Positions 1 to 64,000 of a DNA stretch of 64,000 nt are shown here, one piece after another. Positions within the stretch are counted from its first letter, which is position 1. Every line of letters starts with the position of its first letter. Both the position numbers and the translations under genes were made by a program. Source of the stretch: Blastocystis sp. Blastoise (taxonomy: Eukaryota > Protista > Bigyra: Opalinata). Where the stretch lies: NCBI GenBank assembly GCA_039096225.1, contig JBBPEB010000005.1:1302001-1366000 (forward strand), written 5' to 3'. The notes under the pieces were generated by a model. That model saw only the letters and a list, made by a program, of their open reading frames with translations, had not been told where the DNA came from and did not search any database.

Positions 1-870
<870 letters not shown>

Positions 871-899
871 GGATTCTATATATATATATATATATTGCT

Positions 900-1012
900 T
901 TATTTTCATCATTTTTGAATTTCTGTAGTCTGTGTTTATTTTTCTATTTTATTATTTCTTATTCCTTTATATATAATCATTAATCTTTTATTAAGAACTA
1001 TACGTGATATCC

Positions 1013-1049
<37 letters not shown>

Positions 1050-2600
1050 TATTACTTATTCAATACATGAATGCATTTTTATCTAATTATATCTATTGAT
1101 ATTTATTCTTACTAATTATTTTATTATATATAATTATAATTTATATTTTAAGATTTTTTATTTTATTAGAATTATATATTATTTTCTTATAAAATAAATG
1201 TAATTTATTAAATATTTATATGTATATATATTTTTGGTATATCTATTCTATTTTATCACAATTATATATATATATATATACTTTTTTTTATAAAATTTAT
1301 TTTGATTTATTACTCACTGTCTCCTGTAGTAACTGGATTGTCTTCATACTATATATATATATATATAATAAACTTTAAAAATATATATGTACTTGCTTTT
1401 TGGTTATTTTTATTTTCTTTTTTTCATATTATTATATGTATATTATATGTATATATAATTATAATAATTTTTCTTTTCTTTATTTTCCATTTATATTTGC
1501 TGATACTATATATATATAATTTCTTTTTTAATGATCTTTTTCTTTTGTTTACTATTAAAATACATTATTATTATACCATTTTATAGAATAGAATTTTAAG
1601 TTGATTTTTTCATGTCTATACTATAAATGTTCATAATATATATACTATACTATTGAACATAAAATAACTAATAATAATATATTTACATAGAATTATATTT
1701 CTTTATTATCATCTTATATATATATCTTTTTTATATCATTTTTTGAATTTTTAGTTATTAATATTTATACTATTTTTTTATAACATTTATATATATATAT
1801 ATTCACATATTATATATATTGCTTTATATAATTTCTACATATATATACATAAAAGAATGTATTAACTTATTAACTTATTGTTTTAATCGTATTTACTCTT
1901 TCTTGATGTGTTTTTCTTTAGCTGTGAATACATCTTTTCATAATTGATTTCAATGTAATTGTTTTCCCGTTCTTTTCGGATATACAGTTACATTCGTATA
2001 TTTTTGCATTTGTTTACTATTTTTTTAGTATTGTTAGAATTTTATGTATATCTCAAAATATATTTTTAATAACTATTTTATATTTTTCTTTTATTCAACA
2101 ATATTTTAAAAATAAGTATACACTGATAAGTATTTTGGCTTTTAAAAAGAATTGATTGTATAAAATTTCGAAAATATCCACTCAAAAATTCTAAAAGTCC
2201 AAAAGTACCTAATAGTATGTAGAAATTTCATTAAATAACAGAGAACAGTTGTAATCCAACGATGGTATGTTAATTACCTTCGTTTTAGAATCATTAATTG
2301 ATAAAAATGTTAGTTGACACATTAGAAAAAAAATAAAAGATTTATGAAATAGATATATAAATATACCTAGTTTTTTAATTGTAGTATTTTTGTTTTTCTT
2401 ATAATGACACATCTCTAAGAATAACCATGATTTATTAGCGATAATTGGTGTATTGAAGCGTTTATCCATGATTATGGTCTTATTGAGGCTTTGATTCATA
2501 TACCCTATTTGATTGGAATAATCATTGAACATCCAATGAAATCCGAAATAAATTGTGTTTTTGAATCATGACGGATTCTCTTTAATATATATACCTAGTT
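900..2600 (-). pseudogene. Probable decayed multi-exon gene, divergent from the kinase gene
   Basis: Minus-strand segments are bounded by TATAG and GTA intron ends (e.g. YEDNPVTTGDS near 1314-1348; ORF 2209-2532) but cannot be joined without stops. Confidence 0.35.
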
Positions 2601-2661
2601 CTTTTTACTCGAATTTTTTTTTAATTCTCTTCAGTTTTATTTTTAATTTTCAATATTTAAA

Positions 2662-3380
2662 ATGAACGTATTTATTGATATTTACTGCTATTCTATTACT
2701 AACATCTTAGTTAACTAGTTTTAATGATCAAATTGCTGTTTTACAAGGTTTACCATATATACAAAGTTTTCGTTCAATTAGTAGTAAGTTTAGAGCTATG
2801 TATGATACGTAAACTATTTATTTAGTAAGGATAGGAAATATGGAAGCGATCGAAGCCGAATTTTCCATAAAGATTCCTGGAGACCAAAATATTTCTATTC
2901 ATATGAAAGAAAAATACTGTGTCTCTAACGGTTCCGTATCATTGAACTCAATCAATGTAAGTTTAGAAGGTATACTGTTCGATTTACTAATTATGTTATT
3001 TAATTTTGTTTAGATACATACAGAAAGATGAAGCAAAATGCTGTTACAAAATTAATTGAATATTTTAATAATAATATTTTGAGTATTGTTAATAAAGTAT
3101 TTATATATTTAATTTTTTTTTATAATACAATAGGAAAATCAATCTGGTCTGATGGATACTGCAAACTATCTAAGAAATCAATTAACTAACGTTTCTTATA
3201 ATCAAATGTATGCTTATATGTTATATATATTGAAATATATGTTATATTGGTTTTATTATTATATATTTTATAATTCTATATATATAGTGAAAATGGAAGT
3301 GAAAGTATATCAGAACCGGAATTGATTGATGATGAAATAAAAAGAAAATATAAGATGATTAATGATAAAGTTGGATTTAT

Positions 3381-3416
<36 letters not shown>

Positions 3417-5697
3417 AAATAAACAACTATTATTTACTATATATATTATTTTCTTAAAAAAATAATTAGAATATATATTATCTAATAAAACATATTATTA
3501 TAGTTCCATATTATTCTCAAGATAAGTTTTCTAATGAGCGTTATTTAGGAAAAGGTGGCTTTGGAGAAGCATATTATGTGTATATATATATTTTTCTATG
3601 ATAATTCTATTTGTATTTAATTAACAAATAATCTATAGAAAATATAATAATATGGATTTATGTGTAAAATATTTCATAAAGAAAGAAGAAGAAGAAAATA
3701 TGTTTGAGAATTTATGTAGAGAACTGAAATCTCTTCTTACATGTCATTGTGAATATATTGTGAAAGGTTTGGGTATAACAATTAATGAGGAAAAAGGCTA
3801 TGGTATTGTATTAGAATATGCAAATGGCGGTGACTTAAGAAAACGGTTAAATGAGTATTTATATAGAATAATGATGATTTTATATTTATAGAAAAAAACT
3901 TGATACTAAGGATGCATATGAATATTCGATTCAATTAACAAAAGCTGTGAACTATCTGCAAGAAATTAATTTTGTACACAGAGATATTAAGGTATATTAT
4001 TCTAATAAATACTAATCAATTATAAATAATAATTTTTAATACATTAATCTGTTTATAATTATATTTTATATATATATTATATAGCCAGCAAATATTTTTT
4101 TTAAAGATGGAAAAATTAAACTTGGAGACTTTGGTTTATGTAGAAATGCATCTAAAACAGATCGTTTTATGACATATTGTGGAACTCCTAGTTAGTATAT
4201 AGATAATAATATTTTTTTTAAATACTGTATTTTCATTTTTTCTAAAGATTATATATGTAAACAGTTAATTTTTTAATATTATTAAAAATATATATATAGT
4301 GAAGCTCCTGAAGTTCGATCTCGTAAACAATATAATATAAAGGCAGATATTTATTCTTTAGGTTTAGTTATATATGAATTATTTACTAATGCGTGTCTTA
4401 TTAAAGAAGTTTTTCATGATGAAGATGTATATATTATATATAATGTTTCATTTCTTATTGTGTGTCTATAAAAATATAGGTTAAAAAACAAATTAATGAT
4501 GGTATATATGACTACAATCATAACGAATATTGTACTTCAAATATTTTATATTATTTTGATAAATACTTATTTTAAAATAATTCTATATATATAGGAATAA
4601 GTAAATTGGTATGCCATTGTTTAGATAGTAATTCTCATGAGCGTCCTGATGCTGTAGATATTCTCAAAGAATTAAACCAATTATACGAGAATTATTTAAA
4701 ACGTCCACATGATGAGTCAAATAAGCTATTATCCTCCTATAACATTATGTACCAACTTGAAAAAGAAAGATCAGAATCAATATATAATACTCAAATTCCC
4801 TGTATTCCTCTTAATGGAGATCTAATTGAATCAAGTACATTTATTACTGAAGATATGATTGATTTCTTAAAAGCATCTTCATCTTCAATGAATCAATCTT
4901 CTCAATTAGAACTTATTTATAAGTATATATAATAATCTTATCATCATTATTATAGTATTTATTTTTTAAATTACGAAATAAGATGCTATTTTTTTTATTA
5001 TAAAAATATATTAAATAATAAATATATTTATACATAACATAGATCTTCTCGTGATGGGGCTACAGGTCAAAAATTTCATGAATATTGTGATAATATTAAA
5101 AATACACTTGTATTTATTAAACATATAGATATTCATGGAAGAATCAATGTATTTGGTGGATACGCGAGTAAGAAGTTGCAACCACAAGGACTATTTAAAA
5201 AACTTTTTGGTATATGTATATATATTATTAAAACTTATTATTTAATTAAATATAAAGGCAAAGCGAAAAGTCAATATTCTTCATCTTATGTTTATTCAAG
5301 TATATATATATATGTATTATTGAATAATTATAGTTTTATCAATATTTATAATAATATTTCTATAGAAGGAGAAGATATATATGATGATAAGGCTTTTATT
5401 TTTTCATTAGTCAATCCTCATCATACAAGTCCTCAAATATTAAAATGTCTAGATCCAGATCAAGCATTAAGATATTATAGTGAATCAGGCCCACAATTTG
5501 GGGACTCAATTGTTATTGGTAATGATTTTTCAGCAGATGATGCTGAACAAAGTCAAATGAATGCAATTACTAGATTAAATAATATTTATGAAGTCAATGA
5601 CAAATATAAATGCTCCTTATTTACAAATACTGGGCATAAAGATGATATAAACTTTTTTAAAGTAGAAGAAATGGAAGTATTCAAAATTGTTAGTTAA
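2662..5697 (+). CDS. Ser/Thr protein kinase with C-terminal TLDc domain and an unassigned N-terminal domain (about 16 exons)
   Basis: Splicing GT-AG introns gives the kinase motifs YLGKGGFG, LCVK, alphaC RE, LEYANGGDL, HRDIKPAN, KLGDFG, YCGTPSYEAPE, KADIYSLG and HERP. TLDc motifs follow: LIYKSSRDG..FHEYCD, NVFGGY, AFIFSL, GPQFG, FKVEEMEVF. ATG 2662, TAA 5695-5697. Confidence 0.92.
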
Positions 5698-5824
5698 ATT
5701 TTTGTTTTTTATCATTATGAAAATATGGTTTTTTGGTTTTTTGTATTTCTTGATTTTATACTTTTTTACTTTTTTTTGAATAGATTTAATGATATAAACT
5801 TTTGTTATCATTGTTTGTTGTATA

Positions 5825-5935
5825 ATATTATATAGTTTTATTATATTATTGGATTTTATTATATTATTGGATTTTTAATATTATATAGTTTTAAAATATT
5901 ATATAGTTTCAAAATATTATTTAGTTTTATAATAA
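5825..5935 (+). repeat. Degenerate ~19-bp minisatellite (ATATTATATAGTTTTAAA-like), about 6 copies
   Basis: Repeated ATATTAT(ATAG/TGGA)TTTT units downstream of the kinase stop. Confidence 0.6.
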
Positions 5936-7225
5936 CAATATTAAACTGACAAGTTAATGTAAAAATCAGTAGATTTTATATTTTTTCTATATATAGAATC
6001 AATAACGAAGTTAATGAATACGATACTTTACATATTTAATTACTAGAACAATAGAAAACATATTAGAATTAATATCATAATTATATTATAAATTTTCTTT
6101 ATAAATATTTTAAAATATAGTATTAAGATTAAGTTCCATATAATTATATACATGGAGAAATAAATGCATTTTTTTTTTGTAATAGAGAAATATTAAATAT
6201 TTGTTCTATATATGATTAAAATGTTTATAATAATAATAAATAATCCATCAATGATTGTAGATATTATTTATGTCATAAAAATATTTAAATAATATATGCT
6301 TATATACTAATAAAGAATATTTTTATTGCAATACACTTGATGGAAAGAGTTGAATGAACAGATTTATAGAAATAAATAAAAATAAAAAATACTTTAGTAG
6401 AAGAATAACAGTATTGCAATAATTGCATTATTGAGGTATATATTTATTAAATATATAAATAAAAATTATTATTTCTAGTGTATTTCATTCAATAGAAATT
6501 TTATATCAATGGATATAATTTTAATAAAAAAGCAGTAGATAATTTAAATATAATAAAAATCTTTAAGGAAAGGAACAATTTATTATTTGATTCAGAATAT
6601 ATGATTAACGTTATAATTCTGCTTTTTTGTATATATTAATCTATAGTTCAAATTTTGAAAACATCTAAATGAATATTTTAAAAACTTAGATTGTTCATCT
6701 GTACCAATTTAAGTGTAAGAATTGTATTATTTGAAATTTTTTGAAATTATTTGGCAGAAGAAAAACTTTTATCTATCGTTGTGATATATAGAAAAGAATA
6801 TACTTTATATTTACATTTTAATGGAGATACTTATAGTTGTTCTTCACATTATTGAGTTTTATAATGCTCAGAATTATGATATAAACATATATAACAATTT
6901 CTTCAAATAAAATAATTAAAAATATGGCTTAAAAAGTGAAAAATAAAAAATATATATATTTTTCTGAATAATGAAGGTATTTTTTCTGAAAATGGCTGAA
7001 TTTTAGATTTATGAATATTCATGTGGAACCTAGTTAATTTTTATTATTCCCAAGATAATTATTTTAACTAAAATTCTTTTATAATTAATTCTTTTTTCTT
7101 TTATTATTCATCATATTTTTACTATTTTATATCAATTTTTAAAGTATTTATATATTGTTAACATAAAAATACAATTTTAATATACTAATTATTGAACATG
7201 ATACCATTATAGTTGAATTCAAGTG

Positions 7226-8897
7226 ATGATAACAACTCAATTTCAATTAGATGAAGTTCAATGTATGTAAATGTGAATGGAAAACGCTTAATTATTTTTA
7301 GATTTGTTTACATTTCAAGATGAGACGAAATTATGGATTTCTAAAGAATTTATTGAGAAATACAATCAATTACCATTTTATGATATTATTAAAAACTCTG
7401 AAAAATATGAAGATGATAGCTATTATATAGATATGCCTTCTTCTACAATGGAAAAAGTGATTCGCTTTTTATTGGCAGAAGACAAAAATATTTCTTCTTT
7501 AGATTTTAAAGAAAGTTATGATATATATAAAATAATTTATGAATTTTCAGTTACGGCTGATAATAGCATTCAAAAATGTTTATTATTTCATATTAAAGAA
7601 TTATTTATTGATTATTTGAATGAAAATAATTATGTTGTATATAATAAATATGATATTTTTTGGCATTCTTTGAGAAAATTAAATATTAGCATAGAATTAT
7701 TCAGTTTAGAGAAGAAAAAAATATGTATGCAAGGTAAGTTTATATTATAATTTGCAAATATAATATATATAGGATTATTTACACCAAAAAGAAAAGATGA
7801 ATTATTCTATTATTCGATTCTTTTTAAAATGATGAACGTTACAACAGTTGAAATTGAATGTATATATATATATATTTATTATATTATAGCTAATAATCAT
7901 AATAATATAGATTCATATGCCTCCAATATTCCAATAGAATATATATGTCCAAAATATATTAAAGATATATTTCCGTCCTTAGAAAGTTTAACGATAACTA
8001 GTATATATCTATATAATTCTATTTTTTTATTATATATAGTAAATATACATTATAAGAAAAGTGAATTCTTATTAAAACCAAATAGTGATGAATATATAAT
8101 GGAATATGCTCGCTTATTTGATAGCAGTTTCTATACTCTATCTGATTCTGAAGAATATGAATATTTTACAAGATCAGAAATGAATGAATATAATACGATT
8201 TCTTCTTTAGATCTTAATAAATTATATTATTCACATGATTTAGTTTACGTCTATAAGAGAAATAAAGAAAATAATAAATTACCTAAATTATATAAATATT
8301 TTATTAATGAAGGTATAAATACGAATCATTATTTACATGTAGAAATGAATGGAACAACCAATGAATATACATTATTTGATCGAATCAGTATTGAATATGA
8401 TGGTATATTTATATAGTATATAGTATTTAATTTATATCAATATATATATAGAGAAAACAAATGATAAGACTTTGTGGTATATAATAATAATTATCTTATA
8501 AATATAGATTAAATAGTATCAATGAATTATCTTCACAATTGAATACATCTCAATTAATTCAACTTTCTACATATATGTGTAGTTCAAATATCATGATCAA
8601 TACAAGTAAATCAAAATATATATATATATATATATATATTATAACTAAGGAATTCATTATAGATTTCTTTTCAACATATGAAGCTATGGCTTTTATGAAG
8701 GCATTGGAAGATAGTATTTTCGATTCTTTAAAGATATTAAGTGTAAGATGGAGTATATTGATATGACTTTTATTATTATTATTATTATTAATTATATTAT
8801 AGTTAAAGAATTAACTTTTGATATTAACAAAAATCTATATATAAAAATAATGACAACTCATTTGTTTCCAAATGTTACTGAACTTATCTATAATGAG

Positions 8898-8951
<54 letters not shown>

Positions 8952-10494
8952 ATTTCGAACTATCTTCAATAAAGAAAGAATGTTTTCCAAAATTACATAT
9001 TATCAACATTGATATTAAAATAAGTAAATTTATTTATAGATATCTAATATATTATTTAATAGCTCATAAGTTTGTTGAGTCTCTAATTCCTGTAAATTTA
9101 ATATCTATGATTGATACTATTCGAATAAAAGAAATTGAATCCGACCAAAAGAAGGAAATAGCTCTTCAATTCGATAATTTAGCTTATATTTATTCAATTT
9201 ATATAGATGGAATTGGTATATATATATATATATTTAACTCTAAAACAAGGTATATAATTAATAAAAAAAAAATATAAATATAGATGATTTAATATATTAT
9301 TGTCCTCATATAAAAGAATTATTAGAAAACAGTCTTATTTCAATTCATAAACTTACGGGTAATAGTTTTCATTCTTATTTTTTTATAGTTTTATTATTAA
9401 TATTTATCATTATATATATATTATATACTATACAGTTGATACTTCTGATTTTGTAAATATCAAAAAATTAGATTATTTTAAAAATTATAAACAAAATATT
9501 GATTTTTTAGATATTAAATTAAAAGGTATTCATTTATATTATATACATAAAAATATAGTTGATATATATTTCTAATACTTTTTTTATTTATTTATAGATG
9601 CTCACGAAAATAATGAATCAAATAATAATGATATAATAAATTCTTTAGAAAGATTTTTAACGAGTAGTCTATTTCAACATTTGAATAGTTTTAATCTTAT
9701 TTGTATATATATATATATATTATTATTATATTTTATATAATATTTATAGTTGATTATAATATAAGTATAAAATATTTAAAATCAATATCAAATATCTTTA
9801 ACAACAATAAAATTAATACTATTCATAAATTAACGATTAATTGTATATTATATATATATATATAAATCAATATATAGTAAATCTAATCCAAAAAGATTTA
9901 TCATCTGAATATCTTAATATATATGAAAAAATTATGGAGAAATTAATACCTAAGGCTTCTTTTGTTAAAATAGAATGTAATTATTTATATTTATATAAAA
10001 TATATTATTATGTTAAAAGAATTATTTAATTAATATAATGATTCTTATTAGATTGTCCTATGACTGTTATAAATCGATTCATTCTCAAGGGTTGTTTTCA
10101 TAATACAACTCAATTAACTCTAAGTTTATATATATTATGTAGATATAATTATTCAATTATAGAATATAATATATCTCATTTTATAATTTATATTAATATT
10201 ATTCTAGTTATTAATGATATACCAAATGATAATTTTTTGGAACTATATACTACTGACAATTTACCTAAATTAGAATATATTGAATTATGTATATACTAAT
10301 GATACTATATTATATATATGAATCATAAATATATATACATATAATTCTAATCTATAATAATTATTTTTATTAATTATTATGTATTTTAATAGGTAAACGT
10401 AAGGATAAAAAATGGTGGATTCATTTTATTCAAAGATTAATTAATTATATTTATAAAAATAACTTTCCATTATCAACTACTATTCGATTAAATA

Positions 10495-10542
<48 letters not shown>

Positions 10543-10809
10543 TATTATTATAAATCTATAGATTCATTTATTGTAAATGATTATTATATTTATGATCCTA
10601 ATTCTTCTATTTTTCGATATAAATATGAAAATCATACATATATAAATACAATTATTGGTACAAAGAGTATATATTTATATCTAATGAATATATTATATAT
10701 TTATATATAGACAAATTAATGAATGAATATGAAATAGAAACGCTATTTGATTGTATAAATGAAAATAAAACTAACAATTTAAACAACTTAAAATTATGTA
10801 TACATCTAT

Positions 10810-10841
<32 letters not shown>

Positions 10842-11075
10842 TTTTTATAGATTTTTATGATGATGAAAAATTATCAACTCTTATCAATTTTATAATAAAT
10901 GGAAAAATTCCTCAATTAAAAAAAATTATTATTAATTTTAGTAATATATATATTTATTTATATAAATATTATTTTTATAGGTGATACTATTTCAGATAAA
11001 CAAATTAAAATCTATGAACAAAAATTGAATGATTCTTCATTTATTCAAGAAAATAGTGTAGATTATGAATTTTAA
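7226..11075 (+). CDS. Multi-exon protein with N-terminal BTB/POZ-like segment and degenerate leucine-rich-repeat-like motifs; paralogue A
   Basis: ATG 7226; GT-AG splicing keeps the frame to TAA 11073-11075. The N-terminus SYYIDMPSSTMEKVIRFL resembles the T1-type BTB motif. Recurrent FPSLESLTI, FPNVTELIY, FPKLHIINI, LPKLEYIEL, IPQLKKIII. Exon-by-exon similarity to 33051-36837. Domain calls are inference. Confidence 0.85.
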
Positions 11076-11443
11076 GCAAAATATGTATATTAACGTTTTT
11101 TTTTCTCTATATATTTTATTATATTAATACATTCAATTATCAATGTTTTTATGAATAGTTAATATTTTTAATGTTTATATCGAAAATATTAAAAAAATGT
11201 TTTATTTTCTCTGTAAATAATGGAATAATTATAATCAATATAAAAAATTGGATAAAATTCCGTTTACAATTGTCAGATAAAAAATACTGTAAAGTCATGT
11301 GAGATTGTGTTGAACATAATTATTTAATTATATAAAAAAACTTGTTTTTTATTATATAAATAAAAGCAAACAATATTAAAACAACTAAATAAATTAAATA
11401 TAATTATATAGATAAAATTAATAAAAAAACAATAAAGCTTACT

Positions 11444-14400
11444 TTACTCCTTATTTTCATTTTCGTCGATAGTTGAAATAGAAGAAATAGAACCATCTTT
11501 CTCTACACCTTCTTTATATGTTTTTATATCATTTTGTAAATGAGGAATAAATAGAGGAGGACTATAAGCTTTGTTATCAAGTTCCTGTTGAATATCGAGA
11601 TCTGAAGGAATAACAGTTCGACTAATACGATTTATAGGAGATATACTAGTATTTCTATTAGAACTTGTTAATAAGGTATTTTTATTCTTTTGTTTTTCTT
11701 TATGATTTATTTTTTTTGTTTTTTTATTTATTTTTTCATCATTATTAGTTATATTTTCATTATTACTCTTATTATTTTCAATAATATTTTCATTATTATT
11801 ATGAGGATGAGACAAAGAAATAGATATTAATGGATTAGGAGAGGATAATGGGTTTTGAGATGAATATCCTGAAGAAGAAATAGAAGAAGTTCGATGTCCA
11901 GAATAATAGCCAAAAGAAGAATTTCGATGAGAAGGAGAGACAAGAGAAGGAGAACCATTTGAACTATATCTATTATTATTCCATAAAGGAAGAGGAGATT
12001 GACTGAAATCTAATCGATAATTATTATTTGTATATATAGGTATATGAGATAATGTATTATTAGAAGAAATAGGAATTTGATTTGATATATTGATTGATGA
12101 ATCATTCAATAGTTTAGATTGACCTATAGTAGATACTATAGGTATAGGTATATTTGAATTATTAAGAATAGGTGAATGACCATTAGTATAAGAATGAATA
12201 CCTGATCGAGTAGGAGATATAGTTGAATTAGATATAGGATGAGGAGATGAAGAATTATTATTATTATTATTATTATTTAATATGATTTGAGGAGTAGATA
12301 GATTATTATTATTATTTTCTTGATTTATAGATTTATTATTAATAGAAGATTGAGGAAGAATAACCATAGATTTCACACGATTTGTATTATTATTATTATT
12401 ATTATTATTCATTTGATTCATTTTTGATGCATTTAGAGCATCTATATTAAGAGATCTTCTTGTTAATAATGATTTACGATCTATTATTATAGTATCAGGT
12501 AATTCATTATTCTCTTCAGAATTCTTATTTATAGTTGATGAATTGATTGGATCATGAGGAGATTTAGAATTATTATTATTATTATTATTATCATTTATAA
12601 TCTTTGAATCTTCTTCTATTGGACTTTTAGATCCTTTTTTAACTTTACGAATAATAATTTTCTTTACTTTTTTCTTATTCTTATTATCTTCATTTAAATC
12701 ATTATTATTATCATCTTTTCTATCTTCAATAGTTTCAGAAATAGGTGTTGTATTTTCAGAAACAGGAGAATTACTGTTTTTCTTAACAATCTTCTTTACT
12801 ATACGTTTCTTAATAATCTTTTTTACTTTACGTTTAGGTTTCTCTTCTGTTGATTCTATAGGTGTAATTGATTCATTATTCTCATTATTTTCTTTATGAA
12901 TAATATCAACATTATTTTCATTATTATTAATTATAATATTATTTCTCTTTGATTTATAAGAATCTAAACTACTATGTTTTGATGAAGAATTAGAATTCGA
13001 ATTCGATTTTGAATTTGATATAGAAACACTTGAGTTCATGGATTGATGTTTAGAATCTACTATAGGTTCATGAGATATATTTAATATAGACATAGAAGCT
13101 CTAGAAGGATGATTCTGTTTTGGTGAAGATAGTATATTCATAGACGATCTCATATTTCTTATTGTAGAAGAATCTATAGTTTTTGATAAAAATTCTCTTC
13201 TAGAATTTAAACTAAAATTATTCTTTGAATTATTTTCTTGAATATCTTCATTATTATAATTATTATTCTTTCTTTGATTCATATTCAATAGAGTTCCTCC
13301 ACGTAAGAAATTAGGATTTCCTACAACAGAATCTGCTGTGATTATCATCTTTTTATTATTATTATTATAAAATGAATTATTATGACTATTATTACGACTA
13401 TTATAAAGATGAGAACTATCTCCACTTCCATCAATATCTAATCCCATAGATAAATCTTCAGTATCATTACTATATAAATGATATCGATCTCTATCTTGAT
13501 TTTTAGAATTCATCTTATGATCAAAACTATTACTATTCTTATGATGATATTGTGAATAGGATAAATATAAAGAAGGTCTATTAATAGAATCTTGATCATA
13601 AGTACTACAAGTACTACTCGTACGATGGAAATTATTCATTGAATAAGATCGAGTTATATTTGCATTATAATATTCATTAAATGATATTGTATGAATACTA
13701 TGACTAAATAATGAATGTTCTAAATTCATATTCATAGTTGCTTGTAATAAAGGTAATAAACGTTCTTTATCATTATTATCTGTTGATTTTAAAATAGGAG
13801 ATGTAGATCCTATTGTTGATGAAGGAATACTATGAGAATCAACATTATTTATATCTATTCCTTCAGATATATTCATATCTGTATTACTATTAATAGAAGA
13901 AGAACGTTCATTATGAATAGAAGAAGAATCACTTGAAGGAAATTGTAAGGATATATATCCAGGAGAACTAAATGAACGAGTTATTGAATGAGGCTGTAAT
14001 TGTAATTGTTGTAAATAAGTATAATATAACTATAAAAAGGATTTTTTAAATTAATTTATATTAATATAATAATAATAAATATATACTTGTAAAGCTTTTA
14101 TACGTTTAATTCTTCGTTTAATTTCTTGTTCATTTTTATTTACTATAATAGATTTTTCTTTCCATAATTCATCTTGTTTCATTTTCTGTTGAGTTTCAAA
14201 AGCATATTGATTTTCTGTTAATCGATATTTACCTCGATCTCTTAAATCAATACCACTATTGATCCATTCTTGTGTTTCACTATGCCATTGATCTTCAATT
14301 CGATCACTTTCTTTTGTTGTCTCTAATTTCACAAAGGTCTTATTCATAAAATCCCATCGAAATTTATATCGTAATAACATAAATAATAAATATCTATAGA

Positions 14401-17400
14401 AATAGATATATTATTTTTATAAATAATTTAAAATATAATAAATAATAAAATAATAATAATAATTAATAAAAAAAACAACTTACAATAAAATAATAAAACA
14501 TGGAAGATAAACAAAGCAAATAATCATTGTGATTGTATTAATTTGGAAATTTTGATTTGTATATATATAAGGATAAGATCCTTTTGATAATTTGGGTCTT
14601 ATAATAATACCATAAACACCACTTTCTTTAATATTACATAGAATCATACTTTTTTCAAATCGATATTGAATTTCATCTAAACATTCAAATTCATTTCGTT
14701 TCTCATTTAATTTAGCAATACAATGTTCATCTTCTGTAATATCTAATGGATGACGATAATAAGTATTATTCTGAAGTACACGAGGTAATAACCATACTTT
14801 ACGAGGGAACATTAAATCGATCTCTATTGCATTCATTAACGATTCTACACGTTTATTATAAATATCTATAAAAGTTAAATTTAATATTAATCCATGTTGA
14901 ATTACAGGTAAATGTAAAGATAATAAAGAAGAATCATATCGAGGAGGTTCATATATAGCTATAGGTTTTCCTGAAATAAAACGTAATTCTTGAAGACGTG
15001 TATAATTATTAGCTTTATATGTATATTGATTTAATTGTGAAGATGATAATGTTGTTATGGATAAAAATATTGGTAAATTTGTAGAATGTAATTGAGCTAT
15101 ATAAAAATAATATATTTTATTCATTAATTAATATATATATATACCATGAGGTGTATGTATATAACCATAAAAATCATTCGTTTGAGTATATAAAATAATT
15201 TGTTTTGATTCTTGACCTAATAAAGTAATACGATAATCATAAGGAAGTATATCTCTTGGATTTAAATATAAACATTCAGATATAGAATAATGACAACTAC
15301 CATCAAAACATCTATAAATGATTTATTGTTATTGTTATTATTATAATAAAAAAATTAATATAAAAAATAATTAAAATAATAAAAATAAAAATAACAACCA
15401 TACCTATACATATTATTTGGACAATTATACAATCCTTTACATGATAATGTAGATTCTGTATTTGAATTGAAAGATATACATGTAGAATCAGGACATCTTA
15501 ATTGATTCTTCATACATCCATAAGTAATAGGACATGTTAATCTACAAATACCATCTGAACATAATTGATATGTAGATATAAAACAACTATATGTATTATT
15601 ATTTGAATATAGAATAGGAATAAAAATAGATAATGTTGTAGAATCATAATGAATATTAATTTGATTTGATTTTTCTTTAGAATAAATAGAATAATCATAA
15701 TAATGATAAGGTGAATAAATAGATCTTCCTACTTGTTGTCCTGATGGTGATATAAATATAGAATTACAATCGATATTGATATCTACACAAATACCATTAG
15801 GACATCTTTTAGGAGATGTAGTAGGACAAGGAGGAATAGGAGGACAAAGAGAAATATCACGAAAAGACCCATCAGGACATAATGTAATAGCAGAAAAAGG
15901 AGAAGGAGAAGGAAGAGATGAAAATAATGTTATATTTAATGTTTCACAATAAAGAGGAGAAGATACACATAAATCATTATAACAATGATAAGGAAGATTC
16001 TCAGGACAATTTGATAGTAATGGACAATCACCTTCATTTAATACACATGTACCTATAAAATATTTTTATTATAAAATTATTATATATATATACCATCAGG
16101 ACATTCTACAGGTAAATGTGAAGGACAAAAAGGAAGTTTTTCTGGATCTTGCTATATATATTATATTATTATTAGTATACAAATAAAAATAAAAATAAAA
16201 ATAAAATAAAAATAAAATAAACATCACCTACATACATTACAATTTATACATGGTTTACATAAACTATAATGAGCTACACAACTCATATCATCACATAGAA
16301 AAGGAATATCTTTTGGACAAATAGGTCTTTTTGGACAACTTCTATATAGAAAACTAATTTCTTGATCTGTTTCTTTTCCTTGTATTAATGTATAATTTTC
16401 TATAGAATTATAAGGATTATCAGATTGATCTTCATTTATAATATTTAAAGATAATAAAATAGGTGAATATCGTTGACCATGTAAAGGAATACAATCTCCA
16501 GAAGCACATGCTTGAGAATGATATATAGAACATCTATTTAATAATAAACATTGTGAAGGATGAGAAACACATTGACCATTTGGACATATATAAGATTGAT
16601 TTATAGGACAAGAATATGTATTAGAATTTAGAATAGAAGAACATTCATTTCTTGTAGAAACACAAGTACCATTAGAACATAATATAGGATGAAGAGGAGA
16701 ACAACCATTAATAAATGTACATTCATTAGCATTCCTTACACATTCTCCTCGAATACATTTATAAGGTCTTTCATGAGGACAAGAATGATATGTATATTCA
16801 GTTGTACAATTATAAGAATATTTCACACAACGACCTGTTGGACATTTATAGGGAGATGAGAGTGGACAACCTATATATATTATTATTATTTATTTATTTA
16901 TTAATATATATAATATATATGTAATAAATAAAACCTTACCATTATCACTAAGACAATCTTCTTCTTTTTCAACACATAATCCATTATATAATCCTGTTTT
17001 ACACATATAATTATAAGGAGATGTACATATAGTTCGATCAGTACATAAAGAAGAAGAAGCACGACAACTACCATCAGAACAACGAATATAATTTGTATTA
17101 TAATTACTTGTATTACAAGGCATAATCAAAGGACAATCTGTATACGATTTCACACATATACCTATAGCACATCGAATTGGTTTATCTTCACTACATAATG
17201 AAGGAAGACTAGAAAAATAAGAATATAAATATTGACGATCTACAAAATAAACTAAAGGAGATTCAAAGAGTTCTGAAGAAAATAAGGATAACTTATTATT
17301 ATTATTATTTATTAATGTATGTTCATATTCATTTAATAAAGGAGATGATTTCTGAAGATTATTTTCTGTAAAGAAAGATTTATCCATATATTTCATAAAA

Positions 17401-20400
17401 GAATCGATTATTGTATTATATAGAGTATTTATTATAGATTTTATATTATTCATTATTTTATTTATATAACTATTATTATTTATATCTGTATTCAATAATG
17501 AATTAACAAATAAAGAAGGAGAAGGAGATGTATCTTCAGGAATAAATGAATAAGAAGAATAAGGACAATAAAAAGTAGATATCATACATAAACCATTCTC
17601 ACATTGTTTATATGGAGCAACACATAAAGCTAGATAATAGTTATTTATTATTATAAATAAAATAATAAAATAAAATAAAAAAAAAAATAAAAAAATAAAA
17701 TAAACAAACATACGACTACATTCTTCATCTTCTTTAATACATTCACCATTATAACATGATTTAGGTTTAGAAGAAAAGCAACCATTCGAAAGAGGACAAT
17801 CTTCTATAGATTGACGACATGTACCATCTAAACAACGTATATATCCATTAGTATTACAAGTCCAATCACAAGAAGAATGATAAATATCTATATTATTCTT
17901 TGAACTATCTTTTGAATAACATATTAATGTATTATGACACCATCCACTAAATTGATCACTATTACAATTATCATTCGATGTACATTCTTCTTTTGAAGAT
18001 ACACATAATCCTGAAATACATTTATAAGGTTTAAACATAGGACATAAAGGTTCAGAACATAAAGAAGAATCACGAACACATGTACCATCAGAACATAAAT
18101 ATTTATCATAACTACAAAAACCAGTCACATAATGATCACTTTCCATTGAATATTTATCTAAAAAAAAATATTATATATTATAAAAAAATATATATTATAA
18201 AATAAAATAAAATAAAATAAATAAAAAAAAATTATAAAATAATAAAAAAAAACATACTATAATAACCTTCATATCCATTAATACAATCACTTCGATCTTT
18301 AACATATTCTCCATGAATACTACAGAAACTAGTAAATTTAGTAACTTGTCTTGCTCCTGTAGTAATACATTTTCCATTAAGACAATTAGAAGGTACATAA
18401 GGAGGTATAGGTGGACAATCATCTTCAGAAACATGACATGATTGATCCCAACATAATATAGGATTTGTAGTTGGACAATATAATAATGGACATTTCTTTG
18501 TTATAAATACACAACTACCATCATTACATAATTTATAATTAATAGGACAATGAATAGTATTAAGACATTGATTCTGATGATAATGACATAATCCATCACT
18601 ACATAAAATAGGTTTATTTCTTGGACATATACGATAAGAAGGACATTGTTCACTTTGAGATATACAACTACCCTCTATACATCGTTTACTACCTTTAGGA
18701 CAAAGAGGAGGAGGAATAGAATTCGATAAGATATTCGATTGAAAGGATGTATCTGTAGATAATGGATCCCAATAATATTTATTTATAGAAGTTAAAGATC
18801 CTTCTATAGAAGCAATAGGATCTCCTGTAGGTATAAAATAGGGAGATATACTATATATATAATAACTATCATCACTATAATGTATATTATATCTTCTACA
18901 AGGATAAAATTGATAATTACGTGAACATAAATGTTGATATCGATCTTTTATTTTATTTATACAATTATTTATATCTTCTTTATTATTATATACATTACAT
19001 ACATCTATATACATTTCTAAATATTTACTAACACATTGTTCTATTGTATGTTTTATATTTAAATCTGATTTATCATGATATTCTGTTATATCTAAATATT
19101 CTTCATTATATTCTTGTAAAGAATTATAGATATAAGGGAATATATTAGTAACACCATAAGTACTATCTTCAATCATATAACAACCTCCATCTTCACATCT
19201 CATTTCATTATCTCTACATACAGATATAGTAGGACATAAATAAGAATGTTCTACACATATTTTTTGATAATCACACATATAGAATCCTAATGGACAATGA
19301 TAATTAGATTCATCAGTACATAATGAATAAGAAGATACACAATAACCAGTATCACATAATATAGGACTCGTAGTAGGACAAATAACAGGACTTGAACATA
19401 ATAAACTATTTCGTACACATGTTTTACTAGAAGAACAATAATATGGATAAGCAGAAGGACAATGAGAAGTTAATAATATTGAAGAAGAAGGAATAGTTAT
19501 ATTTGTAGTAGTTTCTAAAGATTTATTTTATTTATATAGTTTATTATTTATTATTATTATATAATATATATATATACTTCCTTGTTGATTTCTTTCAATA
19601 AAATGAATTTGTGAATAACAATCTTTAGTATTTTCAACACAAGTACCATTATCACAAAGAATAGGTTTTTCAAAAGTACATAAGATACTAGGTCTACATT
19701 GTTGATAGAATAAAGCACATCCTCCATTAGGACAATTTATATAAGGAGATCGACAAAGAGGTGTTTGAGAACAATAAAAAGATGAAGGTTTACATGTATT
19801 ATCAGGACATAATACAAGAGGAGAAGGACATGTAAAGTTATTAAAGAAAATATATAAATATATAAATAAATATAATAAATATAAATAAATATTATAAATA
19901 TATAAAGGATATGAAACATGTGTTGGACATTCAAGCATAGAAACAACACAAGTATTATCATTACATTTATAAAAGTTCTTTGGACAATTTGTATAAATAT
20001 TAATGATTGTAGATTCATTTAAAGATTTTTCATAAATAATATTATTATAAGCATCTTTATGATAGAGAGGATAAGGAAATAAAGTAGTTTCTTCATTATT
20101 ATTATTAGTAGTAATAGTTTTAATAGAAGAAATAGCTTGAATATTATTATTAAGAATAGAAGAAGATGAATATAAATTCATATTTCTTGATCTTGTATTT
20201 GGTGCACTTTCAGATAAATTTAAATATAAGAATTTATTATCATATTGATAATTATAAGTTTCACCAAAAATAAATATAGAATCCGAAATACATTGATTTG
20301 AAGGAGATAAATGATAATATCTTGGACATGTAATTGAAGAAGGACATAAAGTAGCATTCTTAACACAATATCCTTGAGGACATCGATAAGGATAGGTTAA

Positions 20401-23400
20401 TGGACATGTTGTATATATACATTCAGATATACTATAATTATAATTATTATTATTATATTATTATAATATAATATATATATATACTTATGTGTACACATTC
20501 CATCAGGACATAAAATAAGTGGTTTAGGACAAAAACGAAGAGAAGGACATTCAATTGGATCAATAACACAACTTTTCTATTTATATATATATTATTAATA
20601 ATAATAATAAAATCATATAAAATACTTTATCCCAACATAAAATAGGAGCATAAGAAGGACATTGAATAGAGTTTTTATATTGATTACATTCTTCTATAGA
20701 TACTGCACAAGTAACTAGATCTCCACAAGTAATTGTAGAAGGTGGACAATGAACTTGTTGAGGACACATTTGTTTATTTATAGCTATTGTTCCATCAACA
20801 CATATTACTTTATTTGTATCATGTATAGGAAAAGAAGGACATCTAAAAATATATATATATTATAATATATTAATTATAAAAATAAATCAATCTATATACT
20901 TCATATAATTATCAACACAAGCTCCATTTTCACATATATATCCATGACAAGTACAATTATGAATATCTTGTTGACAACCTATATGAATATCTTCAGATTC
21001 ACGATTCATACAAGCTTCCATTCCTAGAGGACAAGTAAGACTATTATGACAATCATTCCAATCAGAAACACAATGAATAGTTTGTCCATTATCAACGAAT
21101 TCTATAGGATTCTTTATGTAATCACCATTCATATTATTATAACATATATAAGGACTAAGAGAAGAATGCTGCTTACATAAAGAAGGAAGGAAAACAAGAT
21201 TTGGTTGAGTACCTAATAATATCTTTGTATAGATTTCTGTATTTGTAAGATCATCCCAAGTAATATCTGTTAAATAAAAATCTATAGATCCATAACCATA
21301 TAAAGGAGATAATATAGTTAAACTATGTATATAAGGAGTCTGAGATTTGAAAGGAATAGTCAATCGAAGCTATATACATAGAAATTTTATGAAATAATTA
21401 TTATTAAATATATATATAAAATCATACAGATCTTTGTTTTCCACTTGAATCAAGAGTAATAATAGCAAATAGAGTTTTATTGGATGTATTAATATCTAAT
21501 AAATTCCCTAATGCATCACGAATCTTAATAATCATAGTCACATCTGTATATAGAGAAGTACTCTCTGAAATAAATGATATATATGTATTTGTATATTCAG
21601 GTTCTAAAGGAGAAAGAGGAGTAATTTTATTAAGAAATATTATATAGATATATTTTTATAATTATATTATATATAATATAAAGGATATAGATAATGATAT
21701 TGAAGATATGGATGATTATTAATAATAGGATAATATATATAATCACCAGAATAGATTAATTTATATTCACAAGTATAGGAATCCTTTATAAATATACAAG
21801 GGAATAGTTCAGTATGAAGAATAGGATTTCCATCACCCTCTATATCCAGTGATACATCCATTTCAATAGAAATAGAATAGGCATCAAATTCTATTGGACG
21901 TTCATATATATCATAAAGATATATATATATAAAACAAGTTGTATTCACACGTTCACATTCATCATTCTTAAGGACTATTTATATTTATATTTATTTATTT
22001 ATATATAGATTAATAAGAATACTTGTAGATTGATATCTGATTTGTGCTGGATACAGTTGAATCTTTAATAATGGAAAAGGAGAAGTTGAATTATAATATA
22101 ATTGAAGTGTATATTCAGTTAGTATATTTATTAAAGAAAATAATTTTTATTTTTTAAATATATTTATAATTATATAAATAGGATATAATTTCCAGGATGA
22201 GTAGAAGTTAAATCATTATAAATTATCAAATATTGACCTATATAAAAATATTATATTTTATTATATTATTATATATATACCAAGTTCTTTATCATATAAT
22301 TGAACAGTCAAATGAGGTGGAATAAACATTGTATTCGACTATATAGAATAATAATAATAATAATATATATATTATATATATACAGAAGATGTAATAGCCA
22401 TAGAGAATAGATTTGTGTCAAAATAGGTATATACAGGATTCTCATATATATCTACAGTAGATAATAAGAATGATCCTTTTGTCTATTAATATATAATATA
22501 ATATAATATATAAATATATACATTTTCTCTTAATCCATGTATACTACATAATCCATCAGGTAACTTATCTTCATTCTCTAAGGGAGAACAGGAATATATA
22601 TAGGAAGTAGCTTCTGATGGTTTTATAATAGCTTGTATTGGAGAATTCTATTCATATATATATATAGAATATAATAATATAATAAATATACTAATAAAGC
22701 TACTCCAGATCGTTTTACATATATATCATAGTTTCCAATTGTATATAAATATAACGAAAATACATATACATTTCCATAAATTAATATTGCATAACTATAT
22801 AGATATATAATAATAATAAAATATATATACCTATCAGTTTCTATACGAGTTTCATTCTTATATATTTCTATATATAATTCTTTTGATATATCTTCTTCTA
22901 TTGTATTATTAAAGGAGTGATTATTAAGAAAATATTTATTTATATAATAATATAATATATATATAATATAAAAGATATATCAAAGAGATGAACATGAATG
23001 AAAATTTGATTACCAGCTATATAAGCTATATATAGAAATAATAATGATAATAAATATATATATATATACTTTTATTAATTCCTTCATCATCTAATAATTC
23101 TATATATAATAAAATAATAAAAATACATATAATAAATACCATTTTTTCCATAATCTTCATAATTAGGAACAGGAATAGGATTATTATTAGAAGGGAAATG
23201 AATAAATGATTGTTGAGGGTCCATAATTGATGGAGAAATAATCAATTGAAATTGTTGTTTATAATGAATGTATTCAAGAGAAAATGTTATTGTGTATGTA
23301 TCAGCATCAATATAATACATTCTATATAATATAATAATAATATAATATATATAATATATACTTTGTATAAATAGTATTATGATCAAAAATAAAGATAGCT

Positions 23401-26254
23401 GGTTTATTCCCTGTGCAATAAGGTAAATCACATACATTGAGATTATTACCCTTAGAATCAATCACTTTATAATATAGTAATAATAATAATAATAATATAT
23501 ATACATGTTGATTTTAAGAATGGTTGAATATAAGTAGGATTAATATCATTACCATAAATATCTCGTGGATGAAATGTACAATTGAATTCTATTCCTGTAG
23601 TTAATTCATCAGGACAAAGTAAATAAGAAGGAGATCCAAGAAGATCTATATAATTATATTATTATTATATATTATATATATACTCATATTAGGATAAGCA
23701 TAAGTAGTAGTAGTAAGTATTTCAATATAGGGTTTATCTTCAAAGGATGTAGAAATAGTAATTGTATATAGATCTCGATAAGAAGAAAGATGAAGAGGAG
23801 AATCTATTAGAAACTATATAAATATTAATTATATATATATTATTAATAAATATACATGAATATGATTATTATTGAGAGTATAAGAATAGAGAAGAGGAGG
23901 AGAAGAAGTTAAATTGAATTGTTGATTTATAGGAATAGGACTATATATAATAAATAGTATATAAAAACAATATACATTTCATTATTATGAATATCTTTAA
24001 CAATAACATCTAATTCTCTTCTTATTTCAGGTACAAATCCCATACTGAATGTTCCTGAATAGGTTGATGATAAAGAATACTTTAAACATGTCCATGTAGT
24101 AATTGTCACTGATGTATCCAATATAGGCATATTATTATATAATAATATAAACGTATAATTACGAGCAGTAGGAAGATGAGGTATAGTTGTATATAGATTA
24201 AAGAAAATAATAGTATTTAATTATTATTATTAATATATATATATATAAAAGGATATTTATAAGTACCAGGTGATGTAGTTTCAACTATATACATGATTCC
24301 ATCATAATAATCTTCATCTATATTTATCCTATATATATTTATATTTATATAATAATAATAGAATACCATTTAAGATTAGATTGTTGACCCGTAATAATAT
24401 GCTGATTTTCATCAAATATTTGAAATGAAAAGAATGGATCAGTTTCTAAATTGACATTTAATATCGATGATACATGAAATTTAAGAGGAGATGTTAATCT
24501 ATACAGATATATAAAAAAATAATAAAAAATATATATACATGAATAGAGAATAAGGAAGAGAAGATAGAGTAATAGGAATATCTTTAGAGAATAGATTATC
24601 CTGCTTATTTTGAAAGAATAGACGTATATATAAATAAGGATATTCTGATTCAGTAAGACCAATAATAGAAGACATTTCAACAATATAATGAATATGAATA
24701 CTATAAATAAATAATATAAATAATAATAATAAATATACGTATTATTGAGTATATGTTTATCTACAGTAAAAGGAGTATCTTCTAAAGTATCAGCTCGTCG
24801 AATATCTATATCAATATATTCTCCTTCATGATTATATATAGAAAAAGAAGGATCTTCTTTTGAATATCCACCTTCTTCAATATAATATGTAGCATTCAAT
24901 GAATTAAAATATTCATCTTTTAAATTCATATAGATATCTCCACAAATAGAAATATTAGTAGAATCACAATAAGAAACAAATTCAATTCCAGTACCATGAA
25001 TATCAGTATGAGCAATATAAAGAGTACCAGGAACAACAGTTAGATAAGAATCATAGATATTTCCAGAAACTAATGTAATCAATGAAATCTTATGGAATCC
25101 TGATACTTTAGCAGGTATAGAACATGTACTAAGAAGACTTATTGAATCTGGATTCATAACATCATAATAAGTATTTCGATCTATATAAAATTAAATTAAA
25201 ATTATATATATATTATATATATACCTTCTACATAACTATAATCACATATTTTATATACACTTTGTAAATTAATTACTGAATTATTATATCTATAAATTAT
25301 ATATATATGAATAAAAAGAATAATAAAATAATTACATATCAAAGAATTTGATGTTTATAGGAATAATATCACCAGCAGTATAAAGAGAATCATGAGTTAC
25401 TTTTATTGTAGATGTACTATATATATATATAAGAGAATAATAATAATAATTAATATACATTTCAGTAGAAGGTATAGTAGTGATATTCCATTCTAAAGAG
25501 GACCAAATATTATCTTCAGATAAACAATCTATTTTCACAGTGATATTTCTAACTTTTGAAGGTAATTGAATAAATGTATAAAGAGGACAAATAGAAGTAT
25601 ATTGATATTCTTGTGTATATATATCAAGAGAAGGAGATGTTGAAAATGAATAAAAGGATTTCTGAGTATACTATATAATAATATTATTTAATAAATAAAT
25701 ATATATATATATACATCTCCATCACCTTTAATATACACTTTATATTTATCTCTTCGATTATCTAAACAATATCCATCATCATATATATCTCTTGTATATA
25801 TATACATATACGTTAATGTACCTGCAAAACTAATAGGACTGTAAAAAGTAGAATTAAGAAATATATATAATATTATTATTGAGAGAATATAATATAAAAT
25901 AAAATAAAAGGATATATAGATTTCAGTTTTCGAGCAATCATTAGGACTAATTCTACTTTGAATAGTACAATATATATAAGAATTAATCATATCAATATCT
26001 TCTTCTTCTTGATTTAGAAGACGTACATATAAATGACCATTAGAAATCTCACGAAAGAAACGAATGGATAATGTATATTGTGAAGTAGAATCCATAGTGA
26101 TTCTATAACTAAAGAATTGATCGGATTCACCTGGAAATAAAGGAATATCAAATCCTTCTGAAGATGTTACATATAATTTTATTATAAAATTATTCTGATT
26201 CACTAAATTATAATAACGATCTCTTACTATTAATGTAAACTATATATATTATTT

Positions 26255-26286
<32 letters not shown>

Positions 26287-29200
26287 CAACACTTCTATAT
26301 AAAGGAATAATTGAATAGATAGTAGAGATAGAAGAGTAGAGATAAGAAGGAACATCACTATATACTGATAATTGGAATGGAGTATTAATCACAGATAAAC
26401 CATTCACACTATAAAAATATTATTATAAGTTTATTTATAATTATACAAATATACATCCATCTAAAATAAACAGATTCTGAAGTATACGAAACAAATTGAT
26501 ATATTAATTTTTCATGTAATGGATCTATATATAATAATAAATAATAATAACTAAATAAATACCTTCTTTTGAAGTAAAGAAATAAGATTGATCTGTATTT
26601 AATAGAATTGTTCCTGTAAATAATGTTGTAGGAACTGTATTATTATATTCATCACGAAAATATATTTCAAAATTATCTATATATTTATGTTATTATTAAA
26701 TAAATATAAAATAAATATATACGAATAACACCAACAGTAGTAGTTCTATTTGGTGGTATAAAAATAGTATTAGAAGGAAGAAGAGAACCATGAGTTACTG
26801 TCCATGCAGATAAAAATGGAGAATAATGAATAGGAATACCATCTACTGTTATATAAATATCATATATAGCTACATAGATAGCTTTTAAATATAAATAAAG
26901 AGAAGAAGAAGAAAGATAGGAGAAGGTATATGTAGGAAGAGATGGAACTATATATATATATAGAATAATAATAATAAATAAATAAAATAAATACCGTTTC
27001 GATCACTAATAAAAGTGACTTTAATTCGTTGTTCGAGATCGATATCTATAGGTATTTGTCCACATCGACTATTAAGAAATAATTGAAGTGGATATATAGA
27101 TCCTGCAGTACTCGTGAAGAAGAGAGGATATTCAGAAGTAGTAATAGTAGTAGAAGTCAAAGGAATCGTTGATACTGTAGGAGATATCAATTGGATACCC
27201 TATTCAATATAATTATATTATTATTATTATTAATATATACATTTTCGGGTGAAATAATTTCTAAATAATATCCTGATGATAGATGAGAGACAGAATCCTA
27301 TATATATAATAATAATAATGATTATATATAGAATGATACAAGATTGATATTGAGAGTATGTTTATTCGAGAGATAGAGATGAAGTTGATTATATCTAGAG
27401 ATCAATTGTAGAGTTAATTGTCCATTATTATAGAAGGAATAGGATACTGAAGTAATTATAGAAGGAGATTTCATTGTAGGAGGAGTATCACCAGGTAAAT
27501 ATACTTGAAGAACTATATATTATTAATATTTAATATTATTATATTTATATACTATTTTCATTAAAGAAGAATATATAAGAATTAGATTGAGAGAAACATC
27601 GAGATTGAAGTATATTATTATAAGGAATATCAGGGTTTATTACAGGAGTAGAAGAAGAGTATTGTATATAAGGATGAAGAAGAATACAAAATGGAGATAT
27701 GGATTCTATATATATATAATATATATTTAGTATATATATACCTAAATAGATATTTGATTTAAATTGAAGTATTTCATACATATAAATATGATATCCAAAT
27801 ATTGATGTTTTATTAAGAGATACAGTCTAAATATATATATATAATAATAAATATATATATATACTTGTTGTTGAATATGAATATTTTGGAAATCTCTTGT
27901 ACAATAATAAGGATTTTCTCCTTCACTGTTTAAAGTACTACTATAGCTATTTCCAGAGAGATTAATACTACTATTCATATTTGGTATAGTTGTAGTATCT
28001 TCTTTATCAATAATCATAGAAACTACTTTAGAGAGAAGAGGAGCATCACAGAGAAATGTCAAATTCGTTTGAGTTATAAAACGAGATATAGAATCTATAT
28101 AATAATAATATTATTTTTATTATTATTATTATTATATACTTGATTGAGTTCCACATGTTCTAGAAGCAAAGAATATAGATATAGAATAGGTGATTCCAGG
28201 AATAAGACCTAATTTATCTGCATAATTCGTTATATTAATATGAGAACCAACTGGAGTATTATAACTATATAAATAATAATAATAAATAATATTTAATATA
28301 TATATATACCCTCCATAATCTAAGAATAAATGTTTATTAATAAAAACCCATAATCCATTATTCGTTTCAAAATCTATAAATTGATCTGTTCTATTCTCAT
28401 ATCTATATATATAATAATAATATTATATAAATATAAAATAATAATATACAAGAAGAATAGATTTGTTTTCATAGTAAACCAACATTTCTTACCAATATAT
28501 TCTTCTATTGGACTTAATGCATATCCTCCTTTTACATCTGTTAAAGGAAAATAAGTAGGACTAGAAGATATAAAATTTTATATATATATATATATATATA
28601 CTAATTAAGTGTAAGAAGGTTTTTGGTACCAATAATACCAATAAGAGGAAAAGAGAAAGAATAAGAATTATTACTTTCTGTAAACCATGTATTGAAGGTA
28701 GAATATGTAGAATTCATAGATGCACTATAAAAAGAAGAATAAAAAAGAAGAATAAAAAAAAATATAATATATATATATATATATACAGGAAGATCATAAT
28801 CATTGAGTTCTGATTCAACGAATCCAGTTTCTTTAGAACTTCCCCATTTCTGAAAGTCAGTATTCCCTTGGGGATCTAAACAACATAATCGAGAAATCAC
28901 TTCATTATTATGGAAATCATCAGTAATATCCTCTACGAAACAACATCCATCTCCTGCAGCAGTATAATCATAATAGGTACTCATTGTATATATTATAGCT
29001 ATAAAGAATTATATTCATTATATATATATATATAAATATACGAGAAGTAGCAACAAAAATTCGAATATTGTTATCAGCATAATCATTCACTTTATCACAT
29101 ACTGTTTCTACTCTATCTTCTTTTGAATATAAATTTGAATATATATATCTATATAAAAAAATATAAAAATAATAAATACATATATATATACTTTGGATAA

Positions 29201-30091
29201 TTTGAAGGTTGTTTTGTAATAAAATTATCTGTATAATGAATAATACAATCACGAATACCAAATCCTTTCTCATCAACATATAATGCATATACTCTATATA
29301 AATAAATAAATAATTAATAATTATATATATACTTATAAGTAACTGATTTTGTTTGTATTTCAATATATTCACCTCCAGGAAGTGATTGACAAGATTCATA
29401 AGGCCATTGATTTGTTATAAATTCATTAAATGTAGAATACTTTTGAAAAGTCATTATGAAATATTCATCATCAGACCAACCATTTATATTCAATATTAAC
29501 AACTTTAACGAGGTTTCTGGCAATAACGAAATAGGAAGGGAACCTATAAATATATTTCAATTTATAATTATTTTTTACAGATAAATATGATGATAAGAAT
29601 CATAAATTTCATATTTATAGAAATTAAAAAAAAATATAAAAATCATACCAATTACGTCGTAATCTCTGAATGAATTATTCTCTATGTTCTTAAAGCCTGT
29701 AGGATCCGATATATGTTCTATATAACTTCGTTTATCTGTTATAAAGTCATTATTGGAATTCGAATAAAACATTTCCCACATTTGACCTTGAAAATGATAA
29801 CAATAAGTCTAAATAAATGAATAAATGATTCTAGAATTCTATTTATATATCATTACATACAAGATAAACTTCATTACGATCTTTTCCTATCCAAACATAC
29901 TCAGAATCAAAATAATAATCACCTCCTTGTTTTATCATACAATCTTGTGCAGGCAATTCTCTTGATTTACCTATTCAATTATGTGGAATATTATGGAATT
30001 AAGAGAATAGAAAAAAATTACCTAGTGTTTTTTCAGAATTCACTGCTAAACATGTAGTATAGATGAATAAGAGTAGATAAAATATTCTCAT
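11444..30091 (-). CDS. Giant type-I membrane protein (about 60 introns, roughly 5,000 aa): signal peptide, fibro-slime/PA14-like domain, filamin-like Ig repeats, CPxxxPxxCxDGxCV Cys-rich repeats, GPS-like motif, TM helix, Asn/Ser-rich cytoplasmic tail
   Basis: Start MRIFYLLLFILYYTCLA at 30091. Fibro-slime-like motifs at about 28.1-29.0 kb (DFQ, GFVESEL..DLPV, TFNTWF, YFPL, WFTM, LWVFINKHLFLDYGG). Repeated AG..(I/F)...(R/K)D.(Y/F)(G/D)N motifs at 21-27 kb. Dozens of Cys repeats at 15.3-21.2 kb. Hydrophobic TITMIICFVYLPCFIILLYLLFMLL followed by RYKFR. Last exon ends at TAA 11444. One junction (about 28.75 kb) is unresolved. Confidence 0.85.
19832..19912 (-). other. U12-type AT-AC intron (81 nt, phase 2)
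   Basis: GTT TC|ATATCCTTTA ... TTTTCTTTAAT AACTTTAC|A TGT CCT. Removal gives THVSCPSPL and restores the Cys-repeat spacing. Confidence 0.9.
21621..21688 (-). other. U12-type AT-AC intron (68 nt, phase 2)
   Basis: TAT CT|ATATCCTTTA ... TTTCTTAAT AAAATTAC|T CCT CTT. Removal gives YHYLPLSPLEPEY. Confidence 0.9.
22122..22186 (-). other. U12-type AT-AC intron (65 nt, phase 1)
   Basis: GGA AAT T|ATATCCTATT ... TTTTCTTTAAT AAATATAC|TA ACT GAA. Removal gives HPGNLTEYTLQ. Confidence 0.85.
22917..22978 (-). other. U12-type AT-AC intron (62 nt, phase 0, variant 5' site ATATCTTTT)
   Basis: TTT GAT|ATATCTTTTA ... TTTTCTTAAT AATCAC|TCC TTT AAT. Removal gives HLFDSFNN, matching the filamin-like D.FGN motif. 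Confidence 0.85.
24189..24256 (-). other. U12-type AT-AC intron (68 nt, phase 2)
   Basis: TAT AA|ATATCCTTTT ... TTTTCTTTAAT CTATATAC|A ACT ATA. Removal gives PGTYKTIPHLP. Confidence 0.9.
25841..25915 (-). other. U12-type AT-AC intron (75 nt, phase 0)
   Basis: ATC TAT|ATATCCTTTT ... TTTCTTAAT TCTACTTTTTAC|AGT CCT. Removal gives KTEIYSPISFAG. Confidence 0.88.
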
Positions 30092-33050
30092 TTAATTAAA
30101 TAAGAACTATAGGATGAATTATCAGAAAAAAATAAAAGTGTTTTGAAAACAAGAAGATTCTCTTAATTATTTGTTAGAATCTCAGTGAGAAAATGGTTTG
30201 TGTTGTTTAAAATGTTTTTGTTAGAATTTTCTTTGATTTCTTTGTTGTTTTGGGAGTTATGTGTTATTTATAGTGTTAGAAGATTTTGTATTTGAATGAT
30301 TATGCTGATTGTTGCTTATTATTTTAAAATAATTAATTTAATTTTGAAATAATTCATTTAATATTTTAGTTAGATGAGTATTGTAATGAGTATATAAAAG
30401 TTTATGTGATAGATTAAATAGTATTTTATTAGTTAAATAGGAGAAAAGTCTTTTAAGTTTAATTTTGCTTTAGAATTGTTTGTTTTATTGAATTATTTTT
30501 GATTCATTGTATTATTTAAAGCATTTTACATATTATTTGAAATCAATAAATTTATTTTATTGATAATTATTGCTATGAAAACTGAATGATTATCATAAAT
30601 CTGAATCATATGAATAATATAGCATCTATACATTTTACAGTTCACTTTAAAGCCATTCAATACTTTATAATTTTTCTTATTGAATAAAAAAATGAAGAAA
30701 ACAATAGAATCGTTTTTTCCCATATTTGTACTGCTCTTCTCCATAACTTGCAATATAATATTTTTTGGGTATTTCTACCAATTTTTCTTCTTTTTTTTCC
30801 TTTATCGTTTCTTTCCATCATATAGCATAAGGATACTAACAAACAGCTGATATCACAAAACTGACAACTCAAGTCGGGAAAGAAACACAATTATTAGAAT
30901 GTCTATATAGAATATCAATGAATAGAAACTCTGGTATTTGACCACCATTTCTCTTGTATTATACATAAATTGACTGATTGTAAAAAAGTTGCTAATTCAA
31001 CTGTTTTGAAAATAGTATAAAAATAATTATAGCTATACCATCGGTATTTCCCAAGAAATCAGTAAAAGTGATCTTATTCGTCAAGTGAGAATTCTACACT
31101 GTCTACAGTCAAGTCTAAAAACAATGAAAACCTATTGGAGTCAATAAACAAAGAATTCTTCTACAATTTCTCGCTATTTACCTAGTTTTTAAATAAAATA
31201 TTCTTTAGAAGCTATGTTATCAAAACGAGTCATAAAAAATAGTAACATTTGTTTAATTTTTCTATATAAAAAGATTGTTATTTTACGTCAATACGACTTT
31301 TCCCATGAATCAGCAAACGATATTCAGAAACTCTTCATTCATTTGTATTCGTTGCTTTTTGCAAAATACTTTGGCTATCCTTTTTTATTTTTCATTTTAT
31401 TCTATGAATATGGAATATAATTATATAATTTATTATTTTCTAATGAGTATTTTATGTGTATTCTTCATTAGTAGATTTTAAAAAACATAATAAAGACAAT
31501 TATAGTGATTCCATTTTAATAATGTTGTCACTTTTTAGTATAAATTGTTATATAATGTTTATCAATATTAAAGATATACATAAATGAATTTTATAGGATT
31601 AAAAGAGGAAATGATAAAAATAATAGTTTATAAAATTGTATTAAAAACATTTTGTAAATATTTTAGAAACTTTTTATTCTAAAAATTTATTATTTTTATT
31701 TTAGAATGATAAACGTATTAAATCATTTATAAATGTATTATTCTATTCTATCTACTTGCTAACTTGTTTAATTGATTAAAATGAATACATAAAAATCACT
31801 GATTCTCAAAGATGAGTATATTTTTCTTATTAATAAGTTAAAAATAAAAGTTATTCACAATGTATTGAATACATATAATAACAACTAATAAAAAATAACT
31901 AAGAAAAAACATCAAAAATGATGTTCTATAAAAATATATATGAAGAGTCTTTACATATCAATATCAGTGTCATAAAGAAATATAAACTCATAGATTTATA
32001 AATGATTTATTATATGAAGAGGATCTTTATGTATTTAATAATGTGAACTATTTCTTCAAAATACTTTATACAATAAAAAGTAACAATGAAATGCTTTTAG
32101 AGAATTCAGTAGATGAATCAACTTCATATTCTTCCACTGTTTTCAATCTATGTACATGAATAGATTCTTGATAAATATTAATTCATATATAATATAATAA
32201 CTACATAAATAGCATGAATATCAGGAAATAAAGATGAATTGCTTGTTTCAATTGGTATACATAAGGTATATTCATGTTATAATATACAGAAATGTGATAG
32301 AATAGGTTTTTATAACTTTATAGAATATAATATTGCTATTATTTCAAAAACAAGCGGAGAATCACTGTTAATTGCTTCTATCTTGCTGAAATTCCAGTAG
32401 AGAATAAATAATTAATATTTCATGACATCATAAATCATCATAGACTTCTTAAATAGCTGCTCATGAAGATCAATATAGGATTTTGAAAATAATTTGTTGA
32501 AGAATTGTGAATATTTGACTTTTATTTGAAATATACTTTGCTAACATTTGATTAAAGCAGCCAATAATACATTCATTTATGTTTATTCAGTAATTTTGAT
32601 TCTTGTATTTCTTTTTTTGATTATAATAATGAATTCTTTGAGTATATCCATGTTCTTTATGTATTTTAACTAACATATTCAACTATATCGAATTAAATAA
32701 GTTATTTTAACGATATAAAATGAATAAATAAAATTTAAAAGAAATAATATTTTTCACTTTTCAATTTTTCGCTTTAAAAAAATGATATAATCGTGATTCT
32801 TTTTTGATATATGTTTATTCACTTTGAAATGCTATATAATTGCACTTAATATCAATTAGTAACTAAGAGTAATTCCATATATGTCTTTTCTACAAATTTG
32901 CAAGTTTTAATTTTTCTTGCTTTCATTAATTTATTATTTTTATTCTAGGATACAACTATTTTCAAAGTATTTATTGAATATATTATATAGAAATGCATTT
33001 CCGAAGAATAATACTTTATAATTAATTATTTTTATAGTTGAATTTGCGTG

Positions 33051-36000
33051 ATGTCAGAAAATAAGTCTTTATTAGCAGAAAATAAATGTATGTGAGTATG
33101 ATTACAACTAATTTATATGTTTTTAGATTTATTTACATTTCAAGATGAGACGCAATTATGGATTTCAAGAGAATTTATTGAGAATTATTCTCAATTCCCC
33201 TTTCATGATATTATTCAACACTCTGAACAATTTAAGGATGGTAGCTATTATATAAATATGCTTCCATTTCATATAGAAAAAGTGATTTCATTGTTTAATG
33301 ATAAAAATATAGATATTTCTTCTTTAAATCTACGAGACACTTATGATATATATAGAACACTTCTTGAATATTCAATTACACTTGATAATGAAATTCAAAG
33401 TGATTTATTCTTTCATATTAAAAAAATTATTTGCAGAGTATCTGAAAGAGAATGATTATGAGATATTTATAGGTTATGACAATAGAAACCTGTTGGATGA
33501 TGATTATCCTATTGAATTATTTGATTCAGATTGGAAAAAAATAAGTATAAAAGGTATATTTATATTATTATTTGCAAATAATATGTATAGGCTTATTTAC
33601 ACAACAACGAAGAGAAGAATTATTCTATTATTCATTACTTATTAAACTGATGAATATTATTATAGTTGAAATTGAATGTAAATAGATATTAAAATAATAA
33701 ATAAATATATATAGATGATTATGCCTCAAATATTCCATTAGAATATATATGTCCATTGTATATTCAAGATATATTCCCTTCATTAAACGAATTAACAATA
33801 AATAGTATATATATACCTTTGTTTTACTATATATATATAGTAACTACAAGTAGTAAACAAACTGAATTAGTATTGAATCCAAATAGTGATGAATATATAA
33901 TGGAATATGCTCGCCTATTCTATAGTGATGACTATGAAATAAGTAAACGTAAAAAATATGAGTATTACACCGAATCAGAAATGAATGAATATAATAAGAT
34001 TTCTTCTTTAGATACTAAAAATATTTATTATTCTCGTGATTTGATTGTTTCTTATAATAAAAAAAGAAAACAAAATCAGTTACCAAAAATATTTAAAAAT
34101 AGTATTAATGAAGTTATATATACAAATGATTATTCAGAAATCAAAAATAGTGAAATGATTTGTAATAATATGCTTAAAGATACGGTTAGAATTACATTTG
34201 ATAGTATATATATATATATAGAATTAAAACTTTTCATTTATAATCCTTATAATATATAATCAAGCATTTTATTAATAATCCTTATAATATAGACCACAAA
34301 AACAATAAAAAATTGTGGTATTTTCTTATATATATATATTTTTATATCATTAATTTATTCTTATATATATATCAAATAGTATTGATAAAGTGTCTTCAGA
34401 ATGGGGTATGTCTCAATTATTACAACTTTGTCCTTATTTTTCTATTTCAGAAATATGGTTTAATACATGTAAATAAATACACTATAAACATAATATCAAA
34501 CACTAGTACATTCCTATTCAAAATATGAGGCTATGATTATTATAAAATCATTGGAAGGTGTCTTTGATTCTTTAAAAACATTAAATATTAGATGGAGTAT
34601 GTATTTCTAGTTATTATTGTCAATATTACTACTTTATATTATTATTTAATATAGTTAAAGAATTAAATGATAAAATTAATAATAAACTGTTTATGAAAAT
34701 AATGACAACTCACGTATTTCCAAATGTTACTGAAATTATATATGATGATGGTATAGATATATATTATATAAAGTATATATGATATATAGAATCTTTCAGA
34801 TTGTCTTCAATAAAAAAAGAATGCTTCCCTAAATTACATATTATCAATTACAATGTTACAATAAGTAAATTTTTATATTAAAAGATATTCTAGTTATTAT
34901 AGCTACTAGTAATTTTGAATTCCTTTTTCCTATGGATTTAATGTCAATAATTGATACTATTAGAATAAATAGAATTGATATCAACAATAACAAGGAAATA
35001 GCTACTCTTTTAGATAACCTAGTTTATAGTCATTCAATTCATATTGATGAAATTAATCCATTACTTTGTAGTATATATATTTGATAGTGTTACACTCTCT
35101 ATACAATTACATTTCTTTGTTTTTATATAGATGGATTGATTTATTGTTTACCGCATTTAAAAGAATTATTAGAGAAAAATCTTATTTCCTTTGATAAAAT
35201 TTATAGTATAATATATATATATATATATATATTAAAAAAATATTATTTTATATGCTATATATTATTTTTATTCATATAAAGTTGATACTTCTGATTCTAT
35301 AAATGTCAAAAAATTAGATTATTTTGAAAATTATAAACATAATATTGATCGTTTAGATATTACAGTCAGAGGTATTTATTTAATATATAGTCTATTTATA
35401 GTATTAATAATTATTTATAGATAATATGGAAGATGATATAAGAAATTCTTTAGAAGGATTTTTAAAGAGTAGTGTATTAGAACATTTGAATGAATTAAAT
35501 ATTTCATGTATATTCTTTATTATATAATATTATGTTTTGTATAACGTCTATAGTTGAAGAAAACATAAGTTTTGAATATTTAAAATGGATATCAAGTGCT
35601 TTTAATGATAATAAGATTACAGTTATTAAAAAATTAACGATTAATTGTATATTATATTATAAATATATGATAATATATAGTACGCTATATCAAGGAAGAC
35701 TCATTGTCTGAATATTTCACAATATTAGAAAACATAATGAATATACTGATTCCTATCGCTTCTATTGTTTTTATTTATGGTAATTATATATATATATGAT
35801 GATTATGTTCAATAATAATTTTTTAATTAATTTAAATAAAATTATAAAGGAAATATGACAGATATAAATAGATTGATTCTTAAAGGTTGTTTCCATAATA
35901 TAACTGAATTATCTTTATGTATATATATATTCTACAAACAAAACGTTTCAATAGAAAACATGATATATCTGATCTTATTTTAATATTTGTATTATTATAG

Positions 36001-36837
36001 ACCCTGATGATATACCTGATGAACACTTTTGTGAACTATATACTACAGATAGTTTCCCTAAGTTAAAATTGATCAAGTTTCGTATATATTTATAGTAACA
36101 ATAAGATATATATTATAAATTATGAATCTTTGTGTATTATTTCTTTATTATATAATTTCATTTTATCAATATTATATATATTAATAGGAACATTTAGAGA
36201 CAATGATTGGTGGAATGGTTTTATCCAAAAAATATGTATATATATGAATCATGACAACTTTTCATTATCAACTAGTATTCAATTAATTTGTATGTCAATC
36301 CAAATAATACTATATTATTCATTAATGTTATTAATTCTATAGGTGGTTCTTCTTATACGTATATTTATGATCCTAATACTTCTATTCTTCGATGTAAACA
36401 GGATACTCATTCACTTATGGATACAGTTAAATGTACAGAAGGTACATATATGTAACTAATATGTATTATATAATATGTAGATAAAACAATAAATGAATAT
36501 GAAATAGAGACATTATTTGATTGTATAAATGAAAATAAGACGAAAAGTTTAAAAAGTTTAGAAATATGTATACATATATATAAATATTTTAAATTATACT
36601 TTTTTATAGATATTTATAATGAGGAACACTTATTAGAATTGATCAATTTTATAACTACAAGAAGAATTCCTAAATTGAAAGAATTTATAATTCATATCGG
36701 TATATTCACAATTATATATATCTATAATGTTTTGTATAGATGAATATATTCCAGATGAACACATTAATTCATATAAACAACGATTGATTGATTCTATGTT
36801 TATTCTAGAAAATCATGTGTATTATAAATTCGATTAA
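33051..36837 (+). CDS. Paralogue B of the BTB-like/LRR-like gene; single +1 frameshift at 33420-33426 (assembly error or young pseudogene)
   Basis: ATG 33051, TAA 36835-36837. Largely the same intron positions and blocks as paralogue A (FTFQDET.LWIS.EFIE, PNSDEYIMEYARLF, KIMTTH.FPNVTE, ILKGCFHN.T, YEIETLFDCINENKT). Confidence 0.82.
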
Positions 36838-38661
36838 ATTAAGTAAATTCTTTTATATTTGCTTTTTGTTGTTGCTTTATATATAATCTATTTTTTTTTC
36901 TTATTTAAAAAAATATTTAAATTTCTATTAATTATATATATATATAAATTTATTATTTTATTTGAAAATGATGGAATAAAAATAATCAGTATATATGTTA
37001 GCTGTTGTTTTCAGTATTTGATGTTTTTAAAATAACATATTATTGTTTGCTATGAATTCATTGTTTTATTGTGCTTATTAGGTATTCTTAAAGAAGAATA
37101 AATACTTCAATAGATATATTCTTATACAAAAATAATTTGAAATAATTTTTGGTAAAAATGTTTAATAACTGTTAACTACTATATATGAAGTATTAAAAAG
37201 AAAAAAGACTGTTTTGGATCTACTTTTTATGTTCTAAAAGAATTATAAATTCAAAATATATAAAAAATTATTTGTTTTAGGGTTTCTTATGTGTTATAAT
37301 ATGTTTGTTTAACAGTTTATAAAAGTAGTTTCAAAGTAAGCTGTAGAAGAATAGAGGAAATATGTTGTTTATATAAGAATCTTTTTTCATGCTTAATATA
37401 TAAAATACCAAATAGTTTTTTGTATATGTATAATTAAATATCATATAGAGACTTTGATATAAATAGATTAATAGTATAGTATACCATCCAATAGAATTAT
37501 ACATGTTTATAAATATTGAAAAAATATGTTTTTATGATTCATTATAAATGTAAAATATATTTAAAAATTACAGTTATTAAATGTATATATGAATTGCTAT
37601 ACTTGAAATCATTTTATGTGCTATTATATCATAATTTAATTATTTATTATATAATTGATATTGTTTAAATAAGATAATGAATAAGAAACGTTCTGTACTG
37701 GGAGCTAATCATATTTGGTCTATAGATGAATATGGTAAATATATATAAATTAAGTATCTTAGATAATAATTTTTTGTTGAATAGTATATAAAAATAAAAG
37801 TGATAATAATTGTTTGGATGGAAATAATATACTCATTTACATGATAATTATAAGGAGTATAAGATATATTATGATTAATTATTTTAAAGAATAAAAATAG
37901 AAAAAAATAATGATTTTTTAATTAACTAGAAGGATATTGAAATTGAAAGAAATAAAATAATTTGAATGGGTAGAGAATTATATTATGAATGTAATAAATA
38001 TATAAAAATATTAAATCGAGGATAGAATTGGAATGATTAGCTAAAGAAACATCAAAATTATAATTTAGATCAGTGATTCATGTAGTTCATTGCTATTTAA
38101 ATAATATTAAATATATATTTATGTTCAAATAGATCCTATGAAGAAGATTTGAAACCAAAATGTGAATAAAAGTAGAAATTCAAAAGTAATTAATGAAAAT
38201 TATTAATATTCAGAACACTCTGATTAAATACTAATATAAAATTGACTTGTTACCGTAGCTAATTGAACAAAGAATGATAATTATTTGTTTATTTTGATCT
38301 ATTTTAATGTTATTCTTGTAGATTACATGATTTATAAATAAAAAAATCAAATATTTTTCTTTATAAATGCAATTTTATTGAATAATAAAGAGATTTAAAA
38401 AATGAATAAAAAAATTTGCAAATAATCTATATTTATTTTAGAATAAAAGTCAATGAATCAAAAATAATCGTGAATTGGTGAAAATCTAGTTTTTTATAAA
38501 TATTTACGATTATTATTATTTTTTACGCTATAAAAATATATTTCACAATTGAGTTATTTAACTAGAATTTTGAATAAGAGAGACATGTTTCTCTTTATAA
38601 GATAGAAAAAGAGTTTTTTAAAGGAGTTTTCACTTTTATTTTATTCCTTTGATTGTTTAGA

Positions 38662-40235
38662 ATGGTGAAAGAGAAGGTAGAATTTGATGCGAATAAGATT
38701 GGTGATATTCAGAAGGATGTAATTCATTTTGAAAGACTGATTGGTGATTTGATTGGTATTTTAAGTAAGTCAATAAGTTTCTGTATTCATTCAGGTGAAT
38801 CTATAAATGAATTGGTAAAGCAATCCGTAAGAAATTGTGAAGGAATGAAGGATAAGAATGGTGATGATCCACATATAATTATCCAAGAATCTTCTTTTCT
38901 GAATGAAAATGATTTAAATATGAATAATAATGATAATGGAATTGATTATATTCGATTCACAAGTAGTGGTCCAGCTTATTCTCTTCCTAAACGAATAACA
39001 AATAGTTTAGTAGGAACATTTTTATATGAATATTCTCAAGAAGATAAAAGAAGTGTTGATGGTACTATTTTTTTTGATTATCGTGGTGATGAAACACTTT
39101 TTCCTTTATTAATTGATTCTTTAATGAATAAGAAAATAAATATTGATAAATTGAAATTTGGTGATCAAGTTGATTTATTAAAAATGTTTGAATATTGTGA
39201 ATTACCTATTCCTGAAGAATTAATGAAAACCTATTATAGAAGAGATCATGGTGTGAAACAATATAAAGAAGGTGATGATGTTATTCTATATATAAATGAT
39301 AAGGAAGATGATAGATTAAAAGATTACTTAAAGAAGAATGGATTAATGAATAAGATTGTTAATGAATATGGTAATGGATATGTAGATTATGATGAAAAGA
39401 ATAATGAAATGTATATGAAGATGAATTATACATATATTGATCATATTTATGAATATATTCAATATAATTGTATTTATATTTCTAAAGAAGAAACAAAAAA
39501 TATAAATAGAGAATTATTAGAGAATGAAATGTATAGATTATTTGGTGATAAAGTAATAAATATAGTGAATGAATGTATAATTCCTCATTCATATTTCCTG
39601 TATACACGTATAATTACTAATGAATATTCAATGGAAATTCCCTTAATGAATTGGCTTGGTAAAGAAAAGAAATGGAAATTATTATTTAGGTATATTTATA
39701 TTTTATTAGTATTATATCGTTATATATATAGAGCAAGTAAACATGATTTCTTAGCAAGTGAATTCCATAAATATTGTGATGATCAAGGAGAGACAGTAAC
39801 TATAATCAAACATATAGGTCATAATAATCATATGAATGTATTTGGAGGATATACAGATCAAAGTTGGGCTGGTTCATGTAGTATATTTATTTATTTATAT
39901 AATTATTCAATATCAATTATATAGGCTATAAATCTCATTCTAAAGAATTTCTATTTACTTTAAGTAATGAACATGGTATTCCACCTACTAAATATGATAA
40001 TATTAATAGTAGCTATGGTATATGTTGTTCTTCTTCTTATGGTCCAACATTTGGAGGTGGCCATGATATCTGTATATCTGATCAATGTCATAGTAATTCT
40101 AATTCTTATTGTAATGCACGTTCTTATTCTGAAGTGAAAACTCCTCAAAAACATTCATTATTTGTAAATACAAATAACTCTAATTCTCAAAATAATTATA
40201 AAGTAGAAGATTATGAAGTCTGGGGAAGAGCATAA
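38662..40235 (+). CDS. Protein with helical N-terminus, one or two BTB/POZ-like segments and a C-terminal TLDc domain (3 exons)
   Basis: Long first exon with DGTIFFDYRGDETLFPLLIDSL..LLKMFEYCELP (BTB-like). After two GT-AG introns: WKLLFRASKHDF..EFHKYCD, NVFGGYTDQSW, EFLFTL, YGPTFGGGHDICI, YKVEDYEVWG. TAA 40233-40235. Confidence 0.92.
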
Positions 40236-41329
40236 AAAGAATAATAAATTACTATTTCATTTTTATTTTCTCTCTTTATATATATTGTTTTCTTTTCTTT
40301 ATTGAGAAAAGTTTTTTCAATATATATATATTATTTTTAATAAAATATAAAAAAAAGTTTTGTTAATTGTTTTCTAACTGCATTTATACAATTAAAAGTT
40401 TATCAATATTAATTAGTATATAATACTTTCAAGAATAAATAAATAGCTTTTTAATAAAACTATTTTTAAATATATTTATTTTATAGATATATAACAAAGG
40501 ATAAGATATAAATTATAAGAATAAAAACAATAAAATATATGAAGGATAGGAATTCTATGATAATAATAAACATCAATACATTATTGTTTATTTAAATAAT
40601 TAAAAACAATACTTATTGAAACTTCAAAATAATAAATAGTTATCTATAATATAAAATGAAAGATGTTTCTATTGTTTTATTAATCAAAAATTTAATACTT
40701 TTTATAAACAATTATAATAAGAATACTATATATATGATTATCAATTTATATACAATATAAATAAAAAATAAATTATATCATTGAATTATAAAAATTTAAA
40801 TATAAAAAAGATTAAAATAAATGTATAGAATGAATATTATTTAAAAGAAATGAACAAATGTAATAAAATATTAATAATAAAACTAAATGATTTTTTTAAA
40901 TATAATAAAAAATAGTTTATAAACAAGAATAAGTTGAGAATAGTATAGAATTCATGAATAGTATACAATTTATATAAAGTAGCTAAACGAGCATTTTAAT
41001 ACTATTTATAACTAATATAAAAATAGTATGATTATGAAAAGAGTTTTTATTATGATGAAGAGTATAAATATAAATGAATAATAGAATAATATAGAAAATT
41101 TGAATAAATAATAAAAAAGATAAATTTGGTGAGATATATAAAAAATAATATCGGTGTCTTGCCAATATTTTGTGGTACTTGTTGTGACTATCACAGAAAG
41201 ACATTTAAATCTAACTTAATACAGTGAATAAAAAATATTTTACATTGTTAAAAAATAACAAATGTGTCACTTTTTGATGACAATTGTTGTAAAAAAAGTG
41301 TCATGGAAGAGAGAGATTATTATTATTAT

Positions 41330-44300
41330 TATTATAGAGAACAGTTGGTGAATATATTTTCTATTATGGATATGTTTATACTATAGATTAAATGAAGAGA
41401 ATCATGTGATATTCTGATTAATGCCATTTTATAAAGATGATAGTTTTGTATATATGTATTATATATATATAATAATGTAAAATATTTTATCTATTTGTCT
41501 CTTCTTAGTTATATAGATATACTTGACATTTAATAATTTATTTATTATCTTTGTTTATGTTTTTATTTTTATCAAGTATATCTACATATATGTAGTTTCT
41601 CAACTACTATTTTGAATCTCTATATATTTCTCTCTAATATTTTAAATTAAATGTTTTTATAAAAGTTATAGAACAACAAATATTATATATCTATATAGAT
41701 TTATATACATTATTATCTTCTAAGAGTTCATACCTTTCATATTCTTGCCTTCAAATCATTATTCTTACACTTACAACAATTCATATCTCCCATTTACAAG
41801 CATTATATTCTTAAGGTTTTCAATAACTTGATGTATATAAATATATTGTATAATATATATATATATAATATATATTGTTTGTATAATATGTATCTATTAT
41901 ATATATAATAATAATAATATATATATATATAGTACATAAATATTATATAGAGGATGATTCATCTTATTCATTTGTAGGTCCATTTGATATATTTAATATA
42001 CTTACTACCTTGATAATGTATATATATATATATATATTTCTAACAATAAAAATTTATAAGAATATATATATATATAGAGAGAGAGAAAACAATTCAAATA
42101 TTAATCATTAAATAGCTATTTGAATGTTATCCTATATATATTTATATATCCTATATTTGGTCTTTATTATTTAAAATGGAATTATTTTTTGGAATAAATT
42201 AATTGAATATTATATTTGAATTTTTAGCTTTGAAAATAGCTTATATTTGAATTATTTTTATGTTAAAAAATGTCTTATTAATGAATATATAAATATATAG
42301 ATTTATATAAGATATATTATTATCTAAGAATAAAAGAAATAAATTGTTGTATATGGTTTAGAAGTGTTAAAAGAAAGATATAAACATTATTAAATATACT
42401 AAACTTATATATATATTGAAATATCGATTATAAATGGAAGAAGAACTATTCTATAGGTATATATATATTCTTATTATACTTATAATTAATATATTTATTC
42501 TTATTATAGTTATATATTATTTATATATATTTTATATAGTCATAAAAATATTAATGCATCTTGAACATCATTATTTTATTCTCCTATTAATGTAGTTACT
42601 TATATTCTTCTTTTAAAAATAATTTATGAAATTCTTTTTAAAAGAATAATATTATGATTATAGAATAGTCTATGACATTAAAGTATATAATGTGATGAAA
42701 CAGATTCATACTGAATTTGAAGAAATTCTTAAAGAAGAAATATTAATATTATTGTTATATATAATAATAAAGATAATATTATTGTATCTCCTTCTTCTAT
42801 GCCATCCTCACAACAAAAAAATAAACCAAATCAAGCTTCTATTTCACATTGGAATAACACATTATTTACGTGATTATTTATGAATCGAAACAGTCCTTCT
42901 GTGCTTTCAACTCTGAAATCTCATTCACCTATTCCATTTCGTTCAATGTCTCCTTCTATATCTCCTTCTCCTTCTATTAATAATACAAATATTTCTCCTA
43001 TTACAACTATACATAGATCTTCATCTACTATTCCTTCTTCTTCATCTCATTCATTTACAGATTCTTCTAATAATTCAACACAACCTTTATCATCTTCAAC
43101 TATACCTATATCAAATGATTATACTCAATCATATTCTTCTATTCAAGAAAAAAATATATATTCTGATACATATATATATCTCAAAAGACATGTTTTCCTC
43201 TTCTAATATATTTAACTACAGTAAATGAAGAAGATAAGTCAAATCTTATAAGTAGTAATATTTTTGTGAATACTAATAATAATTCAAATAAATAATAATA
43301 ATTCAAATAACTTTATATTAAATAATAAAATAGCTATAAACCATTATAATGATTCAGAAAATGAGTATATAAATAAGAATATATTAAGTCCTATAATTCT
43401 TAAAGATAAAGAATTATTTAAAAGAAGAATAGTATAAATAGAATACCTCAAAATAATCGATTTCATTCAAATAGTATATCTACAGTATATGATAATAATA
43501 TATCATTAACAGATATAGCAGAATCTTCTAAAATAAAACATTCATCATTACGTCTTCTTAGTCATTCTTCTTCTTCTTCTTCTTCTATTCATAATTTATC
43601 TTGTACTACATCGTATTGTTTATCTACATATATATACATAATCAGTCTGAAATTACTCATTATAATACTCCTATTGCTCTTCTTCCTTCTTCTAAATATA
43701 TTTTATATAATATAGATTTATATTCATCTAATCCTTCTATAGATATACATTATTCAAATAATAATAATAATAATAATAATATCTCAGATAATAATAATAA
43801 TAATGAAGATAATAATCCTAATATTCAATCAAATGATATATTAGATTTGACAGAACATTCTTTTAATATATATTCCATTATCTATATCAACAGAAGATCA
43901 GAATTATACTATTAATAATTCTGCAAAGAATGATAATACTATCTCATATAATGAGAAGAATCAATCCTTAATTCACATAAAAGAAGAACGTAAGATTATG
44001 AAAACTGAAACTAATAATATGATTTATAATACTAATAGTATTATGAATAATAATAATACTAATGAAAATAATATCGCATACAATAATAATATGGTATTTA
44101 TTTCTACTATTAATAATATGTCTTCTACAAATAATAATGTTATTACTACTAACAATAATATAAATAATAATTTTATAATTCCAAATAATAATAATATAAA
44201 TAATAATTCTATGATTGCTACTAATAATAATATTTATATTCCTAATGCTACTACTATTACTATTTCTACTTTTTTAATCCTATACATACTACTGTTAGTA

Positions 44301-44732
44301 ATAGTCTTCCTCCTACATCATATACTATCCATTCTTTATCTAATCTACACAATACCATCTTTCTCTATGACTTCAGAATCTCTTTCTTGTTATCATAATA
44401 ATAGTTCTGATATGAATCATTTAACTAACTCTAATAGTATGCCTGTTCCTACATTCTCATCTAAATCAATTATTACTAGTACAACGACTGATCCTCCTAT
44501 TACTGCTATTACAACAGCAACTACTATTATTACTACTATTACTCCTACTATTACAACAGCAACTACTATTATTACTACTTCTTCTACTATACCTTCTTAT
44601 TATAGGACTAAACGAAGTCATACTATTTGTTTATCTCCAATTCAATCATTACCGAATTCCCATCACTATTATTAGTTACTACTACTATTATTACTATATC
44701 TTCAAATTCAAGGCTAACAATCAAAACTAATT

Positions 44733-44783
<51 letters not shown>

Positions 44784-45070
44784 TGAATATAAATAATAAT
44801 GAGGGTGTTACTTATCCTATTTCTCCTTCATTTCTTTCTTCTACATGTGTTTTTATTTGTTGAAGGACGACTAAATATTCTTCATTATCCTATTATATAA
44901 TATTTCCTTTAGAAATAGGGAATCAATCTTATAATCATAATAATAATAATATTTAAATAGATATTCATAAAGACATTAGTAATATTAATGATATTATTGA
45001 TGTTAATACTACAGCTAATAATAATAATTCAAATACTAATAATAAAAATATAAAGAATGATGAAAATGAT
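41330..45070 (+). pseudogene. Decayed multi-exon gene with a long Ser/Thr/Asn-rich low-complexity 3' region
   Basis: Intron-like GTATAT/TATAG blocks. Coding-like fragments (42880-43206, 43601-43915, 43998-44675) resemble the low-complexity tails of intact genes but are broken by stops and frameshifts. Confidence 0.55.
42010..42755 (+). repeat. Dispersed direct repeat, copy 1 (copy 2 at about 60585-61385)
   Basis: Shared strings such as TATATTTATATATCCTATATTTGGTCTTTATTATTTAAAATGGAATTATTTT, GAAATATCGATTATAAATG and TCTCCTATTAATGTAGTTACTTATATTCTTCT. Confidence 0.9.
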
Positions 45071-45639
45071 TAAGATTTATTATTCATACTATATTGAATT
45101 TTATAAAAAATAATATTAATGATATTATTATACAAATAGAATCATTCTTATTTGATTAATATGATATTTAGTTATATAATATAATAAAAATATATATTTA
45201 AATGAATTGATGATAATATTTGAATAGAATAATTATCAAATATAGTTATTGAATAATATTAAATAATGTAAATTTCTATAATACTAATATATTAGATAGA
45301 TAAAATTGATGATAAACATATGATGATACATGAAATAGAAGTGGATTGTAAACTGTTATAATATATATAATAAAATTTCATTCAAATTTTTTTATTAGAT
45401 TCAGTTTTGGGTACCAAAATAACCGAAAAAAAAAATAAAATCGATCTAATATATTCCCAAAATGGGTATGTAATTCAACTAGATCCAAAAATATATTTTG
45501 TTTTTCTAAAAAGAAAAAAAATATAAAAAATAAAGGAAATTTTTCTATTATTTTTCTTTTGAAATAAAGATTACTTTTTATAATATATATTCTGAATGAA
45601 TAATTAATATAATTATTTAATTTTTTTACTAATTATTAA

Positions 45640-48600
45640 AGAAAGTGTTTGCCACCTGTATAGTTGTAATAATGTATTTTTATTTGATACTCGAAAACTT
45701 AATTATAATTATATTTTTATTTATTTATATTTATAGTTTATTGGCAATACCTGACGTTATTAGACTATGATCTAGTTGTGATGAAACAGGAAGAAATATG
45801 TTCGACAAAGTATTGTAAATGTTGATAATTATTATTATTTATATATAGGTTAATCATAATTGGAATGATTCAGAACAATCTCACAAGGTATACAAACAGT
45901 TCTAAATCAAAATAAATTTAAAAAAAAAACAAAAAAATGAGAAAATGGGAGATCATTTCTTTTTGTATATATTTATTGTTTTATATTATTTATTTATTTT
46001 AGTTTAGAATATCGAAATTAATACTTTAATGTCATTCTGGTGTCTTGAATGTTCTAAATTATAAAACAAACAAAATCTTCAAAAATTCTTATAGGTAAAT
46101 ATCTATATACATATATATATTTATTTTATTTTGTTTTTTTTATTTAATTCATATGTTTATTATATTAATCTAATTATACTAGATATAAATATATTGAAAA
46201 TAGTTGTTTTACATTATATCTACTGTTAGTTTGGTAATTCAATATTTTATTATATATGTATAAAATTTATTTATTATTTCAATACTTTTTTATATATATA
46301 TTTTTTGTTATTGTATTTTTAATCTTATTTATTTCCTATATAGGAAATTTTAATTAGAAAATAATGTTTAAAACAATTTTAATTAAATATTATGGTATAT
46401 TAAAATATTTTTATTATTATTAAGAAGAATATATATATATATATATATTGTTTTTATTTAATATATATGAATATATTTATATTTATTTATATTTAGGTTC
46501 AGATCGTATTATTATATATATAAAGAATAACAGAGAAATATAAAAGAGAGATTAGTAGTCTTGTAACTTGAATTCTTATAGTATATATATATTTAGTTAT
46601 TTATATTATTTGCTAAATTTATTTATATTATTTGTTATTTATTTATTTGTATTATTTGTTATTCATTTATATTCTACAGTCATATAAAAAGACTAGTAAG
46701 CAGGAATACCTATTATGTGACTCACTCTATAGATTACTAGAGGTATCTATAAGAAAATAGTTTATATATATATATATATATATTATTAATTTTTATTTAT
46801 GTTATATTTTTTTATTTATTTGTTATTAATTTATTTATTATTAATTTATTTATATTATTAGTAATGTTATTATAGTTAGTATCTATATATTCTCCATATA
46901 TAATTGTTGTTATTCTATATAAATCGTTATATATATATAAATGCTACTAATACTATATTCTAGATTTATTTTCATTTCTTTCACTCCTCCTCTTCACCAT
47001 CTTCGTATAGTTATATATATTTTTTATGTCTCTCCAGAATATGTAATGTTTTCAACATATATATGTATATGTATATTATATTATTATAATTATTATTTTT
47101 TTTTTCTTTTTTAAATGATATCATTTATATATATAGGAATAGAATATAATTCTATATCTTCTTATATTTTTCAATTTACTCAAGAATGAATACTTTAACA
47201 TATTTATTATATATAAACGTAAACCATTCAGATTTCCATCGGAATTAAGTCTACTGACCTTTTATGTCTTACGAAAAATAATATATTTTGTTGATTTACT
47301 ATTAATACTTTTTTCTGTATAAATACAGAAGGATTAGAAAAACAATAACAAGTTTATAATTATAAGTATATAAACATATTATGATTATAATTATTGATAT
47401 AATTATCTCTTACTTCAATCTATTTTATTATTACTCTTTTTTCTATTCGTTGTGTATCTATTTATATATATATATATAGGTATCGATTTCTATTCTAGAC
47501 ATCTCTCTCTCTTCCTCTCTAATAAACTCTTTATATTCCTGTTATTCACCTTGTCATGTTGATTCTATATTAGTTTCATTGCACAAGATTCATCTGTGTT
47601 CCAGAACATACTTAAAACTGTAGAATCTTTCAGTGATAATAATCAATATTTTTTTTATAAATATATATTATTGAAAGAAGTTAAGATCATATTGAAAAAG
47701 TATATTTATATATATATTTATAATTATAATATTATATATATATAGTATAGAACAGTAATTAATTAATTACCTTTTTTCTTATACCCAAGAAAATATCTGT
47801 GTTTCTTTTTGTTCTACAGATATATTATATATCCGATGATTTTATACAATAGAAATATCTTTATGGATATAGTAATGTTATTAATTATAAATTGTATATA
47901 TATATATATAGTTCCTATTAGTTAATAAATTTGTTTTCTCTTAAATTATCGACTTGCTTATTTACTGTTTCTGAAGAATTCTTTCTTTCTAAGGTGACTC
48001 CTATGAATATAACATTATGAAATACTATTATTAATTATATTCTAGGTAACTTCTATATTATTAAGTATATATATTTATTGTTTTTATTCAGTATTATTTA
48101 TCTATTATATATAGATCTGATTCTTCTATAATGAAGATATTGACTACTATAAAATGGTTTCCTAATAATTTTAATAAATTATATATACCTAATAGAATTA
48201 TATAATCTTATGGATATCTCTATGAAAACATTATTATCTGAACTATATCATCCTTTTCGATATATTAATGTTTTATTATCAGTATGTATCTGATCTATTA
48301 GGAATTAATTAAATTATACATATAAATAGTTATTTAAGAATATGTTATAATGTAGATGATAAATTTAACAAGATAATAAAAAAATAATAATAAAGAAAAT
48401 ATTGATTGATATATACAACTATATAATTTATTATTATGTTATTTAAATAAAGAATAAAATAGGTTTTTAATTTCTTCAAATTCAAAAGGTTTCCTTTCAT
48501 TTTTCTATGGGAATGAAGGAAAAAAAGAGTATCTATATCTGTGTGCTGAATAATTCTTAAAAAAACTTAAAGAAGTATATATAAGTTATTATTGTTATTA

Positions 48601-49700
48601 TTTTATGTTTATTATATTATATATATATATTCTAGAATCCATTTATTAATATATATTCTACTCCTCTTTCTTCTATATCACAATCAAAATCTACTATAAC
48701 TACATTATTCTATGATTTAAATGAAAATATTTATATGAATAATTGTTGGTTAGCTTCTTCAAATTATTCTATTATTACTAAAAAAACAAGTATATATATA
48801 TAGATATATATATATTGTATTTTATATAATTATTTTCTGATCTTATTCAATCATTATAATTAGCAACTCAATTTTCTTAAGAAATATTATTAAAATAATT
48901 AATATGTATTAATTTACTGTATAAAAAAAGAATTACTCTTAAGATTTATTGAAATCAATTAAAAATATATGTGTAACTATATATGAACAATTATTTACTA
49001 TTAAGAATGAATCTACTAAACCTACTCTTCTTCCTCTAGAACTAATTTCAGATATATAAAAATTGGGTCCATTCATCTTTCTAATGTGAATATATTTATT
49101 ATTATAACTAAACAATAAATACTGGATTCTATTAAAGAACTATTAAATAATATAAAATGAATTAAAACTAATATAAAATTTAGAAGAATATATTCTGGTT
49201 TCATATCTCCTTTAGAAACTAATTATTTATTTATATATAAAGTTTTTATTATTATATACATATATTGAACAATTAAAAGTATTGAAAAGTCGAAATAATA
49301 TTGGAAATAAGATTATAGACAAGTATATATATTTATATTATTATAATTATTATATATATATATATTATATTGTTATTGATGTATATATTTAGATATTAAT
49401 ACATACAAAGATAAATAGAATGATACTATTTCTTCCTTTGATCTTTTGGTTATTCTCTTTATATGTTGTTAATTTTTGTTCTTTCGAATTCGAAGAGTAT
49501 TATTTTGAATGTTTTTGTTTAATTATATCTTCTATTATATATTATTATTAAATTAATCATATATATTATATCTATAAACTTATTTTTTTTATAGTCTAAG
49601 TATTTTATTAAATTATTCACTGAATTATACTATAATAGATAAGAATGAATTTAATGATAAAAATAAATAATAATGAGATAATCAATAGGAGTAATAAACA
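45640..49700 (+). pseudogene. Heavily decayed large multi-exon gene, product unidentified
   Basis: GC-richer exon-like blocks alternate with GTATAT...TATAG introns; frequent in-frame stops; no ORF in the track. Confidence 0.45.
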
Positions 49701-52700
49701 TATATTTCTAAAGGAAAAATAGTCTATGCTATATATATTCTTTAATAAGTTCTTTTATATCTTTACAACATATATATAATTACTATTCTATATTATTACT
49801 CTTTTTTATTATTTACTAAATAATATATATATATTCGTTTATACTATTATTTTTATTTCTTCTTGTAATTAATATCATAAGAATATAAATTAGTTTATTA
49901 TTAATGTTTCTACCTAAATAACTAATAGTTTTCTATATATATAGTTTTGTTTATAATAATAATATTTTTTTTTACACTTTTATTTCTATTAATATTCTTT
50001 AAATTGATTTATTTAAAACATAGTTCTTTACACATTTATTTCTATGAGTATGTAAAAATAAGAAGAGTTATATTTTTATAAATAAAAAATATTTTTAAAG
50101 AATTAGTAAATCAGTTTGTGAAACTATATCAGATTAAATATTTTCTTATTTTAAATGATATAATTATTGTAATAAAATATTATATAATCATTATAGTATC
50201 TCGATTAAACTCAATATAGTTTTTATTTCATTTGTTATTGATTTTTATTCTTTCAATAACCTAATATCACTTGTCATAACATAAATATAAATATCATAAT
50301 AATTATATTATGAATATACAGTGATATTTGAACTATGCTGATTTTTTTAGTATTCAATCATTCAAGAGAAAAAAAAGGAGAAATCATCATAGGATAGAAT
50401 TTTCAGAGTTTTCGTATATATAAAAAATTTATACATATTTTAGGGTTAGAGGTTAGATTATTATTTGACATAAAAGTTTTTCACATAAATTATTTTATTT
50501 ATTATTTTTTTATGTATTGTTTTTTGTTGACTTATAATGGTATGTATCATTATTTTTTTATATACTTTATTATATAGCTATCATTTATGACTTAAATAAA
50601 TAGGAGACGAACACAATTTTTTCTCTTGGATTAAGATATGTTCTTATTTTACTATTTATCTACTCTCTATAGTTATAACTTTGTTTTTGGTGCTCTACTG
50701 ATCAGAAATGACTTACTTTGAAATGTATGCTTTAAATATTTTTATATAATAGTTATAGTTGGCTTCTTTTAGCTGGTGATCCTTGAAGTGTAATCATTGA
50801 TTGATGTGCGTGTTTAATATATATTATTTATAATTATTTTTTTATTCCTTTTTATTTTAAACTGTATATAGTTTTTCAGAATAATCATATAATTGAAGAT
50901 AAGATGATGTTTGATGTGTTTATATAAGGTGTATAATTTATTATTATTAAATTATCAATATTTTTATAATTACATTTTTATAGTCTTTAAAAATGGTCAA
51001 AAAACGACACTCTCCATGAATACTAAACCTATAATAAAAAATCTATGTTAGTTTATTAATTATTTATGTATTCTTTTTTGTTAGTTTATTATTTTTCTGT
51101 TTATAATACTATTAAATGAAAATGAGTTTCTTTGGGATTAAAAAGGATATTAATTAAATATGAAATGACTTATTAAACCCTTTTATATATCATTAATACC
51201 CATATTATGTTAATTAAATAATATATATGTTTTATTTCTCGTGAATTTTTATTTACTTAGCGTTAGAACCAAATACATTTCTGAAATTGCTTCTTAAAAA
51301 AATATTGGGTCTGATAGTGGTGTCATATACGTTATTTGGTGTTGACTCTAGAGTCACAATGTGATTTTTTATTTCTATTTGTGTTTTTCTAGAGGCTCAT
51401 AGTAATCAGACTAATGGTTATTTAAAAAAAGAAAACAAAAAAATATCTATTAGTGAAAATGGTCTATATGTCAAAGAATCTATATAAAGTAAAATAATTA
51501 AAAAATAATATTAATGTTGTATAGTGATCACTTATAAGGAAATAAAAAAAAACTAATTTTTCTTTTAAATTATGAATAGTAAATAAATAATTCTATGAAA
51601 TATTTCGAATTATATAAAAAGTTAAATAAAAATAATTTAAAAATTTTAATTTGCTATTTTTTAGATATAAATAAAATTAATATATGAAAAAAATAAAATT
51701 TTAAAAGAAAACATTTTTGTAATTCTTGTTTTGGAATAGATTTTAGTGTCATAAATTCATTTTTAATTATGTGTTATATATACATATAAGTTTTATATAT
51801 ATTATTAATGATAATCCAAAATTAGTAATATTAAAGAATTATTTATCATATATAGATAATCATAATCATAATTTTTTCTTATTTTTATTATATAAATAAA
51901 TATTAATATAAAATATAATATTTATTTTTATAGATATATATTATTATAATTTTATTATGTATAGTTTTAAAATAGATTATTATTAATTAGAAATACATAT
52001 ATATATAAGATATTAAAAGAAATTATTCTTAGAGTGATAAATTTCTTTTTTTATTAATAAAATATTTTAACTAATTCTTAAAATATATAAAACATTGTAG
52101 TGTTATAAATTTAAATAAAAATTTATATTAAATGATAATACGTAGAAAATACATATGTGTTGATATAGAATTATAATAGATTCAAATATTATATTTTAAT
52201 TTATCATATTATTATAAAAAATATATAAATTGTTTTATAAAATATTTTTTATATATTTTAATGTCAATGAATTATTTTTATTAAATGAATTTATAATTTA
52301 TATTTATAAATATAATTATTTAGTTAATATAATATTTATTATAATGTTAATGATTTTAATGATATTGAAGCATTAATAAATAAAAGATAAGAATTATGTA
52401 TTAAATTATTTATTTATATAATGAATTAAATATTTTTAAAATGATACTCACATTCATTTATTTATAAATTATTTTTATATTTTATTTATTCATTTGATAT
52501 TCTATTAATAATATGGAATTCAAAATATATTTGATAATAAATTATTCATTGAATAAGATATTTGTTTTTTATTAAGATTAAATGAATTTTTTATTATTTT
52601 TATGTAGTTTAATTATTTAATTATTTATTTTATTTATAAAAATGGATTGAATTATGAATAAGTTATATTAATATAAAAGAATTCATTTAAATGTGATAAT

Positions 52701-54029
52701 AGAAATATTTTTTAAATATAAATTATATTTGTATATTTATGTATTGAATAAATATATTAATAAAATATAAATGAAATAGTTTTTTGAATATATAATATAT
52801 ATATATATTTATTAAAAATAATTATTTCCAAATTAATTTATGATAATATTTTATATTATAATAGTTATTTTACATTTAATATGATGAATTGTATTTAATA
52901 ATAATCATTGTTTTATAATAAATAATATTTTAAATAATTTTATTAAAATAATATAGAAAATATTACAAACAAATATATTTATTAATTAATAAGAAAAATT
53001 TTAATTAATAAATATATATGTAATTTTAAAATGAAAATAAATATTGATTTATGATTGATATTTAAATTAAAAAATTAAAATAATGAAAATGATTTAAAAA
53101 TATAATTTTCATTAAATATTAATATAAAATTCTATTTAAATAATTGAATAATAATAAATTAAAGTTATATTTTATATGAATTAATCAATTGATGAAATAA
53201 AATTGCATTGAAATTGTTTAGTATTAGAAATATTCTTATAAATAATATTACTTTTTATTTATACATATATATAATAATGAATGAAGATAATTATATATAT
53301 ATATATGAATTCATTATATATGTAAATATATCTATTTGAATAATAGAAAAGATGTTATTAAAATTTATAGCTTGTTATATATATATAAAATTATTTATAA
53401 TATATATTAAGAAATTATATTAGTTTTTAAAATGTATAAATATATAAATTAGAAAAAAGAATGAAAATGATATATTATAAATTTATTTCTGATTGTATGA
53501 AAATATATTATTTATAATGAATAATTCAATTAGTAATGAATGCTTTAAGAATATTTATGATATGCATTAGAATTATGTTAATTAATGTTGATAAGATAGA
53601 ATAATAATGAATATATGTATATATATACATATAATTACAAATAATTATAAAATATTAATTTTTTTAATAACAAACACTATATTTTTTAGAATTGATATGC
53701 TTGGTATTTATATATGAGAAAGAATAGAGTCACATGACAATTAATGAATGATATAGAATTTATGAATAATTCGATTTATTACTATAATATTTATAAATAA
53801 TCTTGATTGTTAATAGAAGAAGCTTAATTTATATATAAAACAAAATTAGGTAGAATAAATAGTAGCTAAGAGTCTAATATGACAAATAAGTGTAATGTTT
53901 TGTTCTAGTATAGGTGTATGTAAGTCATATAGATAATAATGAGTACCTAGGAGTATATAGGAGACTTGATAAGTCATTAATAACAAAAAAATTAATAAGT
54001 AATCATTTTTATATATAATGAAGTATTTA

Positions 54030-54720
54030 TGAAATTTATGACTTTTTGAGTATAATTTGATGAATAATCGTGATTATGTTCTAAACTTGATTATATATAT
54101 ATAAAATGATATATTTATGATTATTGAAGAGTTCTAGAGTAAAATTGAATAAATTCCCGTGATTATTTTTGAAAGTTGATGATTTTAAATATAATGATAC
54201 ATTTATGATTATTTATGTTATCCAAAGTAAAATTTTGTAGATAATCATGATTATTTTTGAAAGTAAGATCTATTAAAAAAAAATGATAGAGTTATGTATA
54301 TATATGATGTATAGAGTGTTATATGGGATATTTCAGTAATTTTTTATAAAATTTTTATATTTTTATACAAAAGAATAGACTTATGTATATTATAAGTCAT
54401 ATAGGTTTTGTGTAACATATTTAAGTAGTATTTTATGAGAGTCGAGTATTTTATGCATCATGATAATATTATGATTATTTATGACTTATAGAGTCTTATT
54501 TGATAAATTTCCATGATTATTTTTGAAAATTAATAATCTGTACATAAGATGATATATTTATGGTTATTTACGACTTCTAGAGTATAATTTAATATATTCC
54601 CGTGATTATTTTTGAAAGTAAGATATTTTCATAGATAACAAAATACTTATGCATATATATGAGGTATAGAGTGCTATGTAATATACCTTAGTGTCTCTTT
54701 TAAAAACTAAGATATATTTG
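54030..54720 (+). repeat. Degenerate hierarchical satellite: ~44-bp half-units, ~89-bp dimer, ~354-bp higher-order repeat
   Basis: C(G/A)TGATTAT(T/G)TT recurs near 54069, 54158, 54246, 54512 and 54601. TTATG(A/G/T/C) units fall midway between them. 54247-54330 closely matches 54601-54685. Confidence 0.75.
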
Positions 54721-54727
54721 AGTCAAA

Positions 54728-54745
54728 TAAGGGTTAGGGTTAGGG
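54728..54745 (+). repeat. Short interstitial telomere-like tract TAAGGG TTAGGG TTAGGG
   Basis: Direct reading; three phased GGG runs are conspicuous in this AT-rich background. Confidence 0.6.
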
Positions 54746-54889
54746 AAAAAAATATATATTGAGAGTATGTTATAAAATGTTATAATATTTTTTAATATTA
54801 TAAAAATAATTGGAAAAAAAAAAATATATTTATTTTATTTGTTATTTAAAATTGAAAAATTGAAAAATTTAATATTTTATTATTGGAAG

Positions 54890-55087
<198 letters not shown>

Positions 55088-55131
55088 TAATTGGATAAAA
55101 AGATTTATCCAATAAAAATAGAGTTTTTCAT

Positions 55132-55315
55132 TTCTACAATCATAGAATCGTAGAGTCTACGATTCTACGATTGTAGAATATAAGATAATGAATTTGATTG
55201 GTAGTCTACAATCGTAGAGTCTACGATTCTACGATTGTAGGATTGTAGGAAAATGAATTTGATTGGCTGTCTACAATCCTAGAATCGTAGAGTCTACGAT
55301 TCTACGATTGTAGGA
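55132..55315. repeat. Three tandem palindromic units centred on ATCGTAGA-G-TCTACGAT, separated by near-identical AATGAATTTGATTGG linkers
   Basis: Centres at 55155, 55219 and 55292. Unit 1 has 23-bp arms with one mismatch; unit 3 has 21-bp arms with one mismatch. Confidence 0.92.
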
Positions 55316-55539
55316 TGAAATAAGCCAATAGAATGAATTAAAATAAAAAAGTCAACCAAAATGTTATTAGGGTAAAAAAGTGGTTGACCTTTTTGAGAGG
55401 CTTTAATATTTTACTTTACTTTTTTTGTTTTTTTTTATAAATTATAATGGTAATTCTTTTATTTTTATTTATTTAATGAATTCTATATATTTATTTTTAT
55501 TTTTATAATGAAATATTATTTATATTAAATAATAAATAG

Positions 55540-56190
55540 ACGCCATTCTTGTCTTGAGTTTGAATGTGTAGCTATTTATAGTGTTAGGATACTTGTGGTT
55601 TGCTGAAATGTGGTGCTATTCATGGATCTGTTTGAATTACTACGTTTGAAAAGGTTTAAGGTAAGAATGGGAAGATTTTAATTATGGTATATATTTTATT
55701 TTTATATTATATCATACTATATTATTGATTGTCTTATTATATAGTTGAAAGTGATGTTTATGAATGAAAATTCATAACATCACTTTTTCCCATTGTCTTT
55801 GTAGTGTCGGTTTTGGTACTTATGATGATAAACTATGTTCTACGATGATTTTGGATCATTTATGTTGTCTTAGTATCATTGGAATACTTTTTAAGGTATA
55901 TATTATATTAGACAATTGTGGTGATTATGTATAAATATTTTATATTATATAGTTATTTTTATATAGAAAGTATATATAGGATGAGTTGAGTGTGTTTAAT
56001 GAAGTATTGAGTCTTCTTTGTAAGCATTAGGTATAGAAATGATTAAAATAGGTAAAATAAAATATAACAAAAATTCAAAAATTTCTAAACTATTCTTTCA
56101 ACTAGAGGGTGTTTAACCCTTTAATAAGGTATATATTATTTATTTTATTATATATTATTATTATATAGGTTGGTTGTGTATTGGATATAT
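55540..56190 (+). pseudogene. Decayed multi-exon gene fragment
   Basis: GC-richer blocks bounded by TATAG/GTATAT; stops prevent a continuous frame. Confidence 0.35.
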
Positions 56191-57430
56191 ATATAATATA
56201 TAATAAAAATGAAAAAATGATAATAAAAAAAGAAAAATTGATTGAATATGTTTTTAATTTTTTATTTTAAAATTTAATTTTTTTATATCATAAAATAGTT
56301 TTTATCGTATAATATGAATACAATCAATATGAATTAACATATAGATACTATTTAAATAAATAAAAGTTTAGTTTAAAGACATTTTGTAAAAAACTATGAA
56401 TTCACTCATGTTGACTTAAATAAACAAAAATAACTTTTATGAAGTTATTATAGACTAATAAGCATGTGTGTATGATAATAACTTGTTTTAAAAACAAAAT
56501 AGTTTAATAATGTTAAGAATTGTGTGTATAAAAGAATATTTTAAAGAAAAGTGTCACAGAATATTAATAATAGAGTACTAAAGTCATTAAAAAGTTGAGT
56601 CATGAACAGTTTGAAGATAGTTGAATGAGAGACTTTGACAAGATTTGTTTAAAATACTTTATAAAAACATGTTAAATGAATTTATAAAGTGATTATTAAT
56701 AATAATTAAACATAATAATAACTTTAAGAAAATAATAAATAAGAATGAGAAGATAATGTTTTAGTAAAGTATAAAATAAAAAATATATATGATGACTAGA
56801 GATGATAATGAGTATAAAAATGAATAAATAATGAATATTAAGAGTATCTAAATAATAAATAAATAAAAAGAAGAAGTTTGAAATGAGAGATAAAGTTCTT
56901 ATTGTAATTTTTCTTTTTATTCTTATTTTATTATTTTTAAATAACATATATTATTATTTTCAATTAAAATTGATACTATTCATTGAATAATAGTCTATAG
57001 TATACACTAGTATGACTAAAAGTTGAAAAATAGAATAAAATATTTTTTAAGAATGGATGAATTGTGTATCAAAATAGTTATGTAGTATGTTTACAGTAGT
57101 TTAATATGTTATAATGAATATTTATAATTGAAAAAATATAATAAATTAACTTATTTTATATAAAAATGTTTCAATTACTGGTGTTGAAGTGTTGATATAC
57201 AAGTATTACGATAGTATTTGTATTAAGAGTTGTAAATAAAGGTAGAAAAGAAAGAAATATTAATTAGAAGACTATATTACTATTTGAAAATTTTTTAATT
57301 TTTGTAAATACAAAGAGATTTCTTGATGATTAAATAATTGAAGATAACTATATATATTACATAATTGATTAGATAAACATTTGAATTCTATATATATAGA
57401 ATAATAATTATAAATTAAAAGAATAGAATA

Positions 57431-57500
57431 ATTTAAGTCAGGAATCGAACCTGATATATATATAATATTTATATATTCTATCCATTTATAGAAATTAAAT
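57431..57500 (-). ncRNA. tRNA-shaped element 1 (pseudo-tRNA, SINE-like unit or tRNA-like ncRNA)
   Basis: ATTTAAT TT CTAT AAATGG ATAG A ATATA TAAATAT TATAT ATATA TCAGG TTCGATT CCTGA CTTAAAT. Cloverleaf spacing, B-box GGTTCGATTCC, GG in the D-loop and a downstream TTTT; lacks U33. Confidence 0.6.
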
Positions 57501-57611
57501 ATTAAAATAATAATATATTTTAATATATTGAATTCATCTTCTATATATATATATATATAATATAATTATAATATAAAAATTAATTATAAAAAGAATATAA
57601 TAAAATAAAAG

Positions 57612-57673
57612 ATTTAAGCCAGGATTTGAACCTGTATATATATATATATATCCATCCATTATGGAGCTTAAAT
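57612..57673 (-). ncRNA. tRNA-shaped element 2 with the anticodon arm replaced by (AT)n
   Basis: ATTTAAG CT CCAT AATGG ATGG (AT)8A CAGG TTCAAAT CCTG G CTTAAAT. Perfect 7-bp acceptor stem, 4-bp D stem and T arm, followed by CTTTT. Confidence 0.6.
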
Positions 57674-57749
57674 ACGATAAACAAAAGTAATTATAAGTAT
57701 ATATGAATAGAAAATAATATATATATATATAAAATTATAGAAAAACACA

Positions 57750-58710
57750 ATAAAAGTTACAAGAAAGGAATACCAATGTGAAAGGAAAAAAAAGGGAAAT
57801 ATTAGAATAAAAAAAAGATTATGTATAAATATATATATATATATATATATACGAAAGCAACAAAGCTATTAATACACCAAGAGAACAAAATACATAATAA
57901 ATAAAATATATATTATATAAAATAGTTAATAAAAATAATATAAAATAGTATAATGAACCACATAAATATGTAAATATAAAAAATAAATATATAATAGATA
58001 AAGACAAATATAATAAAAAAAAAATAAAAATATAATATATATATTTACATAAGATACCTAAAATTGTAACCCAATTCATCTCAAATAACATTACAAGACT
58101 ATAAACAAGACAAAGAATCCAAATAGAAGCAAAAGAAGAAAAATATCAAGCACAATGGAGACGATGATCATCTCTTTGATAACAAAAACTATATATAAAT
58201 ACTGTATATAAATAAATAAGATGATAATAAATATATTTATAATAATATAAAAGTAAATAAAGAATAAAAAATAATAAAAAAAAAGAAAAAATAAATAAAT
58301 AAAAATATACAGGAAAAAGGATATTTTTGATAAAGAAGAGATCATTGAGATGACACAGAAAGCCACAAAAGAACACCATACATGTTTGGAGACCAGCAAT
58401 ATAAAAAAAAATGAAAAAACACAACCCATGATAGGTGAATTAACCCTTTAGACTATATAAAAAATAATAAAATGAATAGAATGAATATATAAATACCTTG
58501 TAGATTGTTTGAACACATTAAAACCAACAAGAAAGGAAACCAACACAGAGAATACCCATCAGGGTTACTAACAAAAATTTCTAAATAAATAGGTAATATT
58601 AAATAACTAATAAAATAGAATACATACCATTTTAAGCACTTTTTGAAGAACAGCAAAAGGAATGGAGATTTTGAAGAATGGAGAGACTACAAGACCTAAG
58701 AATGAGACAG
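57750..58710 (-). pseudogene. Disrupted multi-exon gene for a multi-pass membrane protein
   Basis: Spliceable hydrophobic exons (VSFLGLVVSPFFKISIPFAVLQKVLKM | KFLLVTLMGILCVGFLSCWF*CVQTIYK | ...) with an in-frame TAA and frameshifts. Confidence 0.55.
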
Positions 58711-60012
58711 CTAGGAGATATAGAGATAATAAATAGATAACATACATAATTAATTAAAAAGATAAAGTTTTGATAAATATATAAGATAAATAAATAATGA
58801 AATTTGAAATTGTTTTTATTGAAGACAAAAGAAAAGTGTCATTATAAATAAGAATCACGATTTCATGAATGGATCTCGTTATAATTTGAATAAATTTTAT
58901 GTTTTTTTTAAAACTTGTTTTTTAAAAATAGTTTTTCTTTAGATAATGTGTTGTTTTAAATATAAATGTGTTTTTGAATGTTTATAATAACTCAAGATGT
59001 AAACATTATTAGTAAATTTATTTTATTGAATTATTTTATAGATAAAAAAATAGTGATCCGTGACAAAAAGCTTTAATAAAGAGTATTTAGCATATATTAT
59101 AGACTTATAAAGCAATTCAAGATGAAAATGAGTTCAAATATTGTTTAATTATTGATATTAAGAGATAAAAAGGTGATGTTTATAATTGTATTTCAAATGA
59201 GTTTATTGAGTTTATATTGAGTTGATAGAGCTTATGCTTGATAGAATAGAGTTGATTTAGATTTATTTATTATTAAACAGTGAATGGATTGACAATGTTA
59301 ACTTTTTATTGATTAAATGATTATAAATTGTGTTTAAAATAGTATATAGAGATAAAAAAATAAAAAAATAATTTATATTATAATGATATTTATAAAAGAA
59401 TATTAAAAATGTAAAACACAGATCGTTGTTTTATTCGTTTACGGTAAAAGTTAAATGAATCCGTATAATTTTATTTTAATTCTTGAAATATAGAAAAAAT
59501 TGACACTTGGTCTTTGATTTATTTTTTTTTTAAGTTATGTGTTGCTGTGATGCTTTATTCAGATTGAATATATTAAATTCAATAAATAAACAATGTTCCG
59601 CTTCAATATTTAGTATATATTTTATATATTATTTTAGTTAATTGCATTCTTTGTTTAGGTTACATGATTATTTAAGATTTGGTCTGTTATTGTGTTATAG
59701 AATAGGTCAATATAATGTTTCAAATAACATATTGGATTAAAGAAATACTTTTAGTATGCATTTCTATTTTGAATTAGTTTTATTTATTTTATATACATAT
59801 ATTTTATAGTATTAAAATGATTAGAGAGTATATCACGTAGTTATCGTGATTATTAATTGAATTCCGTATTGTATTTTGATGAATTAATTGTAATATATAT
59901 ATATATATATTTTTAATTTCTTATTTATTTTAATTTTTAATTAAAATTATTATTTAAATTAATTCATTTATATTAGAGTTATTTAATTATTATTCTTTTT
60001 ATATTTTATAAT

Positions 60013-60047
<35 letters not shown>

Positions 60048-60129
60048 TTAAAGATTCAAACGAGTTTTAAAATTAGATTTTGATTTTTTTTTAAGACATT
60101 TATATTTTTTAATTTTAATGTAATGAATA

Positions 60130-60172
<43 letters not shown>

Positions 60173-60584
60173 TTATTATATATATAGGAAATAATTAATT
60201 CAACTGTATTATTTATTGTGTTGGTAATAATACAGAAATAAATTGCTAATAAGTTACTTACTCATTATATATATGAGGAATAGAGTATATATAAATATAT
60301 ATTACTTATTATATATAATAGATGTGTTGTTATGATGGTGTTTAAATATATAAATATTGTAAATATCTTTTTTATCTCCTTCAACACATATATTCTTTTA
60401 TCTATTTATTTTTTTATTATTATATTTGTTCTTATTATAATTATTTTTTTATTATATATATATAGTTAACAAATAAAGATATTGATATATTAAACGAATC
60501 TGTTCATAATAATTTATATATATATATATATATATATGAATACATTCAAACTATTACTATTATATGTAAATTACTCACTCTCCT

Positions 60585-60593
60585 CACTAATCA

Positions 60594-60641
<48 letters not shown>

Positions 60642-61385
60642 TTAAAAAAAAAAGAACTGATAAGAAAATATATATATATATATATATAGAAACAAAAACA
60701 ATTGAGATGTTATTAACTAGATAGTTATTTGAATGTTATCCTTATTTATATTTATATATCCTATATTTGGTCTTTATTATTTAAAATGGAATTATTTTTA
60801 GGAATAAATAAATTGAATATTACATTTGAATTGCTAGTTTTGAAAATAAATAATATTGGAATTATTTTTGTGTTAAAAGATATCTTATTAATTAATATAT
60901 AGATGTAAATATATCGATTTATATACAATATATTATATTATCTAAAAAGAAAAGAAATAGGATATTATATATAGTTTAAAAAAATATAAGATAGCTATAA
61001 ATTTATTATTAAATATTTTAAACTTATATATATATTGAAATATCGATTATAAATGAAGGAAGAACTATTCTATAGGTATATATATATACTTATTATAGTT
61101 ATAATTAATATATTTATTCTTATTATAGTTTTATGTTATTTTTATATATTTTATATAGTCATAAAAAAATTAATACATCTTGAATATTATTATTCTATTC
61201 TCCTATTAATGTAGTTACTTATATTCTTCTATTTAATAAATAATATATGAGATTATTTTTATTGATTTCCTAAATAAGAAATCTTATGGTTATAAAATAG
61301 TTTATGATATTGAAGAATATAAGGTGATGAAACCAATTCATACTGAATTCGAAGAAAATCTTAAAAAATGAATATTACTATTATT
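60585..61385 (+). repeat. Dispersed direct repeat, copy 2 (decayed exon-intron segment shared with 42010-42755)
   Basis: Colinear similarity including the intron that starts TTCTATAG|GTATATATATA. Confidence 0.9.
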
Positions 61386-61404
61386 TTTATTTAAAAAAGG
61401 AACA

Positions 61405-61668
<264 letters not shown>

Positions 61669-61679
61669 AACTATATACC

Positions 61680-64000
61680 TATGCACTACGTCTACATGAA
61701 ACAGATACATATCTGAAATTCTTCTTAAAAATTTCAGTAATTGGCTTGATATTTAAAGTATTTTTTTAGATGATTCTTTGAAGAATATATGTCGTGAATT
61801 GTTATGTTATTATAATAATTTAGTTATTGTTCTATATAAAGAAAGTTTATTAGGATTATGTGATGAATTGAATTATTGTGATACTATATTATGATTATAT
61901 ATAGAGAAAGATCAAGGAGTTATAAAAGTGGAATATGGAAATCTTATTATACCTATTATAGAATGTATTTTATTATGTAGATTATTTGAAGAAGCTAAAT
62001 TCAAAAACAATTTATAATATAAATTGTCATTCTATTTTAAATTATTATCTTTATTAGATTATGAAGAATTAAAATAATTATTATTTAAGATATTATTATG
62101 TTTATTTACAAAAGATTTATGTTTACTTCTTGTTCAATCATAAGAAAACGTAACTATATTATTAACTAATGTATTTGTAAGAAAGGTTTAGATACTCGTA
62201 AATTAAGATATTTAAAAAAGTTATTATGAGTTATTAGATATAGGAGAGATCTTAGTAGTTTATTAATTCTTTATATATTAGGTGTTATTGAATGAATATA
62301 TGAAATAATTATAATAATAATAAAAATTATAAAATTATTAAAAGAAGAAAAATATATATAAATGAAAATGATGAGAATATTGAAAATAAAAATAAAAATA
62401 AAAATATAATAAAATAAATATAAAAATTGAAATTGAATAATCTATAAACATGACTACTATTACTTCTAAAGTAGATTCAAATCGAATTAAAACAAAATTT
62501 AGTCAAGATTGTATTTATGGTTGATGTATAAAGAAAATAGTTGAATGTATTGGTGATTATAATAATAATAAAAATAAATGGAAATCTTTATTATTTGATT
62601 TATGAACTCCTTTATATGAAGTATTACTGAATACTACTTTTAAGATTAAAGAAAATACTATTATTATTAAAATTATTTTTTCTTCTTTATAATATTTATA
62701 TAATATTTAACTATTACTATTACCTACTTTAGTTGAATATTTATCATTATGTATTGATTCTGGTAAATAATTACTGTAAGTATTGCTAATGATATTATTA
62801 CTATATTTATAATTTATTACGTATTAGAAGATGAAATATATAATTTTAAGAAATTAACAAAGAATAAAAGTAAATAAGAAACTGAAATAAAATGAGAAAA
62901 GAAATGAAATACATTGATAATGATGTTAATGATGAAATAGAAAAACTAAAAGAAAATATTAAAGGAAAAAAAAAATGTAATGATTAACAAAGAGGTATAT
63001 AATATTATATATTTATTTTTTATTCATTATTATATATATAGAAGAGTTAGTAGATCCTATATTGACTTGTAAAGATATAGTTTATATTGCAATCCTTCTT
63101 GATATTATTCTATTTTATATACAGAGAGACTTAAATTTATGTACATATATTTTTAGATTAGTCATAATATATTAATATATATATTCTATTTATTTTTTTA
63201 TTTATTATAACTATACTAACTATTCCATCTATATATAGAGAGAGTTATTATTATTATGAATTCATGTAACTGATTTAGTTATTTATTTTATATGTTCTAC
63301 TACTCCTATTACTGTCTCTACACTTATTTACTCTTCTTATTTCTTTCTTTTAATCTTATAAATACTCTTCTTCTTTTATTATATTAAAAAAATTGTAAAT
63401 TAAGATAAGATTTATTTAATTCATTTTAACTACTATATATTCTTAAATTCTTTAATTATCTTCAACTAAAGAATATATATTTTATTATTAGCTTATTATT
63501 TATATCTTTCTAAAAAATGAATTGTAGAATTTTATGGAAGAATAATAATAATTGAAATATTAGCAATATTCTCAGAAACTTATTGTTATCAAGAAGTAAA
63601 TATTTTTTTATTATATACTCTTATATATTATATAGATTGATTATAAAGTGGTTGAATTGAATAGTTATAATTGTAAGAGAATATATGATATGGATTCTTG
63701 GTCGAATATGGGATGTTTATAATCGTACTGATAATAAAAGAATATCATTTCATTCTTTTAATATAATCTTCTATATACATATACTTCATGATATCTAAAA
63801 GATAATATGGTGATTTGTACTATATCATGTAATGCTATTTGAGAGTTTTGTGAGAAAGGAGTACAATTAGTAACTACTGATAATAAAAGGTATATATTAT
63901 TATTATTTTTTCTTTTTGATATGTATATATAATTTTCATTTATATTTCTTGTAAATTATTTTATAATTATATTGTATATATGTATATTTATTTAAAGTCA
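61680..64000 (+). pseudogene. Decayed gene for a large, probably helical protein; runs off the window
   Basis: Coding-like stretches (EYGNLIIPIIECILLCRLFEEAKF, LLPTLVEYLSLCIDSG, EELVDPILTCKDIVYIAILLD) with many stops and retained intron ends. Confidence 0.5.

Follow-up and report, generated by a model that had tools for sequence, protein, structure and literature searches.

Six putative U12-type AT-AC introns clustered in one giant membrane-protein gene of a tortoise Blastocystis

Minor introns in described systems and at this locus

Neither the origin of minor (U12-type) introns nor the reason they cluster in the same genes is settled. In Physarum polycephalum, minor introns are numerous per gene and the snRNAs are altered. 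This species is cited as the established example of minor-intron gain on a large scale in PMC10639083, which reports very little evidence of de novo minor-intron creation outside Physarum and calls for comparisons within Blastocystis. In this genus, the ST1 genome contains 346 U12 introns out of 35,412 (about 1%), spread over 319 genes (Gentekaki 2017, PMC5608401), and 77% of its U12 introns are AT-AC (Larue and Roy 2023, PMC10639083). Both ST1 and ST7 have published AT-AC-rich U12 introns together with a full minor machinery (PMC5608401; PMC10639083); the tortoise Blastocystis genome paper makes no mention of U12 introns (PMC12129017). As to clustering, minor introns share genes beyond chance in all 21 genomes tested (Moyer 2020, PMC7367187). 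No human or mouse gene has more than three minor introns, a number reached by 3 genes in each species (Olthof 2019, PMC6717393), and higher per-gene counts in PMC6800510 often represent overlapping alternative sites.

Here, we analyzed a 64,000-nt stretch of tortoise Blastocystis DNA (hereafter, the window) in which a single gene very probably carries six real U12-type introns, judging from their splice signals and reading frame. The locus resembles ST1 in genus, in machinery, and in its AT-AC-dominated minor introns; it differs in having six of them in one gene, in their length (62–81 nt versus about 40), in their AT-drifted branch sites, and in coming from a tortoise strain. It shares with the multi-minor-intron genes of human and mouse the clustering itself, but here the six are nonoverlapping, all AT-AC, in a surface-protein gene, and twice the maximum seen in those species. 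Unlike Physarum, this genome gives no sign of genome-wide expansion (42 and 108 matches to two strict U12 patterns).

The host gene, its six AT-AC introns, and the minor spliceosome

What kind of gene carries these introns? The host is a giant, multi-copy gene for a membrane protein, with part of its 5' region resembling a known domain:

11444..30091, minus strand: host gene, local gene model free of internal stops
28141..28401, minus strand: two consecutive exons resembling consecutive parts of the fibro-slime domain TIGR02148 (E 0.0013 and 0.03)

The gene model was built by local dynamic programming between the start codon (ATG at 30091) and the stop codon at 11444, with AT-AC ends allowed. 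It contains 60 introns, with one more likely near 28784–28725 (about 61 in total), and stays open over about 5,170 codons, giving a product of about 5,150 aa with a signal peptide, a putative fibro-slime domain, Cys-rich repeats, one transmembrane helix, and a low-complexity tail; Ig/filamin-like repeats are probably present as well. Database searches were run exon by exon, the joined model serving for the local frame check only. Each of the two TIGR02148-like exons, searched alone, scores under the family cut-off, and homologues in the databases bear the fibro-slime name. A Pfam search of all host-gene exons, taken singly, gave no result, and neither exon 47 nor alignment A1 returned anything in word-index searches. 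One long exon is 95–96% identical to a protein of Blastocystis sp. Blastoise, in support of the Blastocystis attribution. Long relatives in many other protists were recovered with a single exon as query; the protein family is not lineage specific. One deposited model matching the family is a 340-aa fragment (P0001), consistent with breakage of the gene by a gene finder.

The six introns, numbered in the direction of transcription, are as follows:

25841..25915, minus strand: i1, AT-AC U12 intron, 75 nt, phase 0 (gene model and orthologues)
24189..24256, minus strand: i2, AT-AC U12 intron, 68 nt (71 possible), phase 2 (gene model and paralogue loci)
22917..22978, minus strand: i3, AT-AC U12 intron, 62 nt, phase 0, donor ATATCTTTT (paralogues and orthologues)
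22122..22186, minus strand: i4, AT-AC U12 intron, 65 nt, phase 1 (gene model and orthologues)
21621..21688, minus strand: i5, AT-AC U12 intron, 68 nt, phase 2 (gene model and paralogues)
19832..19912, minus strand: i6, AT-AC U12 intron, 81 nt, phase 2, within a Cys-rich repeat (paralogues)

Their donors read ATATCCTTT in four cases, ATATCCTAT in one, and ATATCTTTT in one; compared with RTATCCTT, four are exact and two are one change off. All six have a TTCCTTAAC-like branch site near the 3' end, both forms of which are one C-to-T change off TTCCTTAAT, and a U12-like branch motif ends 6–12 nt ahead of the AC in 6/6 AT-AC introns versus 0/54 of the gene's GT-AG introns. The composite signal—donor, branch site, and AC—occurs six times in the window, always on the host-gene sense strand, whereas local shuffles averaged 0.14 and never exceeded 2. 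Because the six introns contain no G, they have no internal GT or AG. They are also long for this gene, in which the GT-AG median is 45 nt. The 3' end of i2 is ambiguous (68 or 71 nt, each in frame), with branch spacing favoring 68. Two introns, i1 and i6, are stop-free multiples of three, in the window copy only; their retention as coding segments is ruled out by their out-of-frame lengths in other copies. Removing all six restores the open frame, whereas a model limited to GT/GC-AG introns costs about 400 log units and leaves 7 internal stops, which rules out a GT-AG-only structure. In one RNA run, a 0.31 fraction of the window's words was present. The first-pass annotation had proposed six AT-AC introns of U12 type in one gene, about 10% of its ~60 introns and longer than most of their neighbors; this observation is borne out, with the span and the donors as stated and all six introns on the minus strand. 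It had also warned that GT-AG-only gene finders would break up or mis-translate the gene, with which the 340-aa fragment is consistent.

Does the genome encode the machinery to remove such introns? Rfam covariance models searched over the whole assembly (33.34 Mb, 34 contigs) recovered a U11 gene (62.9 bits), a U6atac gene (63.8 bits), and a U12 match at 46.8 bits, which is below the Rfam cut-off of 53 but has an E value of 6e-7. The three share an upstream element whose exact form occurs at those three loci only, with three further near-matches in the genome, at C13:968069, C16:768404, and C24:858411. Among proteins, the candidates are a PF18036 (SNRNP25-like) match above cut-off and three matches to the zf-U11-48K family (PF05253). 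The snRNA genes support the expectation that a minor spliceosome is encoded. For U4atac, the assembly yielded no covariance-model match; a weak U4atac complementarity candidate at C1:197559 is without the shared upstream element. On paper, the U11 of this genome pairs with all three donor forms at positions +4..+9, and the branch-recognition box of the U12 snRNA is canonical. The single-copy U6atac has GCC at positions 12–14 in place of the AAG of its family, which cuts the canonical pairing with donor +4..+8 to two pairs and a wobble. Given that human U6atac G14/G15 pair with donor C5/C6 (PMC4980772), donor pairing would be reduced in this genome, a deviation that concerns the snRNA and not the class of i1–i6.

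Six U12 introns in one gene far exceed chance. The probability of at least six among 61 introns is 7e-7 at an assumed density of 0.5% and 3.5e-5 at 1%, in keeping with the earlier view of the cluster as nonrandom. The two strict patterns, many of whose matches come from the host family or from chance, point to a genome-wide total of some tens to a few hundred U12 introns. U12 introns of the GT-AG type show no excess (8 matches versus 16 in the control), and a donor-only count (1149 versus 809 in the control) includes antisense U2 acceptors as contaminants, so it gives a rough ceiling only. The six lie at different positions, as had been claimed: their phases (0, 2, 0, 1, 2, and 2) and repeat contexts differ, their positions are unrelated, and their interiors resemble each other no more than background does. 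Thus, neither domain duplication nor intron copying explains the cluster. Spread by tandem duplication of a domain or module is ruled out by the phases, the repeat contexts, and the separate orthologue sites of the shared introns, and copying of one intron to six sites is ruled out by the dissimilar interiors.

Orthologues and paralogous copies

How old are the six introns? We compared the gene with colinear orthologues found with one exon (L037, L038, L039, L041–L043, L053, and L054), which are labelled mammalian-type Blastocystis solely from their gut-type contigs and introns of about 30 nt, and which are only 33–36% identical even among themselves. Positions were compared by scoring exon ends separately. 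These orthologues are GC-rich, and at the shared positions their U12 donors and branch sites are of textbook form. At the site and phase of i1, an AT-AC U12 intron is found in L037, L038, L042, L043, and L053 and is absent in L041; this position match scores lowest (z 3.4) and is backed by order and a common DCS motif. The sites and phases of i3 and i4 both hold U12 AT-AG introns in L038, L041, L042, and L043, and that of i4 holds AT-AC introns in L039 and L054. All three introns are cleanly missing from some orthologues. At the sites of i2, i5, and i6, no intron was seen in the orthologues modelled, where the reading frame runs open without introns; the placement of i2 and i5 is approximate, and it is this uninterrupted frame throughout the region that indicates their absence.

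No U2 intron was seen at any of the six positions in any orthologue, which leaves no sign of the U2-to-U12 conversion that the first-pass annotation had offered as one possible origin. Its other suggestion, lineage-specific gain, fails for i1, i3, and i4, which are U12 introns in distant orthologues, and survives for i2, i5, and i6 insofar as these are absent there. From the sequences compared, at least half of the six would be old within the genus, and a recent burst of creation could possibly account for three at most; for i2, i5, and i6, the orthologue comparison cannot polarize gain versus loss.

Within the tortoise genome itself, the host gene occurs in about 7 full-length, 9 5'-partial, and 3 3'-partial copies, with exons about 98.6% identical to each other. 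Intron length varies among them from 65 to 70 nt for i2 (12 loci), 57 to 65 nt for i3 (9 loci), and 68 to 78 nt for i6 (5 loci), by changes that are not multiples of three, with the donor, branch site, AC, and exon flanks constant; genome-wide pattern matches show that i1 and i5 likewise vary in length. Out-of-frame variation between fixed ends is the behavior of introns and is impossible for coding sequence. A search for donors in the three 3'-partial copies gave no result.

The copies also differ in which GT-AG introns they contain, and the window copy is among those that have lost some:

24917..25040, minus strand: two sites lacking the GT-AG introns present in all 12 paralogue loci examined (precise losses)

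The two introns missing here are adjacent. Of 174 GT-AG states scored across the 12 paralogue loci, 11 are precise losses, often side by side, and copies otherwise identical in intron lengths differ at the intron-loss tracts. The genome contains about 20 reverse-transcriptase ORFs, many of them identical, and the published polishing of the assembly relied on DNA reads only; recombination with cDNA is therefore the likely cause of these losses. They resemble reverse-transcriptase-mediated intron loss as outlined in PMC3652778, being precise and adjacent in a genome with reverse transcriptases, and they differ from the cases outlined there in falling between ~98.6%-identical copies of one assembly.

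Origin and maintenance of the cluster

What history best accounts for six such introns in one gene? We lean, with some reservation, toward a cluster of six genuine U12 introns that is mostly old—left from an intron-rich ancestor thinned by loss and multiplied by gene duplication. The U12 introns would probably have arisen singly at unrelated sites, on or before the Blastocystis stem, and i1, i3, and i4 would already have been of U12 type before the tortoise and mammalian-type lineages split. Later precise losses, probably by recombination with reverse-transcribed mRNA, would have been heavy in the mammalian-type lineages and would be continuing between recent copies; i2, i5, and i6 would then most simply be old as well, having disappeared on the mammalian-type side. 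Whole-gene duplication would have multiplied the cluster. As for splicing, U11 would pair with donor +4..+9, and U12 with the AT-drifted branch site, where the one C-to-T change from TTCCTTAAT would be tolerated as a G-U wobble. Excision from AT to AC would rejoin a single frame, such that every full-length copy would need the minor spliceosome six times.

The age of i2, i5, and i6 is where this history is most exposed. It is possible, if on the doubtful side, that only i1, i3, and i4 are old and that the other three were made de novo in the tortoise clade, with wider intron gain accompanying its larger, AT-rich genome. That origin accords with their absence from all mammalian-type orthologues examined, with the roughly 35 window introns that have no orthologue counterpart (one orthologue position, column 1388, has no window intron), with the recent gain that PMC10639083 invokes for the phase pattern of ST1 minor introns, and with the long homologues of other protists being single ORFs on their contigs. 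However, orthologue introns are mostly a subset of those in the window gene, lost patchily: about 20/25 map onto it in order, many of the GT-AG matches having modest scores and leaning on that order. U12 and GT-AG introns are also retained alike in the orthologues (3/6 versus about 18/52, Fisher p = 0.66). An ordered subset with equal retention of the two classes fits loss from an intron-rich ancestor. An extended version of the gain reading would make Blastocystis the second de novo creator of minor introns after Physarum, favoring a gene that already bore them—with three made on the stem of the genus and another three in the tortoise clade—aided by relaxed U6atac pairing and by protection of slow U12 introns from cDNA-mediated loss; we consider this unlikely.

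Other readings concern the upkeep of the cluster or its very nature. No U12 intron has been lost in 15 (i1), 13 (i3), 7 (i5), and 7 (i6) copies, while adjoining GT-AG introns were lost, a pattern that is no more than suggestive. It might mean that the cluster is maintained as a throttle or regulator, with surface-protein output tuned by slow splicing of the minor introns or by retaining the two that are stop-free. We regard this as very unlikely: the copies are not independent, the losses go by region, any U12 intron left in a cDNA template would be shielded without selection, mammalian-type orthologues freely lose i1, i3, or i4, and in other copies the introns, if retained, would break the frame. 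That the six are not minor introns at all but AT-rich low-complexity inserts, assembly errors, or AT-AC introns of the major spliceosome could be argued from the off-consensus branch sites and U6atac and from the failure of covariance models to find U4atac in the assembly. Yet the composite signal stands well above shuffles, the segments are conserved in 7–15 copies, their donors are complementary to U11, and the GC-rich orthologues have textbook signals at the same positions, which makes this highly improbable.

We thus return to a mostly old cluster, thinned by loss and multiplied by duplication, and to what the locus offers: six positions with genus-wide orthologues, AT-AC/AT-AG switching at two sites, and copies that are losing introns now. 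Together, these make gain versus loss, and the relative loss rates of U12 and U2 introns, testable in one locus. For annotation, the consequence is that GT-AG-only models cannot yield the host protein. Overall, the finding holds up and is unusual in quantity, within a genus whose AT-AC minor introns were already on record.

Minor snRNA genes and their upstream element

The only U6atac gene that we found in the source assembly carries GCC rather than AAG at positions 12-14, and its pairing with the U12 donor is thereby reduced to two pairs and one wobble. The U11, U12, and U6atac genes (loci L001-L003) are each preceded, at a distance of 41-48 nt, by a 17-nt element. It recurs, with one mismatch each, at three further sites that may mark other snRNA genes, U4atac perhaps among them.

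Contig C21, 544821-544937, minus strand: U6atac gene (L002, 1501-1617)
Contig C13, 968069: one-mismatch element
Contig C16, 768404: one-mismatch element
Contig C24, 858411: one-mismatch element

Introns of the host gene, its relatives, and its copies

How do introns vary among relatives of the host gene? Some U12 introns have AT-AG ends in four orthologues that we take to be from mammalian-type Blastocystis (L038, L041, L042, and L043), at sites where the host gene and orthologues L039 and L054 have AT-AC.

L038, 8706-8742: AT-AG U12 intron
L038, 9347-9383: AT-AG U12 intron
L041, 8112-8148: AT-AG U12 intron
L041, 8815-8859: AT-AG U12 intron
L042 and L043: further AT-AG U12 introns

Orthologues L037, L038, L041, and L053 have as their neighbor a radical SAM gene that runs in the other direction; none was found in the window flanks. 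Two old paralogues from the same strain, P0141 and P0087 (WA158_005722 and WA158_004569), share the host gene's architecture.

Among the ~98.6%-identical copies, GT-AG introns have been precisely lost, often neighboring ones (L011, L012, L014, L022, L024, L028, L030, and the window copy). The window copy lacks two, at 25039 and 24917, both present in all 12 other loci. An AT-rich, intron-like segment at 28725-28784 (minus strand) is read through in frame by the gene model; splicing it to the nearest AG end would cause a frameshift.

Insertions, partial copies, and retroelements

Intron i1, one of the host gene's AT-AC introns, has ~2.0 and ~2.9 kb inserted within it or at its 3' end in two copies, possibly mobile elements.

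Contig C26, 34831-36796: i1-associated insert
Contig C26, 1094222-1097081: i1-associated insert

The assembly encodes ~20 reverse-transcriptase ORFs, and the length (>2,400 aa) and identical scores of many suggest recently active retroelements. In three 3'-partial copies (C33, 689660; C28, 416334; C15, 768306), similarity starts at the second base of the AT-AC intron i6, and two pattern searches revealed no i6 donor. Two sets of 5'-partial copies, one breaking near window position 22749 (L011, L022, L023, L024, and L030) and the other near 23665 (L014, L019, and L033), each run from their common breakpoint into other sequence, which suggests that they form chimeric genes.
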